Part shown: positions 1 to 64,000 of the stretch, piece after piece
How the letters are laid out: each line of letters starts with the position of its first letter
Numbering within the stretch: the stretch's first letter is position 1
DNA from: Escherichia coli
GTDB taxonomy: Bacteria; Pseudomonadota; Gammaproteobacteria; Enterobacterales; Enterobacteriaceae
Length of the DNA stretch: 64,000 nucleotides
Assembly (NCBI RefSeq): GCF_050320075.1
Contig: NZ_CP190022.1
Strand: one strand, 5' to 3'
Translations under genes and position numbers: made by a program
The notes under the pieces: model-generated
Databases searched by the model: none
Seen by the model: the letters and a program-made list of their open reading frames with translations, nothing else
What the model was told of the DNA's origin: nothing

Positions 1-380
1 GCCGTGCCCTTCACCAGGATGAAACCGATCCGGAACTGATGTTTCAGGATTATGAGGGATTCCCGGGGAATATGGCCTCTGAATGTCATATCAACTGGGC
101 CTGGGTTGAAGGCTTCCGCCGGGCACGGGATGAAGGCTGCGAAGAGGCTTATCGTCTCTGGGTGGATGATACCGGTGAGACGGATTTTGACAGCTTCCGC
201 GATGCCTGGTGGGGCGAGGCTGACAGTGAGGAGGCTTTTGCGGTTGAGTTCGTCAGTGATACCGGCCTGCTGGCTGACGTGCCGGAGACGGTGGCGCTCT
301 ATTTTGACTATGAGGCGTATGCGCGGGATTTATTCCTGGACTCCTTCACCTTTATTGACGGTCATGTGTTCCGTCGGTGA
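1..380 (+). CDS. ardA: Antirestriction protein ArdA, C-terminal part (5-prime end lies outside the window)
   Basis: Reading frame is open from position 3; acidic C-terminus ...ELMFQDYEGFP...YFDYEAYARDLFLDSFTFIDGHVFRR resembles ArdA family proteins as I recall them; position ~5 kb from oriT fits an IncI leading region. Confidence 0.7.
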   Translation, partial: RALHQDETDPELMFQDYEGFPGNMASECHINWAWVEGFRRARDEGCEEAYRLWVDDTGETDFDSFRDAWWGEADSEEAFAVEFVSDTGLLADVPETVALYFDYEAYARDLFLDSFTFIDGHVFRR

Positions 381-734
381 TTTACTCCCCCGCTCCGGCG
401 GGGGTATGGCCTGCCGGGCCGCCGGAAAACCCTGGCAGGCTTACGCCTGCCTGAAATACAGGAGGGCCGCGCCTGCGGCGCTGCCCTTCCTGCCCGTCAT
501 GGTGTGAGGCATTTTTCTGTTTTGTCGTTTCTGTTGTTCTGATGCCCGGAGGCGGGGACACCCTTCGGCTCCCGGCTGCCTGGCGGCATCCGGTCGTCGG
601 CCCGACTCCGACAGGCAGCTGCTGGCGCACCCGCCAGTCTCCGCCGAACCCGCTGGCGCGGTTTCGGGCTGCCGCTACGGTCCGATGTCTGAAAAACCAG
701 GCCTGCAGCGACCGTTCCGGTCGCGCCGCCCCTG

Positions 735-1085
735 TCGCGCCGGAAACGGCGCTCCCTGCACACCTGACGGTGTGTAAGGCCACTGCGCCTGATGGCGCAG
801 TTGTCTGCCCTTCCGCCGCCACCCCTGCGGCCTGTTTCCCGCTGTGGACTTTCCGGGGGCTGAAGCGGCCACAACACGTCTCAGCCGTCCAGGGGAAGAT
901 GTACCAGCCACAAAACTTTTTGCCGCAGGCGTCAAAAACTTTTGCGTCTGCCCCCGGACAACTGCCCCGTGCCGTGGCAGTCGCTGCCCCATCGGAAAGG
1001 TCCACTGCGGGGAGAAACCCCGAAGAAGTGGACGGCAGAAGGGGCTTTCGCCCCTCCGGGGAATAACCGGTCGGCCCGGCGACCT
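735..1085. promoter_or_regulatory. Frpo/ssi-like leading-region repeat, copy 1 (putative single-strand promoter)
   Basis: About 350 bp, roughly 85 percent identical to 3632-3990; GC-rich, many short inverted repeats (e.g. acacctgacggtgtg, ctgcgcctgatggcgcag); ends just before the start codon at 1110. Confidence 0.5.
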
Positions 1086-1109
1086 GATTCAGCAGAAGGA
1101 GACGTTTTC

Positions 1110-1544
1110 ATGACAGTCAGCAGCACGATTTCCGTTTTTTGCCGAGACGGGGTGTTCCGTACCGTTTACTGCCACCTGCACGGTGAGCCGACCTGGAACG
1201 GTCGCATCCTGCATACCCACTATGCCACCGGTCAGCTGGCCGAAGCCCTGGTTGAACACGGAGATATCCGTTGCCTCGGTCCCCGTTGCGACAAACCCGC
1301 CGGGCATACGCTTCAGAACCCGGTGGACGGTGTGACGGCTTATTACGGACGTGACAGTGGTTTCCGGATGGACAGTGAAGCGCGTGAGTACCGCTCTTTC
1401 AGGGAGGCTATTGCCACTGAAAGCACAGAAGAGGTGCGCTTCCATTATGTGTTCATCGACGGCTACTGGAAGGTGATGTACCGCACGCCGGAAGGCTGGA
1501 AGATGAAAGCGCTCGCGCTGGCACTGCGTCGCTGTCCGGAATGA
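1110..1544 (+). CDS. Hypothetical leading-region protein, 144 aa, Cys/His-rich
   Basis: ATG at 1110 preceded by aggagacg RBS; ORF track frame 942-1544 trimmed to the RBS-supported start; directly downstream of Frpo-like repeat 1. Confidence 0.55.
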   Translation: MTVSSTISVFCRDGVFRTVYCHLHGEPTWNGRILHTHYATGQLAEALVEHGDIRCLGPRCDKPAGHTLQNPVDGVTAYYGRDSGFRMDSEAREYRSFREAIATESTEEVRFHYVFIDGYWKVMYRTPEGWKMKALALALRRCPE

Positions 1545-1636
1545 AAAAAAGCAGGGCGATAAACCCTGCCTTTCTCCGCCGGCGCTTCCCCGTACGGAAG
1601 TCCGGCATCTCATTCACTAACTATGGAGATTATGCT

Positions 1637-1903
1637 ATGAGGCCATCAATTATCTTCGCAACCGCCGAGTATGTAAAGCGTCTGCGTGAAGAGTGCCGGC
1701 GGGAGAACAAACCCCTGCACCGCCATACCCGCTTCAGACGCCAGGAACTGGCACCGGATGAGATTAACCCGGACGTCCTGGCGATGGGCGGTCATATCGC
1801 CAGACGCTGCAGTGAGCGGAAGCGGGTGCGTATCCCCGCCATGAAAGTCAGCGAATGGGGCCACCTGCTCCGCGCGCTTGAAATTGAGCGGGTCTGCCAC
1901 TGA
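1637..1903 (+). CDS. Hypothetical basic protein, 88 aa
   Basis: Internal ATG of ORF 1541-1903 with ggag 8 nt upstream; Arg-rich. Confidence 0.4.
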   Translation: MRPSIIFATAEYVKRLREECRRENKPLHRHTRFRRQELAPDEINPDVLAMGGHIARRCSERKRVRIPAMKVSEWGHLLRALEIERVCH

Positions 1904-1967
1904 TTAACCCTTGCCGTCTGCCTGTGCAGGCGGCAGGATACGTTCAGACATCTCACCAGGAGGAACC

Positions 1968-2906
1968 GTGAGTAAGAAGAAAACCACCACGACGCCCACG
2001 CCGCATGATGCCGCGTTCCGGTCGTTCCTGGCGAACCCCGACGTCGCCAGAGATTTTCTGGAACTGCATCTTCCGGCGGAGTACCGGCAGTTGTGCGACC
2101 TGTCCACGCTGAAGCTGGAACCCGCCACCTTTGTTGAGCCGGACCTGCATCAGTACGCCAGCGATATCCTCTGGAGTGTGAAAACCACCGGGGGTGAAGA
2201 CGGCTATATTTATACGCTCATCGAGCACCAGAGCACCGAAAATCTGTACATGCCTTTCCGCATGTTACGTTACAGTGTGGCGGCGATGCAGAGACATCTG
2301 GAGCAGCACAAAACATTGCCACTGGTGATTCCGGTGCTGTTCTATCATGGTGAGCGCAGCCCGTACCCGTACAGCATGAACTGGCTGGACTGTTTTGAGG
2401 ATCCGGCGCTTGCGGCTAAAATATACACAAAGCCGTTTCCGCTGGTTGATATCACTGTCGTTGATGACAATGAAATCATGAACCATCGCCGGATGGCCGC
2501 ACTGACGCTGCTGATGAAGCATATCCGCCATCGTGACATGATGGAGCTGCTGGACAAACTCCCGCAGGTCATGGTGGAAATTTCAGACGAGCAGGTGCGT
2601 GTTCTGATTCATTACATCGTTAACGCAGGGGACTCTGTATCACCGGAATTTATGCGGGCGCTGGCTGAGCGTCTGCCGCAGCATGAGGATAAACTGATGA
2701 CTATTGCCGAACGTCTTGAGCAGCAAGGAATACAGAAAGGAATACAGCAGGGAATACAGCAGGGAATACAGCAGGGAATACAGAAAGGCCGCATGGAGGA
2801 GAAGCAGGATATTGCGCGTCAGCTTCAGAAAACGGGAATGCCATCTGCACAAATCTGTCAGATCACCGGACTTTCCGAAGCTGAACTGAAGAACATCACT
2901 CACTGA
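1968..2906 (+). CDS. Rpn-family recombination-promoting nuclease (YhgA-like, PD-(D/E)XK) with C-terminal GIQQ repeats
   Basis: GTG at 1968 after aggagg RBS; N-terminal PHDAAF(R)SFL...DFLE...HLP and central IEHQS motifs typical of the YhgA/Rpn family; C-terminal QGIQKGIQQGIQQGIQQGIQKG repeat. Confidence 0.7.
   Translation: MSKKKTTTTPTPHDAAFRSFLANPDVARDFLELHLPAEYRQLCDLSTLKLEPATFVEPDLHQYASDILWSVKTTGGEDGYIYTLIEHQSTENLYMPFRMLRYSVAAMQRHLEQHKTLPLVIPVLFYHGERSPYPYSMNWLDCFEDPALAAKIYTKPFPLVDITVVDDNEIMNHRRMAALTLLMKHIRHRDMMELLDKLPQVMVEISDEQVRVLIHYIVNAGDSVSPEFMRALAERLPQHEDKLMTIAERLEQQGIQKGIQQGIQQGIQQGIQKGRMEEKQDIARQLQKTGMPSAQICQITGLSEAELKNITH
2727..2786 (+). repeat. Five tandem 12-bp units (ggaatacagcag / ggaatacagaaa) inside the Rpn gene
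   Basis: Directly visible tandem repeat; encodes (GIQQ/GIQK)x5. Confidence 0.85.
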
Positions 2907-2920
2907 TGAGAACCACAAAG

Positions 2921-2944
2921 CCCGGCAAAATGCCGGGTTTTTTT
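2921..2944 (+). terminator. Rho-independent terminator after the Rpn gene
   Basis: cccggcaaaatgccggg hairpin followed by ttttttt. Confidence 0.6.
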
Positions 2945-2968
2945 GTCAGCAGGAGCAGAGCAAACAGC

Positions 2969-3151
2969 ATGACGATTGCAGAACGTCTTATACAGAAAGG
3001 TTTCGACGAAGGTTTTAAGAAAGGTGCGCTTGAAGTGGCGCGGGAAATAGCCTGCCGGCTTCGGGATATAGGCTGGTCGCCGGAACGGATTCAGGAGGTC
3101 ACGGGACTTTCCGGTGAAGAACTGAAAAAACTGTTTCCTGATGAGCTGTAG
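2969..3151 (+). CDS. Small protein (60 aa) resembling the Rpn C-terminal domain (YpaA-like)
   Basis: ATG at 2969 after aggag; MTIAERLIQKG...EVTGLSGEELKKL parallels the C-terminus of the upstream Rpn protein (MTIAERLEQQG...QITGLSEAELKNI); the longer track ORF from 2906 reads through the terminator and is rejected. Confidence 0.5.
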   Translation: MTIAERLIQKGFDEGFKKGALEVAREIACRLRDIGWSPERIQEVTGLSGEELKKLFPDEL

Positions 3152-3181
3152 CCTGGCATTCTGCCAGGCTGTGAATCACGC

Positions 3182-3433
3182 TCACACATCCTCTGCCGTT
3201 TCCCCCAGTTCATTTTCCAGTCGCCTGATGATATCTGCCTTACGCATCCCCTGCATGTGAGGCAGCAGGTCACGGACTGAAAGAGCCTGGGTGGTCCTCC
3301 AGACGGTGACGTCCACCTGTTCCGCATTTTCCCAGGCGTGCCATGTTCTCTGCGTCACGCCAAATTCTCTGGCCGCTTTTTCGCGTGACCAGAGCATGCT
3401 TTTTCGCCAGATTCGCAGTTCCCAGCCGGTCAT
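3182..3433 (-). CDS. Helix-turn-helix DNA-binding protein (83 aa)
   Basis: EKAAREFGVTQRTWHAWE looks like a helix-turn-helix segment; aaaggtg RBS before the ATG at 3433. Confidence 0.55.
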   Translation of the reverse strand: MTGWELRIWRKSMLWSREKAAREFGVTQRTWHAWENAEQVDVTVWRTTQALSVRDLLPHMQGMRKADIIRRLENELGETAEDV

Positions 3434-3450
3434 AAAACACCTTTGAAAAA

Positions 3451-3532
3451 GTGAAAAAACTTCACTTTATTTTATCATCATAATCATCAAATCAGCGCGA
3501 TAAATAAGTGTGAAAAAGTGAAGAAATTTCAC
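3451..3532. promoter_or_regulatory. Two GTGAA-N5-TTCAC palindromes in the AT-rich promoter region of the HTH gene (putative operators)
   Basis: gtgaaaaaacttcac at 3451-3465 and gtgaagaaatttcac at 3518-3532, both with aaag/cttt flanks. Confidence 0.4.
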
Positions 3533-3631
3533 TTTTTTTTGATTGTGGGTGTCGTGCTGTTTTCTCTGTTTTCACCTGTGCGGGAGTGGTGTGCCAGTGA
3601 CCACCACATGCCATTGTTGTGCCGTCGTTTT

Positions 3632-3990
3632 TCTTCAGTCGCGCCGGATGCGGCGCTCCCTGCACACCTGACGGTGTGTAAGGCCACTGCGCCTGATGGC
3701 GCAGCTGTCTCTGCCTGTCTGCCGCCGCACTGCGGCCCGTTTTCCGCAGACGGACTTTCCGGGGGTACATACACGACCACATCCCGTTTCAGTCGTCCAG
3801 GGGAGAGATGTACCAGCCACAAAACTTTTTGCCGCAGGCGTCAAAAACTTTTGCGTCTGCCCCCGGACAACTGCCCCGTGACGTGGTGAGCGTCCCCCGT
3901 CGGAAAGGTCCACTGCGGGGAAATCCCCGAAGACCCGGACGGCAGAAGGAGCTTCGCTCCTCCGGGAAATGACCTGGCTGACCCGGCAGT
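3632..3990. promoter_or_regulatory. Frpo/ssi-like leading-region repeat, copy 2
   Basis: Imperfect direct repeat of 735-1085, ending just before the start at 4011. Confidence 0.5.
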
Positions 3991-4010
3991 CGTGACGATG
4001 AGGAGACAAT

Positions 4011-4862
4011 GTGATGAATCAGACTTTACCCACTGCTGACCTGAATACTGCCGGCACGACAGATGTTATTCCGTCTGTGGCTATCGACCGCATCATCGCG
4101 CAGCGTAACGAAGGTATTGCACTGTTCATGCAGGCGATGGAATGCCTGGCGACAGCGCGCAGGATTCTGCTCGATGCTTCCGGTGACATTTTTCTCTACG
4201 GGTTTGAAGACTGCGTGACTGATTCCGTTCGTCGCATGGATAAACCGGAAGAAGCGAAAAGGAATATCACCCGTCTTGCCGACCGGAAAATCTGGGACCG
4301 CCTGATGACAGATACGGGCATGTACACCTTCATGAGTTCATGCCAGCGTGATGAGTGGAACAGCCAGCTGATGAGCGACACCTGTCCTGAAATCATCCTG
4401 GACAATGTACTGGCAACATTCCGCCATCTGAATGCCAGCAAAATGCAGACATTTGAACAGGGACTGATTGATGTCTACCGGAAATTGTCATGGGATTACA
4501 GAACCAATAATCCCTGCCGTCTGGGCAAGAGAATCATTATTGAAAACCTGCTGTACCGCTGGAGTAACGGGCGTGTGACGCTGGACTGCAGCGGGCGGGA
4601 GGCACTGGATGACCTGGTACGTCCGTTTTATCTGCTGGATGGGCGCAACATTCCTGACTTCCGGAGCAGCATCGGGGCGCAGTATGGTGAATTTCTCGGG
4701 AACGGCGACAATGTCGGTAAGCTGTTAGAAGGGGAATATTTTACGGTGCGTGGCTACCAGAAAGGGACCGTACACATTGTCTTTAAGCGTTCTGACCTTG
4801 TTGAAAAACTGAATGATATTATTGCACGGCATTATCCTGGTGCATTGCCGCCACGAGTCTGA
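4011..4862 (+). CDS. Hypothetical leading-region protein, 283 aa (family not recognised with confidence)
   Basis: aggag RBS at 4001-4005, GTG 4011 / ATG 4014; preceded by Frpo-like repeat 2; followed by a hairpin with a T-run at 4875-4903. Confidence 0.55.
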   Translation: MMNQTLPTADLNTAGTTDVIPSVAIDRIIAQRNEGIALFMQAMECLATARRILLDASGDIFLYGFEDCVTDSVRRMDKPEEAKRNITRLADRKIWDRLMTDTGMYTFMSSCQRDEWNSQLMSDTCPEIILDNVLATFRHLNASKMQTFEQGLIDVYRKLSWDYRTNNPCRLGKRIIIENLLYRWSNGRVTLDCSGREALDDLVRPFYLLDGRNIPDFRSSIGAQYGEFLGNGDNVGKLLEGEYFTVRGYQKGTVHIVFKRSDLVEKLNDIIARHYPGALPPRV

Positions 4863-4947
4863 TTAAAAAGAAAAGCCCTGGTATTTATGCCGGGGCTTTT
4901 TTTTCTGTAATCATCATAATCTCAGAACATGATGTGACATTGTCACA

Positions 4948-5283
4948 TCAATTGTTGTTCATATCGATGCCATCTTTTCTGCCTGAATCTGTCTTTTTAG
5001 GTGCTGTTTTAGAGGAAGAACGGCGGGATGGTTTTTTCGATTCTGCTTCCCGAATAATGTCACGAAGTGCCTTCTCTCCTACTTCATACCCTGCATTTTT
5101 GAGCGTGTCACGAACATCTGCCAGTGTATAACCCTTTGTCCTTACCAGGACAATGATGTCATCACGAATGGCATCAAGAAAATCACGCAATGTTTTCCGT
5201 TGAGCGGTGAGGTCCGGCAATTCCGATAAGGCAGATTTTGCCAGCTGGATGTCATCATCTGAGTAAAATTTTTTAGAAGCCAT
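4948..5283 (-). CDS. Hypothetical protein (111 aa) with Lys/Ser/Pro-rich C-terminal tail, divergent from nikA
   Basis: ATG at 5283 with ggagag RBS; tail SKKPSRRSSSKTAPKKTDSGRK suggests nucleic-acid binding. Confidence 0.45.
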   Translation of the reverse strand: MASKKFYSDDDIQLAKSALSELPDLTAQRKTLRDFLDAIRDDIIVLVRTKGYTLADVRDTLKNAGYEVGEKALRDIIREAESKKPSRRSSSKTAPKKTDSGRKDGIDMNNN

Positions 5284-5329
5284 TAGCACTTTCTCTCCGT
5301 TTCATGTTGAAGTCTGATTTTATCATCAA

Positions 5330-5515
5330 AAACTGACTCCTGGCAGGGCTGCGCCCTGCCTCTGCCGTCTGCATAAGACTATGATGCACAAAAATAACAG
5401 GCTATAATGGCCTGAAAAACGGGACAGGATGTGGGAATGTCGGACCGCGCACGCGCACTCAGACATTCCCCACCTGGTCAGGGCTTTGCCCCGACACCCC
5501 GGTAAGGAGCAGACC
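5330..5515. other. Origin of transfer (oriT) region, approximate
   Basis: Immediately upstream of nikA; inverted repeats ggcagggc-tgc-gccctgcc (5343-5361) and gggaatgtc...gacattccc (about 5433-5471); nick site not identified. Confidence 0.45.
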
Positions 5516-5848
5516 ATGAGTGAGAAGAAAACCCGAACGGGCAGTGAGAACAGGAAGAGAATTGTAAAATTCACGGCGAGATTCACGGAGGATGAGGCTG
5601 AAATCGTAAGAGAAAAAGCGGAGTCAAGTGGACAGACGGTTTCAACATTTATACGAAGCTCTTCACTGGATAAGGTGGTTAACTGCCGTACTGACGACCG
5701 TATGATTGATGAGATTATGCGTCTTGGCCGCCTTCAGAAGCATCTGTTTGTGGAGGGAAAACGCACTGGTGATAAGGAGTATGCAGAGGTTCTTGTTGCC
5801 ATTACTGAATATGTCAATGCTCTGCGAAGAGACTTAATGGGACGCTGA
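5516..5848 (+). CDS. nikA: NikA relaxosome accessory protein (ribbon-helix-helix)
   Basis: aaggag RBS; MSEKKTRTGSENRKRIVKFTARFTEDEAEIVREKAE matches my memory of R64 NikA; about 110 aa; directly followed by the relaxase. Confidence 0.85.
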   Translation: MSEKKTRTGSENRKRIVKFTARFTEDEAEIVREKAESSGQTVSTFIRSSSLDKVVNCRTDDRMIDEIMRLGRLQKHLFVEGKRTGDKEYAEVLVAITEYVNALRRDLMGR

Positions 5849-5859
5849 GATAACTGCTG

Positions 5860-8580
5860 ATGAATGCCATTATTCCGCACAAAAGACGTGACGGCAGGTC
5901 TTCCTTTGAAGACCTGATTGCGTACACGTCTGTGCGGGATGATGTGCAGGAAAATGAGCTCACAGAAGACAGCGAAATCAAGAGTGATGTCCCTCACCGC
6001 AACCGTTTCAGACGGCTTGTTGATTATGCAACACGCCTGCGTAACGAAAAATTTGTCTCCCTGATTGATGTGATGAAAGACGGCAGTCAGTGGGTAAATT
6101 TCTATGGCGTAACCTGTTTCCATAACTGCAATTCACTGGAAACAGCTGCTGAAGAGATGCAGTACAAGGCGGACAAAGCTGTTTTTTCCCGTAATGATAC
6201 AGACCCCGTTTTCCACTACATTCTTTCCTGGCCTGCGCATGAAAGCCCGCGTCCTGAGCAGCTTTTTGACTGTGTGCGTCACACACTGAAATCTCTTGAA
6301 CTCTCAAAACATCAGTACGTGGCTGCCGTTCATACGGACACGGATAATCTGCATGTGCATGTTGCCGTGAATCGTGTACATCCTGAAACTGGTTATATTA
6401 ACTGGCTTTCCTGGAGCCAGGAAAAACTCAGTCGTGCATGCCGTGAACTTGAACTTAAGCACGGATTTGCGCCGGATAATGGCTGCTTTGTGCATGCACC
6501 CGGCAACCGTATTGTGCGCAAAACAGCGCTGGTACGTGAGCGCCGTAATGCCTGGCGACGCGGGAAAAAGCAGACGTTCAGGGAATATATTGCGCAGATG
6601 TCGATTGCCGGGCTGCGTGAAGAGCCCGCACAGGACTGGTTATCTTTGCATAAACGGCTGGCCAGTGATGGTCTGTATATCACGATGCAGGAAGGGGAAC
6701 TGGTGGTGAAGGATGGCTGGGACAGAGCGCGGGAAGGTGTTGCACTCAGTTCGTTCGGACCGTCATGGACAGCTGAAAAACTGGGGCGGAAACTGGGGGA
6801 ATATCAGCCTGTACCGACAGATATTTTCAGTCAGGTGGGGACACCCGGTCGTTATGATCCGGAAGCCATAAACGTGGATATCCGGCCGGAAAAAGTGGCA
6901 GAAACGGAGAGTCTGAAACAGTACGCCTGTCGTCACTTTGCTGAACGCTTACCGGAAATGGCGCGAAATGGTGAACTGAAAAGTTGCCTGGCTGTACACC
7001 GTACTCTGGCAGAGGCGGGATTATGGATGGGGATTCAGCACGGGCATCTGGTACTGCATGATGGATTTGATAAACAACAGACACCAGTACGTGCAGACAG
7101 TGTGTGGCCGTTAATGACGCTGGATTATATGCAGGATCTGGATGGTGGATGGCACTCTGTACCGAAGGATATTTTTACTCAGGTTATACCCGAAGAACGA
7201 TTCCGGGGACACAGTATTGGCACTCAGGCTGTCAGCGATTACGAATGGTATCGCATGAGGATGGGCACTGGTCCACAGGGTGCCATAAAGCGTGAACTGT
7301 TTTCCGATAAGGAAAGTCTGTGGGGATACGCTCTTATTCAGTGCAGGAGCCAGATTGAAGAGATGATAGCTGGCGGGGATTTCAGCTGGCAGGCATGTCA
7401 TGAGATGTTTGCGCGTAAAGGGCTTATGCTGCAGAAACAGCATCATGGTCTCGTGATTGTGGATGCGTTTAATCATGAACTGACACCGGTGAAGGCCAGC
7501 AGTATCCACCCGGATTTGACGTTATCCCGGGCCGAGCCTCAGGCCGGGCCATTTGAAATTGCGGCTGCAGATATTTTCGAACGGGTGAAGCCTGAATGTC
7601 GCTACAATCCGGAACTTGCTGCCAGTGATGAAGTGGAGCCCGGCTTCCGGCGCGATCCTGAGCTGCGTCGTGAGCGCCGTGAAGCCCGTGCAGCTGCGCG
7701 GGAAGATTTGCGTGCGCGTTATCTTGCATGGAAGGAACACTGGCGTAAACCCGATTTACGTTACGGCGAACGGTTGCGGGAAATTCATGCTGCCTGCCGT
7801 CGTCGCAAGGCTCATATCCGCGTGCAGTTCCGGGATCCACAATTGCGTAAACTGCATTACCATATTGCAGAAGTGCAACGTATGCAGGCGCTGATCAGAC
7901 TGAAGGAAAATGTCAGGGAAGAGCGACTGGCGCTGATGGCGGAGGGTAAGTGGTATCCGTTGTCCTACCGGCAGTGGGTGGAACAACAGGCGGCGCAAGG
8001 CGACAGAGCTGCAGTGTCACAGCTCCGAGGCTGGGATTATCGCGATCGTCGCTCGCGTAATAAGGATAAAAGACGCACAACTAATGCTGATCGTTGTGTC
8101 GTTCTCTGCGAACCCGGAGGAACGCCACTTTTTAATAATGTTGCAAAACTTGAAGCTCGTCTTCAGAAAAATGGAAGTGTTCATTTCAGGGATACGCGGA
8201 CAGGAAAAAATGTCTGTACGGATTACGGAGATCGGGTTGTGTTCTACCATCACACGGACCGAAATGAACTGGCAGAGAAGCTTGATTTAATTGCGCCAGT
8301 TCTGTTCAGCCGCAACGGAAAGCTTGGTTTTGAGCCGGAAGGTTCATACCAGCAGTTTAATGATGTGTTTGCAGAAATGGTGGCCTGGCACAATGCAGCG
8401 GGAATAACCGGAAACGGACACTTCACCATTACTCGTCCGGACGTGGATTTGCACCGTCAACGCAGTGAGCAGTATTACCGGGAATATATCAGACAGCAGA
8501 CCCGTTTATCGGAGAGCCATGATGATAATTATACGTTACGGCAGGAGAAAACATGGGAGCCACCATCACCTGGAATGTAA
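5860..8580 (+). CDS. nikB: NikB relaxase (MOBP family)
   Basis: 906 aa, start MNAIIPHKRRDG; relaxase His motif region HTDTDNLHVHVAVNRV; size and position as in R64. Confidence 0.85.
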   Translation: MNAIIPHKRRDGRSSFEDLIAYTSVRDDVQENELTEDSEIKSDVPHRNRFRRLVDYATRLRNEKFVSLIDVMKDGSQWVNFYGVTCFHNCNSLETAAEEMQYKADKAVFSRNDTDPVFHYILSWPAHESPRPEQLFDCVRHTLKSLELSKHQYVAAVHTDTDNLHVHVAVNRVHPETGYINWLSWSQEKLSRACRELELKHGFAPDNGCFVHAPGNRIVRKTALVRERRNAWRRGKKQTFREYIAQMSIAGLREEPAQDWLSLHKRLASDGLYITMQEGELVVKDGWDRAREGVALSSFGPSWTAEKLGRKLGEYQPVPTDIFSQVGTPGRYDPEAINVDIRPEKVAETESLKQYACRHFAERLPEMARNGELKSCLAVHRTLAEAGLWMGIQHGHLVLHDGFDKQQTPVRADSVWPLMTLDYMQDLDGGWHSVPKDIFTQVIPEERFRGHSIGTQAVSDYEWYRMRMGTGPQGAIKRELFSDKESLWGYALIQCRSQIEEMIAGGDFSWQACHEMFARKGLMLQKQHHGLVIVDAFNHELTPVKASSIHPDLTLSRAEPQAGPFEIAAADIFERVKPECRYNPELAASDEVEPGFRRDPELRRERREARAAAREDLRARYLAWKEHWRKPDLRYGERLREIHAACRRRKAHIRVQFRDPQLRKLHYHIAEVQRMQALIRLKENVREERLALMAEGKWYPLSYRQWVEQQAAQGDRAAVSQLRGWDYRDRRSRNKDKRRTTNADRCVVLCEPGGTPLFNNVAKLEARLQKNGSVHFRDTRTGKNVCTDYGDRVVFYHHTDRNELAEKLDLIAPVLFSRNGKLGFEPEGSYQQFNDVFAEMVAWHNAAGITGNGHFTITRPDVDLHRQRSEQYYREYIRQQTRLSESHDDNYTLRQEKTWEPPSPGM

Positions 8581-8799
8581 GCCCGGATAAGTGATGGTGC
8601 AAAGATTCAGCCCAAAAACGGCAGGAACCTTCGTCAATAAGGGCGGGAGTAGTCACTGAATTGAGTTTATACCCGGTTAACTCTGAATTAAGGGCCGTGT
8701 CTGCGGCCCTTATCCAGTGCGCCGTAAACCCCGGACTTAGTGAACAGGGTTTTACAGTCTGATTGACAGATATGGTCACCAGAAAATATTTGTATTCCT

Positions 8800-11100
8800 T
8801 CAGTATTTTTCGTCAGTTGTTGGTTGTGCTCCACATGATTTCTGGGGATGATCATTATTTATTGTCTGCGATTTATTATTTTCAGCGACCGGTAACAGTA
8901 TCTCCAGGGGGAGCAGGGTATTCAGAATCGCCTTCACTGAAGGTATATCTTCAGGACCGGAGTGTTCCTCTTCCGGACGATTCAGTGTGATATAACATAC
9001 CCGGCGTTCTTCCCTGGTTGTGTTATTGATAGTGTGCACAGCCTTTTTCCACAGTTCGTTTGCCCGGGATTCGATATCTGTATCATATTGCGGAAGCAGA
9101 TCCAGTGATGTCTGCGCTGTTGCCAACCGGCGCTGGAATGTATCAATGATACGGTAAGGCTCTGTACGGTTTTTACGACGTTTACGGGATGGTTTTGCTG
9201 TCAGTACACCAATAATGCTGCTGACATGCTCCGGTGTGGGAAAACGGCGCTGCACTGTCCTGGGGACAAGACGGCGGAGACGTTCCAGTCGGGGGGCTTC
9301 AACAGAGATATAACGGTTGATGACCACTGGATCACTGTCGCAACTTTTTTCGCTGTCCGGAATATACACAGAGGCTGACGGCACCACATCCCCCTGGAAA
9401 ACGGTAAAGAATTCACCGGCATTCAGTTTGATTAAATCCTGCACGTTGATTTTGCTTTCCATCTGGATTGTGATCTGGTTACCGTCCACCCAGGACTCTC
9501 CCATCACACCATCGTGGCGCTGCAGGCTGCCCATTCTGGCGCGGGCCTCTTCACCGGCGGCATTTTTCACCGTCCTTGCTGTTTTGTCGTCACTGACAAT
9601 GCGTCCGGCGAATTTGGTGCCGGCGTTCTGCATCAGCGTGGCGGTGTTGGTGGCAGAAGTCTGCCCTTCGATTCGCTCCTGATCCTGCGCCGTCATTATC
9701 AGGGAGAACTCCAGTGAACGTACCTGGGTGGCCTCCACTGCAATGCGGTCCGTGTAGTAGGCACCGACTTCGTCAAGGATACAGATATAGGGGAAGCGGC
9801 CTTTGTATTTTTTGACTTCCAGGGTCTGTGCATCTGTGCCTTCCAGGCGGTAGCCCAGGTCACGGGCGAGGATCATGCTCTGCTGGGTGATGAACATACG
9901 ACCGAGTGCCGACGTGGTATGGGCTGATGTGTCCAGTGCGGGGATCATCACAATCAGAATTCGGTCGCTGTGGATACTGTCGCGAATATCGATGTCGCCG
10001 GCATCTGCCGCAAAGACGTCCCCGAAGGTTTCGGCAAAGGTTGTGAACGTTTCCGAGAACTGACCGGAGAGATAAGCATGCTGTTTACGGGGCTCCTCAG
10101 TCCAGGCTGACGGCGTTCTCACCAGTGACATATCGAATCCCGGGACATCCTGCAGGTAGTTTCGCAGTGGTGCGATAGCTTCTTCCGGCCACTGGTCATC
10201 AAGGCCACGGCAATAGAGTTTTGCCATCCCTTCCAGCGTCATATGTTCCCGTAACATATGCAGGGACATGGTTTTACCTTCCCGGACGCACCAGAATTTT
10301 GTGCCAAAGACCAGGGCCTTGTTCATGGCTATCGCCCGTGACTGCCATTCTCCCCCCTGAACGTTCTGGGGCAGCATGGACTGCATGGTTTCGGCGGTGA
10401 AGGCTTCGGTGCTGAATGCGAACGGGTTCCAGGTGTTTGACTGTGGGCGGGATTTATCGCCACTCTGAATGACTTCACTGCGGGATTTTCCGCCGTTCAT
10501 GAAGTTGATGACCTCGATATCATCCTCCCGGCCAAAACGTCGGGAGAGATACCAGATTGTCCTCGTGGTATCGTTCTGTGCCTTTCCGTCAACAAAGGTA
10601 AAGCCTCTTCCCCAGCAGAGCGGGTTGAGCAGCCAGGCAAAGGTGGTTTCTGTTTTACCGCCACCGGTGGTGGAAAAAAATATGATATGCCGGGTGAGGT
10701 CATCCATGCTCAGCCAGAGCTCACGACCGATATCGTTGATACGGCGGTAACCGACATAAAAAATCCCCCGTGCGGGGGATGTTTCATCTGCTTCATACTG
10801 AAACAGGGTAGGCCAGAAGCTGAAGAGGCTTCGCCTGACCTTTCTGTCCTGGGAGGGGTCATCAAGGCTGAGCGTCATGGGCATACGCAGGGGGCATCGC
10901 CAGCGTTGCAGCGTGAATATCACGGAGGTGACCAGGGTGAACAGCAGACAGACAGGAAGGGCCAGTGGCCATATCAGGGCCGTAATGATACTGCCAGCCA
11001 GACACAGACCAATGATGTTCAGGTTGTGCAGTGCATTCCACAGCGGGTTTCCCCAGGCCGTGCGGTGTATGAGGTCAGGATTAACGTGATGCTGGCTCAT
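8800..11100 (-). CDS. trbC: TrbC, DotL/IcmO-like type IV coupling protein
   Basis: 766 aa; N-terminal TM helices; Walker A FSTTGGGKTE and Walker B ICILDEVG. Confidence 0.8.
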   Translation of the reverse strand: MSQHHVNPDLIHRTAWGNPLWNALHNLNIIGLCLAGSIITALIWPLALPVCLLFTLVTSVIFTLQRWRCPLRMPMTLSLDDPSQDRKVRRSLFSFWPTLFQYEADETSPARGIFYVGYRRINDIGRELWLSMDDLTRHIIFFSTTGGGKTETTFAWLLNPLCWGRGFTFVDGKAQNDTTRTIWYLSRRFGREDDIEVINFMNGGKSRSEVIQSGDKSRPQSNTWNPFAFSTEAFTAETMQSMLPQNVQGGEWQSRAIAMNKALVFGTKFWCVREGKTMSLHMLREHMTLEGMAKLYCRGLDDQWPEEAIAPLRNYLQDVPGFDMSLVRTPSAWTEEPRKQHAYLSGQFSETFTTFAETFGDVFAADAGDIDIRDSIHSDRILIVMIPALDTSAHTTSALGRMFITQQSMILARDLGYRLEGTDAQTLEVKKYKGRFPYICILDEVGAYYTDRIAVEATQVRSLEFSLIMTAQDQERIEGQTSATNTATLMQNAGTKFAGRIVSDDKTARTVKNAAGEEARARMGSLQRHDGVMGESWVDGNQITIQMESKINVQDLIKLNAGEFFTVFQGDVVPSASVYIPDSEKSCDSDPVVINRYISVEAPRLERLRRLVPRTVQRRFPTPEHVSSIIGVLTAKPSRKRRKNRTEPYRIIDTFQRRLATAQTSLDLLPQYDTDIESRANELWKKAVHTINNTTREERRVCYITLNRPEEEHSGPEDIPSVKAILNTLLPLEILLPVAENNKSQTINNDHPQKSCGAQPTTDEKY

Positions 11101-12205
11101 TGTGATTATCCTCGGTATCTGTGGCTTTCAGGAACAGGCTGACGGTAGTGGCGTCTTTCAGGATGCCGGACGGCAGGTGCCAGCCGGTATCGGATAACAC
11201 CCATGGGGTACCGCCAAAACCGAACTGGCGGAAAGCCTGGTTATTGACATCGATGGCAGCACGAGCAGCGGTCAGACACTTTTCATCCGGTGCAGCCGGT
11301 GCATCGACGGTGGGTGCCATACCACCGTCTGCGGAATACAGCTGATGCCATCCGGTCGCCCGTTTTTGTGCGTCCGGTTCACACAGCAGTGGCGCAGTCC
11401 GGTTTGTGCTGGCCTCTCCGCCGATTACGGAGACCGGATAAATCACCACGCTGAATTCCCGGGCCAGTTGCTTAAGCGCGGGCTCCAGAAGACGGCAGTT
11501 GATGCATGCGGGGTCAAGGAAGGCGTAGAGTGTGCGTTCATGACCAGTGGAGAGATTAATGGTGAACATACCCCGGTCCGCGTTGCGTTTAAGTACTGTG
11601 GACAGATTACGGCGGGCCTCAGCGGCCTGAACGTGTTGTTCTTCCGTCACTGCCGTCGGGGCGGGGGCAGAAGAAGGTTCCTGCTGTGTGGGAGCCGGGC
11701 GGGCCGGGATGCTGTTAACATGATGTTCCGTATGTGGGCGTGGTGTCTCTGTGTCGGTTACTGGTTCAGCTCTCCATTCCTGAGATGTAGGGTAAGCCAG
11801 CGTGGAAGGGGGCTCTGCCTTCATCCAGTGGTAACCTGCAACTGTCGCCGGCAGAGCAATTCCGGCGATAAAGCCACACATCAGTGTCCGCCAGAAGCCA
11901 TATTTCCGGGAGGGATGTTTTCCTTTTCCGGCATATTCGGCATCCAGGCAGGCATCAATCGCTGAGAGCATTCTGCCGATGTGATGTCCGGGACGTTCTG
12001 CATCAACGGTATCAACAAGCACCGTTTCGGTTATTTCGCGAAAAGGGGAACTGAAGGACAGGTGCATCAGCCTGTTATTACGGTTAATCAGTGCGCCCAG
12101 TTCTGTTACCGGCAGGATGGCAATCACCTCCCGATTACCGTCAGGGTACAGGGCGGTCAGGGACAGGTGTTTATTATTCAGGGTTGCAGTGTAGCGGATG
12201 GTCAT
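11081..12205 (-). CDS. trbB: TrbB, thioredoxin-fold protein with CxxC motif
   Basis: 374 aa; one TM segment; FLDPACINCRLLEP motif; sits between trbC and trbA. Confidence 0.6.
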   Translation of the reverse strand: MTIRYTATLNNKHLSLTALYPDGNREVIAILPVTELGALINRNNRLMHLSFSSPFREITETVLVDTVDAERPGHHIGRMLSAIDACLDAEYAGKGKHPSRKYGFWRTLMCGFIAGIALPATVAGYHWMKAEPPSTLAYPTSQEWRAEPVTDTETPRPHTEHHVNSIPARPAPTQQEPSSAPAPTAVTEEQHVQAAEARRNLSTVLKRNADRGMFTINLSTGHERTLYAFLDPACINCRLLEPALKQLAREFSVVIYPVSVIGGEASTNRTAPLLCEPDAQKRATGWHQLYSADGGMAPTVDAPAAPDEKCLTAARAAIDVNNQAFRQFGFGGTPWVLSDTGWHLPSGILKDATTVSLFLKATDTEDNHNEPASR

Positions 12206-13464
12206 TGTGCTTTTTCCTTGTCTGCGGGATGCCGGGTTTCGGTGGTTTCACCAGTGTCAGTGTCTTCGTCGTTATCATGGCGGCGGGGTATCACGTCATC
12301 CGTGAGTGACCAGCGGGTCCTGATCTGACGTTTACGATCGCGATCTGGCTGAGGTTCGTCCCATATCAGGCCCAGCCCCAGCATGTCCCGTCGAAGCCCT
12401 TCAATGGCCTCTTCCACACAGGGTTCCGGGCAGGGGAGGCCGAGACGGCTGGCTTCATTTTCTGCCCGGGCAACGGCCACCACGCCGGCCCCTTCGATGA
12501 AGCCTTTTGTGGTGTTTGCCCGGTGAAGGGCATAGAAGAGCGTCCGGTCAACGCCCTTGAGCCACAGCCAGTTCGGAGGCGTCAGGCGCAAATCATGTGC
12601 GTAAAGCCAGACCAGACCGCTGCGAACGTAACGGTGCTGCCTGAGCCACTTTTGTGCGCCTTCTGTTTTGATGACCCGGATAAAGGCGTTTCTGGCCAGT
12701 GAATACACCGGCGTGCTGAAACGCCCCTGGTCCCGTTTACTTTTGAGCCTGCAGGAGAGATTGAGGTTGTTCATCAGGGCTACCGCTGCTTTCCGGTCAC
12801 CGAGGAAGAACTGCAGGCCAAAGATGGCAAAGAGCGCTTTTTCATGTGGGGCCATGTCTTTCCAGCTGGTCAGTGGTTGCCCCAGTTGCGCCATGAAGCA
12901 CTGGCGTGTGGACGCAACATCGAGCTGCATGTTGCGGATAAGGTTGTTCTGCTCCACAAAGGCTTCGGGGGTTAGTGCGACACGGCGCTCGGGACGTTTT
13001 TGTCCGTGGAAGAGTCTGTTGTTGTCTCCATCAGCCAGAACGGGGGCGATCGCCGGTGACAGAGCTGAAAAAATATGGGGCAGTGTGTGGATATTCAGTG
13101 GCCTGCGGGTAAAACGGGGCTGGGCCGGATGGTGAAACCACATCCACAGAAAGCCGAATGTCATGGGAAGCAGAATCAACCAGAGGATCCCCACTGTCCG
13201 GGACATAACATCCAGCCACTGGCTGAAAGTGATGGTTGCCGCGTTGTTAGCAGTGATGGCCAGCAGGTTGTAACGGGGGGCGGCAAAGTTGTGAAAGGGC
13301 CCCCAGTCAATCATGCCCCACAGTGTGTGCAGGATCAGGCAGGAGGCGAAGACGATTTCAGGTAAAAAGCGCCAGATGATAATCGCAAAGAGCAGGCATA
13401 TGGCACCGACGATATACCATATAGCCATTGGATCTTCGGCGGCAGACGTCTGTTGGTAAGACAC
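12202..13464 (-). CDS. trbA: TrbA, DotM/IcmP-like inner membrane protein
   Basis: 420 aa; N-terminal TM helices; ATGA overlap with trbB; synteny with R64 trbABC. Confidence 0.65.
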   Translation of the reverse strand: MSYQQTSAAEDPMAIWYIVGAICLLFAIIIWRFLPEIVFASCLILHTLWGMIDWGPFHNFAAPRYNLLAITANNAATITFSQWLDVMSRTVGILWLILLPMTFGFLWMWFHHPAQPRFTRRPLNIHTLPHIFSALSPAIAPVLADGDNNRLFHGQKRPERRVALTPEAFVEQNNLIRNMQLDVASTRQCFMAQLGQPLTSWKDMAPHEKALFAIFGLQFFLGDRKAAVALMNNLNLSCRLKSKRDQGRFSTPVYSLARNAFIRVIKTEGAQKWLRQHRYVRSGLVWLYAHDLRLTPPNWLWLKGVDRTLFYALHRANTTKGFIEGAGVVAVARAENEASRLGLPCPEPCVEEAIEGLRRDMLGLGLIWDEPQPDRDRKRQIRTRWSLTDDVIPRRHDNDEDTDTGETTETRHPADKEKAQ

Positions 13465-13993
13465 GGGGATTCCTCCATAGATGAATGGATAAATTTCGGG
13501 ATTAAGTCGGGTGGCATGAATGCGAATCAGCGCCGGTAATAACCGGACAGGAATGAGTTCAACAGGACATTTTCACAGAGAAGAGCGTGGGAGACAGGTA
13601 CAAAAAAACCGACTGGTGAGGCCGGTTTTTTTGCGATTCCGGGGTGGAGTTGGTGGCTCTGACCGGAGGAAGTCTCTTTTCAACTAACGTTACCAGAATA
13701 GCGTTATATTCACCTGATCGCAATCTGTCAGTTACAATCTATTATTCTGGGAGTAGCGATATCGCCTGAAACAAGTATAATCAGTAAGTTAGCCTTGTCT
13801 GGAGACTTACCTTCGCATCAATCCATCGGGACTATGGATCTGTGCTATTCAAAGACCTGGCCGGACAAACAGGTGGTGCTGTGTCTGGTGCTCTGGCCGG
13901 AGGAAGTCTCTTTTCAGCTAACAATGAGAGAGCTGTTGTGACAGGCAATGTAAGAGTAAGCAGCAGTGATTTCCTCCATTGACGGAGAAACGG

Positions 13994-14089
13994 ATGATTA
14001 ACCTGTTAATCATCGTTCTCAGGGCAGTTGTTGCTGTGGTCAATGCAGTGATAGCAATCCTGGAACTGATCCGGGAGCTTATTGACTGA
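13994..14089 (+). CDS. Small hydrophobic peptide (31 aa), candidate type I toxin-like ORF
   Basis: ggag RBS 6 nt before ATG; MINLLIIVLRAVVAVVNAVIAILELIRELID; followed by hairpin at 14108-14136; below the 60-aa track cutoff. Confidence 0.3.
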   Translation: MINLLIIVLRAVVAVVNAVIAILELIRELID

Positions 14090-14107
14090 TAATCCCGGAA
14101 ACGTACT

Positions 14108-14136
14108 TAAGGGCAGCGGGTAACCGCCCTCTGCCC
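14108..14136 (+). terminator. Hairpin after the small ORF
   Basis: gggcagcgggtaaccgccctctgccc then ttta. Confidence 0.35.
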
Positions 14137-14151
14137 TTTAACAAAATATGC

Positions 14152-14328
14152 TCAGGTTAAAAATCGAAAACCTTCCTGCACTTCCTGCGCCTGTTCCCGT
14201 GAGTCAAACATGAGCCGGCTTTTCCCCGGAACTCCCCAGGAAATATATTCTACATCCACCCACCATTTTCCGTATTCTTCATACGGTCCGGATATCACTT
14301 TAGTGACAAATGCATCAACCAGGTTCAT
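14152..14328 (-). CDS. Small ORF (58 aa) downstream of nuc
   Basis: Hand translation: MNLVDAFVTKVISGPYEEYGKWWVDVEYISWGVPGKSRLMFDSREQAQEVQEGFRFLT; aaaggtg RBS-like sequence before ATG. Confidence 0.2.
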   Translation of the reverse strand: MNLVDAFVTKVISGPYEEYGKWWVDVEYISWGVPGKSRLMFDSREQAQEVQEGFRFLT

Positions 14329-14478
14329 TTTTACACCTTTCTGTTATTCTGCTTATTACGGCCAGCAAACAGCAAATATTAAAAATAACGCGGCGGTAAA
14401 AATGGCAATTTTTTCCCATACTGTATTTTTTCCATTTATTTGCTTTGAAATGTTTTTTTGCTTCATATCAGTAAATGA

Positions 14479-14946
14479 TTATTTTTTATTCTGTTTCCTC
14501 CAGGCCCATGGTGGCACCGGATTTTCATCTGCCCATAATCCCCGTTTAAGGGCACGGGCATCGCGCTGGAGAGCCGGGAGAGTATAGTCCTTGTTGTAGT
14601 CCGGGTATACCCAGGCCGCTCCCTTCCTGATTTGCTCACGATTCGCTTCAGTGCCGTCAGCGGTATAGACTCTGCCGAGAATACGGTTATATCTGTCGGT
14701 CTGTAAGTATTGTACGGTTACAGGCTTACCGGCCACCAGGTCTTTTAACTGAGAGGCAGACCAGCGTCCAAAGGGCTGTTTCTTTTCCGGTGCATCAATA
14801 TTTGCCAGGCGGACCCTGACAGTTTTTTTATCCTGTAATATTTCCAGTGTATCACCATCAAGAACGCGGATAACGTTTCCCTGAATCTGTGCAGCGCAGA
14901 GGGAACCTGAAAAAATAATAGCGAGAGAGAATATATATTTTATCAT
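14479..14946 (-). CDS. nuc: Secreted thermonuclease (staphylococcal nuclease family)
   Basis: Signal peptide MIKYIFSLAIIFSGSLCAAQ; motifs VLDGDTLE, RLANIDAPE, RYNRILGRVY. Confidence 0.8.
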   Translation of the reverse strand: MIKYIFSLAIIFSGSLCAAQIQGNVIRVLDGDTLEILQDKKTVRVRLANIDAPEKKQPFGRWSASQLKDLVAGKPVTVQYLQTDRYNRILGRVYTADGTEANREQIRKGAAWVYPDYNKDYTLPALQRDARALKRGLWADENPVPPWAWRKQNKK

Positions 14947-15109
14947 TTTATTACATCCTTTTTATTCATGAAAAACAGGCGGCGTTTATATTATGGAATA
15001 ATATCGTTAAGTTGAGTTTATGTTTCCGGTAATGTAATGCTTCACGCAGCGCATGAATTCCAGTAGGCTAATATTCATGATGATATAGTAACAGATATCC
15101 GGTGACAGT

Positions 15110-15733
15110 ATGCAGGAACATATTGATTATCAGATTGAGAAATATCAGTTCAGGGCCAGGAATGAGTCTCCGCGACTGATGCGCCAGTGGGCAGATGTCA
15201 TGCGTGAATGCCGTGATACCGGAGCAGGAGCCAGGGAGCGGCTGCGGATTGCCTTACTTAATGTTGATTATGTGACCAGTTTTGAGCTGCCGTTTCGTCT
15301 GCTGTTAACCCGGACACCGCAGATGATTGACAGCATGCGGCGGGAATGGCAGCTCAGCCAGAAAAAAGTCGTCTTCAATGAGCGGCAGCGGGGATGTGTA
15401 TACAGTCTGCAGAATGACTTATCCGGCGTGCCGGATAGCTTCAGTTACAGTCTTGCGACGCGAATACGGCGGATGGACTGCTATGGCATGACGACGCGTT
15501 GTTTTACTGATATCGCCGGGCAGGTTAAAGCCCCGACGGCACGGCTGAAACTAGCGCTGGAAAGCGGGTTGCTGGTAACGGCACTGGATGGCCTGTTCTG
15601 GCTGGGAACTCAGCGAATTGCAGCTGATGTGCAGAGACTGCGTCAGTCAGGTATGGTTATAGTCACCCGGGAAGTTGAGGTATCAGACTCCCTGACCGGA
15701 ACCACCAGACTGGTTTCTGCCTACACACTTTAA
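15110..15733 (+). CDS. Hypothetical protein (207 aa)
   Basis: Divergent from nuc across an AT-rich promoter region; no family recognised. Confidence 0.5.
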   Translation: MQEHIDYQIEKYQFRARNESPRLMRQWADVMRECRDTGAGARERLRIALLNVDYVTSFELPFRLLLTRTPQMIDSMRREWQLSQKKVVFNERQRGCVYSLQNDLSGVPDSFSYSLATRIRRMDCYGMTTRCFTDIAGQVKAPTARLKLALESGLLVTALDGLFWLGTQRIAADVQRLRQSGMVIVTREVEVSDSLTGTTRLVSAYTL

Positions 15734-15820
15734 AGCACAGGAGGAATCTTTGTTACCGTATTCGCACTGATTCTGAAATTTACCATTGTTTACCGGGACA
15801 GATTACAGACAGGATATTTT

Positions 15821-16276
15821 ATGCGAGATAAATCAGAAGTATTAACCGGAGCGCAGAAAAACAGATTTGGTCTGATTCTTTATATTATACTATTATCAGT
15901 TGTTTATATATTGATAACAAGACTTAATCTCACAACCACATATTATTCGCTGTATTCATCTCTGGATGAGAATTCACAGGTGACGGAGTATTTTATAATA
16001 TCCATAGCTACCTTTCTTTTTCTGGCGGCTTTATGTTTGTTCTTCATTTATTCTTTCTTTAAACGGAAAAGAGTTGTCGGGAAATTACTTCTGTGTATTT
16101 ATATTCTTTATATATCACACTATGCTATCACTTTTGTTTATTGTCTTTATGTTGTCGGTGCTGAGTGTATGGCAACCGGAAAGATTGAGCATATTTTGAT
16201 TGATATTATTATAGCCATGCTTTCTCTTTCGTATGTTTGCCTTTCCGGGAGGGCAAGACATATTTTTGTTAACTAA
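15821..16276 (+). CDS. Hypothetical polytopic membrane protein (151 aa), low GC
   Basis: Several hydrophobic helices; AT-rich codon usage unlike the backbone. Confidence 0.45.
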   Translation: MRDKSEVLTGAQKNRFGLILYIILLSVVYILITRLNLTTTYYSLYSSLDENSQVTEYFIISIATFLFLAALCLFFIYSFFKRKRVVGKLLLCIYILYISHYAITFVYCLYVVGAECMATGKIEHILIDIIIAMLSLSYVCLSGRARHIFVN

Positions 16277-16454
16277 ATGTATTCTGAGTGTTTTATGGTT
16301 ATGAGGCCTTCATCGGGTTATGCGAATAATCTGGTTCGGGGAGCAGTTGCTGTAAGCACAGAACCTGATAATATGTAAATCCTGCTGGACAGGGTAGGGT
16401 ATTTTTGTGAACTGTTTCATATAAATATCCATGCGTTGAAATGATCGTCTGTGT

Positions 16455-18011
16455 TTGTACAGGAAAATGACTGGCGTGTCTTGTATTAAAGAAAAATCAA
16501 AATATACTTTTGAGAGAGCAAAACAGTTTTATTTTATGTTGTGGTGTAAAGAGTCACTGATTTATCTGTTGTTTTCTGTGCTTGTTACATGGTGTTGCGG
16601 ATATACAGTGAAAAACACCCTGGGGAATGTGCTTATATTGTTCCTGATGTTGTTGTTGGGGCGGCAGAATGTTATTTCAGCAACGTGTGTCTGTATCTTT
16701 CTTTTGTTAAGTGCATTCTATGCTCCGGTTGGGATGATTTACGGAAAAATAAACAACAGTTTTATTGCGTCTGTAATGCAGACAAATCTAAATGAGGCAG
16801 GTGAATTTATCACAGGCATACCTGTTCTTTATTTTATTGTTTCACTGATTATTGCTGCTTTTACATTCTGGTTCTGGCGTAAGCGTGATAAAAGCCACCA
16901 GGGATTTATCTTTCTGTTGTTCTTTATCGTATTGTCAGTAAATGCATGGCCAAAACGTATGGTTACGAATGTAATGACAGGGATAGCTGAAACCAGAGAA
17001 GAAATGATGCGATATGAATCGCTGAAACACAATCAGAAAGATTCATGGGATATTGTGAATGTGGAGAAGAAATATAAAACCATAATTATCGTAATTGGTG
17101 AAAGTGTCAGACGGGATTATCTTTCTGTTTATGGGTATCCTTTGCCGACAACACCATGGTTGAATTCTGCTCCGGGTATATTTATTAATGGGTATTTCTC
17201 CGCAGCTCCGAATACGATAGGTTCACTCAGCAGAACACTGACTCTTGATTACACTGAAACAGGTAATCCGGGTAATAATATTGTTACGCTTGCCAGAAAA
17301 GCCGGATATGAGACGTGGTGGATATCAAATCAGGGCTCTTTAGGGCGACATGATACGCTGATTTCTGTCATCGCCGCCAATGCGGATAAGAAATATTTTC
17401 TTAAGGAAGGGAGCTCTTCTTCCCGTCGCATTGATGATGAAGATATGCTTCAGTATGTCAGGGAAGCTGTTAATTCGTCTTCTCCAAAAGTGATTTTCAT
17501 TCATATGCTGGGGTCCCATCCTAATCCCTGTGACAGACTTTTTAATGATGCACAGCCGTTCAGGGAATTATTCGGAAATAAAGTATCCTGTTATTTATCA
17601 ACATTGCTTAAGCTGGATCGGTTTCTTCAGGCAATTTATAACATGACGACAGAGCATGGCGATGATTTTGCCATGCTGTATTTTTCTGATCATGGGCAAT
17701 CCGTCACTTCAGACAGCACCCCTGTGCATCATGCGCCAGGTTTGCGTTCGGGATACGATGTACCTCTCATGATGATGGCCAGTGATATTACTGAGCACCA
17801 CCTCAATCATGTGCATATCAGTGCACGTCGTTTTCCCGAGATTTTTCAATGGATCACAGGGATACAAACCAAAAATCTGCCGTTAAGTTTTTCTTTGTTA
17901 CAGAATGATTTCGCTGAAAGTGTTTCTGTATTCAATGGTGAACGTGACGTTCCGGTAATGTCTTTGCCAGAAGAGCCGATACTGACCGGAAATGCTGAAT
18001 CAGAAAAATAA
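16455..18011 (+). CDS. Phosphoethanolamine-transferase-family (sulfatase-fold) inner membrane protein
   Basis: N-terminal TM helices, then IIIVIGESVRRDYLSVYGY, FIHMLGSHPNP and FSDHGQS motifs resembling EptA/LptA-type enzymes; low GC; exact start uncertain. Confidence 0.6.
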   Translation: MYRKMTGVSCIKEKSKYTFERAKQFYFMLWCKESLIYLLFSVLVTWCCGYTVKNTLGNVLILFLMLLLGRQNVISATCVCIFLLLSAFYAPVGMIYGKINNSFIASVMQTNLNEAGEFITGIPVLYFIVSLIIAAFTFWFWRKRDKSHQGFIFLLFFIVLSVNAWPKRMVTNVMTGIAETREEMMRYESLKHNQKDSWDIVNVEKKYKTIIIVIGESVRRDYLSVYGYPLPTTPWLNSAPGIFINGYFSAAPNTIGSLSRTLTLDYTETGNPGNNIVTLARKAGYETWWISNQGSLGRHDTLISVIAANADKKYFLKEGSSSSRRIDDEDMLQYVREAVNSSSPKVIFIHMLGSHPNPCDRLFNDAQPFRELFGNKVSCYLSTLLKLDRFLQAIYNMTTEHGDDFAMLYFSDHGQSVTSDSTPVHHAPGLRSGYDVPLMMMASDITEHHLNHVHISARRFPEIFQWITGIQTKNLPLSFSLLQNDFAESVSVFNGERDVPVMSLPEEPILTGNAESEK

Positions 18012-18103
18012 TAAAGATTATTTATGACCGAGCTCAATGCCTCATGTGTATGAGGCATTGAGCGTTTATTTCAGGCTGACACTGTTTTCAGCCCATACCT
18101 GGA

Positions 18104-18466
18104 TCAGTGAATATGCTGACCTGTTTTTTCGCGAATATCAGCCCCCTGTAATTGTATCAATATACCCTCTCCGTTGAGCATCAGGCTGTCCAGTGAATGG
18201 ATCCCACTCCTCCTCATCAGTTCGTAGCAGAGTGTACTCAGCATGGCAAGTGCAGCTTCTGATGATTTACAGTGTGTATTCAGGAGGGTAAAAAATTGTT
18301 CAAAAACATCCGGGTTTATACTGGTGCTTTGATATTCGTTACTCATAGTATTTCCTTCCAGGTCATTATTACTTCCAGATTTAACATGATGTCTGTAACC
18401 ATAAAATAATGAACGTGTTCCGGGAATCCTTGCCGTGTAGTTTCCCGTAAAAATACTGTTGTGCAT
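18104..18466 (-). CDS. Hypothetical protein (80-120 aa depending on start)
   Basis: ORF in the low-GC block; internal Met (MSNEYQST) may be the true start. Confidence 0.3.
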   Translation of the reverse strand: MHNSIFTGNYTARIPGTRSLFYGYRHHVKSGSNNDLEGNTMSNEYQSTSINPDVFEQFFTLLNTHCKSSEAALAMLSTLCYELMRRSGIHSLDSLMLNGEGILIQLQGADIREKTGQHIH

Positions 18467-18559
18467 TACATGTCATTAGGTGGAAACCGATTGTGGCAGA
18501 CTGAAAATCGATTAGAATAGCGGCGGGCGCTTGAGGCTGTATGCTGAAAGCGTTTTGTG

Positions 18560-18626
18560 GACGGCATGCAGCAGAAAGCCCCAGGCGATTTTTTTATCAA
18601 TCAACCCAGGGCCCACTGTAATGCCT
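18560..18626 (-). ncRNA. Putative Sok-like antisense RNA of the pnd locus (approximate)
   Basis: Perfect TATAAT on the minus strand (plus-strand coordinates 18633-18638) with upstream TTGCCT; would be antisense to the pndC start region; extent inferred. Confidence 0.25.
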
Positions 18627-18824
18627 CAACAACATTATAGTAGCCCGATGACGGCCGAAAGGCAATGGAGGGGCTGCGATGCCACAACGAACGTTTTTAA
18701 TAATGTTAATCGTCGTCTGTGTGACGATACTGTGTTTTGTCTGGATGGTGAGGGATTCGCTTTGCGGATTTCGTATCGAGCAGGGAAATACAGTGCTTGT
18801 GGCAACGTTAGCCTACGAAGTTAA
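18621..18824 (+). CDS. pndC: PndC (Mok-like frame overlapping pndA)
   Basis: Reading frame overlapping pndA in a different frame, as in hok/mok loci; start chosen at an internal Met. Confidence 0.35.
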   Translation: MPQQHYSSPMTAERQWRGCDATTNVFNNVNRRLCDDTVFCLDGEGFALRISYRAGKYSACGNVSLRS

Positions 18825-18831
18825 ACGTTAA
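18679..18831 (+). CDS. pndA: PndA, Hok-family type I toxin (50 aa)
   Basis: Hand translation MPQRTFLIMLIVVCVTILCFVWMVRDSLCGFRIEQGNTVLVATLAYEVKR; Hok signature SLC...R...G...V.A.LAYE; hairpin ggcggcaggaaatctgccgcc follows. Confidence 0.85.
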   Translation: MPQRTFLIMLIVVCVTILCFVWMVRDSLCGFRIEQGNTVLVATLAYEVKR

Positions 18832-19087
18832 CGGGCAACATGGCGGCAGGAAATCTGCCGCCGGATTGTTGCGAAAGCAAACCTCAATGCGCCCTTTTTT
18901 ACCTGGATTTCTGCAGCGCGTTTCAGCATAGCATGCAGTTCTGTGCTGATCCTTGCTTCCAGTCGGGCAGTTTGTGTTGCTGATGGCATGATTTGTACTT
19001 CCTGAATACACTGAACGTCAAATTGCCGTATTGTGCTAATTACAGTCTGATACAGGGACGGCAGACAGGCATTCTGCCTGAAAAGAA

Positions 19088-19112
19088 AAAGCCGGTTCAG
19101 AGAAAACCGGCT
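19088..19112 (-). terminator. Rho-independent terminator after excA
   Basis: On the minus strand: gccggttttctctgaaccggc followed by tttttctttt. Confidence 0.45.
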
Positions 19113-19144
19113 GACGGATTATCGTCTAACAGTTGGTCGCTACC

Positions 19145-19795
19145 TTAAAATACTTCTGCAACAGGAACACCGGCAACTTTTTCCCACTCTTTAACCCGAT
19201 ACCGAATCATCTGCGGGAAACGTTCCTTGTACTCATATCCACGTGCAGCCATGGTGTGCATGGTGTTGGCCAGCGTCCTTGATGAGATGCCGGAGATTTC
19301 CAGTGGGATCATCGGCAGACTCACATATGTAGTGTGGATTTCCAGCTTGCCGTCTTCAGCAACCGTGCGGGTAAAGTTGTGAATATCCAGACCAATCACA
19401 TCCATCACATTGTTTGGGTAAATGCGCACATACAGCATGGTGCCGTTTTTAATGTCGATCCCGAAATAACAACTCTTCGAGAATGACAGTTGCTCGTAAT
19501 CGCTGGTCGGCGCAAAGAGACAGCTTTCTTTTATCTGCTTAACAACCTGCTGGATTTTCTTTTTCTTCGCTCTGGTTCTCAGATATAGCCAGAGTGGGGG
19601 AATAAAAAGAAGAAAATAACATCCATATGCCAGAATAAAAAGGCTTGTTGAATTCGTTAGTTTATCATCTAATAAATATGATGTATAAGCTGTTGCGTAT
19701 AAAGCTAAGCACGGAATGCCTAATAAAAAATAAGCGTTGCGGGCCAAGTGGTAATATGCCCACCAGGAAGGATATCTGCTTTTTGTTTTGTTCAT
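19145..19795 (-). CDS. excA: ExcA entry-exclusion inner membrane protein
   Basis: 216 aa with TM helices, immediately downstream of traY as in R64. Confidence 0.6.
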   Translation of the reverse strand: MNKTKSRYPSWWAYYHLARNAYFLLGIPCLALYATAYTSYLLDDKLTNSTSLFILAYGCYFLLFIPPLWLYLRTRAKKKKIQQVVKQIKESCLFAPTSDYEQLSFSKSCYFGIDIKNGTMLYVRIYPNNVMDVIGLDIHNFTRTVAEDGKLEIHTTYVSLPMIPLEISGISSRTLANTMHTMAARGYEYKERFPQMIRYRVKEWEKVAGVPVAEVF

Positions 19796-19883
19796 AATAA
19801 ACCTCCATATTCACCTGAATATATTTTAAACTCTTCAGGTGAATATGGCAATGCTGTTTTATTGGTTTTTCTATGTTTTCATT

Positions 19884-22049
19884 TTATTGTTTTATTCCGT
19901 CTTTATCATCTCTATTAATATTTTTCAGTTTTTCTTCACGAACGCCAGGTGTTCTGCGCATATTGGTATTACCTCCGGCAATAATATCTTTGACTGAAGA
20001 AACCATATTCCCCAGCATATTAACACCGTCACGCCCGCCCAGAAAATTAATTACATGGTCAGGCAGATAAGCCTGAAGTGCAAAAATGGCCGCAACCAGC
20101 GTGGTACAGGCTCGGGCATAAATCATCAAAAATCCCGCCATGCTGAACACGCCCGTCACAGAATTTATCTGGACATTCATCAGCGCAGCAGCAAACAGCG
20201 CATTCAGGATTGTGCCGCCGGCCACGATGGCGACCGATGCAAAAAAGAATCCGAACACCATCAGCAGCGGTCTGATCATGCTGTCTATCAGGTAGATGTA
20301 ACCGTAAGCGGCCCGGCTTCCCCGGTCCTGACTTGTTCCCAGATGGGTGGCGGCCCACAGGGGGCCAGCAGCACATCCAATCAGTACGCTGAGTATCCAG
20401 TTGCCGATGCCGGTCATCCAGAAGATAAACGGAATAAACGGCAGGTAAATGGATAACGAAAAACCGGCACAGAACAGCAAAAACAGCAGGAAGTAGAGCG
20501 GTGGTGCGGATGCTTCCAGAAAAGCCTTTGCGGCGTCAGATAAGCCGCTGACGGCATTGACCAGTCGGCCAAAAACGGAGTTGCTGCCGGCAGTTGAAAG
20601 CACCCTGACGGTGGTATAACCCGCCCAGATGGTTTCGGTTGTGACCATGGTGTAATCACCAATGTTTTTCATTTTTATTAGCGGATTTAGTTGGTCCGAG
20701 GTGGTTCCAGTTCCTGAATGTATGGTTGCAATTTGATTGGTAAATAACGTCAGGTCATTCCCTAGGAGTTTTAACAGGGCTGATTGAGGATTCTGTGTAT
20801 TAGATGCCTGGTATTCACTGGCTGAGGTGGCTGTTCCCAGTGCAGGTGTATATGGTGAGTTTTGCAACTGTGCCTGGTAAGCCCCCTTGACTTCCTTCAG
20901 GAACTCCGTATCCCCGGCTTCGCCCAGTGACGAGACGCCACTCACAGTAGGAGCGCGGTTGGCCAGGTCTTCCAGTCGCTGGTTGGCGGTGGCAAAGGTC
21001 TGGTACCAGGCGCCCAGGGCAACCCAGCCGTAGGTGGTCAGGTAGGATTTCAGCTGCTCCCTGCGCTCAGTTTCTGCGTTATCTGCCGGCAACGCCTTCT
21101 GCACCGTTTCTTCATACCGGTTGGCAGCCTTCTGAATACGGCTTTCAATATCCGGCAGGTTGCCGTTACCCGTGTCGCGTCGGGTCCGGTACGCTGACAC
21201 AAATTCCTGCGCCGCGCTGTCCAGGTCACGGAGCATGGTATCCATGGCGGAGCGCTGTGCCGTCAGAACCCCCTGATATTCCGTTTCAATGAAGGGATTG
21301 AAAAAATGGGCCAGCGCGGACTGCTTGTTACTGCCGTTTCCTTTCACGGAGAGACTCACACTCCCGCAGGTGGCGCTGCCATTTGAGACGGTGACGGTAT
21401 ATCTGCCATTCTCTGTCCGTGAGGATTCGCTCATGGGCGGCGTTGATGAACGTGCGGTACGGTTAAAGTCATCGAGGCCCGTATTCATGGCGTGTTTGCA
21501 CAGTTCCATCTCCAGTATTCCCCGTGCTGCCGTGCGGGTGGAGACATGTACTGGCTGTACGGTCATTGAATAGCCTTCAGCGATGTTTTCTGCCGCTGTC
21601 TGAACCATGATATTGGCGGAACCGATGCCCATGATGGATGCGCCCCACAGCATGACCAGTTGTGCCAGACTCCAGCCGGAAGCGGTGGGCACAATCATCA
21701 TAAAACCGCTCACAATACTGAGCATTCCGACGACGTCCCGTCCGTTGTTAAAGACATTGCCCTGGTGTCCCGTGCGGACAGCATGACGGATACCAATAAA
21801 CAGAAACCAGACTATCCCCATCGTGGCGATAATTGCGTTAAACACCATGAACAGGTTGCCAATGATGGTGTTGCTGCTGGCTGTCAGGGGATTTGTGACC
21901 ACATCACCAAAAATGGTGACCAGTGCCTGGCGCGACAGGTCATCCGGATTGGTGGCGGCACTCACAATGTCCTGATAGGTGACGAAAGCCTGTGCAGGTA
22001 CGGCAGCCAGCGCCAGACCTGCACTCAGTGCTCTGGGTATGATTTTCAC
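19884..22049 (-). CDS. traY: TraY, DotA-like polytopic membrane protein
   Basis: 721 aa; signal peptide and many TM helices; last gene of the tra operon. Confidence 0.7.
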   Translation of the reverse strand: MKIIPRALSAGLALAAVPAQAFVTYQDIVSAATNPDDLSRQALVTIFGDVVTNPLTASSNTIIGNLFMVFNAIIATMGIVWFLFIGIRHAVRTGHQGNVFNNGRDVVGMLSIVSGFMMIVPTASGWSLAQLVMLWGASIMGIGSANIMVQTAAENIAEGYSMTVQPVHVSTRTAARGILEMELCKHAMNTGLDDFNRTARSSTPPMSESSRTENGRYTVTVSNGSATCGSVSLSVKGNGSNKQSALAHFFNPFIETEYQGVLTAQRSAMDTMLRDLDSAAQEFVSAYRTRRDTGNGNLPDIESRIQKAANRYEETVQKALPADNAETERREQLKSYLTTYGWVALGAWYQTFATANQRLEDLANRAPTVSGVSSLGEAGDTEFLKEVKGAYQAQLQNSPYTPALGTATSASEYQASNTQNPQSALLKLLGNDLTLFTNQIATIHSGTGTTSDQLNPLIKMKNIGDYTMVTTETIWAGYTTVRVLSTAGSNSVFGRLVNAVSGLSDAAKAFLEASAPPLYFLLFLLFCAGFSLSIYLPFIPFIFWMTGIGNWILSVLIGCAAGPLWAATHLGTSQDRGSRAAYGYIYLIDSMIRPLLMVFGFFFASVAIVAGGTILNALFAAALMNVQINSVTGVFSMAGFLMIYARACTTLVAAIFALQAYLPDHVINFLGGRDGVNMLGNMVSSVKDIIAGGNTNMRRTPGVREEKLKNINRDDKDGIKQ

Positions 22050-22121
22050 GATAACTCCGGAACCGAAGGGATGCAGGGCATCAGCCTCCGGAATGAGGAA
22101 AAGAAATTGCAGACCGGACGG

Positions 22122-22691
22122 TCAGTACTGCCGGTGGGTAATGGCCAGCCATGTGGCCTGTTTCCAGCCGTGCCGGGCCTGCAGGTAATCGGGGAAGGTG
22201 CCCTGTTCGTCCTCGCTGACCCGCCGTTCATTCAGTTGCCAGAGGCGGTATGACACAATCAGGGTTTTTGAGGCACACAGTGCTGCAATGGCACTCATCA
22301 GTAACAGGCAGGCCAGTATACGTATCAGGGTGATGGCCGGAAGCGCTGTGGCAGCAAGGGCCATGCCGCACAGCAGAAGTACCGGTATCATCATCAGCCA
22401 GAATCCTGTCCGCCAGAACATCCTGCGACGTCGCAGACGCCGATCCAGTTCGTTGACCGTAAGGCCGCTGGCCCTGACGGCTTCTTCCCAGGTCATACAG
22501 ACCGGAATCTCCGGTTGCCGGTCGGGCATGAGGCGCTTCAGGCGCGTTTTATGCTGGCCCAGCATATGGCGGCAGCTGCGCAGCATCCACCGGGTTTCGG
22601 CCAGTGGTGCGAACAGGTTTATCCCGATGTCACCGATGCGGCGGAGACGGGGGGCCGGTTTTTTTTTGTCGGTGCTGTTGTCGTCTTTCAT
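22122..22691 (-). CDS. traX: TraX membrane protein
   Basis: 189 aa with TM segments; ATGA overlap with traW. Confidence 0.5.
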   Translation of the reverse strand: MKDDNSTDKKKPAPRLRRIGDIGINLFAPLAETRWMLRSCRHMLGQHKTRLKRLMPDRQPEIPVCMTWEEAVRASGLTVNELDRRLRRRRMFWRTGFWLMMIPVLLLCGMALAATALPAITLIRILACLLLMSAIAALCASKTLIVSYRLWQLNERRVSEDEQGTFPDYLQARHGWKQATWLAITHRQY

Positions 22692-23893
22692 CTTACGCTC
22701 CCCTGGCTCATGGCCTGTGACAGTTCACCGAGACGCTGTCCGTAATACTGTCGTGCCGCCAGTGCCAGCTGCTGCCCGGCGATAACATTACCCTGGCGTA
22801 TCTGCTCTTTCAGGTCGTTCATCTGCCAGTTCAGCAGGGCGGTAGTGCGCAGCAGTTCACGGAGAAGGTTATCGCCTTCCATGCCCTGCAGATCCTGCTG
22901 CCAGTCGGTGTTTGCATAGCGTCTGCCGGCTTCAAAGGCCTCAAACTCCCGCTGGCTCATGTGACCACGGGTGCGGGCCTCTGATGATGCGGTCCGGTCA
23001 AAATATGCCGCAGCGGATGGTGACTGCAGGGCTTCAGTCAGTGCTCCACGGGTGGCCTCATTAGGGGTACTGTCAGCTATCAGTGACAGTTGCGGATGAG
23101 AGGCGGCATCGATGATGCCGTTGTATTCATTCTGCAGGCCCACATACGTGCGCCCGGTCTGTGTTCCCACTTCACCTTTCCCCGGGGCACGACCCGCTGA
23201 CGGTCTGGCGGTGTTTTTCATGTAAGCCGTGGCAGCATCAATCTGTTTCTGATCCCAGGTGAGGGCGGCAGGGGTATCAGCTGTGCCTGCACCCTGATAG
23301 AGCGATCGCACCTGGCTGTCTCCGCCCGGCAGCTCGCCCACGGCAGGGCAGACATCGGTTCCGCCAAAGCGGGCATATTCAGCTTCCGTGCAGTAACCGG
23401 CATGAATGCCTGCACTGTCATATGCCTCGCGGGTTGGTGAGTCTGCTGCCCGGGAGAGACGTTCACGGATGGGTTTACTGCTGACGCCTCCTCCCTGACT
23501 CAGACGTGCAGCCGCAGACGCTGCTGCACGGCGACTTTCAGCTGCAACTCCGGAGGCGGATTCACTGCAGATGGAGTCCGGCACGCTGAAGCTTTTCCTG
23601 GCCTCCTCAAGCCGGCGGGTTTCATTACTGAATATCATCTGCTGACGGGTGGCCTGCCCGTCCTGTGCGATGACAGAGGCCAGCTTCTCTGAACTCTGGT
23701 TGATGGCTGTGCCGGTGGCTGTCTGCATACGGACCATCTCTGCCATCACGCCCTGAATGGCGGCCAGCTCCGGCATGATTTGTGTGGTGACAGGCTGGCT
23801 GGCCACTACGGTCACAGAATAGGCATGGGTGGCAGGAATAACCGCACAGCCTATCAGGAGTGCAAGCAGTGTGGTTGCAGATTGTCTTTGCAT
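22688..23893 (-). CDS. traW: TraW lipoprotein
   Basis: Start moved to MQRQSATTLLALLIGCAV (ggag RBS, lipobox LIGC), giving 401 aa. Confidence 0.6.
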   Translation of the reverse strand: MQRQSATTLLALLIGCAVIPATHAYSVTVVASQPVTTQIMPELAAIQGVMAEMVRMQTATGTAINQSSEKLASVIAQDGQATRQQMIFSNETRRLEEARKSFSVPDSICSESASGVAAESRRAAASAAARLSQGGGVSSKPIRERLSRAADSPTREAYDSAGIHAGYCTEAEYARFGGTDVCPAVGELPGGDSQVRSLYQGAGTADTPAALTWDQKQIDAATAYMKNTARPSAGRAPGKGEVGTQTGRTYVGLQNEYNGIIDAASHPQLSLIADSTPNEATRGALTEALQSPSAAAYFDRTASSEARTRGHMSQREFEAFEAGRRYANTDWQQDLQGMEGDNLLRELLRTTALLNWQMNDLKEQIRQGNVIAGQQLALAARQYYGQRLGELSQAMSQGSVR

Positions 23894-24471
23894 TCTTTTT
23901 TCTCCGTTTTCGGGGGATACAGGATGTCTGGTACGCGATGACTGAGTGATTCCGGCAGCGGAGCCAGCGGGAAACACTGGAAGCGGCGCGTGATCCATCC
24001 CTGACGGTTACGGTTATCGATGAGCGTGAAGGTACGACGCTTCACGCGTTTCAGTGTCGGGGTGTCGCTTTCCATGACCGGCCAGTCTCCGGCTGTGAGT
24101 GCCGGTGTGCCGGGGACATCCGGCCACAGCCAGGTGTTGTCAGACATCAGCGCCGTGAGAGGCGAGGGCAGAAGCCAGTGAATGACATGCTGTATATCAA
24201 AAGGCGGTCGCTCCGGCACGTTAACCTGCCAGGTGGCCGTTGTTATCAGCGTGCCTGTCTCTCCGGGCAGGGCCAGGCGAATACCACTCATCTCCCCGTC
24301 AGCCCGTCTGTCACTGGCAAAAATGACCCGGGGATTGGGGGACGGTCGCAGTGTGAAGCAGGCGGACGGCAGGGTGAAGCTGAAACTGTCACCGTCCACG
24401 CGCAGCGTTTTCAGGAAGACCTGTCCCCGTGCAGGACGCCGGCAGCGGGGAGTGATGTGTATGCTGTACAT
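23854..24471 (-). CDS. traV: TraV
   Basis: 205 aa between traW and traU; named by synteny. Confidence 0.5.
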   Translation of the reverse strand: MYSIHITPRCRRPARGQVFLKTLRVDGDSFSFTLPSACFTLRPSPNPRVIFASDRRADGEMSGIRLALPGETGTLITTATWQVNVPERPPFDIQHVIHWLLPSPLTALMSDNTWLWPDVPGTPALTAGDWPVMESDTPTLKRVKRRTFTLIDNRNRQGWITRRFQCFPLAPLPESLSHRVPDILYPPKTEKKECKDNLQPHCLHS

Positions 24472-27400
24472 CAGAGGTGATATCCCTGCTTACGGATGAG
24501 TTCCGCAGCCAGATCATGGATGACGTTTTCACTGTCATGTGTACGGGCGCGGTGTTCTATCAGTGAGGTGGCTGAACCACGGGGAAAGTTTTCTGCCAGG
24601 ATCTGGCGTGCCCGCAGTGACCCGAGCTCCTGCGTCAGCGCACGTCTCAGGGCGCTGTCTTTGGGTGAGGAATTCAGAGCCCACAGCTCCAGTGGACCGA
24701 GAGTGAATTTCAGGATCCGGGCCAGCGTACCGTTTTTTACACGGAACACAGCCAGTACCGGGACACCGCTGCCATCCGGTGCAGCCCCTTCCGGCATTTT
24801 CAGAAAGCGCCGCAGGGTGACTTCAGGGACACCAAAATTATCCCGCAGAAACGGAATTTCGTCAGGGCGGTAACGCAGCAACCAGAGGGTGTTGGCGGAT
24901 TTGAGAACTGCCGGTGGATAGTCCTGCAGTAGCTGGGTGCTCAGCACTGTGCGTATCCCGAACTTACGCTGCTCCAGCTCCTGGGTGTCCAGGGCTTCCC
25001 AGATGAAGTTGATCCCTTTTGCATTGTGCAGTTCGTCATAGACTTTGGTCTTGACCTCCTGATCAAGCTGTTCAATGCGGCGGAAAATCACCTCATGGTA
25101 GCGTGGGTCGAGATTTTTCCGTATTTCCTCCTGATACTGCGGCAGGACAAAATCCCCGCCGGCGATTTGTCCTGCCAGCAGGTACATGATGCCGGTGCGC
25201 AGACGCCCGGCAGGTGTCTTGTCACCGGCCACATTGTTCAGATCAACGGCCACAACGCGGGTGTCGGGGCTGAGCATAAACCGGGTACAGCCGGACATCA
25301 TCGGGTAGTCACTGTGTCCCTGATCGAGGGCACGGCGGATGTAGTCCAGTAACAATTCTGCTGAGTTATCGCGCTGAACTGTGCCGAACACATCCCGGAT
25401 GGATGGCTGTCCCAGCAGGGCGGACATTTCAGCCAGCAGGGGCATGGCCTGGTAGTGTGCCCGCTGGGCTGCGGGGATATTGCCAGCCATATGCAGCATG
25501 TCCCTGATTTCAAACCAGGTGGCAGCATTCCACCATCCAGCGTCATGTTGTTCTGCGATGCCACTCTCTTCCAGGGCGAGATCCACAAGGGGCTCTGTTC
25601 CTGCACGGTACAGTCTGGGGTTGTTTTCGCCATACTCCCTGAAGGCCAGATCCACCAGGTTGCTTATGATTTGCCGGGTGTCACCGGGATTACAGGGCTG
25701 ACCGGTGCCGGTATCCACGCACAGTGCGCAGAGTACAGATACCATGAAGTTCTTTTCCGGGGTGGCGGGTTTTTTAGCACCGTACATCACATCAAACAGG
25801 TTACGGGTGTGTTCCGGATCATTGCTCAGAATGATCCCCACGGCTTCGTCCTTTCTCTGCTCCGGCAGGCTGTCACGGATAAGCTGTACCAGTCCCTGTG
25901 CACTGAATCCCTTGTCGATATAGGCAATGAAAGGCAGGTTCTTCTGGGCTGAGGCTATCTGGATCTCCGACAGTGCGTTGATGAGTACCGATTTGCCCAG
26001 ACCGGGTGCGCCGGGCGTCAGTTCCGTGTGCTTGTTCTGTTGTGACGATGCCAGTGCGACCTCCCATGCAGAGCCGTCCTCGGTGTGCATCATCAGATTT
26101 CCCTGTCCCCGCCAGACAGAGCCTGCCCTGTTCAGGGGAAACAGGGAAAGGGCGTGTGAAAGGGGCGGGTAAAGGGGGACTGGACCGGAACCGTGGGAGG
26201 CTGCCAGAACCGTGTTCACCCAGGCACGTCTCGGATCACCGAAGGTGGTGGTGGTGCCGCATACCCCCCAGCCTTCCAGCGCAGATTTCAGGAGAGCCTG
26301 GTTACGGGTACAGACTTCCCGGCTGTTTCCCCATGTGGTGGCAACAATGGTCATGATACAGACCGGATCATGTTTGTTGATGTCATTCAGCATCATCACC
26401 GAGTCATACATGGGCCGGAGAGGGGAAATAAAGCTGCTGTAGGTCAGCAGGGTTTTCTTGACCCCAAGCGCCTTCATGCCGCCGGGCATCAGATCCATCC
26501 GGATACGCCAGGGGATTGCGCGGGGCACATCCCTGACCAGCTGGTTGAATGTCCGCAGATTCTGGGGGGGCAGGGTAATGGCGACCATACCGTGCCAGAG
26601 GTCACCGGCCTTTATCAGGCTGCCGTGTGTTTCAGGCTGTGTGGTGAATAACTGCAGATTCAGCGACGGTGCGTGGAATACAGAGGTATCCTCGCCCTGT
26701 CGCCAGCCGGCAGGACGGGCATCTTCAGGCAGATGAGGCTGCCATACTGCAGGTGTGCTGTTGCGCTCCAGTTGACGGCGGATTTCCCGTCCCACTTCAT
26801 GAATATCTATCAGGCGAACCAGCAGACCATCAGAATCATGTGTCAGGGCCTGCTCCAGCGTGTCCAGAAAGGCGTCATGCCGTATTTTGAGTGCGGAAAG
26901 TGTCCAGCGCCATGGATCCTGCGCAAATCGGGCTGGCGGAGCGTGTTCAGCGAGTTTCCTGATACGGGTCTGGTGGTCCTTGCGATCGGTCCGGCTCAGC
27001 AGTTCTTCAGAGCTCCAGACGGTCAGCCAGCAGCGTTCCCGGACAAGCCAGGGGGTGAGCGTGGTGACTTTTTCATCCAGAACGTCCTGAAGCAGGATCC
27101 CCGTGCGTGCGATGGATTTTCGCTGGGGTAAGAGCATGGCTTCGATTTCATCCCTTCCACGCTCCGGATCGCGTTCGAAAACAAAACTGATTTTGTGACC
27201 GATGTTTTTCCAGGCAGTGTTCATTCGCTCTGCCAGCGCTGTAATCAGTGATTCCAGTGTGCCGGGGGCTGTCAGGTCCGGGTTTTCATCCATTTCTTTC
27301 AGGGCACCGCTGATTTCAAAGACGGAAAGGTAATACCCCTGTTTGGTGGTGGCAATGTAGGGGGCTTTCAGCCAGGGGCGGCGTTCGCGGTCCTGCTGGT

Positions 27401-27527
27401 CCAGACCGATGACGGTGTGCAGATCACAGTAATCGGGGAAGAATGCGGAAACGGAATACCGTGACAGGGTACTGATACAGTCTTCAATGGCAAAAATAAT
27501 GCGGTTGATATTCATGGCATGGAGCAC
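24471..27527 (-). CDS. traU: TraU, DotO/IcmB-like ATPase
   Basis: 1018 aa; Walker A LTPGAPGLGKSVLIN. Confidence 0.8.
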   Translation of the reverse strand: MLHAMNINRIIFAIEDCISTLSRYSVSAFFPDYCDLHTVIGLDQQDRERRPWLKAPYIATTKQGYYLSVFEISGALKEMDENPDLTAPGTLESLITALAERMNTAWKNIGHKISFVFERDPERGRDEIEAMLLPQRKSIARTGILLQDVLDEKVTTLTPWLVRERCWLTVWSSEELLSRTDRKDHQTRIRKLAEHAPPARFAQDPWRWTLSALKIRHDAFLDTLEQALTHDSDGLLVRLIDIHEVGREIRRQLERNSTPAVWQPHLPEDARPAGWRQGEDTSVFHAPSLNLQLFTTQPETHGSLIKAGDLWHGMVAITLPPQNLRTFNQLVRDVPRAIPWRIRMDLMPGGMKALGVKKTLLTYSSFISPLRPMYDSVMMLNDINKHDPVCIMTIVATTWGNSREVCTRNQALLKSALEGWGVCGTTTTFGDPRRAWVNTVLAASHGSGPVPLYPPLSHALSLFPLNRAGSVWRGQGNLMMHTEDGSAWEVALASSQQNKHTELTPGAPGLGKSVLINALSEIQIASAQKNLPFIAYIDKGFSAQGLVQLIRDSLPEQRKDEAVGIILSNDPEHTRNLFDVMYGAKKPATPEKNFMVSVLCALCVDTGTGQPCNPGDTRQIISNLVDLAFREYGENNPRLYRAGTEPLVDLALEESGIAEQHDAGWWNAATWFEIRDMLHMAGNIPAAQRAHYQAMPLLAEMSALLGQPSIRDVFGTVQRDNSAELLLDYIRRALDQGHSDYPMMSGCTRFMLSPDTRVVAVDLNNVAGDKTPAGRLRTGIMYLLAGQIAGGDFVLPQYQEEIRKNLDPRYHEVIFRRIEQLDQEVKTKVYDELHNAKGINFIWEALDTQELEQRKFGIRTVLSTQLLQDYPPAVLKSANTLWLLRYRPDEIPFLRDNFGVPEVTLRRFLKMPEGAAPDGSGVPVLAVFRVKNGTLARILKFTLGPLELWALNSSPKDSALRRALTQELGSLRARQILAENFPRGSATSLIEHRARTHDSENVIHDLAAELIRKQGYHL

Positions 27528-27690
27528 TCCGGTAAGGATGAATCATCACGGTCTGATATTTTTTGATGCCACAGCAGGGGATGTGGCATGAAAAAACAGC
27601 AGAGAAAATAAATAATCTGTTGAGGGGCAGGTGCGTATTTCTGTGTGATTACAGTAAATAATAAAAATGTAATAAGGTGGAAACACGCTG

Positions 27691-28074
27691 TCAGCGTAGT
27701 GAATTTACTGGCGGATAAGTGATTTTATTAATATGTACAACAATAGATTTTCTTCTTTTATTTTGTATAAATACCGGTGGGACATAAAAGAAACGGAGAC
27801 TGCAGAGACAGAGATGCAGTTGTTTTCCCCGTTTCCTTAATGAAAATTCAGTCAGGGGTGTGGCCGGATAATTATGCCGGGCGCTTAATTCCCTGTTGAA
27901 CTGAAGTATTCCGGCAATATTCAGCAGTATGCCGGCCAGCCTGCCGTCATCATCCCGAAGGAACCGACGGAGTAGCCGGTGCTCTTCTTTGGCGGTACTG
28001 TCAGCTTTTCCGGCCAGGTGTGCGAGGATGAGTGTTATAAGCGTCTCCGGGGATATGCGGTGAATTTTCATCAT
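27691..28074 (-). CDS. Hypothetical protein (127 aa) between traT and traU
   Basis: ATGA start/stop overlap with the upstream ORF and aggagaag RBS; C-terminal 40 codons run into an AT-rich stretch. Confidence 0.4.
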   Translation of the reverse strand: MMKIHRISPETLITLILAHLAGKADSTAKEEHRLLRRFLRDDDGRLAGILLNIAGILQFNRELSARHNYPATPLTEFSLRKRGKQLHLCLCSLRFFYVPPVFIQNKRRKSIVVHINKITYPPVNSLR

Positions 28075-28430
28075 TCTTCTCCTGATTTTGTCGGGGGTAC
28101 ACCCGGATAAATAAACTGCTGGCGGCGAATGAAAAAATCACAGAAGGGCATATCCGGTAATTCCGGGAGACCGGATACGGCAATATCCATCCATGAGAGA
28201 TAGTTATCGACACTCACTGTGACGGTGATGCTGTTATGGGTACGGGATCTTTCATGAATTTCTGCAGCCAGAAAGAGCAGCCAGCCGCCGTTAAATGCCG
28301 GGTGGCGGAGAATGAACCGGGCAATTTCTTTTTCATCTCCGTCAGGCGGAATATTGTCAGTCAGCGTCCGTATAATAAAACGCCGGAATGAATCTGCAGT
28401 GAACTGATATCCGGCAGAGTGTGTATCCAT
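28071..28430 (-). CDS. Hypothetical protein (119 aa) between traT and traU
   Basis: Translationally coupled to the next ORF; no family recognised. Confidence 0.45.
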   Translation of the reverse strand: MDTHSAGYQFTADSFRRFIIRTLTDNIPPDGDEKEIARFILRHPAFNGGWLLFLAAEIHERSRTHNSITVTVSVDNYLSWMDIAVSGLPELPDMPFCDFFIRRQQFIYPGVPPTKSGEE

Positions 28431-28497
28431 TTTTGTTCCTCTGTAAGTTGAATGTGTGCCGGCAGAATGTCATCGGTACCGGTGTGGGAGGGCTGCA

Positions 28498-29316
28498 TCA
28501 CCAGACGAACTCCCTGTCAGGAAACGAATCCGGCAGCAGAATGAGCGCCACCCCGTCCATTTTCTCCCTCAACGTTTTACGCTGTGCCGGCGGCCAGCGG
28601 CGCAGTGCATCAGCAAAATCCGCCGGACGCCAGGTGCGAAATTTCTCCTCAACGGCCAGGCGGTTCTGTACCAGGGCATTCAGTACGGCCCGTCCCTGTC
28701 TGACTCGCTTACGCTCATCGCTGAAAATTTCCTTCAGTGCCCGTGCATTGAGAGCAACTACCGAGGCCGGATGCAAATCAGGGAGCCAGACCATCACCCC
28801 CTGTGCGGCAGCGTAGCCGTTCAGGCAGTGCCAGGCGTGGCAGAAGACACAGAGATGAAAGGGCGGGCCTTCCGGCTGCAGCAGTTCACTTTCATTTTCG
28901 CTGAGTGCATCTGTTGTGACGATTTGTGACTTTTCCACATGACGCAGGGCCAGTCGCCTGGCCGACAGGCGGGCCTGTGCCAGGGACCGCTCCGCATCCT
29001 GCAGGGTTCGGGTGTGTTTCTTTTTTTCGTCAGCGTTTTCCGGTACCGGATGTTTTTTCAGGCGCATCACCCGGGTGAGGTTTTTTTCCAGCAGGACGAC
29101 CGTATCCCGGCAGGTGTCAGCCATCTGCTGTAATGGCCATGAATCCTCCAGAATGAAGCGGTGAGTGACGGTCCTGCGACAGCAGGGACAGCGTCCGGGT
29201 GTTGAGAGCACGGGTGGTGGCAGCAGGGATTCACCGCTGAATACCGTGTCCGGTTGCGGGAGCGGGAAAAGCCAGCGTTCCCGGGCCGGGGCGATGAGTG
29301 GCGGTGTTTTGTTCAT
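28498..29316 (-). CDS. traT: TraT, Cys-rich DotN/IcmJ-like protein
   Basis: 272 aa; Cys clusters PGRCPCCRR and HLCVFCHAWHC; position before traU matches icmJ-icmB order. Confidence 0.55.
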   Translation of the reverse strand: MNKTPPLIAPARERWLFPLPQPDTVFSGESLLPPPVLSTPGRCPCCRRTVTHRFILEDSWPLQQMADTCRDTVVLLEKNLTRVMRLKKHPVPENADEKKKHTRTLQDAERSLAQARLSARRLALRHVEKSQIVTTDALSENESELLQPEGPPFHLCVFCHAWHCLNGYAAAQGVMVWLPDLHPASVVALNARALKEIFSDERKRVRQGRAVLNALVQNRLAVEEKFRTWRPADFADALRRWPPAQRKTLREKMDGVALILLPDSFPDREFVW

Positions 29317-29482
29317 ACGTTTTTCTCTCTGTATACAGGGTGACGGCAGCCAGAATCAGTGCTGCGATGGCGGTGGAATAACATTCTGCAAACACAAACT
29401 CCTGATTATCCCGGTTGTCGCGGGCAATCACGTTGCCGTGCTCTGTTCTGAGCAGGGTGAAAGGGGGCAGCTCACAGGACAT
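29231..29482 (-). CDS. TraS-like small protein (83 aa)
   Basis: Internal Met MSCELPPF with gaagagga RBS; overlaps the traT start by about 85 nt. Confidence 0.3.
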   Translation of the reverse strand: MSCELPPFTLLRTEHGNVIARDNRDNQEFVFAECYSTAIAALILAAVTLYTERKTYEQNTATHRPGPGTLAFPAPATGHGIQR

Positions 29483-29538
29483 GGTCTGGTCCTCTTCATT
29501 GTGTGAAGACGGCACCGGGAAACCGGTGCCGTTGTGGA

Positions 29539-29937
29539 TTAACTGATGGAGACCGGAGAAAGACCGAGCGTTTTCTGTCCACTGCTCATCATTTCCGGTA
29601 CGACGGCAAGACAGGCACCGACCACAATGGACAGTATGCAGGCCACCCCTGCTCCGGGTTTTTTACCGATTTGTTTGAGGCCAAGCAGGCCGGCAATAAA
29701 GAGCACCAGACCAATAACCTGAGCGATGGTCACAAATGAACTGCTGGAGCCTTTTGCACCATCGCCAACGGTTTTGATCATATCGAATAGGGTGTTTGCC
29801 ATCGCTGTGTGGGGCAGCAGTATCACGGGAAGCAGAAGTAACAGGCGTATCAGCCGATCACGGCAGGCCACCAGGCATAACTGAACATAAATAAATGCAG
29901 CGCACAGACGCGCCGCCATGGCACGGAATCGTGACAT
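29539..29937 (-). CDS. traR: TraR, IcmD/DotP-like small membrane protein
   Basis: 132 aa, hydrophobic; named by synteny. Confidence 0.55.
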   Translation of the reverse strand: MSRFRAMAARLCAAFIYVQLCLVACRDRLIRLLLLLPVILLPHTAMANTLFDMIKTVGDGAKGSSSSFVTIAQVIGLVLFIAGLLGLKQIGKKPGAGVACILSIVVGACLAVVPEMMSSGQKTLGLSPVSIS

Positions 29938-29983
29938 ATAGTCTCCTTAACTAACAGACTGAATTACTGAAAATGAATGTGGA

Positions 29984-30514
29984 TCAGAAGGCGAGACCAA
30001 GACTCGCCAGAGAGGCATCGATGACGCGATCGATAAAAACCAGCAGAACGCCGGCAACAAACTTGACGTTTCCTTTGCTGATGGACTCACTGCTGCTCAG
30101 GGCGGTATGCCCGTCCAGCAGGGATTTACGCCAGATGGAAATGCCGTTCATGGCAAACCCCACTCCGGCCAGTTTTACCAGTGAGAGCATGGCATTGGCG
30201 GCACCGGCAGCGGCACCAAAGGTGGTTGGTTGTACATAAGCGATAGGGCCGAAGGAATCTGCCCTGAATCCCATCTGGGTACCCCCGGCATTGATGAAGG
30301 ATGGCAGGGCGACCAGCATGCCGCAGATGACGATACCGGCGATAAATTTTCCCGGTCCCATACTGTGACGCCCTTCAGCCCGGGCACGCATCAGATGACC
30401 AATCAGGCCGATAATCCCCAGCAGCTCTCCCCAGGTGAAGAGAAACTCCATGCCTGCACTGAATATACCGCTGGCAAAGTTCTCTATGGCTGTCAGGGCA
30501 TCAATGCTCATCAT
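29984..30514 (-). CDS. traQ: TraQ, IcmC/DotE-like membrane protein
   Basis: 176 aa, TM helices; matches the R64 TraQ size as I recall it. Confidence 0.6.
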   Translation of the reverse strand: MMSIDALTAIENFASGIFSAGMEFLFTWGELLGIIGLIGHLMRARAEGRHSMGPGKFIAGIVICGMLVALPSFINAGGTQMGFRADSFGPIAYVQPTTFGAAAGAANAMLSLVKLAGVGFAMNGISIWRKSLLDGHTALSSSESISKGNVKFVAGVLLVFIDRVIDASLASLGLAF

Positions 30515-31224
30515 CGTAATGTACCGGCAGAGGTGATGACTGAGCGGCTGGACGGTTCAATCCGGGTGATGGTGATATTCCCCAGCCTGTCACCTTCCCG
30601 TACTGCCCAGGCGCTACCCTGCCAGCGGATCCAGGCCATTCCTTTTTCCACCGACATGATTTGCATGCCCTGCAGGCGGGAAGGCGGGGTTTTCGTTGAC
30701 TGGCCGTTATTCCCGGTCGGGATTTGCAGTGGTCCCTGCATCTGCAGGGCATGCACCTGCTTACGGGTTTCATCAAGCAACTGACGGGTTTCCTGTGCCC
30801 AGGCCTCATCTTTCCGTATGGTGTCGCCAAGGGTTGTGATGCTCTCTTTCAGCATGGTCAGGGTACGTCGGATTTCCTCATCCCGCCTGTCCAGCTCTGC
30901 TTTCAGGTCACGGGCAAGCTGCTGCATGTCTGCCTGTGGGGTGACAGGAGGCGCGGACATGGTGTTTCCGCTCCCGGTCTCCGTTATGGGCATGGGCTCT
31001 GCCCAGCTTTCGGCTGCGGGCGGTGTGACATCGAAGCCTGCATCTGCAGGGGGCTCTGAGGGTGTCCGCAGAAACTTGTACCAGATGGCGGCCAGGATGA
31101 TGAGGGCACAGCCGGCCCAGACCGGCAGGCTGTATCCCATATACTGGCGTTTCAGGAAGGATTTGCCGGATGCCGGTGCCGGCGTTTCGCCAAAGCTGCC
31201 GGGATCTTCATGTTCGTTTTTCAT
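30511..31224 (-). CDS. traP: TraP, DotF/IcmG-like bitopic protein
   Basis: 237 aa; one TM helix and a coiled-coil-like region; ATGA overlap with traQ. Confidence 0.55.
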   Translation of the reverse strand: MKNEHEDPGSFGETPAPASGKSFLKRQYMGYSLPVWAGCALIILAAIWYKFLRTPSEPPADAGFDVTPPAAESWAEPMPITETGSGNTMSAPPVTPQADMQQLARDLKAELDRRDEEIRRTLTMLKESITTLGDTIRKDEAWAQETRQLLDETRKQVHALQMQGPLQIPTGNNGQSTKTPPSRLQGMQIMSVEKGMAWIRWQGSAWAVREGDRLGNITITRIEPSSRSVITSAGTLR

Positions 31225-32552
31225 GGATAACTTTCCTGTTGTATGCCGTAGCGTTGCCGCATTTCATTCTGTTTACGGAGGACAGCTGCCTGGATTCTGT
31301 CAGAGGCCTGGTGCTCGGCCTCCGCCTGGGTGAGCGGACGTCCTGAGGATGGTGGCACTGAAGGGATACTCCCGGAGGAGGTGGGACTGATATCGTTGCT
31401 CATGACCGGCTCAACAAACAGAATTGAGACGACCTCGCCCCGTGATACTGTCACCTGACGGTAAGGTTCGCTCTCCGCCTGGCGGGTCAGCAGCTCGCTG
31501 CCCCGTTCGGCCATGCCGCCTGCCATGACGCCGGCCAGCGCCCTGCCATCAGGCATTCCCACCCTGCCGGTAAGACTGCCGTAGTTTCCCTGAAGGATCT
31601 GTGTGTTGGCGTCTTTGTAAAGACTCCCTCCCTTTCCCGCACCGCCAAGTATGGACGGCAGAACAATGTGCTTAAACCAGCGGTGGTTCACGTCGCTGGC
31701 CACGGTTGACATTCCTGTTCGTTCATTCAGGGCATATGCATTGACCTTCAGAAACATGCCCCGCCACATCATCCGGTCAAAGTGGATATCCATTCCCTTG
31801 CCGGCGAGTCTGGCGTCCTGGCTGTAGAGAACGGCTCCGGCCCATGGCCCGGCAGGTACGGAGGCCACCACGCGGGAGACAGCATTGTCAGAGTCCACTT
31901 CCGTATCAATGAAGGCAGGTACGCGGGTCAGTGCCGGTATCAGCTGGATCCCCTGACGTGTAGCCGGTGTTGCCAGACTCGTCTCCTGCAGACGGGGATG
32001 CTGTGATGTAACGGTACCGGACGGTGACGCATGAGGGGCTGTCCCGGGCGCGCCGGTGGTGCTCCACATGGCAGCTGCCACTACCGGTGGCCGGGCATCC
32101 TGATGCTGTGTGTTGATACGGGCAAGCAGTTTCTGTAATGCCTCACGCCGTTTTTCCCGGGCCGTCTGATCTTCCTGAGGAGGGGATGCGTTTTGCCCGG
32201 AAGTGCCTGACTGATCATCGGGGGGATTATCCCTTTTCTGATCGTTTCCGGTATCGGTATCCAGTCCCCGGGGCAGACTGGCGATAAACGTCTCGTTATT
32301 ACGTAACGCTTCTGCAGCACCACGTTCATTGTCAGCCCGCAGTAAATCCCGGTAGTGCTGTGTCTCCATCACGGTCCGCCCGCTGCCTGTTGTCGTGCTG
32401 TTGATATTGACTGACGAGAGCGATGCGCTGTTTTCGGGGGAAAGCCAGGTGAGCAGCAGGTATCCGCCCCCGATGATAATCACGCCCCCGAGAACCAGCA
32501 GGGCTGACAGTTTTTTGCCGGACTTTGCGGCTGTGTCCTGTTCTGCGCTCAT
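31221..32552 (-). CDS. traO: TraO, DotG/IcmE-like (VirB10-like) protein
   Basis: 443 aa; N-terminal TM helix and Pro/Gln-rich linker. Confidence 0.6.
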   Translation of the reverse strand: MSAEQDTAAKSGKKLSALLVLGGVIIIGGGYLLLTWLSPENSASLSSVNINSTTTGSGRTVMETQHYRDLLRADNERGAAEALRNNETFIASLPRGLDTDTGNDQKRDNPPDDQSGTSGQNASPPQEDQTAREKRREALQKLLARINTQHQDARPPVVAAAMWSTTGAPGTAPHASPSGTVTSQHPRLQETSLATPATRQGIQLIPALTRVPAFIDTEVDSDNAVSRVVASVPAGPWAGAVLYSQDARLAGKGMDIHFDRMMWRGMFLKVNAYALNERTGMSTVASDVNHRWFKHIVLPSILGGAGKGGSLYKDANTQILQGNYGSLTGRVGMPDGRALAGVMAGGMAERGSELLTRQAESEPYRQVTVSRGEVVSILFVEPVMSNDISPTSSGSIPSVPPSSGRPLTQAEAEHQASDRIQAAVLRKQNEMRQRYGIQQESYP

Positions 32553-32555
32553 GAT

Positions 32556-33530
32556 TTACTCCAGTTCAGGGGTGACGTGAATGGACTGACCATTCACGGA
32601 GAAGGTGAGTAAGGGAGTCACCGGCAGTTTCCACAGACGCGTACCGTCAGCAGATGCCAGCGTCTGTTCAAATTCATCCCGCAGCATGGCCCGCGATCGC
32701 ACGAGCAGATCATCGCCGTGCTGCCAGATGGTGGTGTCCGGAACATTTCCGGAGAATTTCAGCCGACGCACGGTGGGATCATCGGGAGGAACACCGTCCA
32801 GAAAGGCCTGCAGGGTGGCATCATGCAGGGCAATCTTCTCTGATGGTACGGCTACCACAGGACTGGCAGGTCCCTGACGGGGAATGCGCAGATCCAGACG
32901 GCTGTCGATCTCCTGACTCAGGGTATTGGTGTCGGTTTCACCACTGGTGATATTCAGAATGACCGGTACAGACAGTCCTTTGAGGTAGACCGTTACATTC
33001 CCTGCAGCCCAGGCGCGCAGGGGGGTGACGGAGACCATATTGCCGTTGAACTGCACATCAAAGTGACCGGGTGCCGCGTTATAAGGCGGATCCGACTGAG
33101 GCCACGGGGAGCCGTTGATGTCCGTGAACGTTACCACGCTGACGTTATGCAGTGCGGTTCGGACAAGCGGCAGACTGGCCCCGGGTGACAGATTTACCGT
33201 GAGGGAGCTGATACGGGGCACCACACTGGTGACAGGTGCGCTGATGGCCCGTTCGTTATCGGCCATTCGTCCCCGCAGTTCCCGAATTTCACCTGCATTC
33301 AGGGGGGAATCCAGTGATGCGGCTTCCTGAACAAGAGGAGAGGCAGGTGGCGGCAGGGGGCCTGTGAGTTGTGTGGCTGGCGGGGGGCCGCCTGCGGGGG
33401 CGCTCCCGGGAGTCTGTCCTGTCTTTCCGCCAGCCTGTGGGGTTCGTGCGTTCTGCCAGCCCGGGTTATCTGCAGCCGTGACAGTGCCGCACACAATAAG
33501 CAGTGCGCCAAGAAGATGATGTATTTGCAT
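32556..33530 (-). CDS. traN: TraN, DotH/IcmK-like outer-membrane-associated protein
   Basis: Start moved to MQIHHLLGALLIVCGTVTAA signal peptide (324 aa). Confidence 0.6.
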   Translation of the reverse strand: MQIHHLLGALLIVCGTVTAADNPGWQNARTPQAGGKTGQTPGSAPAGGPPPATQLTGPLPPPASPLVQEAASLDSPLNAGEIRELRGRMADNERAISAPVTSVVPRISSLTVNLSPGASLPLVRTALHNVSVVTFTDINGSPWPQSDPPYNAAPGHFDVQFNGNMVSVTPLRAWAAGNVTVYLKGLSVPVILNITSGETDTNTLSQEIDSRLDLRIPRQGPASPVVAVPSEKIALHDATLQAFLDGVPPDDPTVRRLKFSGNVPDTTIWQHGDDLLVRSRAMLRDEFEQTLASADGTRLWKLPVTPLLTFSVNGQSIHVTPELE

Positions 33531-33540
33531 GATATGAGTC

Positions 33541-34236
33541 TCAGATTCCTGCTGCGGCGTTACGGGAAACCATCTGGCTGATTTCCATGCCGCCGGGTTT
33601 GATTCGTGGGTCCACGCGCCGGACAGTGATTTCAAAGGTGAAGGCCTGCTCGGGGCGGGTGCTGGTCTGACCGACCAGACGCATCCTGACCGGATACTGG
33701 AATTTCCAGAACCAGATGCCGTTTTCCATCTGCCCCTGATTCACCAGCGTGCCGGCCCCGATAGTGGTTGTGAGGTTAAATTTCTCCTTTTTAATGGTGT
33801 CCAGAATGTTGGAGGCCTGAAGAGCATTCACATAGCCGGCAAAACCGGCTTCGGAAAAGCGTGGAGCCAGTGTCGTGATTTGTTTCCTGTAGTGGACAAA
33901 ATCCAGATTAAAAGCTTCGCTCAGCGTCATGCTGCCAAACGTCATGACGTCGCTCTGACTCCAGGCTGGCTGACTGGTGGGGGCCAGGCGGACCAGCCGG
34001 CCATTGTCGGTGGCAAAGTATTCGCGCGTCACGTCGGTGGCATGCCAGTACTGTATGATATTGCCGGTCAGACTGATGACGAGAGCTGCGCTGCTACACA
34101 GCAAGGCCCTGACCAGTCCGGGAACCAGTGCGGCCCGTTGTTCTGACTGTGCGATGGTTCTGAGCACGGGGTTATAAATATCTCCGCTGTTATCCGCTTC
34201 CGGTGAGACAGGGGAGGTGGGTTGTGCTTCGCTCAT
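33541..34236 (-). CDS. traM: TraM, Dot/Icm core membrane component
   Basis: 231 aa with one TM helix; named by synteny. Confidence 0.55.
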   Translation of the reverse strand: MSEAQPTSPVSPEADNSGDIYNPVLRTIAQSEQRAALVPGLVRALLCSSAALVISLTGNIIQYWHATDVTREYFATDNGRLVRLAPTSQPAWSQSDVMTFGSMTLSEAFNLDFVHYRKQITTLAPRFSEAGFAGYVNALQASNILDTIKKEKFNLTTTIGAGTLVNQGQMENGIWFWKFQYPVRMRLVGQTSTRPEQAFTFEITVRRVDPRIKPGGMEISQMVSRNAAAGI

Positions 34237-34247
34237 GGTGCTCCTGT

Positions 34248-34598
34248 TCAGAGGTTATAGTCTTTCCAGGGGTCGATATTCCCCGGCAGATGTTCATTCA
34301 CCCGATCCACGACGGCATCACAGACCTGGTTTTCCAGGTCGCGGAGGAGTTTGTCCAGGCTGGGGAACTGCGGAAGAGTGATGCTGACGTCCTTGATGCG
34401 GGACAGGCAGGACTGCAGGGAAGAGGCGACGTCATTCTCCCGCTGTGACCATGCCTGGCTGGCTGTGCGCGCCCGCTCCCAGGCGGCTCTGCTGCCGGCT
34501 TCGGCAGCGGCCCCCGCCCGGCAGGTGGCGGCACCTGCCACCGGTGATGCCAGGGTGATGCCGGTCAGTATGACCAGCAGCGTTTTTTTCATGTTCAT
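34248..34598 (-). CDS. traL: TraL, secreted/periplasmic small protein
   Basis: Start moved to MNMKKTLLVILTGITLASPVAGAA signal peptide (116 aa); aggacgacc RBS right after the sog stop. Confidence 0.6.
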   Translation of the reverse strand: MNMKKTLLVILTGITLASPVAGAATCRAGAAAEAGSRAAWERARTASQAWSQRENDVASSLQSCLSRIKDVSITLPQFPSLDKLLRDLENQVCDAVVDRVNEHLPGNIDPWKDYNL

Positions 34599-34614
34599 GG
34601 TCGTCCTTACCGGC

Positions 34615-37600
34615 TCATCGGCCGGGGCTGTGAGATTGTGCCTGTTGCAGAGTTTTTTCCTGCCTGTCCTCCGCCTTTTGGCTGTCAGACCACTCTTTCC
34701 AGGTCTGCTCAAAACCCAGAGAGCGGAAAAGCTTGTCCGGCTGCTCTTCCGGTTTATGGATGGCGGCAAACAACGGCGTATCCTGTTGCTTCAGGTGAAA
34801 CTGCATCATTTGTGGGGCCGGACGCTGATGAGTATTCTCATCGTGGTTGACAGCTTCACCGTAGCCGGCAAACTGCAGACCGTTATCCGTCAGTGCATTG
34901 ATGACCAGCTGACGGTTGTTTGTTGTCGGGGTGGCCAGTGCCGGGTAGAGGGTGCCGTTCAGACGGACCACTCCCTGCAGATGCTCATCTGCGCTGTGGA
35001 CCAGCAGAAGATTCAACTGACGATTGTCCTTATCGGCGGAGGCGACGGCAGGAATCAGTTCATCGGGGGCTTTACCAGCGAGGGGGAGTCGCATTGATTG
35101 ATCCTGAGGTTCTGATGCCGGTTGTCTGTCCTCACCAATGTACAGATTATTGGGAGGATTTTTGGGGGAACGAACTTCCTGCATTATCTGTGGCCAGTGT
35201 TGCTGCATTTGTGACATTACCTGACTGAATGTTTTCATCGGAAATTCCAGGATATGCTGACCAGCATGAGGAAGGTCATTATCGACGGTAATGCCGTTAC
35301 TGACAGGAGTCATGGCCCAGATATTTCGCACCCATTCCGGTTTGCCCGGTGATGAAGGTAATCTCTCCCGGGCCTGCAATGTCAGCGTGACGGGGTCGCC
35401 TTTCTGGTGGTTTTTGACCAGTTCTTCCAGGCCTTTTCCCCAGTATTCCCGTTTGCCACTGCGGTTGGTGAGCTCCACAAAAAAGCAGCGCCCTTTTCCG
35501 GGCGCATACTCTTTTTCTCCGTAGTTTGTCAGGACGGCAGTCACACTTTCACCGGGGCTGAGCTTGCCGGGCGGCTCTTCCTCCGGTGTGTCGGGTTGCT
35601 GCGGCTGTGCACTGACAGGGGCTTTTTCTGGCGCTGACGACGGGGCGGCTGGTTGTTCCGGTCTGTCGGCCCGGGGGGCTTCAGCTTTTGCCGTGACCGG
35701 CGCTTCCGGATGCGGTGTTTCAGCCGTACTGCCTGCTGTTTGTTCAGCCTCTGCCTTCGGTGACACAGGGGGTTCCGGTTGTGCCATTGTTGTTTCTTCC
35801 GGTGACTGGCGGTTGAGTTCCGGCGTGGGTCTGTGGGTGACAATGGCATCATGCACCATCTCTTTTTCCTTGCGGAGTTTTTCCAGTGCTGCCCTCTGGG
35901 CCGGGAGTTTCATGCGAACCTTGATGTCGTATTCGACAATCAGCTGCATGGCTTTTTGTTTAAAGGCATCACTGCCGGTCAGCTCGATAACGCCGCCATA
36001 GAAGTTGGTGGCCACAGCAAGGGCAGCCAGAACCTTTTTGTCATCCGCGCTGGCACCATCCACCATTTCGAGACAATAGAGTCTGTCCAGGAAGGCTGGT
36101 TCGCCGTCAACACGGAAGAGCGCTGTCCTGTCGGGAAACTCTTCGTGCTCAAGATTTTTAATAATCTCGTCCAGGTTGTGCCGCTGCGGACTGTCGGGAC
36201 GGCGGGGCGCAAAGATAATCGTGTCCGGTTCCGCTGACGATGTGTCTTCCGGGCTGTTTTCCGGTGGTGATGGTGGTGCGACCTCCTCTGTTGCTGTTTC
36301 AGCCTCCGTGGGCTTTTTCTCCTGAATAACGGAAGGTTCTGAGGTACGTGATTTCCCACCGGTCAGAAAACGGCGCAGACGGCTGAAAAGCGATGGCGTT
36401 TCAGGGTGGGCTGCTTCATTCGCTGTGCTGGTCTCAGTGGCAGACACAGGACGCTCTTCCTGCAGTTTATCTTCAGCCGTCGGTTCAGCGGTGGCCTGCC
36501 GGACTGGCTGAGTTTCTGCAGGTTCAGAAGGTGAGGCTGTTTCTGCTGTGCCGGTGTTGTGAACAGCAACCGTGGCATCGGCATTGAGCTCCTCAGCGGG
36601 TGCGTTCCTGTTGTCATCGGTGATGTCAGAGGAGTTCTCTGCGCCGGTCTCAGCGGCAGACGCAACGCTCTTTTCCTGTGCTTTATCTTCTGCCGTCAGT
36701 TCAGTGGTCACCTGCTGAACTGGCCGCATCCCGGCCGGTTCAGAAACTGTGTTTGTCTCCGCGTTGTCGGTGTTGTGAACAGTGGGGGCCCCCGGAGTGT
36801 CAGCGTTGAGATCTTCCGCAAATGCGCTCCAGTCGTCAGCGGTGGCCATGGAGACCTGCACTTGTTCTTCAGACTGCGTTGTGGTGGAGTGCTGTATCCC
36901 GGCCGCGTCGGAGAGGGAGGTTTCCGGTGTGTCTTCACTCCGGGGATGTTCTTCTGCCTGCGTGCTCTGGTTGTCAGCGGTGGTGGCAGAGGCTTTTTCT
37001 TCACCGGTATCAGCGGTAGCCACAGAGGCATTTTCTTCCCTGGTATCGGCAGCGGAAACAACGTTCTCGTGTGGTTTATCTTCTGCGGTCGGTTCAGTGG
37101 TTGCCTGCTGCACGGACTGCATCCCGGCAGGTTCAGGAAGCGTTCCTGTTTCTGCTGTGTTGGTGTTGTGAGCGGTGTCTGTACCTGTGGCGTCTGTATT
37201 GAGGTCTTCCTGGTCGCCAGCGGTAGCCGCAGAGGTATTCTCTGTGCCGGTATCAGCGGCAGACGCAATATTCTCCAGTGGTTTATCCGGGGATAACGTC
37301 TCCGTAGTTACTGACTGCAGGGATGCATAGGCGGCATAGTCATCTTCATATGCCTGGTTTTCTGTCTCTTCAGTGTGGATGTCATAAGGCGTATCCGGTG
37401 TCGCCAGCACCGTTTCCGGGGCTGTGCTCTGTTTGTTTTCAGGGGACATTTGTGGCTTCTCATCTTTTACCGGTGTGAATATCAGGTTGCCGATCACGAC
37501 AGCTTCACGGTGGTCGGCAGTGTCACTGTTGGGTGTGGGGATACCGATATGTTTTAACTGTGCGTTCATGACATGCTGAAAGTCGTCCCGTCCCCGGCTG

Positions 37601-38676
37601 GCGTCCAGGTCATTGAAATCGGTCAGTCCCTGTGCTTTTTCCTCCTCCGTAAAGGCCGGAATAATGACTTCGCCATTCGTGACTTCTGCGGCTTTTGTTG
37701 CACTAAAAACCCCCTTGTTAATTTCCCGTTGATGATCGTTGTCGGCACAGAAGACAAAGGGGCTGTCAGTCCAGATTTGGCGGGCATTTTCTGCCACGGC
37801 AATCATATTGCCGGCATCAACTGTCATCAGAACCGGAAGGCCGGTGGCTTCGTGCAGGGAGGCGGCAGTAGCGTAACCTTCCGCAAATAACAGGGGACGG
37901 CCATTTTCCGGGGTTCCGAAGGTGAACCAGTTGCCGGTTTTCTCGGAGTCTTTCAGAATGCGGGCATCCTTCCCGCCGGTGACCGGAATACGCTGGTACG
38001 AACGTATTTCCCCCCGGCCGTTGCTGAAGGGAATAACCAGCTCATTTTTATTGTTCAGCCGCACGCCAGGCGCGGCCCGGATGCCCTTGCGCGTCAGGTA
38101 TTCATGTGCTGTTGCCTGTGGCAACCCGTTAATATAGGAGCGGGCATACCGGGCCTGTTTGTTGTACTGTTGCTGCAGTTTACGTGCGTTATCATCGCGC
38201 TGTTGCTGAGCGAATGCCCGCAGATGCAGTCTGGCCAGAGGATCGTGTTGTTCTCCGCCGGAAAATACCCAGTTTGTGGGACTGTCATCGGCGCTCCGGT
38301 AGTCGCGGTACCAGCCAGCGGGGCGCCCATCAAGATAGGCTTTGTATGCGCCACTTTTGGCCCCTTTTTTGTCATCCCGGGTGGCGACTCTGTGTATGGC
38401 GCCATCCATCTGTGGCAATCCCTGAATAACCAGCCCGGCGTTTTCCAGGACCTGAGCAAATTCGGTGACCGGATCGCCGGCATCCATCGACAGTTCCTGC
38501 GGCCGGGGTAACCAGCGCTCCAGCAGAGAAAGTTCGGTACCTGCCCGGGCATACCAGAGTTTTTTTTCTGGATCCCATGCGACAGCTTTGCGGCCATTTA
38601 ACGGGGGTACTGCATTTTTTACGGCTTCTGTCTCCTCAGGCGGGACAGCAAGCCAGGTACGATATCTGGACTTCAT
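34615..38676 (-). CDS. sogL: Sog DNA primase (SogL; SogS would arise from an internal in-frame start)
   Basis: 1353 aa; N-terminal DnaG-type TOPRIM motifs FAEGYATAASL and FCADNDHQ; long acidic repetitive middle region. Confidence 0.8.
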   Translation of the reverse strand: MKSRYRTWLAVPPEETEAVKNAVPPLNGRKAVAWDPEKKLWYARAGTELSLLERWLPRPQELSMDAGDPVTEFAQVLENAGLVIQGLPQMDGAIHRVATRDDKKGAKSGAYKAYLDGRPAGWYRDYRSADDSPTNWVFSGGEQHDPLARLHLRAFAQQQRDDNARKLQQQYNKQARYARSYINGLPQATAHEYLTRKGIRAAPGVRLNNKNELVIPFSNGRGEIRSYQRIPVTGGKDARILKDSEKTGNWFTFGTPENGRPLLFAEGYATAASLHEATGLPVLMTVDAGNMIAVAENARQIWTDSPFVFCADNDHQREINKGVFSATKAAEVTNGEVIIPAFTEEEKAQGLTDFNDLDASRGRDDFQHVMNAQLKHIGIPTPNSDTADHREAVVIGNLIFTPVKDEKPQMSPENKQSTAPETVLATPDTPYDIHTEETENQAYEDDYAAYASLQSVTTETLSPDKPLENIASAADTGTENTSAATAGDQEDLNTDATGTDTAHNTNTAETGTLPEPAGMQSVQQATTEPTAEDKPHENVVSAADTREENASVATADTGEEKASATTADNQSTQAEEHPRSEDTPETSLSDAAGIQHSTTTQSEEQVQVSMATADDWSAFAEDLNADTPGAPTVHNTDNAETNTVSEPAGMRPVQQVTTELTAEDKAQEKSVASAAETGAENSSDITDDNRNAPAEELNADATVAVHNTGTAETASPSEPAETQPVRQATAEPTAEDKLQEERPVSATETSTANEAAHPETPSLFSRLRRFLTGGKSRTSEPSVIQEKKPTEAETATEEVAPPSPPENSPEDTSSAEPDTIIFAPRRPDSPQRHNLDEIIKNLEHEEFPDRTALFRVDGEPAFLDRLYCLEMVDGASADDKKVLAALAVATNFYGGVIELTGSDAFKQKAMQLIVEYDIKVRMKLPAQRAALEKLRKEKEMVHDAIVTHRPTPELNRQSPEETTMAQPEPPVSPKAEAEQTAGSTAETPHPEAPVTAKAEAPRADRPEQPAAPSSAPEKAPVSAQPQQPDTPEEEPPGKLSPGESVTAVLTNYGEKEYAPGKGRCFFVELTNRSGKREYWGKGLEELVKNHQKGDPVTLTLQARERLPSSPGKPEWVRNIWAMTPVSNGITVDNDLPHAGQHILEFPMKTFSQVMSQMQQHWPQIMQEVRSPKNPPNNLYIGEDRQPASEPQDQSMRLPLAGKAPDELIPAVASADKDNRQLNLLLVHSADEHLQGVVRLNGTLYPALATPTTNNRQLVINALTDNGLQFAGYGEAVNHDENTHQRPAPQMMQFHLKQQDTPLFAAIHKPEEQPDKLFRSLGFEQTWKEWSDSQKAEDRQEKTLQQAQSHSPGR
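36400..37330. repeat. Three to four imperfect ~250-330 bp direct repeats inside sog
   Basis: Repeated DNA blocks (e.g. ...gcagacgcaacgctcttttcctgtgctttatcttctgccgtcagttcagtgg...) encoding ...EPAGM(Q/R)(S/P)VQQ(A/V)TTE(P/L)TAEDK... several times; coordinates approximate. Confidence 0.7.
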
Positions 38677-38739
38677 GTCGTTCTCCGGGGATTAAAGATG
38701 AGGGCGTTGTGATACGCCGGGATGATGGACAAAAGAGGG

Positions 38740-39030
38740 CTATTCTGGTCCGTGCCATTCACGGGGTAATTCTGTGCGGTGTCGGTACCACCAGGGACGT
38801 CCTGATGCCTGCTTACCCTGAAGCAGGCTGTACAGACGTATACAGAGGGTGCGGACTGTCCAGCCGGAATATCCCAGGAGCATAAAAAACAGCAGAATGC
38901 CGCTGCACACCCAGAATGTCGTTTTTGACGGATACGGAAACAACAGCAGGTAAATCATGGTAAACGGCAGGGGGACACCATAAATGTTGAGCGGTGGAGT
39001 TACATCCCGCCAGAAGCCTTCGCGTTTCAT
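38740..39030 (-). CDS. traK: TraK, IcmT-like small membrane protein
   Basis: 96 aa, two hydrophobic segments; ATGA overlap with traJ. Confidence 0.55.
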   Translation of the reverse strand: MKREGFWRDVTPPLNIYGVPLPFTMIYLLLFPYPSKTTFWVCSGILLFFMLLGYSGWTVRTLCIRLYSLLQGKQASGRPWWYRHRTELPREWHGPE

Positions 39031-40175
39031 CGGGGGAACTCTCCGGCCGGGATGAAGAGCGCTGCTTCTGATTTCTCAATGCGGTCGTTCTGATACATGG
39101 TCAGAACCTGATCCCTTATCCGCCGTTTTTCCTGACGAATGATTTCGTCAATGTAATGTCCCCATGTTGCATGGGATTGTCCGGAGAGCGTATTGCGCAG
39201 TTCGTCAGTCATGACGATGTATTCCCGGACAGCCTGCCTGCCGCCGTCATTTGTTCTGACCAGTACCTGCACCAGAATGAACTGTACGAGGGAAAGCGTG
39301 GCTGCAGCCATCGAATCCCTGATTTCAGGAGGAAACAATCCCAGCAGGCGGGCAAAGGTTTCTCCGGGTGATTTTGTGTGCATGGTGCCGATACAAAAGT
39401 GTCCGGTATTACCCGCCTGGACTGCGGCATCTGCTGTTTCATAATCCCTGATTTCACCGATACCAATGATGTCCGGATTACGGCGAACGGCAGAGCGAAG
39501 TCCTGCAGCAAAACTTTCCACATCGCGCCCGATTTCGGCCTGATGGGGAGGCAGAAGGTCATTCTCTCCGCCCAGAATGTATTCCACCGGATCTTCATAG
39601 GTCACTATTTTGCGATCGTGGAAATTTTTCAGAATGTGGCGATACAGTGCCGCCGCCAGTGTGGATTTCCCGGAGCCGGTTTCTCCGCAGATGAATCCCA
39701 GGCCGGTTTTTCTGAGCATGGCATCCAGCAGATCCGGTTCAATATTCATAGTGAGGATGTCCGGAATATCTGACGGGATCACCCGCATGGTGACGGAAAT
39801 GGCTTTTTCTTCTGTTGCCGATGTTCCCTGTATCAGGTGGCAGCGCAGGCGAACACGCTGACCTCGTTGCAGGCCATAGCGACCGGAGGCATCTCCGCTG
39901 ACCTGAATGGTACGATCCACGGGATGACCTGACAGAACCCGGGGAAGAACCTCCCGCCCAAACAGCTCATCACTCAGTGCCATCATGATGGAGGACGGAA
40001 GGGGATTTACGGATGAGCGAACCCGCCGTCCAAAGCGACTGACGGATACCGGTGAACCGCCGGTCAGATCAATATCACTGACGCGGTGGCGGGCACACCA
40101 GGCAAAAAAATGGCGAAACTCTTCTGCCGTAAAACGGGAGAAGGGGAAGGTACCGAAGTCATCTGGTGATATCAT
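39027..40175 (-). CDS. traJ: TraJ, DotB-like secretion ATPase
   Basis: Start moved to MISPDDFG (aaggag RBS), 382 aa; Walker A GETGSGKST. Confidence 0.8.
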   Translation of the reverse strand: MISPDDFGTFPFSRFTAEEFRHFFAWCARHRVSDIDLTGGSPVSVSRFGRRVRSSVNPLPSSIMMALSDELFGREVLPRVLSGHPVDRTIQVSGDASGRYGLQRGQRVRLRCHLIQGTSATEEKAISVTMRVIPSDIPDILTMNIEPDLLDAMLRKTGLGFICGETGSGKSTLAAALYRHILKNFHDRKIVTYEDPVEYILGGENDLLPPHQAEIGRDVESFAAGLRSAVRRNPDIIGIGEIRDYETADAAVQAGNTGHFCIGTMHTKSPGETFARLLGLFPPEIRDSMAAATLSLVQFILVQVLVRTNDGGRQAVREYIVMTDELRNTLSGQSHATWGHYIDEIIRQEKRRIRDQVLTMYQNDRIEKSEAALFIPAGEFPR

Positions 40176-40995
40176 TTTTCTCTCCTTCGGTGCTGACAAG
40201 AGGGCGCCAGCGCGATTTCTGCAGCGTAAATTCAGCATGTGTTTTCAGGCGGCGGACGCGATCGCCAGTGATGAGTTTTTGCCCGTTGCCGGTAACCGTC
40301 TGCATCTGCTCTGTGACATCTGGACGTGTGATCATGCCCTGACGCCACAGAAGGGCGTAAAGCATCATGCCCCGGTAATCACGGGTCAGGCGCTTCTGAT
40401 TAGCTTCCAGTGTGAGATCTGCGTTGAGGCGCCCTTCCTGCCATCCCTGACGTAAGGCGTTTTCCCATAGTCTGCGTTGTGCCCGGTCTTCCGGCACAAC
40501 CCGGCCTTCAGTGCCTGGTGTGGCGGTGGTTGAGAGTCCTTTCAGCAGCCAGTCACGCCATCCAGGAGGATTACTGACAAAGCGTTCCGGGCGGAGGATA
40601 GTCCAGACACGGGAGGCTGTTCTTATCTGGTCCGGTCTGATGTGTGCAACATCCTGCGCTTCATCGATAACAGGAGGCAGCCAGCCTTCCTTGCTGATGA
40701 GAGGCCGGAAATCATACAGGGCATTCAGGGTACTTTCCCGGGCATTCAGTGCCTGAATCAGTTCCCATGAGCGCTGTGCTTTTCCACCACGGAATCCCAG
40801 CGTTCTGCCGGCATCCGTGAGCATCTGACGACGGGTATCTGAAATACCATCATCCTGGTTGCCGGAGGGCGTCAGCCATGCACGGATATCCGGGGGCGGT
40901 GCGTTTTCTGTCATGACGGCAGAAGAACGGTGATGCTGTCCGGCACAGCCTGTAAGCAGGAGAGCAGACAGCAGGAGACACAGGTGTGTTTTCAT
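40159..40995 (-). CDS. traI: TraI lipoprotein (DotC-like)
   Basis: 278 aa; lipobox LLTGC. Confidence 0.6.
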   Translation of the reverse strand: MKTHLCLLLSALLLTGCAGQHHRSSAVMTENAPPPDIRAWLTPSGNQDDGISDTRRQMLTDAGRTLGFRGGKAQRSWELIQALNARESTLNALYDFRPLISKEGWLPPVIDEAQDVAHIRPDQIRTASRVWTILRPERFVSNPPGWRDWLLKGLSTTATPGTEGRVVPEDRAQRRLWENALRQGWQEGRLNADLTLEANQKRLTRDYRGMMLYALLWRQGMITRPDVTEQMQTVTGNGQKLITGDRVRRLKTHAEFTLQKSRWRPLVSTEGEKNDITR

Positions 40996-41444
40996 TTTTT
41001 CTCCGGCGTCATAAAAGACAGATGTAAACGCCCGGCTGACTGCGAGAGTGTTGCCCGCCAGGCAGTCTGGGCTTCAGTGAGACGAAGGACATCAGCAAAG
41101 GTCATGTCGCGGACGTGCAGTGAGACGGGTAAGGGGAGACGGACGCCGCTGTAGCTGAACTGCTGGCCGCGCAGACGGGCCAGTTCGTTGAGCAATTCCA
41201 GGGCATCGCCTTCCCAGTCAAAGGAAACACGGTCGCTGTGAGCCTTCAGACTGCCGCCGGACTGACGCTCCGGAAGGGCTGCAGAGTAAATTCCCTGCCC
41301 CCATAGCTGATACTGCGCATGCCGGGCGACGGCGACATCAGAGGCAGCACCATACTTTCTGGTCGGAGCTGTATTATCCGGGGGGAGATGGCAGCCGTTC
41401 AGGCAGAGTACGGCGAGACATCCCGCAGGTATCATACGGTTCAT
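40992..41444 (-). CDS. traH: TraH lipoprotein (DotD-like)
   Basis: 150 aa; lipobox CLNGC; lipoprotein-lipoprotein-ATPase order mirrors dotD-dotC-dotB. Confidence 0.55.
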   Translation of the reverse strand: MNRMIPAGCLAVLCLNGCHLPPDNTAPTRKYGAASDVAVARHAQYQLWGQGIYSAALPERQSGGSLKAHSDRVSFDWEGDALELLNELARLRGQQFSYSGVRLPLPVSLHVRDMTFADVLRLTEAQTAWRATLSQSAGRLHLSFMTPEKK

Positions 41445-41492
41445 GGTGTATTTTTCCTGAGCAGTGAAAGAAGAAAGCGTTGTGGGGAGGAT

Positions 41493-41663
41493 TTACTGGT
41501 TCGTGTTTTTGCTGAATGGCTGGAACACCTCAGAGGGTGACAGTGCTACCCGGATACAAATATCGTTTGCTATCACGATATTACATTCGTTAGCTGTCGG
41601 ATCCCGGAACGGTTCCACCATAAAGGCTTTGTTTTCGATATGCGTTTTATTTTTGTTAAACAT
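41493..41663 (-). CDS. Small hypothetical protein (about 56 aa)
   Basis: Short ORF between the FadL-like gene and traH. Confidence 0.25.
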   Translation of the reverse strand: MFNKNKTHIENKAFMVEPFRDPTANECNIVIANDICIRVALSPSEVFQPFSKNTNQ

Positions 41664-41802
41664 GCATTTCCTCATGCGAAAATGATATGTCAGATAACAG
41701 CCAGATCAGAGGCAGCACTACAGGTCTGGCTGTGTCGTTTGATGGTCGGAAAACGCGAGGATGCAGGTCTGGATACCCCGGTCAGTACCGGGGCAGAGAT
41801 GA

Positions 41803-43005
41803 TCAGAATGTGAACTGCAGTTGTGCAACGGCACCGTAGTTGTTGTCTGTGCCTGCTATACCCGCCACATCAATATGGACGACATCAAATGGTGAGATAC
41901 CCAGCCCGGCGGTGAACGCACTGTCATCATTGCTGGCCAGATTCTGGCGGTAGCCTGCACGTAACTGTGCCCATTTCCAGGCATTAAATTCAGCACCAAT
42001 GGCAGCAAACTGACGTTTACTGTCTGATGTGAAGCCACTGGCCGGGGTCAGGTCAACATCCAGTGCTGTAGTGAACATGTCGTTGTGCCAGGAGACACCG
42101 GCAGTCACCTGCGGGCGGATCCTGAAAGTTTCAGTGACACCATGTACCTCTTTGGTCTCAATGCTGCGTGGGATCAGGTTCTGTGCGACCAGACCCAGCG
42201 TCCAGTTGTCATCCAGGTCCATGCTGGCACCGATATCAGCGTTAATACCGTTTTGGGTGTTGTGGTAACGGTTACCTTTGAATGCGCTGCTGTCATAGTT
42301 TTTGATCAGCGTATTGTAGTTAAACAGGTCAACACGCTGGAATTTTGGTGTGAAGCCCAGTGACCATTTTTGTCCGGCCGTTTCCAGTTCAGTGGCCAGC
42401 GCAACGCCCACATCGGTGATCAGTGCGGCACGGGCAAAAGCCTGTGAGGTCAGTCTGTTTTTATCCACATCCTGGCTGCCACTGTCTGCAATGCTTTCCA
42501 GATAGTTCAGGTCGGCATCGCTGACTTTACCGTCGACGCTGACAGTCCCGAACGTTTTCAGCATCAGTGCAGCAGCGAGGGTATCACCGGGAAGGGCCGC
42601 CACAGCAGATGTTCCCACCTGTGCGTCAGCATGCGTGTGACGGAAGTCCTGAAGTCGCGTCTTCAGACGTGCAGCAGTCTGCGACACGTTGCTCTGACTG
42701 TCGATGGCACGATCAAAGGCTTTCCAGTCATCGCTGATTTTGTCGGCGTTGTCGGCGATATTACCCGGATCGGACAGCTGCGCACCCACGGACGGAAGCA
42801 GAAGACTGAAGTCATCTTTTGCACCGGATTTTGTCAGCAGTGCCGGGTTTGCCAGTGGGGCCACACCATAGTGAGAGGAGGCTACCCCGGTTCCCCCCAT
42901 TGCATCATTGCGGGCTTCAAAATATGAAGTTGCGGCTGTTGAATTAAAGGAAAATAAAACAGCAGATGCGATGAGAGTTCGGGTAATGTGCATATTCATC
43001 ATCAT
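41803..43005 (-). CDS. FadL/OmpP1-family outer membrane beta-barrel protein
   Basis: Signal peptide MMMNMHITRTLIASAVLFSFNSTAA; N-terminal NPALL motif; C-terminal ...AVAQLQFTF ending in Phe. Confidence 0.55.
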   Translation of the reverse strand: MMMNMHITRTLIASAVLFSFNSTAATSYFEARNDAMGGTGVASSHYGVAPLANPALLTKSGAKDDFSLLLPSVGAQLSDPGNIADNADKISDDWKAFDRAIDSQSNVSQTAARLKTRLQDFRHTHADAQVGTSAVAALPGDTLAAALMLKTFGTVSVDGKVSDADLNYLESIADSGSQDVDKNRLTSQAFARAALITDVGVALATELETAGQKWSLGFTPKFQRVDLFNYNTLIKNYDSSAFKGNRYHNTQNGINADIGASMDLDDNWTLGLVAQNLIPRSIETKEVHGVTETFRIRPQVTAGVSWHNDMFTTALDVDLTPASGFTSDSKRQFAAIGAEFNAWKWAQLRAGYRQNLASNDDSAFTAGLGISPFDVVHIDVAGIAGTDNNYGAVAQLQFTF

Positions 43006-43094
43006 TTCAGTTTCCTGGTTTGAGGTGTTTTGGGTACAGCAACGGTATGACACGACTGTGCCATTAAAAATTTACTGGTTTTTTCTCTGCGTTA

Positions 43095-43916
43095 TTACCA
43101 GGGTAATAACGGTATACTGAATAACTCAGCAGGTAATATTTTTCCTGTCATCAGATATTCTGCCTGTGCCGGACGAAGCGTTACGGTCCGGACGGATGTC
43201 TTTGCATATAAATTGCGGGCAGTGTGAAACCAGTTTTCTTTTTCCTTATTCATTCTTACAGGTGATAAAGAAAGTACAGGATAAATGATGGCTTTATTAA
43301 TTTCTTTTTTCTTGCGGAACAGTACACCGCAATATTCCTGTGAATGAACACCGGCAAAAGGAAAACTGTGCCAGATAATAATATCCACATTATCGCTGGC
43401 TGAAATAAGCTGGCAGAACGCATCCTGTGTTGCTGGCCACTCACCGGCACGGCTTAAAGGATAACGTACCCTGCCGTTCAGCCATTCCGGGTTGAGATAA
43501 AACCAGTCAGCCAGAGCAGTCAGAATCTCTCCTGTCAGATAATCTGCGAGTTTGTCCGGGTCACGGAAAACGGCAGGACGGATATTCCAGGGAGCCAGTA
43601 ACGTTGTCATCGTTGTTACGCAGACATCATGTGCCTGCATGATGTGTTCTGTCCGGCAGATAAGACGGTGAACGATGTTTTCAGCCGGGAGAAACATTTC
43701 AGTTAATGCATCTTCGACCAGGATACGCGTCAGGTCGGATACAGAAAGGGAGAGTTGCTCGCTCATTATTCCGAGTGCTTCTCTGACGCCCTGCGGATAA
43801 CGGATCTGCAGGGGAGTGGACTGCAACTGGCGGTTATTGAGCAGAGCTTCGCTAATCCGGGCCCTGTCAATGGAGAGCATCATGCGGGCAGCAATGCCTG
43901 TGCTGTTTGGTTTCAT
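43095..43916 (-). CDS. Hypothetical protein (273 aa), tra region
   Basis: ORF in the traE-traG position; no family recognised. Confidence 0.45.
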   Translation of the reverse strand: MKPNSTGIAARMMLSIDRARISEALLNNRQLQSTPLQIRYPQGVREALGIMSEQLSLSVSDLTRILVEDALTEMFLPAENIVHRLICRTEHIMQAHDVCVTTMTTLLAPWNIRPAVFRDPDKLADYLTGEILTALADWFYLNPEWLNGRVRYPLSRAGEWPATQDAFCQLISASDNVDIIIWHSFPFAGVHSQEYCGVLFRKKKEINKAIIYPVLSLSPVRMNKEKENWFHTARNLYAKTSVRTVTLRPAQAEYLMTGKILPAELFSIPLLPW

Positions 43917-44166
43917 TTCACCTCCGTGCGGTTCATATGTTAAGTCTAAAGAGCGTGTTTACTGAACGGAAACGAGTTATTTCGATCGTTATGATCGAGT
44001 GTGTTTCAAGAGTGCTTTTAACTCTGTTTTAAGCGTGAATGAAAAGGATTCGGACAGGACGTGATTTAGCATGCCGCTGGTCTGGCATTATGCTGCAGAG
44101 CAGACGGAGTCAGGAGATTGAAGGGCGGTACAGTCTGCGAAGACTGGACACGGGGTGTGTCGGGAA

Positions 44167-44712
44167 TTAACGCACGTGAGGCGTAATGAGAACGACGCGT
44201 TTTTCGCTAGCTCCACCTCCGGCGAATCCATTCATGACAAGGGACTGTTCCGGTCTGAGAGAAATGCTCTGCTCAACAGTCTGGTTTCGTTTCTGGTCTG
44301 TGGTCGAGAGTCGCAGAGTGATATTGCCCCCCTTAATATCCGGCGATATCTGCATTCTGACATCGGGGGATACATCAGCAGTAAAGGCATCCGGACCTAC
44401 GGATGTTACCTGTGATTCAACACAGGACGTATTCTGCATCATCCCGTGGAGCGTTTCAGGTGTCAGCGTCAGGCTGTCATTAAAAAAAGCACTGTGTGAA
44501 ATGACCCCCTGAGCATCGGCAAACAGGTCCGGATGGCGCTCATTAAGAAGGCTTCCGTATTTTTCCGCCAGGCAGATTGGGTTGCTGGCCGTTGTGTCTG
44601 TTCGCACGGTATCGACCGTGAATGTCACCTGCGGGTGATGTTCCCTGTGGCCTGTGCAGCCGGACAGCAGTGCGGCGGCTATCGTCATCCAGAGTAGTGG
44701 TTGTTTTTTCAT
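44167..44712 (-). CDS. Lipoprotein (181 aa)
   Basis: MKKQPLLWMTIAAALLSGCTGH signal peptide with lipobox LSGC. Confidence 0.5.
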   Translation of the reverse strand: MKKQPLLWMTIAAALLSGCTGHREHHPQVTFTVDTVRTDTTASNPICLAEKYGSLLNERHPDLFADAQGVISHSAFFNDSLTLTPETLHGMMQNTSCVESQVTSVGPDAFTADVSPDVRMQISPDIKGGNITLRLSTTDQKRNQTVEQSISLRPEQSLVMNGFAGGGASEKRVVLITPHVR

Positions 44713-44830
44713 GCTGTTAATTTCCTCTCAGGGTAAAAAGAAAGACTCGCACCGTCATGTCAATGGTAAGCGTACAGCCTGAACCGTCTGGTCAGAATCT
44801 GACGAATTAGACATAGGGGCAAATCCATGT

Positions 44831-45142
44831 TTATTTTGCATCCATCATCTCGCCCATCAGCAGTCGGATACGCTGCCAGGTGTCATGATCCAGTACAGGT
44901 GATGGTATTACCATGCAAGCACTGTGCCCGGTAGCGGCGGCAGAAAGCATGGCTTTAACTTCGTAGGCATTGCCAGTAAGGATAACCCTCCCCGTCAACC
45001 CCAACACTGAGTTGGCGTGAATTGGTGGTGTGAATTCGATTTCGTTAATGTCCCGGCCAGTTAGGATGCGATTATTATCCGCATTGGCAGCACGGGAGGA
45101 TACGTGTTTCATAAAGAACCTCATTGCGTTAATTTTGAACAA
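44831..45142 (-). CDS. Hypothetical protein (about 100 aa) downstream of rci
   Basis: ORF only; start ambiguous. Confidence 0.3.
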   Translation of the reverse strand: MFKINAMRFFMKHVSSRAANADNNRILTGRDINEIEFTPPIHANSVLGLTGRVILTGNAYEVKAMLSAAATGHSACMVIPSPVLDHDTWQRIRLLMGEMMDAK

Positions 45143-45152
45143 AATTGTTTGC

Positions 45153-46322
45153 TCAGCAAGGGGATGTGAGAATAGTGGTTGATTTTGTCATAAGCTGGTC
45201 GTTTGTTAACGGACAAATCATTACCCGTTCATCAATGTTTGTAGGAAGTTCGCCAGGAGTTGGGACACGCTCTCCTCGCTGGGCGGCTTGTGCCAGTGTT
45301 CGTAGCAGCAACACGCTGGCATGAAATATGGCCTGTTCTTTTGTGGCTGCGCTTGTTTCCAGGTCGAAATCACTCAGAGTCACAACGACTTGCCCGTTTC
45401 TGTTCTCGACCGTTGCCGGGTAGGGAACAAAATAGGGAGCGATTTTGCTGGTTTGCTTGCGTCGGGCATCGAGTTTACTGACAAGTTGATAAGCCCGAAG
45501 GTGTGTGTATCGTTTCAACATGTTCAGGGAGCGATGGCCTGAAATAGCGGCAACTTCAATGACGTTCAATGTACCAAGTTCGAAAAATCGGCTGATAGCC
45601 TCATGACGGAGGTCATGAAAATGCAAGTTTTCTATATTCAGTTCCTGAAGTGCTGTTCGCCAGGCACTTTTGAATCCCGAAGATGTATAAGAAAAAATAT
45701 TACCGTTAAGCTGTATTGGCAGCATTTGCAGGTAACTACGGGCTTTCCTGGATAGCGGAACATCGCGTGGAGCACCATTTTTGGTTGTTGGAAGATGAGC
45801 TACCCCATGTTGCAGATCGACGTGTTCCCAACGCAATGACAAGATTTCACCTTGTCGCATTGCTGTTTCCAGCGCCAGATGAAAAATGACGTAAAGAGCC
45901 TGATTTTTTTCTTTGAAATACCGCGAAAGTCGGCGTTCTTCTCCTGAAGTCAGGCGACGATCGCGCCCGCTACTGATTTTGGGTTTTCTGACCAGTTCGA
46001 CAGGATTCATACGGCATGTTCCCCATTCCACACGGGCGATATTGAATAATGATGATAAAAGGGCAAGTTCAAGACGGACGGTATTTCCGGTGATTTGACG
46101 CCCTGTTCGTGGGTTAATTTGAGCTAAACGCTGATCCCGGTAACCGGCGATATCAATGGTAGTGATTTCATCCATATAGCGCTCGGCCATAGGGTGACGT
46201 TTAATCACATTGACGCGATAAAACTCCTGCAGATGACCTTTTTTATGGACGGAAACGGTTTTCAGGTATTTGTCCAGCGCCCGGTTGAGAGTCATTTTGC
46301 GAATTTTGATTTTTCGAAACAT
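45153..46322 (-). CDS. rci: Rci shufflon-specific tyrosine recombinase
   Basis: Start chosen at [12 protein letters not shown] (389 aa); integrase-family motifs including HDLRHE; adjacent to 19-bp sfx repeats. Confidence 0.8.
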
Positions 46323-46384
46323 ATCTGCCTTCCACGATAAAAACGGGGAAGGTAGGAATAGTGAAACGGAAATGCAATATCGCC

Positions 46385-48758
46385 GTGCCAATCCGGTATC
46401 TGGACAACGACAAAAATGAACTTCACTACCAGTACATACAATATCGGGAAAAATACCGTAATCTGAGCATTGGCGTACATGCGTACTGCTCGTGGACATA
46501 CCTTAATGGCTCGCCTTTTGGTGGTTTTCAGCAGATATACGCCGACCAAAACAAGGTTTGGTATGTGAATAATTATGCGTGGGGAAATTATGAGTCCGGT
46601 GGCACAATTACAGTGACATGCCTCAACCTTCCTGGTGCCGGAATCTAACCAAAAGGGCAACAGTAAGCATCGACGTGCTCTTCATCAACACCATCTCCGA
46701 TGCCGTACATTCTTGTACCTGTCATGACGTACCCGGCAGGGCACTGAATCGGCTTGTAATAAATAGAACCTCCACTTCTGCCACCGATAAAATGTGCGGA
46801 GGTCGCTTCATACCATTTACAGGCAGAATAGTTCACTTTATTGCCTCCAAGCCACAAACCGGATTGGCACTGGCCTCCGTGCCAATCCGGTTCGTGGACA
46901 AGTAGCCAAAAGAAAGAACGTTTCACGGTATACGGAATAAGTGGATGTGGGCATACACCGTCCTATGCGGTATGTCCTGATGGCAGTGATTTAGTTTCTG
47001 GTGGGTATCAGTTAACGGCTTGGTCCCAGGATAACCGGAACCCGTTTAACTCACCAGACTCAAGTTACCCAGACTGGAATAATAAACGTTGGGTTGTCGG
47101 AGGTACCGGAACTATCACGAGCTGTTTCCGCTCAGTAGCTGTATGTGCCAGATAATGTGCGACAGAGCTTTCAACGGAAACAGTGAACAGTGATGTAATA
47201 GCTGCTATACAATGTGCCATTGTACGCACTCCAATTCATCTCGCCGTTTACATCTGGATTATCTGTCGGCCAGACTCTTGTCATTGCAGTTTCCTTTCCG
47301 TCTATACGATATGTATTAACGCAAAGTTTGAATTTTCCCAGAGCCTTCGTTGTGGTTGGGTACAAGGTGAAGGATGTTACTGATGTCCACGGCGCAGCAG
47401 AACCGATTGATTTCCACGAACCGGATTGGCACTGGCCTCCGTGCCAATCCGGTTCGTGGAAAAATGCAGGAAAAGGCGATATTGAAATCGTCAAAGTAAC
47501 AGCATCAAAACTCCGCTGGCCTGGTGCTACTGCCACCTGCCCAATGGGTAAGAAGGTGATCGGGGGTGGTGCAGAATGCAGCTCTGGAATTGGCTTTATC
47601 TGGCTTGTCCGTTCAATACCTGTAAACAATAATGCCTGGTATGGCTATTGCGATACGACAGAACACATCATTGGAAAAATAACTGTACATGCCATTTGCC
47701 AATGACAAAGTGATTTACTGGCAAACCACAATGTAACTACATTTCCCCGTCAGGTCGTTCCTGTTTGTACCGCCGTGAAAATTGTATTCATCGTAGTAAC
47801 CACACTTCACAATCCTGTTCGAATCATATGTCGCAACAGAACCTGCGAAGTAATTTGGCTTCCAGCCATGCGGGTTTTCAGCATTGCTGACGCTCCAGGT
47901 ACACTGGCTGGCAGAAAAACCAGACGGCAAAGGTAGTCGTTCTCCATTTGCGATTTTTCCTGTCAGAACAGTGCTACCTGATACCCTAATCCACGAACCG
48001 GATTGGCACTGGCCTCCGTGCCAATCCGGTGTGTGGGTTGGCTTTGAATCGGACCCTGTGGGAAGCCCTATCCCGTGGCCATCTGCCACTCCTCCACAAG
48101 GCTATCTGTTGATGAACGGCCAGTCGTTTTCCTGTTCCCGGTATCCTCAGCTTGCCCGTGCTTATCCTGGCTGTAAATTGCCCGATCTGCGCGGTGTTTT
48201 TATCCGTGGCTGGGATAACGGGAAGGGACTTGCATGGTGATCCACAGACAACTCCTGGTTATCAGGCCGATCAATCAGGCGTCTATCACGAACGTGGCGG
48301 ATGGCTGAAAGGGCATCATAGTTATGCCATACTGGGCACAGGGGAGTACCACATGTGAAATGCGTCCCAAAAATATTGCATTCAACTACATTGTTAAAGC
48401 CAGCTAGGGACTCACATCTGATAGGCATACACAGATAACACCGTTACCACAGGCGTAAATTTTGTGTTGGTCTGGAGATGATTTGATATGACGCTCCCAC
48501 TGGCACGGCAAATGAAATAAATGCTGTCTTTCCGTAGGAGGGGTTATTGCTGGCATTCATACCAATGAAAGCGCCGTTCACATAGCCCTGAAGATTTGAT
48601 GTGTTGGCGCAATCACCGCCACCGGCACCATTTCCACCGGAAGCGTACACAAACAAAGCCTGCCGTTATTTCTCCCGTTAAATGTTCCCCGGTGAGAACC
48701 CAGATTGCTGTAACTTCCGTCAGGTGCACCAATCGTTCGCCACACACCGGATTGGCAC
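46385..48758. mobile_element. Shufflon: four invertible segments bounded by 19-bp sfx repeats, carrying alternative PilV C-terminal ends on both strands
   Basis: sfx copies gtgccaatccgg(t/g)(a/t/g)(t/c)(c/g)tgg at about 46385, 46879, 47441, 48018 and inverted copies at about 46851, 47414, 47991, 48740; track ORFs on both strands begin with the repeat-encoded HEPDWHWPPCQSG / PDWHGGQCQSG. Confidence 0.8.
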
Positions 48759-49741
48759 GAAAGTATTGCCCCTTTACTGTCGCGGCCTACAAGTCCGTCC
48801 GGTGAGCAGGAAGTACCTGCGGTGGCTGTTTTTTCCAGCTGTAAATACTCACCTGTGGAAAGACGACCGTCAGACCGGACAGTTCCACCACTGACTTTTC
48901 CTCCTTTGAGCTCTCCTTCGGTTGTGATCCCTTTGTTGTTAACAGCACGTATCCATTCGCTGTCCGTCATGGTGAAACCGCCTCCGTGCGTCGTGTTCAT
49001 CCACCCCTTGTTGTTTCTGGTGATAAACCAGCCGTCTTCGCTGGTTATATCGCCTTTCACCGTGGCTTTCTGACCATTGAGGTTACCGGCGTTATTGATG
49101 TCATTTCCGCCCATGTTGATAGCTGTGTGCATCTGGTTCAGCTCTGGTCTCTCCGGGACCTGGAAACGATACAACCTGTCGCTTTCCTGCAGATCATCAC
49201 CCGTCATGACGACGGCAATGTGACCTGCCGAACAGGTGAGTCCGTAATCCCCCGGTTTGTCTGTCCAGGCGCCGAATGCGCCGGTTGCTGTTCCGTTTTT
49301 ACCAATATAACCACCCAGCCCGGGAAGCTGTCCTGCCACACTGCGCAGACCATCTTCTTTGATATTCTGCCCCCCTGTTGAGCAGGTCAGGGCTTCAAGA
49401 CGTCCTGTAGTCTGGTTACGGCGGATACCCGTGATATAACTCTGCCCAAACGGAGAATGATTAAATCCCTGTTTCAGGTATCCCTTGCGAATCAAATCAT
49501 CGGCTGTAAAGTTTGCCGGAAGGCTGCCGTTGTGCAGAGTGGCATTGTTATCGGCAATGTAATTTCTGGCTGCGGTATTGTAGGCATCTGCATGAGAAGC
49601 AGCACTCTGGTAAAGCTGTTCATTCAGCCAGTTTTCTATTTCGGAATAAATCAGCGGCGTGGCGATACCAATCACTATCAGTCCCGCCAGTATTTCAAGC
49701 AGAATAAAACCTTTGTCGTCATCGTGTCTGAACTTTTTCAC
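48578..49741 (-). CDS. pilV: PilV thin-pilus tip adhesin (prepilin-like) in its current shufflon configuration
   Basis: Prepilin-type N-terminus KGFILLEILAGLIVIGIA; constant region ends at the sfx at 48740 and continues into the adjacent segment; GTGA overlap with pilU. Confidence 0.75.
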   Translation of the reverse strand: MKKFRHDDDKGFILLEILAGLIVIGIATPLIYSEIENWLNEQLYQSAASHADAYNTAARNYIADNNATLHNGSLPANFTADDLIRKGYLKQGFNHSPFGQSYITGIRRNQTTGRLEALTCSTGGQNIKEDGLRSVAGQLPGLGGYIGKNGTATGAFGAWTDKPGDYGLTCSAGHIAVVMTGDDLQESDRLYRFQVPERPELNQMHTAINMGGNDINNAGNLNGQKATVKGDITSEDGWFITRNNKGWMNTTHGGGFTMTDSEWIRAVNNKGITTEGELKGGKVSGGTVRSDGRLSTGEYLQLEKTATAGTSCSPDGLVGRDSKGAILSCQSGVWRTIGAPDGSYSNLGSHRGTFNGRNNGRLCLCTLPVEMVPVAVIAPTHQIFRAM

Positions 49742-50445
49742 GTGAATATCTCCGAAGTGCGGAAAACGGAATCAGGGAGGAGGGTTAGTGCATACAGTGA
49801 TGCGCAGAGAAACGGGGCGAACGGCAGTGCCTGCTGATGTCTGTGACGGCAGAAGAGGAGGATAAACAGAAATGCCCCGGAAGCTGCGGCGGTGATTAGC
49901 AGCGGCGTGTGTTGTGGCTGTGTCCACATTGCAATTCCTGCTATCAGGAATACATCACCAAGGCCGAGTGCTTCTGTTCCTTTTGCCGTTATGAAAAACT
50001 GCCGTAGCAGGTATGTCATGCCGAACCAGAGTGATGCGTTGAGGAGGCTGTATGTGAGCTCCTCCAGGCTGTACCTGAACGCTGCCCCCAGAACAATCAG
50101 TGAAAGCGTGAATATCCGGGGAAGCCGACAGACGGCGATGTCCGTCAGCGTCATTACAGTTAATAATCCCGTCAGAATGGAAAGGAATAACAGCCCCGTG
50201 GCTTCAACACCATATGCGCCGTTGAGGCTGACACTCACTATGGCCAGAAGGCAACACACGTACACCACCGGCCTGGGCGGCCGGGTGTCGTGTACTGCTG
50301 ACAGGTAGAGAGCGGCGGTGATGTATGCAAGATAAAGAATAACCGCCAGGATGATGATTATTATTGTCATGCTCAGTAATGCGCTCACCGTCACCTCGTA
50401 TTTATTAATATTGTCTGAAATACCGGTTGTGGATTTTTCGGGCAT
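49738..50445 (-). CDS. pilU: PilU prepilin peptidase
   Basis: Polytopic membrane protein with ALGLGDVFLIAGIAMW motif. Confidence 0.65.
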   Translation of the reverse strand: MPEKSTTGISDNINKYEVTVSALLSMTIIIIILAVILYLAYITAALYLSAVHDTRPPRPVVYVCCLLAIVSVSLNGAYGVEATGLLFLSILTGLLTVMTLTDIAVCRLPRIFTLSLIVLGAAFRYSLEELTYSLLNASLWFGMTYLLRQFFITAKGTEALGLGDVFLIAGIAMWTQPQHTPLLITAAASGAFLFILLFCRHRHQQALPFAPFLCASLYALTLLPDSVFRTSEIFT

Positions 50446-50881
50446 ATATCATGCGCCGGGCTGTGTTATTTTTGCTGAAACCGGCGTTATAGCTGCCCAG
50501 GCATTCCCAGTTAACGCCGCAGCGTTGAAAATGGCGGGCCAGTATCCAGGCACCGGTATGAATATTCAGGCAGGGCTTTTTAAGCAGTTCATCCTTGTTT
50601 TTAATGACGCCCAGTTTTTTCAGTTCAGGAATATGCACTGAATTAATCTGCATTATTCCGTAATCCGTACTGATGATTTTTCCGGATTTGTTTTTATTGT
50701 GATTTATCGCAGTGGCGACCAGGCCGCTTTCCTGCTGTGCAATGGTTTTCAGAAGCTCAGGGGCAATCAGGTAACGTTTTCCGGCCTGAATAAAACAGGA
50801 ATCGAGATGATTATTATTCATCACAGATGCGATTGATGTGTTACTGAATAAAAGCAGGACAGAGAGATATAACCATTTCAT
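50405..50881 (-). CDS. pilT: PilT lytic transglycosylase
   Basis: Signal peptide; SLT-domain motifs AQQESGL and DYGIMQIN. Confidence 0.65.
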   Translation of the reverse strand: MKWLYLSVLLLFSNTSIASVMNNNHLDSCFIQAGKRYLIAPELLKTIAQQESGLVATAINHNKNKSGKIISTDYGIMQINSVHIPELKKLGVIKNKDELLKKPCLNIHTGAWILARHFQRCGVNWECLGSYNAGFSKNNTARRMIYARKIHNRYFRQY

Positions 50882-50939
50882 TATGATAATCCCGGCAGTG
50901 ACAGCATCCTCTGGTATTTAAGGATGCTGTCCGGAAACA

Positions 50940-51476
50940 TTAGCTGTTTGTTTCAAGGGTGATGTTATTTTTGTCGTTACTACATACTGTTACGGGATCC
51001 ACAGTAGCCGGGGCGGTATTCATGATTTTGGTAAACATGGATGAACTGCGCAGGCTGTTAATGAGTTCCACGCAATTTTCTTTCGGTACATTATTGCTGG
51101 TAATCGTATAACCATACTTGTCTGCCGTTGCCTTAATGGTGACATCACCGCCCCAGGCATTTTTGGCCTTGTTACCACCGGCGATCATATCAGCCGGCAG
51201 GGAACCACTCTGCGTCAGCGTTTTGATATAATCACTGCTGGTATATTGTCCCTGGAACTTGTACTGCTTCATTTTGGTTGCAATGGTCTGCAGGTTTTTC
51301 ACTTCGCGCTGGTTATCACTGGATGACATGGTACTGGACATCTGACTCATTGCGAGAACAACCACAATACCGATAATAATCAGTGCGCCGGCAACTTCCA
51401 GTAAGGTTAAACCTTTATCCTCCTCTTTCTCTTTTTTTAAAGCAAAATAAGAATAAAGACATGATCTGAAGTTCAT
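50940..51476 (-). CDS. pilS: PilS type IVb prepilin
   Basis: Long leader, then GLTLLEVAGALIIIGIVVVLAM prepilin motif. Confidence 0.7.
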   Translation of the reverse strand: MNFRSCLYSYFALKKEKEEDKGLTLLEVAGALIIIGIVVVLAMSQMSSTMSSSDNQREVKNLQTIATKMKQYKFQGQYTSSDYIKTLTQSGSLPADMIAGGNKAKNAWGGDVTIKATADKYGYTITSNNVPKENCVELINSLRSSSMFTKIMNTAPATVDPVTVCSNDKNNITLETNS

Positions 51477-51525
51477 ATATCACTCCTGGTTTATGGGATG
51501 TTTCAGAAATATTCTGTATGCGGGA

Positions 51526-52626
51526 TTATTGTTTCAGCATGTCGCTGATACTGTAGATGGCAGATATCATGTTAAGAATAAAAAAGAAGACAAAAACTCC
51601 TGATATACCGGTAATAATTAATCCAATTCGTTTTACCCGTTTTTTTGCTTCCTCCAGCCACTGATCGGCATAGAGTGCCATGGTTGCCACACTGTCCTCC
51701 CTTTCGGAGTTCAGGAGCAGTTTATTGATGCATATTCTGGACGGAAAATCGTAACCGGAATTTCGCATTGCTGTGGCCAGATTCTGACCGGATAATACAT
51801 GTTTTCGTATTGCCTGAATTCTCTCCTTTAACCATTTATTCTTTTCTGCACCTTTTTCCATTCGGAGCAGCGCCTGCGAAAGAGGAATATTAATCTGCAG
51901 CATGGATGAAATACTGAACAGATAATTCACCCCGTGTAAGGTCTGATACAGTGACCAGGGGGGAGCCTTGTCCAGCATCCTCCGGCCGGGGCCGGTATAC
52001 CGGCTGAATGAAAAACGGATCAGAAGCGTCAGGGCGAAAATGGTCCCACAGAGCCAGAATCCGTACCCGATGAAAAATTCCGACATGCCGGCAAGCAATT
52101 TCATCTGGAATGACCATTTATCTTCTGAAGCAAACGCACTGACGATGGGGATGATACGGGTATGGGCGTTGTACATATTCACCACACAGAGCGAAAGCAG
52201 CAGAAGGGGGTAGAGGCAGACGGCAATGAGGCTGGATGTCATTTCCCGCCGGGCTTTAACGGTTCTGGCCACCTGGAAAAGGGCGTCGGCAATATTCCCG
52301 CGCTCTTCCCCGTTTCTGATTAACGTGGCTTCCTCCGGTGGCACCCAGGTGAACAGGGCACCGGATAACATGCCGCTGGCTTTGATGGACGCGATGCATT
52401 CTTTTGCCAGAAAATACATGCCGGATGTGCCTTTCTTTTCACCAAAATCGGTTTCGATCTCGCAGAGAAATTCGAGGGCACGCAGGGACGGCGTTCCGTC
52501 ACGTATCATGCCGCCCAGGGCTTCGTAGAACTCCACCCGGTTCAGGGCAAAGGTTTTTCTGGCCATCCAGATGGTCAGCGCTGTCAGCTCAATGTCGGTG
52601 CTGTTGAGTTTTTCCAGAAATTTCAT
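51526..52626 (-). CDS. pilR: PilR inner-membrane platform protein (GspF/PilC-like)
   Basis: Start moved to MKFLEKL, 1 nt after the pilQ stop (366 aa); polytopic. Confidence 0.65.
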   Translation of the reverse strand: MKFLEKLNSTDIELTALTIWMARKTFALNRVEFYEALGGMIRDGTPSLRALEFLCEIETDFGEKKGTSGMYFLAKECIASIKASGMLSGALFTWVPPEEATLIRNGEERGNIADALFQVARTVKARREMTSSLIAVCLYPLLLLSLCVVNMYNAHTRIIPIVSAFASEDKWSFQMKLLAGMSEFFIGYGFWLCGTIFALTLLIRFSFSRYTGPGRRMLDKAPPWSLYQTLHGVNYLFSISSMLQINIPLSQALLRMEKGAEKNKWLKERIQAIRKHVLSGQNLATAMRNSGYDFPSRICINKLLLNSEREDSVATMALYADQWLEEAKKRVKRIGLIITGISGVFVFFFILNMISAIYSISDMLKQ

Positions 52627-52627
52627 A

Positions 52628-54136
52628 TCAGTGCAGCAGCGTATAGCTGTCCTCATCGACGGGAGAGATGTAATGGGCCGCCAGCGGATCAACCTGTCCG
52701 CTGTTGATTTTTCCCAGCAGATGCTGATTACGGGTCATTCCGCCCAGTTCCCGGTGCCAGTAGGTTCTGGCCTCGATACGCCCCTTTTCCCGGTACAACT
52801 GGAAAAAACGCGCATCCGGGGAGATAACTTCTGCGATCACCGTTCGCCCCGTCACGCCACGCCAGCAGTGCGGGCAGCCGTCATGGTTTCGCAGATATAC
52901 CTGGTCCGGGTTACAGACGCTTTCCACCAGGCGCCGTTCATCATCCGTGCGCTCGGTAGCCACCTCATGCCAGGGGCGACGGCAGTGCGGACATATCAGC
53001 TGAACCAGACGCTGGCTCAGCAGGCCAATGAACAGTTGCGGGTCGGCAATCATCCTGGCCTGTACCCCCTCCATCTCAAGACGTTCGAGGATGTTAATCG
53101 GGTCGTTCGCATGAATGGTGGTCAGCATCAGATGGCCGGTCATGGCGGCTTTTATTGCCGTAATGGCGGAATCGTGGTCGCGGATTTCACCGTTCAGGAT
53201 CCCGTCGGGGTCAAGACGCAGTGCCGATTTGATGGAGTCCACCCAGCCCTGCGCGGTATCCATGACGGCGGTCTGAATGGCACCGGGTATACGGCCCTCT
53301 GGCGGGGATTCAATGGTGAACAGCCTGCGACGGGGCAGAAGAATACCGCCGGTATTGTTGAAGCCGTACTGTTCAAGGTACGCCGCAGAGGCGGTTCTCA
53401 GCGTGGTGGATTTTCCTGAGCCGGTGGGGCCTGAGAGCGTGATAATGCCTTCAGGGCGCTGCAGAATGCGGCGAAGAGTGCGCTCCTGGTCAGGGTGATA
53501 GCCCAGCATACTGAAGGTCGGGATTTGCTGACTGTCATCCTTGATCAGACGGAGCACAGCATAGAGGCCGCCCACACAGGGGTAGTGGGAGTAGCGTGCA
53601 CCAAACAGACCGGCCAGTTTCAGATACTGCTCTGAAAGACGTGCATCCTGAGGCACCCCGGGATCAAACTGTGTGCCCTTGATAACATCGGTCATGCCGG
53701 AATAGGTGGCCCCCAGTAATTCGAGGCCTTCTTCTTTCCGGAGGATATCGAGCACTTCCAGTTCGCCGTGAACCCGGGCTTCCACATAGGTGAAGTCCGT
53801 GTTGTCTCGTCCCGGGGTCATATGAAGGTCTGAGGCACCAAGAGAGGCAGAATGGCGGATATAGCCGAGCATTTTTTGCTGTACCGGGTTAATGACGCTT
53901 TCATCACCGGCGGTTGTGGTGTCCTGTCTGAGGCGGGCTATCACATCCAGGGTGGTGAATTCAAAGTCTCCCACACGCCCCTGATGACGTGCGCGCAGGC
54001 GGGTCAGATATTCCTGGACGGCACGCAGATGTTTTTTTCCCTCCACGACCCTGACCCGCAGATGACCGGTTTTATCTGTGTCGATAGCCACATAATCCAG
54101 AATGTCATCCGGTGGCAGGTCTGCAGGATCCAACAT
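52628..54136 (-). CDS. pilQ: PilQ pilus assembly ATPase (GspE/PilB family)
   Basis: aaggagg RBS; Walker A SGPTGSGKSTTL; Cys tetrad CPHC...CPHC. Confidence 0.85.
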   Translation of the reverse strand: MLDPADLPPDDILDYVAIDTDKTGHLRVRVVEGKKHLRAVQEYLTRLRARHQGRVGDFEFTTLDVIARLRQDTTTAGDESVINPVQQKMLGYIRHSASLGASDLHMTPGRDNTDFTYVEARVHGELEVLDILRKEEGLELLGATYSGMTDVIKGTQFDPGVPQDARLSEQYLKLAGLFGARYSHYPCVGGLYAVLRLIKDDSQQIPTFSMLGYHPDQERTLRRILQRPEGIITLSGPTGSGKSTTLRTASAAYLEQYGFNNTGGILLPRRRLFTIESPPEGRIPGAIQTAVMDTAQGWVDSIKSALRLDPDGILNGEIRDHDSAITAIKAAMTGHLMLTTIHANDPINILERLEMEGVQARMIADPQLFIGLLSQRLVQLICPHCRRPWHEVATERTDDERRLVESVCNPDQVYLRNHDGCPHCWRGVTGRTVIAEVISPDARFFQLYREKGRIEARTYWHRELGGMTRNQHLLGKINSGQVDPLAAHYISPVDEDSYTLLH

Positions 54137-54232
54137 AAGGCCTCCTTACGGGCAGCGGCGCCCGGAAAATATGTTTTCTGTTATTAAGCGAGGGAAATAA
54201 TCAGTTCTTCTGCGGAGAGAATCTGGACATTT

Positions 54233-54907
54233 TCAGCACAGGCTTAACAGTGTAAAAATGATTACGCCTCCAAAAGCGAATAACAGGGGAATGTTTTTCT
54301 CCGGCTGTGTTGATCTCAGCGTTAATACCGGTGTGGCGAGAGCGTAAAAAATAATACCTGCGGTATAAATAAAATAAGGTGTGATGCCGGACAGATTACA
54401 TACACTGGCGAATATCATAAGCATGACGGCAACTACCGATAAAATAATGGAAGTATTCTTCCATTCACCAGATGGTGTAAGTGAAATGATATCGCCATCC
54501 TGTTTATAGTTCGTGTTCAGCTTCAGGAAATGACGGATATCTTTCAGCGTGTTCAGTTTCTGCTGGATCTCTTCCACAAGTTCCTGTCTGTCGGTTTTTT
54601 CACGGAGCAGCTGGAATTTTGTCTCCCTCAGTACAGATATAATACGGTCCACCTGGCCGGGGGAGGGATAGTAATGATGTTCGAGCATCCACCGGATATC
54701 GGCGATTAACCGGTCAGTTACCGGTGTATTACCGTTGTTAATGAGAGGTGTTTCGTGCATCCACTGAAATATGCGGTAGATATGTTGCTTAACAAAAATA
54801 AAATCATCGGTGGTTTTATTCTCCAGCATGAGATATATCCCGTCGAGTGTTAATAATAAAACGTCCCGGGTGTGAGGTGATTTGTGATGTATTGTACGGA
54901 ATATCAT
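54233..54907 (-). CDS. Hypothetical membrane protein (224 aa) between pilP and pilQ
   Basis: Soluble N-terminal ~140 aa then three hydrophobic helices; lower GC than flanking pil genes. Confidence 0.45.
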   Translation of the reverse strand: MIFRTIHHKSPHTRDVLLLTLDGIYLMLENKTTDDFIFVKQHIYRIFQWMHETPLINNGNTPVTDRLIADIRWMLEHHYYPSPGQVDRIISVLRETKFQLLREKTDRQELVEEIQQKLNTLKDIRHFLKLNTNYKQDGDIISLTPSGEWKNTSIILSVVAVMLMIFASVCNLSGITPYFIYTAGIIFYALATPVLTLRSTQPEKNIPLLFAFGGVIIFTLLSLC

Positions 54908-54924
54908 TTCTGCACTGTAATCGT

Positions 54925-55479
54925 TTACGCAGGTGATATATCACACCAGAGTAAATACAGCGGAATGAAGCTGTAGAGTGACCAGAAAAGCCCGACGGGA
55001 TCTTTTGCCCACAGGCATAAGAATGTCAGTCCGGTGCACCATGCGCCGGCAAGTGCCGCGCATAATTCAGCGCCTCCGGAATTGCCGCTCTTCATCATAT
55101 AACAGAGCGCGATCAGCAGTGGGATAATGAAGACGAGCGGCAGGACAAAGGATTCGGCTGCGGATATCCATTCCCGGTAACGCCAGCGGTCGTTTAATCT
55201 GTCGGCATCATATTTCAGACAGTTGCTCAGGAACGCCAGATCGTTCATGAGGGGGGCGTCCTGGCCATACTGCGCCGCGAGGCGCATTCTGGCACCCCAC
55301 AACCGGGCACTCAGGGCACGGAGTTGTGCCGGGGTGACCTGTTTTCCCCGACAAAGTTGTACCTGTAATTGTGTTGCCTCGTGGACAATATCTGTGTGGT
55401 TCACCCCATATTCTGCAGCGGCTGTTTCCAGGTCACGGATGATCAGGCTGAGCCAGGATATCAGTTCACTGATGTTCAT
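54925..55479 (-). CDS. Hypothetical membrane protein (184 aa) between pilP and pilQ
   Basis: Soluble N-terminal ~100 aa then hydrophobic helices; same architecture as its neighbour. Confidence 0.45.
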   Translation of the reverse strand: MNISELISWLSLIIRDLETAAAEYGVNHTDIVHEATQLQVQLCRGKQVTPAQLRALSARLWGARMRLAAQYGQDAPLMNDLAFLSNCLKYDADRLNDRWRYREWISAAESFVLPLVFIIPLLIALCYMMKSGNSGGAELCAALAGAWCTGLTFLCLWAKDPVGLFWSLYSFIPLYLLWCDISPA

Positions 55480-55527
55480 TGTCGTTCATCCTTTTGTACG
55501 GACAGCCGCCTGTACTGGCGGCCGGTT

Positions 55528-55980
55528 TCATGGTCGCAGGGTTTTTCTGATGCCGGACTGCTCCAGTACCACACTGTCCGGTGTGATTTTCTCCACGAGA
55601 TAAGGGGTTCCGGGGATGTTCTGGCCCGTCTTCACATCGGTGATGTGTCCACCCGAAAGTTCTATCCGGGCGCTCAGCTGAGGCTGTACACCAAATATTT
55701 CTGTCAGACGGGGGGATGTCGCCGTCGACGGGGCAGTCGGGATGGCGGACGTGCTTTCCTGCGGACGACCGGGCTCTGCGGGAATACCCTGCTCCAGCAT
55801 GCGCAGTTCATGACGGATTTTCTCTCTCGCCAGCATGGCTTCATACAGGGCTGTTTCGTCCTGTATCCGCTCAATCTGCAGTTGCCGGGGACTCTGTTCC
55901 TCTGCGTTTCCGGTTGTGGCCATTGCCGTTGCCGGTAACAGCAGCGCTGAAACCAGAAGGGCTTTTGTTTTAGCGTGCAT
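55528..55980 (-). CDS. pilP: PilP periplasmic pilus biogenesis protein
   Basis: 150 aa with signal peptide MHAKTKALLVSALLLPATAMA. Confidence 0.55.
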   Translation of the reverse strand: MHAKTKALLVSALLLPATAMATTGNAEEQSPRQLQIERIQDETALYEAMLAREKIRHELRMLEQGIPAEPGRPQESTSAIPTAPSTATSPRLTEIFGVQPQLSARIELSGGHITDVKTGQNIPGTPYLVEKITPDSVVLEQSGIRKTLRP

Positions 55981-57265
55981 AATATTTACCTGTAAATTGA
56001 TAGTGGAAACGACCGTTCTCCAGTTGTCGTGTGACAGAGATAAAACGGACAGAAGGCGCCTTCAGACGTTCAACCAGCTGGTATGCCGGGAGTAGCGTCT
56101 GTATCTGAAGGTCATACTCTTTCCACGGAGGCTGGATAATATTTCCGTTTTCATCGGTGACGCTGTTACTGACCTCCTGCCAGTCCAGCGTCAGTGGCAT
56201 TGACTGAGCAAGCGTGGTCAGTTGTTCTTGCAGGACAGAGCTTTCCGGCAGAGCATCAACGTCGACGGGATGTTCAGGCAGGCGGAAGCTGACTGGCAGG
56301 CCAATGCCGCCGGTCTTTCCTTCCGGCATCACAATAAAGGGGCGGGTGCCCGTCATATCACTGATGCGCCGGATGAAGTCAGTCACTGTCGCGCCAGCTG
56401 TATTAGTGTACGAGGCGCGAAGATTGCCGTTGCCGCCGTCAGTTGAACATTCAGCCAGCGAATAACGCCATCCGGCGGCAGACAATGGCAGTGACGTCCA
56501 TATGTCAGCACATCCCTGGATAAAGGCGTCGGTTTCGGGGAGTCCGGGCCAGGGGGGACTGATTCGTTCCTCTGTGGCCTGTCGGGCAACCGCTGCCTGC
56601 GCGGCTTGTTCAGTCTTCCACCGTTCATAATACTGCCAGCCGTACCATGCAGCGCCGAGAAGGGCGATGATCAGCGAGACAGTGATGAACTGCGCTCCCC
56701 GGGATACCGGATTCAGGCGCGCGGCAGCCGGATGTTTACCAGAGCCGGTCAGGGTGGACAGCGGCAGGGCCTGATTCTGAGCGCCTGCTGAAAATGCCAC
56801 CGGTTCATAGCGTGTCCAGCCCTGCTCCGGTTCGGTGTTGATGGAAAGAAAGGTATCCCGGGCTTCACGGACCTCTTCCCCGCTTCCCACCAGGTCACTG
56901 ACGAGAACACCGTCGACAACGGAAACAAAGCTGTAGCGCGGTGTTTCTCCGGGTAACGTCAGTTCCGTGATGGCATAGCCGCCATGTTCAAGTAGTGGCA
57001 GGATCAGCAGGGCGAGGGAGAAGCACTGACGGGGTTTTCCGGGCAGTATGCGGCGACTGACAGTGGCCACCATGGTGTGGGTATCGGCATCTTCATTACT
57101 GAGATACTGACAGGCCAGGAAAAGGTCGGCTTTCTGTGCCCGGGCAAAGTCGCGGGCATGCCGGTACTGTGAGGGCAGTGTTTTCCATTCCAGACCGGCC
57201 AGAAACATATTCCGTCCTGCCGTCAGCGGAAATACCTGCCGCTCTGTCGGTGAAATATCCGTCAC
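55970..57265 (-). CDS. pilO: PilO pilus biogenesis protein
   Basis: 431 aa with central TM helix; synteny. Confidence 0.6.
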   Translation of the reverse strand: MTDISPTERQVFPLTAGRNMFLAGLEWKTLPSQYRHARDFARAQKADLFLACQYLSNEDADTHTMVATVSRRILPGKPRQCFSLALLILPLLEHGGYAITELTLPGETPRYSFVSVVDGVLVSDLVGSGEEVREARDTFLSINTEPEQGWTRYEPVAFSAGAQNQALPLSTLTGSGKHPAAARLNPVSRGAQFITVSLIIALLGAAWYGWQYYERWKTEQAAQAAVARQATEERISPPWPGLPETDAFIQGCADIWTSLPLSAAGWRYSLAECSTDGGNGNLRASYTNTAGATVTDFIRRISDMTGTRPFIVMPEGKTGGIGLPVSFRLPEHPVDVDALPESSVLQEQLTTLAQSMPLTLDWQEVSNSVTDENGNIIQPPWKEYDLQIQTLLPAYQLVERLKAPSVRFISVTRQLENGRFHYQFTGKYYAR

Positions 57266-57285
57266 GATCGTCCTCCTTGTGAAAA

Positions 57286-58905
57286 TCAGATGATATTGGG
57301 CGTGATCAGCACCACGAGAATGGTGTCGTGGTTTTCACTGTTGATCCCACCGCCAAGACCGAAGAATCCCGGCGTGCCTACACCCTGTTTTCCGCTGCGA
57401 CGTCCTGACTGCTGGAAGCCACTGATAATGACCGTCTGCCCGGATTTCAGATCCACGGTCTGATTGATGGTTTTCAGATCCACATTCGGCAGCTGGGCTT
57501 TACTTCCACCGCTTTCATAATTCTCAATAACCGGTTTGTCGGAGAGACTCATGGAATAGAGCAACTGCAGTGTCTGTGAGTCCGGGAGAATGAACGGCAG
57601 AAGGGTCATGTTAAAACCGGTGGTGATGGTGGCCGCATTCAGGGAGGTGGATGAGCCGACATTGGCAGTGGTATCCGTCGTCACACTCTCGATGTAACTC
57701 TGCTGATTGGCGATCTGCATTGGCACCGGCGTCAGGTTTTTGGTGACGGCAGAGTTCTGGGTCACCACACTGACATACCCCTGGGAAGACAATGCTTTCA
57801 GGAAGGCTTTTGAACCGGTGAGTTTACCGTCCACAATGGAAACACCACCTGTGATGGCATCACTGGCTGCTCTGGTGAATGTGCTGCCGAGACTCAGTCC
57901 CAGCGTTCTGTCGCTGAAGACTGCGTTCCAGTCGATACCGGCCTGCTCATTGCGGGTTTTCCGGATACTCAGAATTTCCACATTCAGCACCACCTGACGT
58001 TTCATCTCTTCATTGCGTTTTTCAATGAATGCCCGGACCGTTTCCAGAACCTGTGGATTATCTGTGACGGTGATAAAGCCCGTGGACATGAACATGCGTC
58101 CGATACCCGGGGTCAGCATTGATGTGACCGCATTTTTCACATCCTGATACAGCGCAGACTTCATATCCACGGTGGTGGTCTGGGTATTGCTGGCATCACC
58201 GGAAATGGCATCTGATGCACTGCCTCCTGATGAGCCGTTTGAGGACATGGTGCCGCTGACCACAGTGGCGTTATAGGTCACCTGACTGTCCATATAGGTG
58301 ATGGGGAAGGTCTGTGTCTCGAGATAATAGAAGATGATATGCGAGCCGTCATAGCGCCAGGATATACCGAGACGGGAGGAGACCGCATTCAGCAGGGTCG
58401 TCAGGCCGGAGGCATTCAGTTCAGACAGTGCTGCGGTATTTCCCGGCAGACGGGATGCTGGCGTGTCAGATGCGCCAATGGCGGCAAGGGGAACCATGCC
58501 GCTTGCATCCGGTGGGGGTAACGCGCCCTGGATTTGTTGTGTGCTGCCGGTTGTGGATGTATTCAGGAATGTCAGTACATCAGGTGTGATCCGTACAGGA
58601 ATATGGCAGCTTTCCGTGATCCGCTGAACCACCTGCTGAAGGGTGATGCTCTGACGGGTATGAATGACAATGGGACAACCGGGAACGGTTTTGCCGGTGT
58701 TTTTATCCATGACCGGACGGGGATTGATCCATTGTCGTGATGATTCCTTAACAACCGGCGTCCGGGTTCGCAGATCAGACATCATTTCCCGTGCCCGTTG
58801 TTGTTCCGCAACGGCTTCCTTTCTTGTGCTCTCAAGCTCTCTGTAACTGGCACAGCCCTGTAACAGAGCGGCGGCAATCATAATGGCAAGAATTTTTTTA
58901 TTCAT
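57286..58905 (-). CDS. pilN: PilN secretin-family outer membrane lipoprotein
   Basis: 539 aa; lipobox LLQGC; C-terminal secretin-like region. Confidence 0.75.
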   Translation of the reverse strand: MNKKILAIMIAAALLQGCASYRELESTRKEAVAEQQRAREMMSDLRTRTPVVKESSRQWINPRPVMDKNTGKTVPGCPIVIHTRQSITLQQVVQRITESCHIPVRITPDVLTFLNTSTTGSTQQIQGALPPPDASGMVPLAAIGASDTPASRLPGNTAALSELNASGLTTLLNAVSSRLGISWRYDGSHIIFYYLETQTFPITYMDSQVTYNATVVSGTMSSNGSSGGSASDAISGDASNTQTTTVDMKSALYQDVKNAVTSMLTPGIGRMFMSTGFITVTDNPQVLETVRAFIEKRNEEMKRQVVLNVEILSIRKTRNEQAGIDWNAVFSDRTLGLSLGSTFTRAASDAITGGVSIVDGKLTGSKAFLKALSSQGYVSVVTQNSAVTKNLTPVPMQIANQQSYIESVTTDTTANVGSSTSLNAATITTGFNMTLLPFILPDSQTLQLLYSMSLSDKPVIENYESGGSKAQLPNVDLKTINQTVDLKSGQTVIISGFQQSGRRSGKQGVGTPGFFGLGGGINSENHDTILVVLITPNII

Positions 58906-58935
58906 GGGAGATCCGTGATTTATTCAGATTCGTGA

Positions 58936-59373
58936 CTAATTCATCCAGAGGATGACGTGATCGGGGATCACTGACGGAAGTGTGATGGAAAGCGCTCTGC
59001 CGGCAGTGTCCAGCAGTCGGCCGTTTTCCACCCTGCCGAGCAGAGCAGAGTCATTACTCTGTTCCCTGAGCGCGGCCATCAGGCCCGGGGTTTCTGTGGC
59101 CCAGACAAAAACATGTTGCTGGCTGATGATATGACTGACGGTATCCGTCCCGGGAAGCCCGAGCTGAGCGGATGTCAGCCGACCGCCGGCAGTCCGTCGT
59201 TCCGGATGCAGGTACAGGTAATCATTGATGGCATTCATATAACGAATGAACGTTGCAGCCTGTTGTGAGGTTTCTGCTGCCTGATGACGGTGTTCGCTGC
59301 GGGAGAGCTGACTGGTGAACCAGAAATTGCCTGTGGTCGTGATGACCATGATGAACACGATGAACCAGCCCAT
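58936..59373 (-). CDS. pilM: PilM
   Basis: 145 aa with N-terminal TM helix; synteny. Confidence 0.55.
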   Translation of the reverse strand: MGWFIVFIMVITTTGNFWFTSQLSRSEHRHQAAETSQQAATFIRYMNAINDYLYLHPERRTAGGRLTSAQLGLPGTDTVSHIISQQHVFVWATETPGLMAALREQSNDSALLGRVENGRLLDTAGRALSITLPSVIPDHVILWMN

Positions 59374-59377
59374 AAGG

Positions 59378-60448
59378 TTATTCCTGCGGACGGTCTGTCA
59401 CCCGCAGCAGACATTGTGCTGTACTGGTCCGGGCATACAGCGGTTTTTCTGCCGGGGTGTAGAGTGCGAAGAGCTGCTCCAGCGCCTGGCGGAAACTGCC
59501 GGTGAAAACCAGAGGAGCATCGATGCTGTAGTTGACAGGTGTTTCCCAGCGCAGTGTCCATGTGCCGTGCGGGCATTTTTCGGATGATGTCCAGCGGGCC
59601 AGTCCGTCTTTCAGGGTGGTCCCCTTTTCCATTTTCCATTGCCGTGGCGGTATGACCTTCTGCGGTGGTGGCACTACCGGTTTCGTGGCCACCGGGGCTG
59701 GCGTGGTTGTTCTGCTCTCTGGTGTTCCGGATGCCCCGGTGGTGGTCTGAGCCCGGGATACGCTGACGGCAGGTGTCACTGGTGTCGGGCCTGCCGGCGT
59801 TGCGGTGCTGCCCCTGAACGGATTACGCGGTGTATCAGCAGCTTTCTGTGAACCCTGCGGTGCCGTGACGTCGACCGGCGGTGTTGCAGAGGTCGTGACA
59901 GTCAGTATTTTCCTGTTCCAGTCCATATGTCCGTAAAGCTGCTGGCCGGCCAGCAGCGCATTCAGTGCCCGGTGCCACTGGTCATTAACGGACCAGGAAG
60001 GGAGGCGTTTGTTCAGTGCCGGTGTGGCGGCATTCTGCTGGCGGAACTGCCAGCCGGTTGGCAGCAGCTGGCGTATCCAGTCACTGACGGTGCGCTGACG
60101 TGCTTCACGTAAATAAACGACGGATGAGGGACCGGGCTTACCGGTCATAACCAGTGCAGACAGCGGTGTGGCCTGAAGAAGCGGGCGGGGAGGCAGTGCG
60201 GTACTCTGGCTGCTGACAGTGGTTGAGGGTGTCGCCGTTGTTGTCGGACGGGGCGGTGTCACAGGGCGGGTCACCGGTGGCGGAAGCAGACGTTTTTGCG
60301 TATGGGTGATAATGGCAGCACTTTCGCGAATTTGTCCGTCGACGAACACCAGAGCCGGAGGCGTGGTGTCAGGAACAGGCGTGGCATTAAATGCCGTACA
60401 GCCGCTGAGTAATGACGGCAGAAGGAGTGTCAGTGATTTCTTTTGCAT
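59378..60448 (-). CDS. pilL: PilL lipoprotein
   Basis: 356 aa; lipobox LLSGC; Pro/Thr-rich linkers. Confidence 0.6.
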   Translation of the reverse strand: MQKKSLTLLLPSLLSGCTAFNATPVPDTTPPALVFVDGQIRESAAIITHTQKRLLPPPVTRPVTPPRPTTTATPSTTVSSQSTALPPRPLLQATPLSALVMTGKPGPSSVVYLREARQRTVSDWIRQLLPTGWQFRQQNAATPALNKRLPSWSVNDQWHRALNALLAGQQLYGHMDWNRKILTVTTSATPPVDVTAPQGSQKAADTPRNPFRGSTATPAGPTPVTPAVSVSRAQTTTGASGTPESRTTTPAPVATKPVVPPPQKVIPPRQWKMEKGTTLKDGLARWTSSEKCPHGTWTLRWETPVNYSIDAPLVFTGSFRQALEQLFALYTPAEKPLYARTSTAQCLLRVTDRPQE

Positions 60449-60510
60449 AGAATATAATCCGGTATATTACGGGTTACGGTATAAGACAGGTGGCGGGTAA
60501 CTGGCCTTAA

Positions 60511-60828
60511 GTGGAACTGCTCAGGAAAATGATGACAGATTCATTATTAGGGTGCTCAGTAGGATATGTGTTTTCGAAAATACTGAAGATATCCTTTCTG
60601 CGTTTTATTCAGTCTGAGGGGGGATGGGATATTATTACTTACTTTTTGTGGATGCTGGGAATGCTTATTGTCATGGCCGTGCTGTTTATCTGGATGTGCG
60701 CCGCTGTATGCTATGAGCTTCGGATGTATAAAATAAAAACAGGAAGGGAGAACGATATATTATTCTGGGTGTGGATTCTTCTTTTTGATGTCGCGGTTGT
60801 ATTTTCGCTGGGTAATGTTATCTGGTGA
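60511..60828 (+). CDS. Hypothetical small membrane protein (105 aa), low GC
   Basis: Two hydrophobic helices; stop codon directly abuts the stop of the convergent minus-strand ORF. Confidence 0.35.
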   Translation: MELLRKMMTDSLLGCSVGYVFSKILKISFLRFIQSEGGWDIITYFLWMLGMLIVMAVLFIWMCAAVCYELRMYKIKTGRENDILFWVWILLFDVAVVFSLGNVIW

Positions 60829-61260
60829 TTATGGGTTCAGTGACATATGGAAAAAGATAAGTGCGAACATTGATACTGAAGAATAATATATCCACGAATA
60901 GAAAAACATGAATTTCGGAGATGGTTTCTTCTGTCTCCTGTTTTTCAGGGGAGTCTGTGGGTCAAATGTTATCAGCGTCATTAAAGGATACCCTTTCATA
61001 AGAATAAAAATATAGACGCATAAATGAACGTAAAGAGGTAACCTGTCCTGCCAGAACAGAATCATCATGATGACGGCAAGATGAAATGTCGTTACATTGA
61101 TATAATAAAACCAGCTGTATTTACGCAGATACTGTTGGATATTCACGCTGTCAGCATGCGGTTCTGGTGAACAATTTATGCAAAAACAGAAGAAAGAAAT
61201 GATGATGAACACGGTCAGAGTGACCGGTAATACAGTCACAAGCAGAAAGAGTATGGACAT
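60829..61260 (-). CDS. Hypothetical polytopic membrane protein (143 aa), low GC
   Basis: Four hydrophobic segments; occupies the position upstream of pilL. Confidence 0.4.
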   Translation of the reverse strand: MSILFLLVTVLPVTLTVFIIISFFCFCINCSPEPHADSVNIQQYLRKYSWFYYINVTTFHLAVIMMILFWQDRLPLYVHLCVYIFILMKGYPLMTLITFDPQTPLKNRRQKKPSPKFMFFYSWIYYSSVSMFALIFFHMSLNP

Positions 61261-61332
61261 AAAAATATCTCCGTCAGGATAGTGTGATTATTCCTTTATG
61301 GTTCCATAACCCGGCGTAGCTCCGTCGACTGG

Positions 61333-61713
61333 TTATAATTTTATCCGGGACCTGGCTTTAAGGGGTAATGCCACCTCTTTCCATTCACTACAGCTTCCGG
61401 GAATACGTTCTGTGCGTCGTATTATTCGTGTGTTCTGGCATACAATAATCAGGGCATTGTCTGCCGTCTGAAAAGGCATAATCGCAATGTTAATATCTTC
61501 TGTTGCCGGGATACAGATGACTTTCTTTTCACATGTATTGGTGTATATGACAACTCTGAATTTTTCTGCGGACATTTTCAATCCTCTTTTAAACCAGAAT
61601 ATCCCGTGAGGGCATTCTTTGTGAAAAAGTTCTGTGGACTTCTCTATGACGGCAGGTAATGCATCCAGCAGGGCAAGACGGAAGCGGAGGCTGGTCTGCT
61701 CATCCGAAAGCAC
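61333..61713 (-). CDS. Hypothetical protein (126 aa)
   Basis: ORF between the regulator genes and the pil operon. Confidence 0.35.
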   Translation of the reverse strand: MLSDEQTSLRFRLALLDALPAVIEKSTELFHKECPHGIFWFKRGLKMSAEKFRVVIYTNTCEKKVICIPATEDINIAIMPFQTADNALIIVCQNTRIIRRTERIPGSCSEWKEVALPLKARSRIKL

Positions 61714-61851
61714 GTTAATGGCATCGTTCAGTGCGCGCTGTGCTTCTGCTTCTGCCAGACCTTTCTGACGGGTGGCCTCCGCCAGTTCAATAATTGCTGC
61801 TGCCTGGAGAAGTCAGCGGAGAGTGGCTGCTGTTGTGGCTGTCCCGGTATT

Positions 61852-62517
61852 TCAGTGTAACAGGTGATTGCTGTGATCTATGCCCCATTCGGCTTTCGGT
61901 AAACCTGAATGCCCCACATGAAGAATGCGTGACAGCATGTTTCTGCCGCTGCCGTTCAGGCTGCATTCGCGTCCGTGCGCGAGTATAAAACCTTCATCCC
62001 GGAATATCTCTTCCACTTCTGAAGATTCGAGGGATGCCGGATGAATTAATGAAAATGCCACCGGTCTGAGCATTCTGCCCGTGGTGGAAAAGGTGTCTCT
62101 GGTACTGTTCAGCTGCAGGATATGACGTTTACCTGTTTGCGCACGGGAAAGTGTCTCACTCAGCAGCTGGTCGTTCCATGCGCACGTGCCAATCTGCCAT
62201 CCCAGACTTCGGCACGCGGAAAGAGCCGAGCGGAAGCGGTACAGGTCGTATAATGCTGCGTTATTGCCACTTTCCAGCAGTGATTTCAGCGTATTTGCTA
62301 CCGGTATGTCCGTATTAGTGGCCAGCAGTTTTCGCAGAGTCGTAAACTCTTCTGCCATTCCTCTGAACTCGCGCATCTGACGGGCAGTGTCAAGCCAGTT
62401 CAGCAGGTAACGCCGGCGACGCCGTTCGTTGTTTATGTTGTCCGGGGCGGTGGAGAGTGCTTCGAGCATATTCTCCAGTAACAGAATGACAGGGTTTTCC
62501 TGGGATAGAATGGTCAT
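61852..62517 (-). CDS. Hypothetical protein (221 aa), possible transfer regulator (TraC position)
   Basis: ORF downstream of the NusG-like gene; named by position only. Confidence 0.45.
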   Translation of the reverse strand: MTILSQENPVILLLENMLEALSTAPDNINNERRRRRYLLNWLDTARQMREFRGMAEEFTTLRKLLATNTDIPVANTLKSLLESGNNAALYDLYRFRSALSACRSLGWQIGTCAWNDQLLSETLSRAQTGKRHILQLNSTRDTFSTTGRMLRPVAFSLIHPASLESSEVEEIFRDEGFILAHGRECSLNGSGRNMLSRILHVGHSGLPKAEWGIDHSNHLLH

Positions 62518-62657
62518 AAAGGCGTCCTGAAAAAATGCCCGACAGCCGCTCTCCGTACACCCTCAGGTGTCACCGGTGCCGGGCATTGTGGAAACAGAAG
62601 GGAAAAAAATCCCGGCCATAAAGGCCGGGAAAAGTCGTCAAATTAAGACAGCAATTT

Positions 62658-63299
62658 TCATGTCAACGCTCCGTCATCAGATACCAGGTGCAGGAGCAGG
62701 GCGATCCTCGACTCCGGCAGAGGCTGTGCATCAAGCCGGAGGAGGTACTGGTAACGCGCTTTTGTCAGCCAGAGGGTGGAGGCAGCATCCAGCTCCTCCC
62801 TGGCTGCCGGATTGAGCGCAGGATCCGGGTACACTTTCATTAAAGACTGAACGATATCCTCCCTGACGGTTTTGATTTCACCGGCCATTTTCACGAAGCC
62901 CAGAAAGGCACTGTGACGGCGCAGGTGAGTGAAAGCGTGGCGTTCGGGGTCTGCTTTCAGGAAGAAGTAACCGGGAAACACGGCGTGTATATGTCGACGG
63001 TAACCACAGACTTTATCCGTGCGGCGGACTTTTTTCAGTATCAGGGGTGTCCAGGGAAGGACGTGTTGTTCGGAAAGCCAGGAAAAGAGATGTTCGCGGT
63101 TTTTGCCGGCAGGGATGTACTGAGCCAGATACCAGTTGCGTTGATGTAATTCACTGATATTCAAAATCCGGAACGCTCCGCGAAAATCGATCCCCGCAGG
63201 GGGGCTTCGATGTTGTTGTGAACGGCGAATACATAAAGCATGTGTCGGAAACAGCGGCTGACCCACGTTCAGCCCGGCCTGCAGTTCTGACAGGCACAT
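62658..63299 (-). CDS. traB: NusG/RfaH-like transcription antiterminator (TraB-like)
   Basis: NWYLAQYIPAGKNREHLFSWL...HAVFPGYFFLKAD resembles the NusG N-terminal domain; true start probably internal. Confidence 0.55.
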   Translation of the reverse strand: MCLSELQAGLNVGQPLFPTHALCIRRSQQHRSPPAGIDFRGAFRILNISELHQRNWYLAQYIPAGKNREHLFSWLSEQHVLPWTPLILKKVRRTDKVCGYRRHIHAVFPGYFFLKADPERHAFTHLRRHSAFLGFVKMAGEIKTVREDIVQSLMKVYPDPALNPAAREELDAASTLWLTKARYQYLLRLDAQPLPESRIALLLHLVSDDGALT

Positions 63300-63846
63300 G
63301 ATTTACGCACTCTTGTAAGCCTTGTGGACGGTTTCGAGGCGGGCGAAAACCGACAACTCCTGCAAACAGGATTAATGGCTGGAAAATATATTACATAAGG
63401 ATGTATCTGTGGCAAGAGTTAATATAAGTAGTTGAATAGATCGTTATATTTGATAAATCAGCATATCATGCTGATTTGTGTGCAGTGTCTGGAGGATTAG
63501 ATCGTTTAAAAATTTTAGGCGATCTCTTCTACTAAAAATGATGAAAAATACAGCATAAAAGATCGTTTGTGAAATTGTTCATTTTTTGACACAGTTCAAA
63601 AAAACGACGCTTTTTCGGGGAGTTAAAGAGGGCCACTGTAACCCTGAGAAATCATGTCGGCTTTTCAAAGCGGTGGAAAAGGGGTATATTGCGGATCGTT
63701 ATGCAGTGGCTTTTGGGATCGTCAGGATCCGGGAAGTCAGAAAACGGCAGGATGCGCCATAAGGCATTCAGGACGTATGGCAGAAACGACGGCAGTTTGC
63801 CGGTGCCGGAAGGCTGAAAAAAGTTTCAGAAGGCCATAAAGGAAAA

Positions 63847-63897
63847 CCCCCACTATCTTTCGTCGAACTTTGGCGGGATCGTGAAAGATAGTGGGGG
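63847..63897. promoter_or_regulatory. Stem-loop with TTGGCG loop motif: candidate structure I / Inc RNA control element of an I-complex replicon
   Basis: Perfect 15-bp stem cccccactatctttc / gaaagatagtggggg around a 21-nt loop containing ttggcg. Confidence 0.5.
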
Positions 63898-64000
63898 CCT
63901 CACAGAATACGGGATAAGTATATATGAAACCGTGTCAGAGATTCAACCCTTTGCAGTGCATTAACGCACGGCAATTTGTTCCCGCCATAAGCGACAGCTT

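What the first reader, a model, noticed from the sequence alone, without database searches (positions are those of the whole stretch)
3182..3535. Small HTH regulator with paired GTGAA-N5-TTCAC operators, antisense to the leading-region genes
The only minus-strand gene in the early leading region is an 83-aa HTH protein whose AT-rich promoter contains two near-identical 15-bp palindromes 67 bp apart. This looks like an autoregulated repressor sitting between the Rpn module and Frpo-like repeat 2.
Basis: seen in the sequence. Interest (0 to 1): 0.35.

Follow-up and report, generated by a model that had tools for sequence, protein, structure and literature searches.

The report
Self-regulating plasmid repressor with paired operators
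A small DNA-binding protein (YgeA) of IncI-type resistance plasmids sits backwards among the first genes to enter a new host, with two matching binding sites in front of its own gene; it is most likely an ordinary self-repressing regulator whose wider role has never been tested.

Summary
ORF 3182-3433 (-) encodes an 83-aa helix-turn-helix protein, called YgeA in IncI1 annotations. GTGAA-N5-TTCAC occurs exactly twice in 64 kb (3451-3465, 3518-3532; 0.04 expected), 67 bp apart, in a 25%-GC stretch. One detail is wrong: yggA (4948-5289) is also on the minus strand.

Comparison with relatives supports autoregulation. Across 37 homologous loci, the site AAGTG-N9-CACTT is about 230-fold enriched in the 150 nt upstream of the gene. 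The proximal copy lies 22-26 nt before the ATG, directly after a conserved TAnAAT -10. Inner half-site bases change together on both arms (GTGAA/TTCAC here, GTGCA/TGCAC elsewhere). Site spacing clusters at 45, 55-57 and 67 bp.

No further operator exists on the plasmid. The nearest solved relative is the anti-CRISPR repressor Aca2, in the HTH part only. The gene lies back-to-back with a single-strand promoter element, and it can be transcribed only after the incoming strand becomes double-stranded.

Published transposon data for a related plasmid show that its counterpart there (identified by position and length) is dispensable for maintenance and transfer. Binding, repression and any target beyond its own promoter are untested.

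Verdict: a real but conventional regulator, a new member of a known kind.

The parts
3182..3433 (-). ygeA coding sequence: 83-aa XRE-type helix-turn-helix protein (identical to WP_000148285.1 of pESBL-EA11)
   Evidence: ORF and translation. Annotated as an HTH regulator in about 2000 plasmid records. The N-terminus MTGxELRxWR is conserved across the family, which fixes the start codon. dN/dS against the Salmonella Gaminara copy is 0.066. AF2 model pLDDT 90.7.
3438..3443 (-). Shine-Dalgarno-like AAGGTG, 4 nt before the ATG
   Evidence: Read from the sequence. Conserved in I-complex copies.
3449..3467 (.). Proximal operator O1: AAGTGAA-aaaac-TTCACTT, centre 25 nt before the ATG. It is predicted to cover the transcription start.
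   Evidence: A site in the same position (centre -22 to -26) is seen in most of 31 homologous loci. Invariant among I-complex copies.
3469..3477 (-). Predicted extended -10 of the ygeA promoter: TGaTAAAAT on the minus strand. The predicted start is near 3462.
   Evidence: A TAnAAT hexamer directly 5' of the proximal operator is conserved across the family. TGATA(A/G)AAT is invariant in I-complex copies, including the diverged L002. The PWM score alone is not above background. The transcription start is inferred, not mapped.
3516..3534 (.). Distal operator O2: AAGTGAA-gaaat-TTCACTT, centre 67 bp upstream of O1, about -62 from the predicted start
   Evidence: A distal site is present in 17 of the loci examined, at spacings of 45, 55-57, 64 and 67 bp. 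Invariant among I-complex copies while the spacer diverges.
3149..3171 (.). G+C-rich stem-loop (AGCCTGGCA-ttc-TGCCAGGCT) between the stop codons of ygeA and the convergent small gene. Possible bidirectional 3'-end hairpin; it has no U tract.
   Evidence: Folded at -17 kcal/mol as RNA. Function is inferred.
3638..3960 (+). Neighbour, not part of the regulator: the second Frpo/ssi-like single-strand promoter repeat, which precedes the DUF4942 gene (4011-4862)
   Evidence: 96-97% identical to the copy at 734-977. The transferred (minus) strand of 3434-3960 folds at -125 kcal/mol, z = -8.2. This class of element is described for IncI1 plasmids in PMC12672017.

Best explanation
YgeA is a small XRE-type helix-turn-helix protein that most likely binds as a dimer to two 19-bp palindromes (AAGTGAA-N5-TTCACTT) in front of its own gene and holds its own transcription at a low, steady level.

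The proximal site starts right after an extended -10 (TGaTAAAAT) and covers the predicted transcription start. A bound dimer there would block RNA polymerase.

The distal site lies 67 bp upstream. That is six turns if the helical repeat is about 11.2 bp, a value taken from my own knowledge of in-vivo looping measurements. It probably cooperates with the proximal one through contact between the two dimers.

The gene is on the strand opposite to the leading-region genes that are driven by single-strand promoters. Its template strand is therefore absent from the transferred strand, and YgeA can be made in a new host only after complementary-strand synthesis.

No other operator exists on the plasmid, so its action is local. 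It sits at the junction between the Rpn transcription unit and the ssi2-DUF4942 unit.

Shown here: the gene, the sites, and their statistics, conservation and covariation. Inferred: binding, dimer formation, repression, the transcription start, cooperativity and the timing of expression.
For: 1. The palindrome occurs twice in 64 kb, both times here, with 0.04 expected.

2. In 37 loci encoding homologues of 30-99% identity, AAGTG-N9-CACTT (up to 1 mismatch) has a density of 9.6 per kb in the 150 nt upstream and 0.042 per kb elsewhere, Fisher p = 4e-70. 28 of 37 loci have at least one site.

3. The proximal site is centred 22-26 nt before the ATG in most loci and is directly preceded by TAnAAT.

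4. Both arms change together. They are GTGAA/TTCAC in the window and GTGCA/TGCAC in plasmids of Pectobacterium, Klebsiella, Leclercia, Edwardsiella and Enterobacter. L031 has GTGAC/GTCAC (L034 and L036 carry imperfect versions), and L002 has mixed GTGAA/GTGTA half-sites.

5. Against the Salmonella Gaminara plasmid, synonymous sites are near saturation (dS 1.29, dN/dS 0.066) and the inter-operator spacer is unrelated. Both palindromes, the TGATAnAAT element and the 67-bp spacing are nevertheless kept.

6. Site spacings cluster at 45, 55-57 and 67 bp, in steps of about 11 bp. Four Buttiauxella loci carry a third, weaker (imperfect) site a further 56 bp upstream.

8. No other site exists in the window or in the remaining 28 kb of the near-identical plasmid NZ_MG825371.1.
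Against: - No binding, footprint, transcription start or expression data exist for this protein in the literature I could search.
- A consensus promoter scan of the region is not above background: best score about 8-9, against a median of 7.05 and a 95th percentile of 10.5 for random 261-nt stretches. No conserved -35 is seen.
- The distal site lies at about -62 from the predicted start. That position could equally serve activation.
- A repressor whose only target is itself has no obvious use, so a further target or function must exist and is not identified.
- Transposon insertions in the counterpart gene of pMS7163B (locus 00770, matched by position, strand and length) are well tolerated and slightly enriched after conjugation: log2MPM 13.07, log2FC +1.63 (PMC10286972 Table A). 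Loss has no strong phenotype in the laboratory.
- The loci compared are partly related to each other, so the spacing pattern is suggestive rather than proven.
Confidence: 0.65

Rival explanations
1. YgeA is mainly the repressor of a neighbouring gene set. The distal operator, or both operators, control a rightward double-strand promoter that reads through ssi2 into the DUF4942 gene. On this view YgeA is an Aca-like off-switch for an establishment or anti-defence operon once the plasmid is double-stranded, and autoregulation is secondary.
For: - The HTH gene is back-to-back with a strongly structured single-strand-promoter-like element in three diverged lineages: z = -8.2 in the window, and -6.0 in L006 and L007.
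- The HTH/DUF4942 neighbourhood is kept in the Salmonella and Pectobacterium plasmids.
- A weak rightward promoter-like match, GTGAAA-16-TATCAT at 3451-3478, overlaps O1.
- Other leading-region genes are harmful when overexpressed (PMC10286972).
- The nearest structural relative, Aca2, has this kind of job.
Against: - No -10-like element is conserved at a fixed distance from the distal site on the divergent strand across the family.
- The rightward promoter match is not above background.
- The genes on the divergent side differ between lineages: DUF4942, DUF5983, DUF1419 and MobC-like.
- O2 is about 100 bp from the start of the ssi repeat and about 220 bp from its main hairpin.
- Insertions in the gene are tolerated, so no lethal gene is derepressed.
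Confidence: 0.2
2. The palindromes act as nucleic-acid hairpins rather than protein operators. They could be weak terminators of plus-strand transcription or structural parts of the single-strand initiation region.
For: - Each palindrome folds as an 8-11 bp stem with a 5-nt loop, at -6.8 and -9.4 kcal/mol.
- On the plus strand O2 is followed by eight T.
Against: - The stems are A+T-rich, with two G:C pairs, and are weak.
- The terminator scan does not call them.
- The flanks are symmetric (AAA...TTT) rather than one-sided.
- The sites travel with the HTH gene into unrelated contexts, including a lytic Klebsiella phage.
- They keep a fixed distance to its -10 and ATG.
- They lie outside the part of the ssi element that is repeated at 734-977.
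Confidence: 0.05
3. The palindromes are operators for a different protein, of the host or of the plasmid. On this view YgeA acts elsewhere, for example on chromosomal genes of the recipient.
For: - No other operator is present on the plasmid, which leaves room for targets outside it.
- The window protein is below the Pfam cut-offs.
Against: - Site and gene co-occur across plasmids of many genera and in a phage. The site is about 230-fold enriched next to the gene.
- Half-site changes track the lineage of the protein.
- The only recognition-helix difference between the window and L002 (Q28L) coincides with a half-site change.
Confidence: 0.07
4. YgeA is an orphan antitoxin of a type II toxin-antitoxin pair, of the HigA, MqsA or HipB type.
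For: - Weak matches to MqsA and HipB models.
- HigA2 and HipB are among the structural neighbours.
Against: - No co-directional partner gene is present. The gene is monocistronic and convergent with its neighbour in every close relative examined.
- The matches are to the generic HTH part only.
Confidence: 0.03

Closest known systems
Aca2, the anti-CRISPR-associated autorepressor of Pectobacterium phage ZF40 (DUF1870/YdiL group; PDB 7vjo, 7ezy)
   Same: - The N-terminus is similar: MTxxEL..R.
- Aca2 is a dimeric HTH protein that represses its own promoter through two similar inverted repeats, one at the promoter and one just downstream (PMC6765145).
- Both are encoded on a mobile element next to genes that act early after entry.
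   Different: - YgeA has 83 aa, against 116-125 for Aca2, and lacks Aca2's alpha/beta dimerisation domain. It has two C-terminal helices instead.
- No member matches Pfam DUF1870.
- The operator is AAGTG-N9-CACTT rather than TTCG-N6/8-CGAA.
- The gene is monocistronic and antisense to its neighbours, not the last gene of an acr operon.
- The two sites are 45-67 bp apart and the distal one lies upstream of the core promoter.
Controller (C) proteins of restriction-modification systems (C.AhdI, C.Esp1396I, C.BclI)
   Same: - They are XRE-type HTH dimers of about 80 aa.
- They bind paired palindromic sites in front of their own gene and give concentration-dependent autoregulation (my own knowledge).
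   Different: - C-boxes are adjacent within about 35 bp and drive a delayed switch for a downstream endonuclease gene.
- Here no gene follows in the same direction, the sites are 67 bp apart, and the structural similarity is lower than to Aca2.
Phage Cro/CI-type repressors with cooperating operators (lambda, 434, P22)
   Same: - Helix-turn-helix dimers that bind palindromic operators at their own promoter.
- Cooperation occurs between dimers bound at separate sites (my own knowledge).
   Different: - There is no lysis-lysogeny switch, no second divergent regulator gene and no cleavable C-terminal domain.
- The context is a plasmid leading region.
YggA of R64 and Orf35 of pCTX-M3, the other minus-strand gene beside oriT
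   Same: It is a small gene of the same leading region, also antisense to the leading genes. Deletion of orf35 raises nikA/nikB/traH transcripts and mobilisation (PMC6112013).
   Different: It is an unrelated protein with no recognised DNA-binding motif. It is present here as a separate gene at 4948-5289.

Membership tests
XRE / Cro-C1-type helix-turn-helix regulators (Pfam HTH_3, HTH_31) | Sequence match to the HTH_3 or HTH_31 profiles | tested here: inconclusive
   The window protein scores HTH_31 E 7e-5 (23.5 bits, cut-off 27) and HTH_3 E 7e-3 (16.8 bits, cut-off 23), both below the curated cut-offs. At E < 0.01, 33 of 35 aligned family members match HTH_31 and 28 match HTH_3, best E 1e-7 to 9e-9.
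XRE / Cro-C1-type helix-turn-helix regulators (Pfam HTH_3, HTH_31) | Five-helix bundle with helix 2 - turn - helix 3 as the DNA-reading unit | tested here: met
   [not shown]
Aca2 / DUF1870 (YdiL-like) anti-CRISPR-associated repressors | N-terminal HTH domain of the Aca2 type | tested here: met
   [not shown]
Aca2 / DUF1870 (YdiL-like) anti-CRISPR-associated repressors | C-terminal alpha/beta dimerisation domain; Pfam DUF1870 match | tested here: not met
   The protein ends at residue 83 with two helices and no strands. The alignments to Aca2 stop at residue 52-66. None of 35 members matches DUF1870.
Aca2 / DUF1870 (YdiL-like) anti-CRISPR-associated repressors | Encoded downstream of, and co-transcribed with, an anti-CRISPR gene | tested here: not met
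   The gene is monocistronic and convergent with the gene downstream of it, and it has no upstream gene on its strand.
Aca2 / DUF1870 (YdiL-like) anti-CRISPR-associated repressors | Two inverted repeats with a TTCG...CGAA core in its own promoter | tested here: not met
   Two inverted repeats are present, but their core is AAGTG-N9-CACTT. The Aca2 motif is given in PMC6765145. The architecture is alike; the sequence is not.
Restriction-modification controller (C) proteins | Adjacent paired C-boxes upstream of a C gene that is followed by, or coupled to, an endonuclease gene | tested here: not met
   No co-directional downstream gene and no endonuclease gene next to it. The sites are 67 bp apart. 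Distant homologues in IncL plasmids do precede an Mrr-like nuclease gene, but that is a different branch.
Type II antitoxins with an XRE domain (HigA, MqsA, HipB) | Adjacent, co-transcribed toxin gene | tested here: not met
   No partner ORF is on the same strand. The same holds in eight annotated relatives.
Autoregulated operator-binding repressor (functional class) | Specific binding of the protein to the palindromes, and repression of its own promoter | not testable with these tools
   Only indirect support is available: position over the predicted start, conservation, arm covariation and enrichment.

The most novel reading that the evidence does not exclude
YgeA-type proteins are a dedicated class of 'second-strand-dependent' regulators of plasmid establishment.

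They are encoded antisense to the leading-region operons and back-to-back with a single-strand promoter. They can therefore be made only after the incoming strand has been copied.

Once made, they would bind phased operators at the boundary between two leading-region transcription units. There they would end or insulate the early burst of establishment and anti-defence gene expression. This would be the plasmid counterpart of the Aca switch of phages, with timing set by DNA strandedness rather than by operon order.
Probability: 0.15. Interest if true: 0.65.

Novelty: new member of a known kind. Interest (0 to 1): 0.38.

Why it matters
The operator region is carried by 1161 of 5426 complete E. 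coli genomes, almost always on plasmids. The gene and its promoter region match about 2000 plasmid records at 95% identity or more, and relatives occur in about 3800 records. These include major carriers of resistance genes.

The leading region is now recognised as the place where plasmids keep the genes that defeat host defences on entry. How that burst is bounded is only partly understood. YgeA is one of the few regulators encoded there and has not been studied.

If it only regulates itself, it is a routine annotation refinement, now with a defined operator. If it controls its neighbours or marks the switch from single- to double-stranded plasmid, it gives a simple, testable handle on the timing of plasmid establishment.

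The defined operator, AAGTG-N9-CACTT in front of an MTGxELRLWR protein, can also be used to recognise this module in other plasmids and phages.

Tried and rejected
1. Consensus promoter scans. The built-in scan found only a weak plus-strand match. My own PWM scan of both strands scored no better than random stretches of the window. The promoter call therefore rests on cross-family conservation of TAnAAT, not on score.

2. Search for further operators on the plasmid. None was found with 0-1 mismatch. The 2-mismatch hits break the GTG/CAC core and occur at a rate that is not clearly above chance: 3 found against 2.16 expected in the window, two of them the operators themselves, and 4 against 0.84 expected in L038, reached by 2 of 100 shuffles.

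3. A conserved divergent promoter at the distal site. Alignment anchored on the distal site shows no fixed -10-like hexamer on the opposite strand, so this is not supported family-wide.

4. RNA-level control as in Aca2, which binds a 5'-UTR hairpin. The predicted start lies inside the left arm of O1, so the mRNA would lack a full stem. I judged this unlikely, but the start is not mapped.

5. Membership in DUF1870/Aca2, C proteins or antitoxins. Defining features are not met.

6. Rfam. Only two chance-level matches between 2800 and 4100.

7. Expression data. The pESBL conjugation transcriptome paper (PMC12672017) holds the needed data, but its supplementary tables are not in the library, and the text does not mention this gene.

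8. Literature on 'ygeA' in IncI1. Nothing functional was found. The YgeA in the F-plasmid papers is another gene with the same name.

9. The extra GTGAA half-site 8 bp from each palindrome (3443-3447, 3510-3514). Its spacing differs in pESBL and it is absent in L002, so I do not count it as part of the operator.

Full report
**What is in the sequence**

The minus-strand ORF 3182..3433 encodes 83 aa, MTGWELRIWRKSMLWSREKAAREFGVTQRTWHAWENAEQV.... An AAGGTG ribosome-binding site lies 4 nt before the ATG.

GTGAA-N5-TTCAC occurs exactly twice in the 64-kb window, at 3451-3465 and 3518-3532. Dinucleotide shuffles give 0.04 on average and never two.

The two copies are 67 bp apart. They lie within a 39-nt direct repeat, 3435-3473 and 3502-3540, that is 82% identical. 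The full symmetric unit is AAAGTGAA-N5-TTCACTTT.

The 107 bp between the ATG and the end of the second repeat are 25% G+C. The gene is 56% and the window 52%.

One clause is not: yggA (4948-5289, minus strand, next to oriT) is a second antisense gene of the early leading region.

**Where the window comes from**

The stretch is 99.8% identical to the E. coli plasmid NZ_MG825371.1, which is typed IncK2/Z, MOBP and MPF_I. About 2000 plasmid records, mostly I-complex, match it at 95% identity or more.

The gene order is:
- ardA (ends at 380)
- Frpo/ssi-like repeat 1
- two small genes
- an Rpn nuclease gene (1911-2906)
- a small gene resembling the Rpn C-terminus
- ygeA (minus strand)
- the two palindromes
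- Frpo/ssi-like repeat 2
- a DUF4942 gene (4011-4862)
- yggA (minus strand)
- oriT, then nikA and nikB

The protein is identical to WP_000148285.1 of pESBL-EA11. IncI1 records annotate it as 'ygeA' or 'HTH transcriptional regulator'. The 95-nt operator region is present in 1161 of 5426 complete E. coli genomes, and 1227 of the 1241 places are on plasmids.

**Is it a real protein, and of what kind**

Against the copy on a Salmonella Gaminara plasmid (L002, 79% nucleotide identity), dN/dS is 0.066 with dS 1.29. The ORF is therefore under strong purifying selection.

Pfam gives only sub-threshold matches for this protein: HTH_31 at E 7e-5 and HTH_3 at E 7e-3. A search of 1.8 billion representative proteins found 79 relatives. 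They share the N-terminus MTG[YFW]EL[RK]LWR..W...AAEELGVSLRTYK.YE. Of 35 aligned members, 33 match HTH_31 and 28 match HTH_3, and none matches DUF1870.

An AlphaFold2 model built on that alignment is confident, with pLDDT 90.7. It has five helices, with the helix-turn-helix at 17-24 and 28-35.

The nearest solved structures are:
- NE0471, Aca10, SO3848, HigA2 and YdiL, in that order

The similarity covers the DNA-binding part only. YgeA lacks Aca2's C-terminal alpha/beta dimerisation domain and ends in two helices instead.

**Are the palindromes operators of this protein**

*I-complex copies.* In pESBL, an Escherichia contig and the diverged Salmonella plasmid, both palindromes and the element TGATA(A/G)AAT next to the proximal one are invariant. 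In the Salmonella copy the spacer between them is unrelated in sequence but still gives 67 bp.

*More distant homologues.* Proteins of 34-52% identity on plasmids of Pectobacterium, Klebsiella, Leclercia, Edwardsiella and Enterobacter have the same arrangement. There both arms have changed together: AGTGCA-N5-TGCACT instead of AGTGAA-N5-TTCACT.

*The full set of loci.* A scan of one genome per species added 30 further loci. Over all 37 loci:
- AAGTG-N9-CACTT, allowing one mismatch, occurs 47 times in the 150 nt upstream of the gene and 10 times in the remaining 239 kb.
- That is 9.6 against 0.042 per kb, Fisher p = 4e-70.
- 28 of 37 loci have at least one site.

*Displaced sites.* Five of the ten 'elsewhere' hits are palindromes (four perfect, one with a single mismatch) 845-1121 bp upstream of the HTH start. 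In L011 a higBA-like cassette lies between the two operators, and the identical offset in L014 and L032 suggests the same insertion there.

*Other variants.* L031 has GTGAC/GTCAC (L034 and L036 carry imperfect versions), and a lytic Klebsiella phage has hybrid GTGAA/TGCAC sites around a TATAAT.

*A possible specificity link.* The only recognition-helix difference between the window and L002 (Q28L) coincides with mixed GTGAA/GTGTA half-sites in L002. This is suggestive, not proof.

**Position relative to the promoter**

Anchoring 31 loci on the proximal site shows two things. Its centre lies 22-26 nt before the ATG in most of them. A TAnAAT hexamer (TAAAAT, TAGAAT, TAATAT, CATAAT) ends directly at, or one base before, the first A of the site.

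In the window this element is TGaTAAAAT, an extended -10 at 3477..3469 on the minus strand. It predicts a transcription start near 3462, inside the left arm of O1, and a leader of about 29 nt. A protein on O1 would therefore occupy about -5 to +14, the classic position for blocking RNA polymerase.

No -35 is conserved. Consensus scoring of the window sequence is no better than background. The promoter assignment therefore rests on conservation and needs mapping.

**The distal site**

A second site was found in 17 loci. The centre-to-centre spacings are:
- 45 bp in one locus
- 55-57 bp in most
- 64 bp in one
- 67 bp in the I-complex

Four Buttiauxella loci carry a third, weaker (imperfect) site a further 56 bp upstream.

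The values 45, 56 and 67 are steps of 11 bp. They correspond to 4, 5 and 6 turns if the helical repeat is about 11.2 bp, a figure taken from my own knowledge of in-vivo looping measurements. This fits dimers bound on one face of the helix and touching each other.

The loci are partly related to each other, so I treat the spacing pattern as a lead rather than a result. The distal centre is at about -62 from the predicted start, so an activating role cannot be excluded.

An alignment anchored on the distal site shows no conserved -10 on the opposite strand. That argues against a family-wide divergent promoter under its control.

**Reach of the regulator**

AGTGAA-N5-TTCACT with up to two mismatches finds nothing credible elsewhere in the window. 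The same holds for the remaining 28 kb of the near-identical plasmid NZ_MG825371.1. Any action through this motif is local.

**Context and timing**

In every close relative examined, the HTH gene is convergent with the end of one leading-region operon, with stop codons about 20-40 bp apart. It is also divergent from the next operon.

In the window a strong stem-loop at 3149-3171 (-17 kcal/mol, no U tract) separates the two stop codons.

On the divergent side lies a long, highly structured single-strand element in three diverged lineages. The fold z-scores are -8.2 for the window, and -6.0 for L006 and L007. In the window this is Frpo/ssi-like repeat 2. Its homology to repeat 1 begins at about 3638, roughly 100 bp beyond O2.

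In IncI1 plasmids such elements drive the early burst of leading-region genes from the transferred single strand (PMC12672017). The plus-sense genes here (ardA and the others) use the transferred strand as template. ygeA therefore needs the complementary strand, and it can be expressed in a new host only after second-strand synthesis. This follows from established knowledge of transfer polarity; it was not measured.

**Functional data from the literature**

I found no study of this gene.

A transposon screen of the I-complex plasmid pMS7163B lists locus 00770. It is 252 nt, on the opposite strand, 579 nt from the 849-nt locus 00760 and 30 nt from locus 00780. By position and length this is the counterpart of ygeA. 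Its values are log2MPM 13.07 and log2FC +1.63 after conjugation (PMC10286972 Table A). Insertions are tolerated, and the gene is not needed for maintenance or surface mating in the laboratory.

The same paper shows that other leading-region genes harm the host when overexpressed. This includes locus 00810, which by position and length corresponds to window 1637-1903. Control of this region therefore matters in general.

**Wider family**

Relatives occur in about 3800 plasmid records and in a few phages.

In IncL (pOXA-48-type) plasmids and in more distant members, the HTH gene lies inside an operon with Mrr-like or PLD-type nuclease genes. That is a different arrangement from the antisense, operator-flanked one described here.

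**Verdict**

The most likely mechanism is negative autoregulation by a dimeric XRE-type protein at a proximal operator over its transcription start, helped by a phased distal operator.

It is a new, uncharacterised member of a very familiar kind of regulator. Its DNA-binding domain is Aca2-like, but it is not a member of the Aca2 family.

What makes it more than routine is where it sits: in the leading region, antisense to the leading genes, back-to-back with a single-strand promoter, and dependent on second-strand synthesis. It is also very widespread. Whether it controls anything beyond itself is unknown.

Noticed in passing
window 2969-3151 (+), within ORF 2906-3151: A small gene just after the Rpn nuclease gene encodes a protein that matches only the C-terminal end of Rpn-family models (TIGR01784 positions 215-273, E 4.8e-7). 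From my own recollection, short C-terminal Rpn products have been described as inhibitors of the full-length toxic nuclease, so this may be a separately encoded version. The ygeA transcript would run antisense to it.
   Followed up: partly
window 2921-2945 (+): The stem-loop CCCGGCAAAATGCCGGG followed by TTTTTTT lies directly after the Rpn stop codon. It looks like the intrinsic terminator of the Rpn transcription unit. The scan reported only its minus-strand reading. It also implies that the small gene starts at the ATG at 2969 rather than at 2906.
   Followed up: no
window 4948-5289 (-): yggA, annotated MobC-like, is a second antisense gene next to oriT. Its IncM homologue orf35 raises mobilisation and nikA/nikB/traH transcripts when deleted (PMC6112013). 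The gene in this plasmid group has not been studied.
   Followed up: partly
window 1637-1903 (+): By position and length this 88-aa gene corresponds to pMS7163B locus 00810. That gene causes a severe growth defect when overexpressed (PMC10286972) and has no known function.
   Followed up: no
L011 3157-4001; also L014, L032, L033, L026: In L011 (Yersinia ruckeri) a roughly 790-bp higBA-like toxin-antitoxin cassette, with its own TTCGTACTSAGTACGAA palindromes, lies between the two operators. The distal site is left perfect but 845 bp away. L014 (Rahnella) and L032 (Enterobacter asburiae) show the same 845-bp offset and the same palindromes; L033 (-1121, perfect) and L026 (-970, one mismatch) have displaced sites at other distances.
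   Followed up: partly
L017, L018, L019, L022 (Buttiauxella), about 24, 79 and 135 nt upstream of the HTH gene: Two sites of the AAGTGCA-N5-TG(C/G)CCTT type lie 55 bp apart, with a third, weaker (imperfect) match a further 56 bp upstream. This is consistent with phased multi-dimer binding.
   Followed up: no
L044 (IncL pOXA-48-type plasmid) 4043-6056; L040; L041: Distant family members are not antisense and solitary. They lie inside operons with an Mrr-like restriction endonuclease or a PLD-type nuclease gene, which suggests a different, possibly defence-related, use of the same HTH.
   Followed up: partly
window 3518-3889 (+) and 3492-3782 (-): Long ORFs run through the ssi repeat and start inside operator O2. 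RefSeq records annotate a 'hypothetical protein' over this stretch. These are probably not genes, because the same ORFs recur in the other copy of the repeat.
   Followed up: no
window 2700-2800 (+), inside the Rpn gene: The Rpn protein has a run of QGIQ-type repeats (QQGIQKGIQQGIQQGIQQGIQKG) encoded by a short tandem DNA repeat. The copy number may vary between plasmids.
   Followed up: no
window 3443-3447 and 3510-3514: An extra TGAA/GTGAA half-site lies 8 bp to the left of each palindrome and is part of the 39-nt direct repeat. Its distance is 10 bp in pESBL and it is missing in the Salmonella copy, so it is probably not functional.
   Followed up: partly
L005, L006, L007, L010, L012, L015, L016, upstream of the operators: A shared motif, ...GCGAAGTGCAGGCGACGACCCGGC...GGGGAGCCGAAGG..., ends 8-70 nt from the distal operator in several non-I-complex plasmids. 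It lies within strongly folding single-strand DNA and may be another class of single-strand promoter.
   Followed up: partly

Follow-up and report, generated by a model that had tools for sequence, protein, structure and literature searches.

The window analysed here is a stretch of 64,000 nucleotides from an Escherichia coli contig (NZ_CP190022.1, assembly GCF_050320075.1). The site of interest is the 232-bp gap between two divergent genes, one on the minus strand (ATG at 5283) and nikA on the plus strand (ATG at 5516). The minus-strand gene (4948-5283) encodes a yggA-like protein of 111 aa with a Lys-rich C-terminus, has an annotated equivalent in matching plasmids, and is about 97% identical in DNA to its R64 counterpart. 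In R64, yggA is the first gene of the leading region (PMC6112013), and YggA was neutral for transfer in the Tn-seq analysis of pESBL (PMC4288162). The yggA-like gene of the window likewise opens the leading region; it shares the intergenic region and lies outside the oriT. On the other side, nikA (5516-5848, plus strand) is preceded by a ribosome-binding site, TAAGGAG, at 5503-5509 and encodes a ribbon-helix-helix (RHH) relaxosome accessory protein of 110 aa. This protein matches the NikA-like family PF21983 (69 bits), the NCBIfam MobA model NF041264 (107 bits, cut-off 80) and the structure of residues 1-51 of R64 NikA (PDB 2BA3, E = 3.6e-6). With R64 NikA it shares 60% identity: the C-terminal half is nearly the same, and the N-terminal RHH half has diverged. 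The next gene, nikB (5860-8580, plus strand), encodes a MOBP relaxase of 906 aa that matches the TraI/MobA(P) relaxase model NF041893 (408 bits), PF03432 (Relaxase) and PF22863 (TraI middle domain); its DNA is about 70% identical to that of R64. The layout that characterises the R64 family, with an oriT immediately upstream of nikA (RHH) and nikB (MOBP relaxase), is thus found at this locus.

Several features of the neighbouring DNA were noted along the way. The leading region holds two direct repeats (734-977 and 3638-3886) that are 96-97% identical and about 2.9 kb apart; these are probably the Frpo/ssi-type single-strand promoter repeats of IncI leading regions (PMC3817090). In the Rpn-family nuclease gene at 1911-2906 (plus strand), successive QGIQ(Q/K)G pentapeptide repeats are encoded close to the C-terminus, and its open reading frame of 331 aa (TTG start) compares with roughly 308 aa in matching plasmids, a difference that an earlier start codon or another number of repeats could explain. 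Downstream, the gap between nikB and trbC (8581-8799) is about 220 bp long in the window and, judging from coordinates only, about 1.3 kb in pMRY16-002_3 and pO26-CRL125, where it encodes a "TolA C-terminal domain" protein and a small hypothetical protein.

The initial annotation described the interval as an oriT candidate of about 230 bp with two nested inverted repeats, one of 8 bp around a 3-nt loop and one of 9 bp around a GC-rich core. Both repeats are present as described: the first is a perfect match, GGCAGGGC tgc GCCCTGCC, at 5342-5349 and 5353-5360, and the second, also perfect, consists of GGGAATGTC (5433-5441) and GACATTCCC (5462-5470) around ggaccgcgcacgcgcactca (5442-5461). Their coordinates place them side by side, however, rather than one within the other. 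The 9-bp repeat turned out to be the outer part of an imperfect 18-nt repeat (15 of 18 positions), the arms of which, 5433-5450 and 5453-5470, are 2 nt apart. We also found a third repeat, GTCAGGGC ttt GCCCCGAC, at 5477-5484 and 5488-5495. Both of the repeats noted initially exceed chance. When the 232 bp were shuffled 2000 times with dinucleotides preserved, 26 shuffles had a perfect repeat of 9 bp or more, 27 had at least two repeats of 8 bp or more, and none had an 18-mer repeat with at least 15 of 18 positions matching.

A scan for rho-independent terminators found none at 5342-5360, 5433-5470 or 5477-5495. The sole terminator-like match in the interval is a 5-bp stem on the minus strand (5414-5398), where CAGGC cattata GCCTG is followed by a T-run. 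This stem-loop folds and overlaps a perfect TATAAT hexamer (5403-5408, plus strand); it lies outside the minimal module defined below and is not conserved among the oriTs found away from nikA. A search of the site against Rfam returned two sub-threshold chance matches only (E = 0.5 and 0.7). We rejected the readings of the repeats as a terminator, a structured RNA, or a replication or recombination site.

The initial annotation had proposed a comparison with the R64 oriT and its repeat. Using NC_005014 as the R64 sequence, we found that the intergenic region aligns with the R64 oriT region over its entire length, with an identical nick region and a replaced 17-bp repeat. Upstream of the nick region the differences amount to A/G at the left edge, a 1-bp indel within 5342-5360 and T/C at 5413; the remaining ones fall in the 17-bp repeat, a loop base of the 8-bp repeat (5477-5495) and the final 14 or so bases before nikA. 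The closest published counterpart is pO26-CRL125: across the intergenic region and nikA (5284-5860), 576 of the 577 bases are identical and one differs. The oriT of pO26-CRL125 was located by Venturini et al. in 2013 (PMC3817090) through comparison with R64. Its 85-bp oriT is described there as identical to that of the IncB plasmid p3521; two repeat sets, of 8 bp and 17 bp, are reported, the former the same as in R64 and the latter different, "as may be expected" because NikA differs too (PMC3817090).

Similar sequences are common. A megablast search with 5290-5520 matched 2036 plasmid records, from Escherichia, Salmonella, Shigella and Klebsiella, of which 1853 are predicted to be conjugative, and those inspected are typed MPF_I/MOBP. 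The top matches are IncK2/Z plasmids with the gene order yggA-like gene, "MobA" (NikA-like), relaxase and trbC, and 157 plasmid records contain the variant found in the window with an identity of at least 99%. From these comparisons, positions 5420-5501 very probably serve as the oriT of a conjugative resistance plasmid that belongs to the I-complex (IncB/O/K2/Z type) and to the R64 family.

The nick region lies on the minus strand at 5420-5432 and reads 5'-ACATCCTG/TCCCG-3' (the slash marks the predicted cut). It is the same as in R64 in every aligned variant, and in the window the identity with R64 covers 5420-5433; the surrounding minus strand is 5'-CACATCCTGTCCCG-3'. Within it, CATCCTGT (5431-5424) fits the MOBP consensus YATCCTGY and ends 8 nt from the repeat. 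In R64 the proximal arm of the repeat begins 8 nt from the nick, and the exact bond that is cleaved was reportedly identified by Furuya and Komano in 1991. The proximal arm of the 17-bp repeat in the window starts at the same distance from the predicted nick and occupies the same alignment columns as the R64 repeat. RP4 TraI and its relatives cut after the G of (C/T)ATCCTG(C/T) (PMC3772185). By analogy, NikB would cleave the minus strand between 5425 and 5424, at CATCCTG/T, a placement that we infer because this copy of the motif is identical to the R64 nick region and stands 8 nt from the repeat. Counting both strands, the window has 19 copies of the motif itself; the expectation from shuffles is 8.7 +/- 2.4. 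Hence, the motif is not diagnostic alone, and the context alone singles out the nick copy. In matching plasmids the leading-region genes ssb, psiB and ardA are on the low-coordinate side, such that the 3' side of the cut leads to yggA and from there into the classical leading region with ardA, psiB and ssb. The polarity therefore fits the gene map, and, as in the R64 family, YATCCTGY is on the strand that has the leading region on its 3' side.

The limits of the functional module could be drawn from copies of the site that are found elsewhere. We scanned metagenome contigs for the nick region followed, after 34-50 nt, by the start of the 8-bp repeat, and obtained at least 120 stretches. Together, the metagenome loci, plasmid loci and the window gave 137 copies with sufficient flanking sequence among the matches listed, of which 79 lack a downstream nikA (orphan oriTs). 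Among these 79 copies, again of the matches listed, identity to the window is 99% at 5420 and at background level from 5419 leftwards. At the other end it is 89-100% over 5488-5499, with dips at two of the three loop bases (5486-5487), and is down to background beyond about 5501. A complete Col(MG828) plasmid of 1538 bp has only the module block in common with the window, including the window-type 17-bp repeat. Independently, a Tn-seq study of the IncI1 plasmid pESBL lists an 83-bp oriT feature that ends 15 nt before nikA, a fraction of 0.72 of which was classed as required for transfer (PMC4288162). Transposed onto the window, this feature corresponds to 5419-5501, and the distance from the end of our module to the nikA start codon is also 15 nt. 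The orphan copies and the pESBL feature thus define a minimal module of 82 bp on the transferred minus strand (5420-5501), made of the nick region, the 17/18-bp repeat and the 8-bp repeat, and leave the repeat at 5342-5360 outside. The proposal of an oriT between the divergent genes was therefore borne out by the R64 alignment, the pO26-CRL125 match, the nikA and nikB neighbours and the core common to orphan oriTs. As for its parts, the 9-bp repeat belongs to the module, the upstream 8-bp repeat does not, and the third repeat (5477-5495) had been overlooked.

What, then, is the repeat at 5342-5360? It is mostly identical among nikA-bearing loci, and three divergent loci have GGCAGTGC...GCACTGCC at the equivalent position, with compensatory changes on both arms (both among the matches listed). 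This conservation across I-complex plasmids, with one compensatory variant, and the fact that none of the other hairpins in the first 140 nt of the transferred strand is as strong would suit a functional part of the oriT, such as a site for an accessory protein or a hairpin of the incoming strand. We consider this unlikely, since the repeat is absent from all 79 orphan oriTs among the matches listed, is outside the 83-bp feature of pESBL (PMC4288162), has a 1-nt deletion in one arm in R64, and overlaps the -35 element of the only promoter-like site for yggA. This site, a weak candidate sigma-70 promoter on the minus strand (5317-5346; 9 of 12 matches in a consensus scan), combines a -35 CTGCCA (5346-5341), an 18-nt spacer and a TG-extended -10 TAAAAT (5322-5317), and is the only promoter-like site in the interval. 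The scan found no plus-strand sigma-70 site for nikA: the TATAAT at 5403-5408 has no acceptable -35, so we claim no promoter for this gene. In IncM, the YggA homologue Orf35 represses nikA, nikB and traH 23- to 80-fold (PMC6112013). Taken with the overlap with the -35 element, the absence from orphan oriTs and the R64 arm deletion, this leads us to propose, with low confidence, that the repeat at 5342-5360 is probably an operator at the divergent promoters of yggA and possibly nikA, outside the oriT.

The second 8-bp repeat (5477-5495), the "8-bp repeat" of R64, lies between the 17-bp repeat and nikA. Its stems are identical to those of R64 and nearly invariant, the loop varies, and the whole stands out as near-identical within surrounding DNA whose identity to R64 is 50-80%. 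Across eight plasmid sequences, 6 of the 8 pairs never vary and one is broken in a single sequence. Pair 90/102 (5480 and 5492 in the window) is non-standard in all eight: this constant mismatch is A.C on the plus strand and a G.T wobble on the transferred minus strand. As the wobble exists only on the transferred strand, it hints that the hairpin matters when single-stranded. The minus strand of the module is predicted to fold into two hairpins (-26.7 kcal/mol, z = -5.4), with one of 8 pairs at the 8-bp repeat, which agrees with the published role of both R64 repeat sets in the termination of transfer, as given in a title cited in PMC6030822.

Within the module, the 17-bp repeat is the only segment substantially replaced relative to R64, and its arms change in a compensatory way. 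The nick-proximal arm (5433-5450) is the equivalent of "repeat A" of R64 and the putative NikA site and specificity determinant; the nick-distal arm (5453-5470) mirrors its changes. Eight plasmid sequences comprise five versions of the repeat, in which seven base pairs are changed on both arms. None of 500 shuffles reached the observed covariation, and sliding the partner arm by 1-3 columns removed nearly all of the signal. When metagenome loci are included, there are at least 40 distinct versions of the repeat and at least 13 arm-A 11-mers. Arms complement their own partner at a mean of 9.5 of 11 positions, and arms of other types at 6.3 of 11 (40 variants among the matches listed).

The type of arm also tracks the RHH beta-strand segment of NikA in 63 nikA-bearing loci among the matches listed. 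Within this set, NikA with ...NRKRIVKFTARF... (the window type) goes with an arm A ending in ...TGTCGGA in 19 of 20 loci, and the R64 type ...VRQKTVVRTLRF... with C or T followed by AATTGTAATA in 23 of 23. The types ...KRQKNVLIAVRF... and ...RRQKTILRAVRF... are associated with TAATCGTATAA (8/8 loci) and CAATTGTATAA (5/5 loci), respectively. The only clear exception among the matches listed is one metagenome locus with a TAATCGTATAA-type repeat beside a window-type NikA, which may be a recombinant. The beta-strand region reads KRIVKFTARF in the window vs QKTVVRTLRF in R64, and arm A is GGGAATGTCGGACCGCG in place of the GCAATTGTAATACCGTC of the R64 specificity class. The window site is, on this comparison, in the R64 family and in another specificity class, that of pO26-CRL125 and pECOED. 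In R64, NikA reportedly binds the proximal arm only, according to the work of Furuya and Komano (1991-2000). The R64 core consists of the nick region and repeat A (PMC4743918), and RHH accessory proteins read the DNA major groove with their beta-sheet (PMC6514445). The plasmid pSTEC719_2, which keeps the R64 proximal arm and R64 NikA and has a degenerate distal arm, fits the binding of NikA to "repeat A" of R64. The compensatory arm changes and the match with the NikA beta-strand variant suggest that the 17-bp repeat is a specificity determinant recognised by the corresponding NikA. A replaced repeat and diverged NikA and nikB lead us to expect helpers of a different specificity from those of R64.

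The same replacement could be taken as decay, leaving an inactive oriT that works with no NikA. The repeat differs at most positions from that of R64, the only version dissected experimentally, and it has three inner mismatches. Such a loss is very improbable given that both arms changed together, with the 9 outer pairs still perfect, and that nikA and nikB are intact. Besides, the variant recurs in the 157 plasmid records mentioned above, always stands beside the same intact NikA variant among the matches listed, and was copied onto many orphan plasmids. The oriT function of this variant is predicted from homology with R64 and pESBL; a literature search for it found no nick mapping, NikA footprint or mobilisation assay. 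Least credible of all is a purely transcriptional role of the repeats, as operators or attenuators of divergent yggA and nikAB promoters with the real oriT elsewhere: the repeats do occupy the gap between divergent genes, the fold of NikA-type RHH proteins is also that of repressors (PMC6514445) and the IncM YggA homologue represses nikA and nikB (PMC6112013), but the 82-bp block travels without its flanking genes on small plasmids, which makes no sense for an operator, its nick region is the base-for-base homologue of that of R64, the pESBL oriT feature is needed for transfer (PMC4288162), and regulation could add to the role of an oriT, not replace it.

The divergence from related plasmids is unevenly distributed. 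Relative to R64, the window is 97-100% identical to the left of 5434 and 50-80% identical to its right; the drop, from about 98% to about 65%, falls exactly at the boundary between nick region and repeat. Relative to pKP16-19 (K2/Z), a diverged block runs from 5434 to about 6400 and covers the 17-bp repeat, nikA and the first 180 or so codons of nikB; to either side of it, the identity of the backbone is mostly 92-100%. Such a pattern would suit a specificity cassette that is exchangeable or evolves fast. The catalytic domain of the relaxase diverges while the nick region stays invariant. Separately, at least 15 metagenome contigs carry 2-4 minimal oriTs of the R64 family; many are 2-5 kb long, lack nikA and mix types of 17-bp repeat (they include L018, L110, L125, L047, L082, L121, L122 and L090). 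In L018 (945-1330), a window-type GGAATGTCGGA copy and a TAATCGTATAA copy are 322 bp apart in divergent orientation. Such contigs look like small hitch-hiker plasmids that stack oriTs for several helper specificities, and some (e.g. L112) may be assembly multimers. We tentatively raise the possibility, speculative at this stage, that a fast-diversifying "specificity cassette", made up of the 17-bp repeat, the RHH domain of NikA and the first ~180 codons of nikB, sits in a near-identical I-complex backbone, and that small hitch-hiker plasmids respond to it by accumulating orphan oriTs of several types. In that case, oriT and NikA would diversify through an arms race that sets conjugative plasmids against their parasites, or through a partitioning of helpers between the two. 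The literature searched contains pieces of this picture (differing NikA, differing repeats, orphan oriTs) and not the systematic picture of a cassette.

By analogy with the work on R64 and RP4, transfer from the site in the window would proceed as follows. NikA would bind the proximal arm (5433-5450) through its beta-sheet and position the relaxase NikB, which would cut the minus strand 8 nt from the repeat (5'-CATCCTG/T-3', between 5425 and 5424) and stay on the 5' end. The minus strand would then be transferred 5' to 3' towards lower coordinates, with yggA and the leading region entering first and the two repeats and nikAB last. Once single-stranded, the hairpins at 5433-5470 and 5477-5495 may help NikB to identify the end and religate the strand. 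Which helpers can act on the oriT would depend on the sequence of the 17-bp repeat and its match to the NikA beta-strand variant. The homology, the anatomy, the covariation, the protein families and the natural boundaries of the module come from the present analysis; the binding of NikA to the proximal arm, the exact bond cleaved and the part of the repeats in termination are all carried over from R64 and RP4.

In E. coli, Salmonella and Shigella, ESBL and other resistance genes are carried to a large extent by I-complex plasmids (IncI1, B/O, K, Z). Once the exact oriT and its specificity class are known, one can tell which small plasmids are open to mobilisation by a given helper. The added value of our analysis is modest: the nick, which the initial annotation left unplaced, receives a position by homology, natural orphan copies set the limits of the 82-bp module, and the co-variation of repeat and NikA supports the 17-bp repeat as specificity determinant.

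Among known systems, RP4 (IncP, TraJ/TraI) has a MOBP relaxase and the nick core YATCCTGY in common with the window, and it works like the window site: an accessory protein binds an inverted repeat that lies on the cleaved strand, immediately 5' of the nick (PMC3772185). However, its sequence similarity is limited to the nick core, its accessory protein belongs to a different family, and its T4SS is MPF_T vs MPF_I for the plasmid of the window, which places the window site outside the RP4 family. Orphan R64-like oriTs and nikA-only small plasmids (pEC156; NTP16/pCERC7/pU302S) form a further group: small Col-type plasmids contain about 90 bp of homology to the R64 oriT and rely on I-complex helpers for mobilisation; the window-type block is also present on such plasmids. 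Their oriTs are hitch-hiker copies, whereas that of the window is a resident oriT beside its own nikAB. R64 and ColIb-P9 (IncI1) share with the window the gene order yggA, oriT, nikA and nikB. R64 has the same nick region, 8-bp repeat stems and nick-to-repeat spacing and a leading-region flank that is 97-100% identical, and differs in its 17-bp repeat. Finally, nothing of substance separates the oriTs of pO26-CRL125 and pO111-CRL115 (IncZ) and of p3521 (IncB) from that of the window. Since a near-identical oriT was already annotated (PMC3817090), the site in the window is an already known one, real but ordinary.

Follow-up and report, generated by a model that had tools for sequence, protein, structure and literature searches.

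The locus upstream of trbA on an Escherichia coli IncK2/Z plasmid is very probably a DqlB/AgrB type I toxin–antitoxin module

The window analysed here, a 64,000-nucleotide stretch of Escherichia coli contig NZ_CP190022.1, carries next to trbA a locus that is, with a probability of roughly 93% as judged from sequence comparison, the DqlB/AgrB type I toxin–antitoxin module of an IncK2/Z (I-complex) conjugative plasmid. The gap that harbours it extends from 13465 to 14151, that is, 687 bp from the trbA start codon at 13464 to the next open reading frame (ORF) at 14152, and not the 1 kb of intergenic DNA given in the first-pass annotation. The same annotation had suggested a type I toxin-like locus, to be checked for an mRNA with a long UTR and for an antisense sRNA, and this suggestion was supported by a DqlB match for the peptide, an AgrB match for the sRNA and a 5′-UTR of about 206 nt that could be aligned with that of dinQ. 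The locus is an ordinary copy of an already known module, found on many enterobacterial plasmids: NCBIfam and Rfam both have models for its family, PGAP annotates it, and two papers published in 2025 validated it as a plasmid addiction module. Toxicity of the window DqlB and its neutralization by the sRNA would be expected by analogy with the homologues on pOXA-48 and pOXA-484.

The predicted toxin gene, dqlB, lies on the plus strand at 13994–14089 (ATG at 13994, end of the stop codon at 14089) and was taken from the ORF list; its 31-aa product is MINLLIIVLRAVVAVVNAVIAILELIRELID. A GGAG Shine–Dalgarno sequence is located at 13984–13987, 6 bases before the ATG, and the short hydrophobic ORF with a ribosome-binding site was thus correctly described in the first pass. 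Within residues 1–23 the peptide has a single charged residue (R10), and its C-terminal tail is charged, as would fit a membrane peptide with a single helix. By itself such a 31-codon ORF says little, because 59 ORFs of at least 20 aa are present in 4 kb, and this abundance of short ORFs would also fit a chance reading frame accompanied by repeats that are a leftover duplication or protein-binding sites (iterons or a trbA operator), with no toxin–antitoxin function; the occurrence of the repeat upstream of the transfer gene trbA would agree with this. However, the peptide matched the NCBIfam equivalog model NF041473, "DinQ-like type I toxin DqlB", far above the cut-off (65.3 bits against 35) and end to end, with residues 1–31 on profile positions 1–31 of 31. 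It is this homology that makes the ORF at 13994–14089 real, and the RefSeq annotation agrees with the assignment. The ATG at 13994 was taken as the start codon because the family profile covers exactly the 31-aa form. A TTG start at 13979, which would give 36 aa, was rejected, as the Shine–Dalgarno sequence would then fall within the coding region and the profile represents the 31-aa form.

Conservation was surveyed by megablast against PLSDB with the locus and its flanks (13440–14180, 741 nt) as the query. The result showed that 2,346 plasmid records matched and that at least 24 dqlB-annotated ORFs were present among the best 30 of these, so that the refuting condition named in the first pass, an ORF absent from related plasmids, did not hold. 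One IncK2/Z plasmid, NZ_MG825371.1, was 100% identical across all 741 bases, and the ORF at the same position in that record is annotated in RefSeq as dqlB (WP_001443691.1). Outside the locus, NZ_MG825371.1 is otherwise nearly identical to the window, but an apparent 72-nt length difference was seen inside the trbB–trbA interval (12130–12205 versus L001:4691–6025), across which the feature offsets between the two differ by 72. Comparison loci were fetched from IncI-gamma, IncHI2, IncX3, IncP and a second IncK2/Z plasmid, together with the dinQ–agrAB region of E. coli K-12. For the six dqlB alleles, representing six plasmid types, pN/pS was 0.07–0.31 in all pairwise comparisons, and the variable sites at codon positions 1, 2 and 3 numbered 6, 3 and 18, respectively. 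By this measure the dqlB reading frame is under purifying selection, whereas a chance ORF would not be expected to vary mostly at third codon positions with pN/pS well under 1 across six plasmid types. The module was also found on IncX3, IncHI2 and IncP plasmids without an adjacent trbA, which argues against a trbA operator.

An Rfam scan of 13300–14500 placed the AgrB family (RF02891) on the minus strand at 13687→13600 with 52.8 bits, against a gathering threshold of 40, and with the full-length model (1–84) covered; the match also passed when the whole window was scanned. The putative antitoxin gene (13600–13687, minus strand) thus encodes an AgrB-like antisense sRNA and is situated about 300 bp upstream of dqlB on the opposite strand, divergent from it and without overlap. 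The sRNA is predicted to fold into about 20 unpaired 5′ nucleotides, one internal stem-loop and a terminator, an architecture like that of E. coli AgrB. The intrinsic terminator (13602–13632, minus strand), composed of an A-run, a GC stem and a U-run, was recognized by a terminator scan, by the Rfam match and in the predicted fold. An agrA-like second copy was sought in the window by the Rfam scan and none was found, leaving one sRNA gene.

The sRNA promoter was assigned by alignment with E. coli agrA and agrB and plasmid AgrB-like genes, and is predicted at 13695–13723 (minus strand), with the −35 box TTGCGA (13723–13718), a 17-nt spacer, the −10 box TATTCT (13700–13695) and 7 nt to the 5′ end of the sRNA. 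The pattern TTGC-A/N17/TA---T/N7 was present upstream of agrA, agrB and seven plasmid AgrB-like genes. This candidate was chosen because it is conserved and placed as in E. coli agrB, whereas the stronger-looking CTGACA-N17-TATAAC 8 nt further upstream was rejected, being absent from the homologues. Two further sites from the promoter scan, at 13709–13738 (plus strand) and 13801–13774 (minus strand), were also rejected; they fall outside the blocks shared by the homologues, and the scan gave just as many sites as expected from shuffled sequence.

The repeat finder detected a 33-nt direct repeat, at 13656–13688 and 13890–13922, with 31 of 33 positions identical; the chance expectation for such a pair in 1 kb is about 3e-11. 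The two copies noted in the first pass are therefore present, but they are not purely upstream elements of the toxin gene, since one lies in the leader of the toxin mRNA and the other in the divergent sRNA gene. Read on the minus strand, the first copy provides the region with which the sRNA pairs at its 5′ end, according to the repeat finder and duplex prediction, this end being the reverse complement of the copy. The predicted target site in the dqlB leader (13885–13922, plus strand; RNAduplex) holds the second copy and begins 104 nt upstream of the ATG, compared with 107 nt upstream of the start codon in dinQ. With its own leader the window sRNA is predicted to form 36 bp with one bulge, at −66.4 kcal/mol. 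Both mismatches between the copies have A in the first and G in the second on the plus strand, and would therefore form G (mRNA)·U (sRNA) wobbles, so that both mismatch positions are paired. By these pairing predictions, the direct repeats represent the seed of the sRNA and the site that it targets in the mRNA. A different origin of the repeats, as remnants of a duplicated protein gene (…GGSLFS(T/A)N… in the ORFs 13644–13769 and 13842–13982) with the small ORF as an immunity protein, was considered and rejected, because the Rfam AgrB match and the dinQ alignment make both copies RNA elements.

AgrB matches were found by Rfam at the same relative position in four of the five plasmid comparison loci. 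The sRNA of the fifth, the IncP locus (L005), was missed by Rfam, and a direct-repeat search placed a diverged sRNA there at L005:1348 (31/36 matches). The variable part of the pairing region differs among the seven loci and changes together in the sRNA and the leader. In a cross matrix of duplex energies, comprising nine sRNAs and seven targets, cognate or same-class duplexes had energies of about −52 to −68 kcal/mol and other-class duplexes −25 to −44 kcal/mol; the exception was the IncX3 locus (L004), for which the duplex with its own target was weak (−42.9 kcal/mol). With the targets of the IncX3, IncHI2 and IncP loci, the window sRNA gave about −35 to −37 kcal/mol, versus −66 kcal/mol with its own. 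Such joint change of both repeat copies is what RNA–RNA recognition predicts and a shared protein-binding site does not. A chance ORF beside iterons, an operator or a leftover duplication is therefore given almost no credence here: the repeat differs between plasmid groups and yet both copies change together, and one copy lies exactly at the 5′ end of the full-length AgrB covariance-model match.

Within the matrix, the window sRNA and the sRNA of the IncI-gamma plasmid (L002:1613–1650) fell into one pairing class, with cross-duplexes of −55.6 kcal/mol (window sRNA with the IncI-gamma dqlB leader) and −63.2 kcal/mol. These modelled energies imply that window-type and IncI-gamma plasmids may neutralize each other's DqlB. 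The second IncK2/Z plasmid (L006; NZ_CP135650.1) has two AgrB-like sRNA genes, at 1657–1744 and 1962–2049, in the region 1647–2320 that was compared with window 13590–14000. The first of these genes and the next approximately 140 nt are nearly identical to the window sRNA, the dqlB promoter and the first approximately 40 nt of the leader; the homology breaks at about window position 13827, beyond which there is no toxin matching the first sRNA; a second sRNA gene and a dqlB of another pairing class follow and make up a complete module. The first sRNA of this plasmid was predicted to pair poorly with the resident leader (−37.6 against −54.4 kcal/mol) but well with the window leader (−63.5 kcal/mol). 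The sequence comparison suggests that it is an orphan antitoxin left by module replacement, in an arrangement that resembles E. coli agrA/agrB.

An alignment of the seven loci, dinQ included, spanned the sRNA gene, the leader, the toxin gene and the 3′ hairpin. The hexamer TATAAT at 13776–13781 (plus strand) was the sole block upstream of the leader conserved in all seven loci; it aligns with the dinQ −10 box and is the predicted −10 box of dqlB, in a promoter with a poor −35 region. Transcription is predicted to start at G13788, which aligns with the dinQ +1 as numbered in PMC5066626. In the first pass the locus had been given as 13640–14140, an extent that does include this toxin promoter, although the −10 box had gone unrecognized, but that cuts off the 3′ half and the terminator of the sRNA gene (13600–13639). 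By alignment with the dinQ leader, the dqlB 5′-UTR would extend over about 206 nt (13788–13993, plus strand) and contain four switching elements, namely sequence 1 (13804–13815), sequence 2 (13899–13908), sequence 3 (13968–13977) and sequence 4 (GGAG, 13984–13987). Conserved with dinQ were blocks of the leader, the CUCC...GGAG Shine–Dalgarno hairpin, the start-codon hairpin, the LELIR core of the peptide and the 3′ stem-loop. The last of these, the putative terminator of the dqlB mRNA (14109–14138, plus strand; identified by the repeat finder and by conservation), has arms of 12 nt each (14109–14120 and 14127–14138) and is followed by UUUAACA. Compensatory changes keep the stem in all seven loci, dinQ included, and the hairpin that the first pass had seen after the stop codon is confirmed.

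The homology to dinQ/agrB throughout the locus raises the question of whether it might be an SOS-inducible system of the chromosomal DinQ type, that is, a LexA-repressed toxin serving the DNA-damage response instead of plasmid addiction. A CTG-N10-CAG motif at 13857–13872 in the dqlB leader offers a weak possibility of LexA binding, and the equivalent site of the IncI1 plasmid pTF2 has been listed as a candidate SOS box with a heterology index of 11.64, corresponding to moderate affinity (PMC12211044). However, this motif, the only one of its kind in 13690–14000, is located about 70 nt downstream of the predicted transcription start. It is more likely an RNA-structure palindrome, because it lies inside a conserved leader stem at that distance past the start. 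In dinQ the LexA operator overlaps the −10 box. The aligned stretch of the window reads AAGTATAATCAGTAAG, in which the CTG and CAG half-sites are both lost; by alignment, no LexA operator was found at the dqlB promoter, and it is missing from the other plasmid loci too. The peptide scored 20.1 bits with the DinQ equivalog model NF041472, below the cut-off of 30, versus 65.3 bits with the DqlB model. Moreover, DqlB induction was not seen in the pTF2 study (PMC12211044), and the homologues that have been tested act as addiction modules (PMC12365149, PMC12317039). An SOS-response toxin is thus a highly improbable reading of the locus, and the DqlB/AgrB addiction module remains the preferred one. 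Since its promoter, unlike that of dinQ, has no LexA operator, dqlB is probably transcribed constitutively and not SOS-induced.

The leader was folded with ViennaRNA and the minimum free energy (MFE) structures were compared. The full-length leader showed 1:2 plus 3:4 pairing, leaders truncated to start at 13825–13848 showed 2:3 pairing, and 3:4 pairing returned when 13885–13922 was masked to mimic bound sRNA. In the truncated leader, however, GGAG was predicted to be mostly paired, to CUCU at 13891–13894, with a probability of being unpaired of 0.08–0.14, whereas dinQ +44, treated identically, gave about 0.29. The open Shine–Dalgarno state was therefore not clearly reproduced by the model, and less clearly than for dinQ. 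The Shine–Dalgarno hairpin has 4 bp here versus 6 bp in dinQ.

For dinQ it is known that the full-length mRNA is untranslatable, as pairing of elements 1 and 2 lets element 3 sequester the Shine–Dalgarno sequence (Kristiansen et al. 2016, PMC5066626), that removal of the first 43 nt allows element 2 to capture element 3 and frees the Shine–Dalgarno sequence, and that binding of AgrB to element 2 re-closes the Shine–Dalgarno hairpin and leads to RNase III cleavage (PMC5066626). From dinQ/agrB and the homologues validated on other plasmids, a corresponding sequence of steps can be proposed for dqlB. The full-length mRNA, starting at about 13788, would be inert in translation, with element 1 paired to element 2 and element 3 closing the Shine–Dalgarno hairpin. 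Processing at the 5′ end would take off element 1, whereupon element 2 would capture element 3 and the ribosome-binding site would be freed. The sRNA, on binding to element 2 and its surroundings, would close the Shine–Dalgarno hairpin again and create an RNase III substrate. Loss of the plasmid would end the supply of sRNA, and DqlB would then be made and would kill or arrest the cell at the membrane. This last step presupposes an sRNA that is shorter-lived than the toxin mRNA, by analogy with other type I addiction modules. Judging from its homologues, the module would stabilize the plasmid through post-segregational killing.

The dql family was defined in 2016 (PMC5066626), and two plasmid-borne members have been characterized. 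On pOXA-48 (IncL), DqlB is toxic and agrB rescues the cells, agrB is without Tn-seq insertions (PMC12365149, 2025), and a supply of agrB rescued cells after forced plasmid loss (PMC12365149). In the same work dqlB was found on 83.2% of plasmids of the IncB/O/K/Z group (PMC12365149), to which the window plasmid belongs. The locus of pOXA-484 (IncX3) is toxic without agrB and stabilizes a test plasmid (PMC12317039, 2025). The window locus resembles both in belonging to the same NCBIfam equivalog, in its length of 31 aa with the N-terminal MINLLIIVLRA and the central LELIR core, and in having a divergent AgrB-like sRNA with about 33–35 nt complementary to the leader, about 100 nt before the start codon, and a 3′ hairpin. 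It differs from the IncX3 homologue L004, with which the window DqlB allele shares 25 of 31 residues, and its pairing sequence is in another specificity class than those of the IncX3, IncHI2 and IncP loci.

With E. coli dinQ and agrA/agrB the locus shares a homologous leader, in which the four predicted switching elements can be aligned, the Shine–Dalgarno and start-codon hairpins and the terminator, as well as a homologous sRNA with a similar promoter layout and fold. In contrast to the window DqlB, DinQ is a peptide of 27 aa that starts at GTG and differs at the N terminus; the chromosomal locus has a LexA operator at the toxin promoter and two sRNA genes, whereas the window locus lacks the operator and has one sRNA gene. 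The window locus is plasmid-borne, and its expected role is addiction and not the SOS response.

The first pass had likened the peptide to TisB and ZorO. That kinship did not hold, the family being DinQ/AgrB: an NCBIfam scan of the peptide at E ≤ 1 gave the DqlB and DinQ models only and no homology to TisB or ZorO. The likeness to TisB/IstR-1 and ZorO/OrzO is one of design, in that the toxin is small and hydrophobic, its mRNA has a long structured 5′-UTR in need of processing, and a divergent sRNA pairs far upstream of the ribosome-binding site. No OrzO-family sRNA was found by Rfam, which gave only a 31-nt match of the terminator AAAAAAACCGGCCUCACCAGUCGGUUUUUUU of the window sRNA to that of the unrelated antitoxin OrzO-P (30.8 bits versus a gathering threshold of 60). 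The loop CCUCACCAG within this OrzO-P-like terminator is shared by most of the plasmid AgrB-like sRNAs, whereas E. coli agrB lacks it.

The same plasmid carries a second type I toxin–antitoxin locus at 18525–18831 (plus strand), 4.7 kb away (about 4.6 kb in the first pass, which had rightly pointed to a Hok-type pndA nearby). It comprises an Rfam sok match (18525–18681, 123.7 bits) and a 50-aa, pndA-like ORF of the Hok family (18679–18831), whose peptide scored 66 bits, under the NCBIfam HokA cut-off of 89. This Hok/Sok system (pndBCA) is, like dqlB/agrB, a type I addiction module; its peptide family is unrelated. The Hok/Sok antisense RNA overlaps its mRNA and is cis-encoded, whereas the window sRNA comes from a divergent gene of its own, which has a repeat in common with the target.

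Several further features were observed in the neighbourhood. A 58-aa ORF on the minus strand (14152–14328) runs towards dqlB and stops 13 nt short of the dqlB 3′ hairpin; it corresponds to the hypothetical protein WP_001054907.1, had no NCBIfam match and also adjoins dqlB on the IncI-gamma plasmid (L002:1877–2053). A 36-aa ORF, MKQKNISKQINGKNTVWEKIAIFTAALFLIFAVCWP (14356–14466, minus strand), hydrophobic in its C-terminal half, is located just upstream of a thermonuclease-family gene (14479–14946, minus strand); the identical RefSeq record leaves this ORF unannotated, and it had no NCBIfam match. The ORF at 16455–18011 (plus strand) encodes a 518-aa phosphoethanolamine-transferase-like protein. 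As it scored 75–108 bits with the CptA and EptA models, far under their cut-offs, and less than 30 bits with MCR, this protein is, by these profile scores, a divergent member of the phosphoethanolamine-transferase family, distinct from the known mcr genes. The I-complex repZ replication-control region is marked, at the end of the window, by an Rfam match to the PK-repZ pseudoknot (63839–63988, plus strand; 167 bits).

Two ideas arise for the wider biology of these modules. One is that AgrB-like sRNAs come in pairing-specificity classes that plasmids exchange, and that an orphan sRNA may act as an "anti-addiction" gene; we regard this as unlikely. If it is true, the orphan sRNA of L006 could neutralize the DqlB of window-type and IncI-gamma-type plasmids, and L006-type plasmids could displace plasmids of these types without the host being killed. 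The other, the weaker of the two, concerns trbA, which is on the same strand as the sRNA gene, with 137 nt between the end of the sRNA and the start codon of trbA. Transcription past the sRNA terminator would run into the trbABC transfer operon, and transcription of the antitoxin could in this way be coupled to transfer-gene expression. Of the module, the RefSeq record of the matching plasmid shows the dqlB coding sequence only and leaves the sRNA gene, both promoters and the sRNA target site unannotated, and it is here that the present assignments add annotation value. Counting dqlB/agrB and pndBCA, the plasmid would carry no fewer than two type I addiction systems, a point of relevance for strategies of plasmid curing.

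Follow-up and report, generated by a model that had tools for sequence, protein, structure and literature searches.

Targets are known for several phosphoethanolamine transferases (PETs), which transfer phosphoethanolamine (pEtN) to envelope components. OpgE of Escherichia coli adds pEtN to periplasmic glucans and has its TM helices at the N terminus and a periplasmic domain after them (PMC3818809), an arrangement that the plasmid PET described here shares. The OpgE-like proteins PtdA and PtdB of H. ducreyi leave lipid A unmodified (PMC4406763), and PETs that act on pilin and flagellar proteins are also known (PMC10525099). A plasmid-borne enzyme, Lpt-O (Opt) of Shigella flexneri pSFxv_2, places pEtN on O-antigen rhamnose and thereby changes the serotype (PMC3458804). 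For the YjgX-like PETs no function has been reported, and they are described only as "putative" in PMC6174562. Literature searches combining yjgX, DUF2569, pO113 or IncK with phosphoethanolamine transferase recovered no study of the plasmid PET gene considered here.

The window, which is the whole 64-kb stretch of E. coli plasmid DNA that was analysed, contains an AT-rich variable segment in which a DUF2569-family gene is followed by a PET gene (Table 1). The GC content of this segment is 0.388 (38.8%) compared with 0.524 (52.4%) for the whole window, and is the lowest among 617 sliding windows of equal length. The individual values are 0.331 for the DUF2569 gene and 0.401 for the PET gene. 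This low GC content is not due to chance. We propose, with a probability of about 0.6 for the explanation as a whole, that the two genes would form a plasmid module with an accessory envelope function, in which the DUF2569 membrane protein is paired with a YjgX-subfamily pEtN transferase.

Table 1. Features of the DUF2569-PET module and its flanks (positions in the 64-kb window)
Feature	Position	Strand	Remarks
nuc	14479-14946	-	Left flank
ECs1377-family helix-turn-helix (HTH) gene	15110-15733	+	NCBIfam NF052300, 300.9 bits vs cut-off 190
AT-rich variable segment ("island")	15734-18100	.	From HTH gene stop codon to 80-aa backbone ORF
DUF2569-family small inner-membrane protein	15821-16276	+	151 aa, ~4 TM helices; Pfam DUF2569 E 2.5e-8; upstream partner of PET
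Weak hairpin and T-run	16379-16400	+	Between DUF2569 and PET; 8-pair stem; possible partial terminator, consensus match only
PET gene, YjgX/OpgE branch	16476-18011	+	511 aa from GTG 16476
14-bp perfect inverted repeat, 4-nt loop, T-run	18032-18063	.	21 nt past PET stop; 100% complementary; probable intrinsic terminator
Hypothetical ORF, 80 aa	18104-18346	-	Annotated at 80 aa in p1106
pnd (hok/sok-type) killer locus	18525-18831	+	Marks right-hand backbone; sok RNA 18525-18681 (Rfam sok, 123.7 bits), Hok/Gef-family ORF 18679-18831

An earlier note on this DNA, made from the sequence alone, had described an AT-rich block between nuc and pndCA. The low-GC block is real and is flanked by nuc and pnd/sok, although the HTH gene also intervenes before nuc. 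This gene lies directly upstream of the module in the same orientation and is also present in PET-less relatives, indicating that it belongs to the backbone. The three ORFs of the earlier note were all found, at 15821-16276 (+, 151 aa), 16455-18011 (+, 518 aa from TTG) and 18104-18466 (-, 120 aa). However, the small minus-strand ORF is annotated at 80 aa, with the 120-aa version being a mechanical extension to 18466. Moreover, this ORF is not cargo of the island but part of the backbone, because it is also found in plasmids without the island, where it adjoins pnd. The allele in the window is ~70% identical to the alleles of PET-less plasmids, and scans of NCBIfam, PADLOC and PHROGs revealed no family match for it.

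The module occupies the trbA-excA transfer/exclusion region of the plasmid. On the left, similarity to PET-less I-complex plasmids ends directly past the HTH stop codon; on the right, near-identity to relatives restarts at ~18530. The AT-rich segment is not flanked by direct or inverted repeats, the only repeats seen being short and at chance level, and the ORF list contained no integrase or transposase gene within it. Thus, the segment could not be classed as a discrete mobile element or genomic island. The module variants look like products of a plasmid hot spot that undergoes allelic replacement or deletion. A phage origin was considered and dropped, as tblastn against phages returned only distant CptA/EptA-like matches. 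The PADLOC scan gave no defence-system match.

In RefSeq the PET gene starts at GTG 16476, with AGGAAA situated 9 nt upstream, and this is the likely start. Other in-frame starts are ATG 16467 and TTG 16455, the latter giving the 518-aa protein proposed previously; the motifs named for that protein (GESVRRD, HMLGSHPNP and DHGQS) are present, whereas 511 aa is the likelier length. Assignment to the EptA-like sulfatase-fold family was borne out by matches to Pfam Sulfatase (PF00884, E 1.6e-38) and, weakly, to EptA_B_N (PF08019, E 2.2e-6). Four to five hydrophobic segments within aa 27-129 precede the periplasmic sulfatase-fold domain. The AF2 model of PET (pLDDT 89, pTM 0.85) matched EcEptC (6a82; E 1.5e-20, TMt 0.74), as well as full-length NmEptA (5fgn; TMq 0.61) and MCR-1 (9nww; TMq 0.62) over 537-549 aligned columns. 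The catalytic domains of these three proteins were matched with E values of 1e-20 to 1e-12.

The residue at the nucleophile position had been read as Ser. Instead, it is Thr247 (Thr254 in the 518-aa ORF), which lies in APNTIGSL and aligns with Thr280 of NmEptA. We examined the conservation of the catalytic and metal-binding residues, as the earlier note had suggested, in an alignment of 53 sequences that included EptA, EptB, EptC, OpgE and YhbX. Thr247 was invariant, as were G208, E209, H343, H348, D405 and H406 (53/53 in each case). When PET is aligned with NmEptA, its catalytic residues coincide with E240, T280, H383, D452, H453 and H465, PET E209, T247, H348, D405 and H406 corresponding to E240, T280, H383, D452 and H453. 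The protein thus combines the sulfatase-fold domain, the N-terminal membrane domain and the catalytic Thr with Glu/Asp/His metal ligands that characterize the EptA/EptB/EptC/OpgE family (COG2194). Judged from its sequence and predicted structure, the plasmid PET is predicted to be a catalytically competent pEtN transferase.

The hydropathy segments of the 151-aa DUF2569 protein agree with the polytopic membrane protein that had been noted upstream of PET. A profile search against the PDB yielded nothing meaningful, the best match (E 0.044) being an unrelated SIR2-like protein, and the AF2 model (pLDDT 64) was too poor for a fold search. This protein may be a membrane partner of PET. The perfect inverted repeat downstream of PET is probably the intrinsic terminator that closes the module, as judged by its stem and T-run. 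Terminator-like sites numbered 7 compared with 2.0 ± 1.4 in shuffled sequences, while promoter-like matches were at the level expected by chance (9 vs 9.3). The AT-rich cargo may be silenced.

The module is annotated in RefSeq on 117 PLSDB plasmids. Carriers account for ~23% of the plasmids that share the flanking nuc-HTH backbone, the remaining ~77% being without it, and it is absent from all IncI1 plasmids, such as R64, and from pCT, a functionally studied IncK plasmid. Among 5426 complete E. coli genomes, 143 had PET; the gene was on a plasmid in nearly all cases, and STEC were frequent among the carriers. The DUF2569 gene was distributed in the same way (146 of 5426 genomes, with 179 of 180 places on plasmids), and its homologues were confined to E. 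coli plasmids. The module is a two-gene accessory unit of IncB/O/K/Z (I-complex) E. coli plasmids, and the plasmid PET is an ordinary, already-annotated gene. The earlier note had allowed for an ordinary conserved backbone gene of the plasmid lineage; PET does recur as an annotated gene of the IncB/O/K/Z lineage, yet it is an accessory gene and not one of the core backbone.

These comparisons bear on an alternative that we consider unlikely, namely that the module is hitch-hiking, largely silent or decaying AT-rich DNA of horizontal origin with no current plasmid function. The extreme base composition and the absence of convincing promoters in the scan described above fit this idea, as do repeated losses: the module is cleanly deleted in pHB42-5, PET is reduced to its first 129 bp in a ~150-kb plasmid lineage, IS1 insertions occur, and 30 of the 143 genomes carry <80% of the gene. 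However, none of the five PET alleles compared has a broken reading frame, and dN/dS values of 0.09-0.36 among them indicate purifying selection. For DUF2569, 10 allele pairs were compared; nine gave values of 0.24-0.41, and the remaining pair differed by only ~4 substitutions. A second version of the module occurs at the same locus, with 74% (PET) and 54% (DUF2569) amino-acid identity and a dN/dS of ~0.17-0.19. Synonymous divergence between the two versions is at saturation and both genes have been kept in each, a pattern that argues against idle DNA; the two versions are old. Conservation of all catalytic residues and retention of a dedicated perfect-hairpin terminator also argue for a module in use.

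The position of PET in its family was examined. In blastp comparisons with the K-12 paralogues, the scores were 226 bits for OpgE, 105 for EptC, 90 for YhbX, 57 for EptA and 51 for EptB, making OpgE the nearest paralogue (30.6% identity over 490 aa, E 7e-71). PET was 52% identical to a full-length E. coli YjgX-like protein, and also 52% identical to the K-12 yjgX pseudogene over aa 189-503. In a neighbor-joining tree (200 bootstraps), the plasmid PETs formed a clade with 100% support and grouped with the YjgX-like proteins, again with 100% support. Both belong to an OpgE-like superclade (94.5%) that does not include EptA, EptB, EptC or YhbX. The OpgE orthologues, which are 53-86% identical to OpgE, formed a separate clade (100%), and PET is not one of them. 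Its 48-52% identity to YjgX-like PETs over nearly the full length, compared with ≤31% for the named paralogues, together with the monophyly, places PET in the YjgX subfamily. In the NCBIfam, PADLOC and PHROGs scans PET reached the cut-off of none of the models, and two unnamed PHROG families matched it. A chromosomal locus consisting of an outer-membrane protein gene and a PET gene was matched in 2972 of 5426 complete E. coli genomes, and the YjgX subfamily is present in some form in more than half of these genomes.

The family mechanism, as known from EptA/MCR-1 structures and OpgE genetics, suggests that pEtN would be taken from phosphatidylethanolamine onto Thr247 and then passed to an acceptor exposed to the periplasm. 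The targets of characterized relatives in the OpgE-like branch are glucans or molecules other than lipid A. For this reason the acceptor of PET would most likely be a sugar and not the lipid A phosphates; candidates are a periplasmic glucan, another envelope polysaccharide, or the core or O-antigen of LPS. With such an acceptor, the predicted outcome would be altered surface or periplasmic charge, not polymyxin resistance of the MCR type. By analogy with these relatives, PET most likely adds pEtN to a periplasmic or surface glycan, and "envelope-modifying enzyme", in the broad sense of the earlier note, stays the best reading. The substrate of OpgE cannot be transferred to PET by homology since identity is only 31%; a glucan role would also be redundant, as E. 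coli already has OpgE. No LPS, O-antigen or OPG cluster and no DUF2569 partner was found near five chromosomal relatives, which gave no clue to a pathway.

A more specific form of this proposal, which we think improbable, is plasmid "surface editing", in which pEtN placed by DUF2569-PET on the LPS core or another host surface sugar would mask the receptor of the PilV thin-pilus adhesins of I-complex plasmids or of phages. If true, this would amount to adhesion-level exclusion or defence, sited beside excA. PilV adhesins recognize LPS structures (PMC10654706), which is compatible with such masking. The trbA-excA location, the occurrence of two highly divergent module versions at the same locus and the fast evolution of DUF2569 are compatible with it as well.

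The earlier note had allowed for a lipid A enzyme that would matter for polymyxin susceptibility. Such a role for PET, with transfer of pEtN to lipid A in the EptA/MCR manner and a lowered susceptibility, is very improbable. PET does share its fold and catalytic residues with EptA and MCR-1, and some GenBank records name it "lipid A phosphoethanolamine transferase", but that name is automated and is not a test. EptA was the second-weakest match among the K-12 paralogues, and the tree separates PET from the group of EptA, EptB, EptC and YhbX. PET scored 74.7 and 48.8 with the NCBIfam EptA models (cut-offs 561 and 660), and 16.7-28.5 bits with the MCR-1 to MCR-8 models (cut-offs 1100-1250), including 16.7 vs 1100 for MCR-1 and 28.5 vs 1225 for MCR-4. 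The CptA/EptC models gave 107.6 vs 404 (NF007933) and 100.5 vs 900 (NF012179), such that PET fell far short of the cut-offs of all EptA, EptB, CptA and MCR models. PET also differs in its periplasmic Cys residues, of which it has only two (352 and 372), as does OpgE (371 and 389), whereas E. coli EptA has ten. Hence one disulfide is possible in PET compared with the five of NmEptA. According to the account of Zhao et al. 2019 given in PMC10285318, the failure of EcEptC to confer colistin resistance was linked to missing disulfides. Furthermore, the OpgE-like PtdA and PtdB do not act on lipid A, and our literature searches found no paper tying the plasmid PET to colistin resistance. On sequence grounds, PET is outside the EptA/MCR clade, and the grounds on which the earlier note would have given up its reading largely apply.

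It is also very improbable that PET decorates a protein instead of a glycan, such as the type IVb thin-pilus subunits PilS/PilV of the plasmid. Precedents exist in Neisseria, where PptA modifies PilE, and in Campylobacter, where EptC modifies FlgG, and the host plasmids are of the I-complex with MPF_I and thin-pilus systems and carry the module within the transfer/exclusion region. However, most plasmids with the same flanks and all IncI1 plasmids do without it, and the YjgX-like relatives are encoded on chromosomal islands, with no pil genes in their vicinity.

The placement of PET has practical consequences. Among the carriers are IncK2/Z resistance plasmids with a global spread and large virulence plasmids of STEC, and recognizing that PET is not an MCR/EptA enzyme avoids false colistin-resistance alarms where it has been labelled automatically as a lipid A enzyme. 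As a compact, intact and transferable gene, the plasmid PET is a convenient handle for finding the acceptor of the YjgX subfamily.

Among known systems, EptA/PmrC and MCR-1 to MCR-10 share with the plasmid PET both the two-domain fold and the Thr/Zn catalytic site, and the MCR genes are likewise plasmid-borne. However, together with EptB they form the branch most distant from it, and PET has no pap2 or dgkA neighbour. Lpt-O resembles PET by functional analogy only. It was rejected as the closest plasmid precedent, as similarity was not detectable (BLASTP E 0.85), and its RefSeq annotation as an LTA synthase family protein places it on another branch within the sulfatase superfamily. EptC/CptA, the LPS core heptose-I pEtN transferase, provided the best NCBIfam model and the best solved-structure match in both sequence and fold, although identity is 23-28%, mostly in the catalytic domain, and EptC lies outside the OpgE-like superclade. 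An earlier case of a PET other than MCR on E. coli virulence plasmids is the CptA-like gene of pO157-type plasmids. OpgE (YbiP), the best-scoring characterized paralogue, is similar in size (527 aa vs 511 aa), has the same periplasmic Cys pair and shares the superclade, whereas its orthologues are only ~30% identical to the plasmid PET, such that glucan specificity is not to be assumed. The closest relatives are the YjgX-like PETs encoded on genomic islands of E. coli and Salmonella, represented in K-12 by the yjgX pseudogene at the leuX island. They share the size and architecture of the plasmid PET and are also horizontally acquired cargo. In contrast to the plasmid gene, with a GC content of 0.40, they are chromosomal with a normal GC content (0.48), and the gene immediately upstream of them usually encodes a Tia/Hek-type outer-membrane protein, whereas the plasmid PET follows DUF2569.

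Three ORFs between nuc and the pnd killer locus had been described in the earlier note, and all three were found, as were the motifs GESVRRD, HMLGSHPNP and DHGQS; the flanks stood as named, with the addition of an ECs1377-family helix-turn-helix (HTH) gene next to nuc. The reported compositional anomaly was also borne out: segment 15734-18100, the island carrying a DUF2569 gene and a phosphoethanolamine (pEtN) transferase gene (PET), has a GC content of 38.8% versus 52.4% for the window, the lowest among 617 sliding windows of equal length. A second low-GC patch (0.33-0.39) at 19400-20000 lies over the 5′ part of excA and the spacer between it and traY. ORF and repeat scans identified no flanking repeats, integrase or transposase marking the island as a discrete element, and promoter-like matches were at chance level (9 versus 9.3 expected). 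A GTG at 16476, preceded 9 nt upstream by AGGAAA, gives a PET of 511 aa, the numbering used here; ATG 16467 is an alternative in-frame start.

Features of the island and its flanks (window coordinates)
Feature	Position	Strand	Remark
Thermonuclease gene nuc	14479-14946	-	left flank
ECs1377-family HTH gene	15110-15733		300.9 bits vs cut-off 190; between nuc and island
DUF2569 family protein, 151 aa	15821-16276	+	ORF present; GC 33.1%
PET ORF, 518 aa from TTG	16455-18011	+	ORF present; gene GC 40.1%
Perfect 14-bp hairpin with T-run	18032-18063		21 nt 3′ of PET stop codon
120-aa ORF	18104-18466	-	ORF present; p1106 counterpart annotated 80-aa 'hypothetical protein'
pnd killer locus, sok part	18525-18681		Rfam sok match; right of 80-aa minus-strand ORF
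pnd killer locus, Hok-family ORF	18679-18831		right flank
excA, then traY	right of pnd		right flank

PET is an intact two-domain protein of the pEtN transferase family with a complete active site. Pfam recognized a Sulfatase domain (E 1.6e-38) and, weakly, EptA_B_N (E 2.2e-6). An AlphaFold2 model built from a 53-sequence alignment (pLDDT 89, pTM 0.85) matched the periplasmic domain of E. coli EptC (E 1.5e-20, TMt 0.74) and, over both domains, full-length Neisseria meningitidis EptA (TMq 0.61) and MCR-1 (TMq 0.62). In a HMMER alignment, NmEptA residues E240, T280, H383, D452, H453 and H465 fell on Glu, Thr, His, Asp, His and His of PET, so that the full active site is kept. The catalytic residues include E209, T247, H348, D405 and H406, which are invariant in 53/53 sequences, K-12 EptA, EptB, EptC, OpgE and YhbX among them. 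The suggestion that Ser occupies the nucleophile position was wrong, because both the NmEptA alignment and this invariance place Thr247 there.

Assignment to the sulfatase-fold pEtN transferases was thus correct, but the branch is YjgX/OpgE, outside EptA. Among the K-12 paralogues, BLASTP ranked OpgE first (226 bits, 30.6% identity over 490 aa, E 7e-71), followed by EptC (105 bits), YhbX (90), EptA (57) and EptB (51). PET passed no NCBIfam model cut-off, scoring 107.6 against 404 for CptA, 74.7 against 561 for EptA, 16.7 against 1100 for MCR-1 and 28.5 against 1225 for MCR-4. A full-length chromosomal E. coli protein (comparison locus L002:8001-9500) is 52% identical to PET; its K-12 counterpart is the pseudogene yjgX at the leuX island, itself 52% identical to PET over aa 189-503. 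In a neighbour-joining tree (200 bootstraps), plasmid PETs formed one clade (100%) and joined YjgX-like proteins of E. coli, Salmonella and Erwinia (100%). Both groups lie in an OpgE-like superclade without EptA, EptB, EptC and YhbX (94.5%), and the true OpgE orthologues group apart in a clade of their own (100%).

By analogy with EptA and MCR-1, the donor would be phosphatidylethanolamine, transferred via a Thr247-pEtN intermediate. The acceptor is probably a periplasm-exposed sugar rather than lipid A phosphates. A protein target, such as the thin-pilus pilin, is possible but unsupported. Modification of lipid A, from which the earlier note had derived a relevance to polymyxin susceptibility, is unlikely: despite the shared fold, the phylogeny, the model scores and the disulfide pattern are all against it. 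PET has two periplasmic cysteines (352 and 372), positioned like 371 and 389 of OpgE, whereas E. coli EptA has ten. We infer that PET gives no polymyxin resistance of the MCR type.

E. coli plasmid p1106 (NZ_MG825371; IncK2/Z, MOBP, MPF_I) matches this region at 99.9-100% identity, and its first two genes there are annotated 'DUF2569 family protein' and 'phosphoethanolamine transferase' (511 aa, from the GTG equivalent to 16476). PET is an accessory gene typical of this plasmid lineage; it was already annotated and belongs to a known enzyme family. The island proper (15760-18100) occurs in 117 of 72,556 PLSDB plasmids (108 full-length; 114 from Escherichia, 111 typed conjugative) and the adjacent nuc-HTH segment in 500; the island is therefore on about 23% of the plasmids that have this backbone. 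Of 5426 complete E. coli genomes, 143 have PET, with 146 of 147 places on plasmids; hosts include many STEC (O111:H8, O113:H21, O104:H21 and O91 among them). The sole chromosomal copy (NZ_LR890270.1 3503396-3504931, E. coli MINF_7C, 97.5% identity) may be an integrated plasmid segment. Elsewhere in the window, Rfam matched the PK-repZ pseudoknot (167 bits, 63839-63988, +), which places the replication control region of I-complex repZ at the window end, and AgrB antisense RNA (52.8 bits, 13600-13687, -), beside a small ORF that is called DqlB, a DinQ-like type I toxin, in the annotation of relatives and has two copies in plasmid pJKHS006_1.

The HTH gene and the 80-aa ORF bound a hot spot of variation. 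It holds DUF2569 and PET in the window; DUF2569, IS1, a 74%-identical PET and 71-aa and 122-aa ORFs in pJKHS006_1; only 71-aa and ~122-aa ORFs in pE16EC0406-2, pZPK-H58 and pCT; and DUF2569 alone in pHB42-5, by a clean deletion from 16414 to ~18335. IncI1 plasmid R64 has no nuc, HTH, DUF2569 or PET at the corresponding position. Similarity to the plasmids with only the two small ORFs stops directly after the HTH stop codon and returns at sok (near 18530), the window's 80-aa ORF being a ~70%-identical allele. The module is recurrent but dispensable on I-complex plasmids. The pnd-excA interval is a second hot spot (18832-19144; comparison loci L005, L014, L015 and L025); depending on the plasmid, it is empty or encodes a TnsA-N-domain protein (named 'putative sigma factor' in pCT), a toxin-antitoxin pair of the GNAT/DUF1778 type or VapBC.

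All frames were intact in five PET alleles, with dN/dS of 0.09-0.36, values indicative of purifying selection. DUF2569 alleles gave 0.24-0.41 in 9 of 10 pairs; the tenth (L021 and L024) differs by ~4 substitutions, and its ratio of 2.19 carries no weight. Between the window and pJKHS006_1, PET differs at 26% and DUF2569 at 46% of amino acids, with dS of ~1.0 and 1.7, at or near saturation, and dN/dS of ~0.17-0.19, whereas dS is only 0.25-0.59 for HTH, nuc and excA in the flanks. Therefore two old versions of the module share one locus, and both genes have been retained. That the island is silent hitch-hiking DNA is contradicted by these selection data, even though losses are frequent: 30 of the 143 genomes hold <80% of PET (113 hold >=80%), IS1 insertions occur among carriers, and in a ~147-161-kb lineage from bovine and human isolates (NZ_CP074751.1, NZ_CP074933.1 and similar) only the first 129 bp remain.

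That lineage retains DUF2569 (91.4% identity). The DUF2569 gene is linked to PET and matches it in distribution, being present in 146 genomes and on plasmids in 179 of its 180 places; this co-distribution and the co-retention through deep divergence argue for a functional tie. Its product has about four hydrophobic helices, a poor AlphaFold2 model (pLDDT 64) and no meaningful match in a PDB profile search; homologues were detectable only on E. coli plasmids, as many alleles of 84-97% identity. With this conserved partner and a location beside excA, a surface-editing role is conceivable; this and a YjgX subfamily without known substrate constitute the remaining interest of the locus.

YjgX-like genes lie in genomic-island contexts, often directly 3′ of a Tia/Hek-type outer-membrane protein gene; the neighbourhoods examined lacked clusters for LPS, O-antigen or OPG as well as any DUF2569 gene. 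Island transferases of E. coli and Salmonella directly follow such a beta-barrel gene (L002:7113-9500; L017:5054-7503), and K-12 opgE adjoins ompX in convergent orientation (L010:2451-4598). OmpX presumably belongs to the related OmpX/Ail family, and outer-membrane protein plus transferase may be an old paired arrangement.

Other plasmids carry different transferases. A CptA-annotated PET, whose ~28% identity to the window protein is confined to the catalytic domain, occurs in >500 plasmid records, most of them pO157-like and 70-100 kb in size (e.g. NZ_CP027356.1 18373-19164); non-MCR transferases are therefore common on E. coli virulence plasmids. A 6.2-kb Enterobacter roggenkampii plasmid (L012:2837-4765), identical to one in E. 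kobei, encodes a 642-aa OpgE-like transferase 31% identical to the window protein; it has Mbe-type mobilization genes, yet MOB-suite typed it as non-mobilizable.

According to a 2023 review, the family has eleven classes of acceptor (PMC10525099), and YjgX-like proteins appear only as putative island genes in PMC6174562. The Shigella plasmid enzyme Lpt-O adds pEtN to O-antigen (PMC3458804). We rejected Lpt-O (S. flexneri pSFxv_2, L026:1523-3043) as a relative of PET, since the sequences are unrelated (E 0.85) and it is annotated as LTA synthase family; similarity to EptA/OpgE-type enzymes is not detectable either, even though reviews group Lpt-O with them, and it offers an analogy instead. OpgE moves pEtN onto osmoregulated periplasmic glucans, and an opgE mutant has no known phenotype (PMC3818809). 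The OpgE-like PtdA and PtdB of Haemophilus ducreyi leave lipid A unmodified, yet affect surface charge and defensin resistance (PMC4406763).
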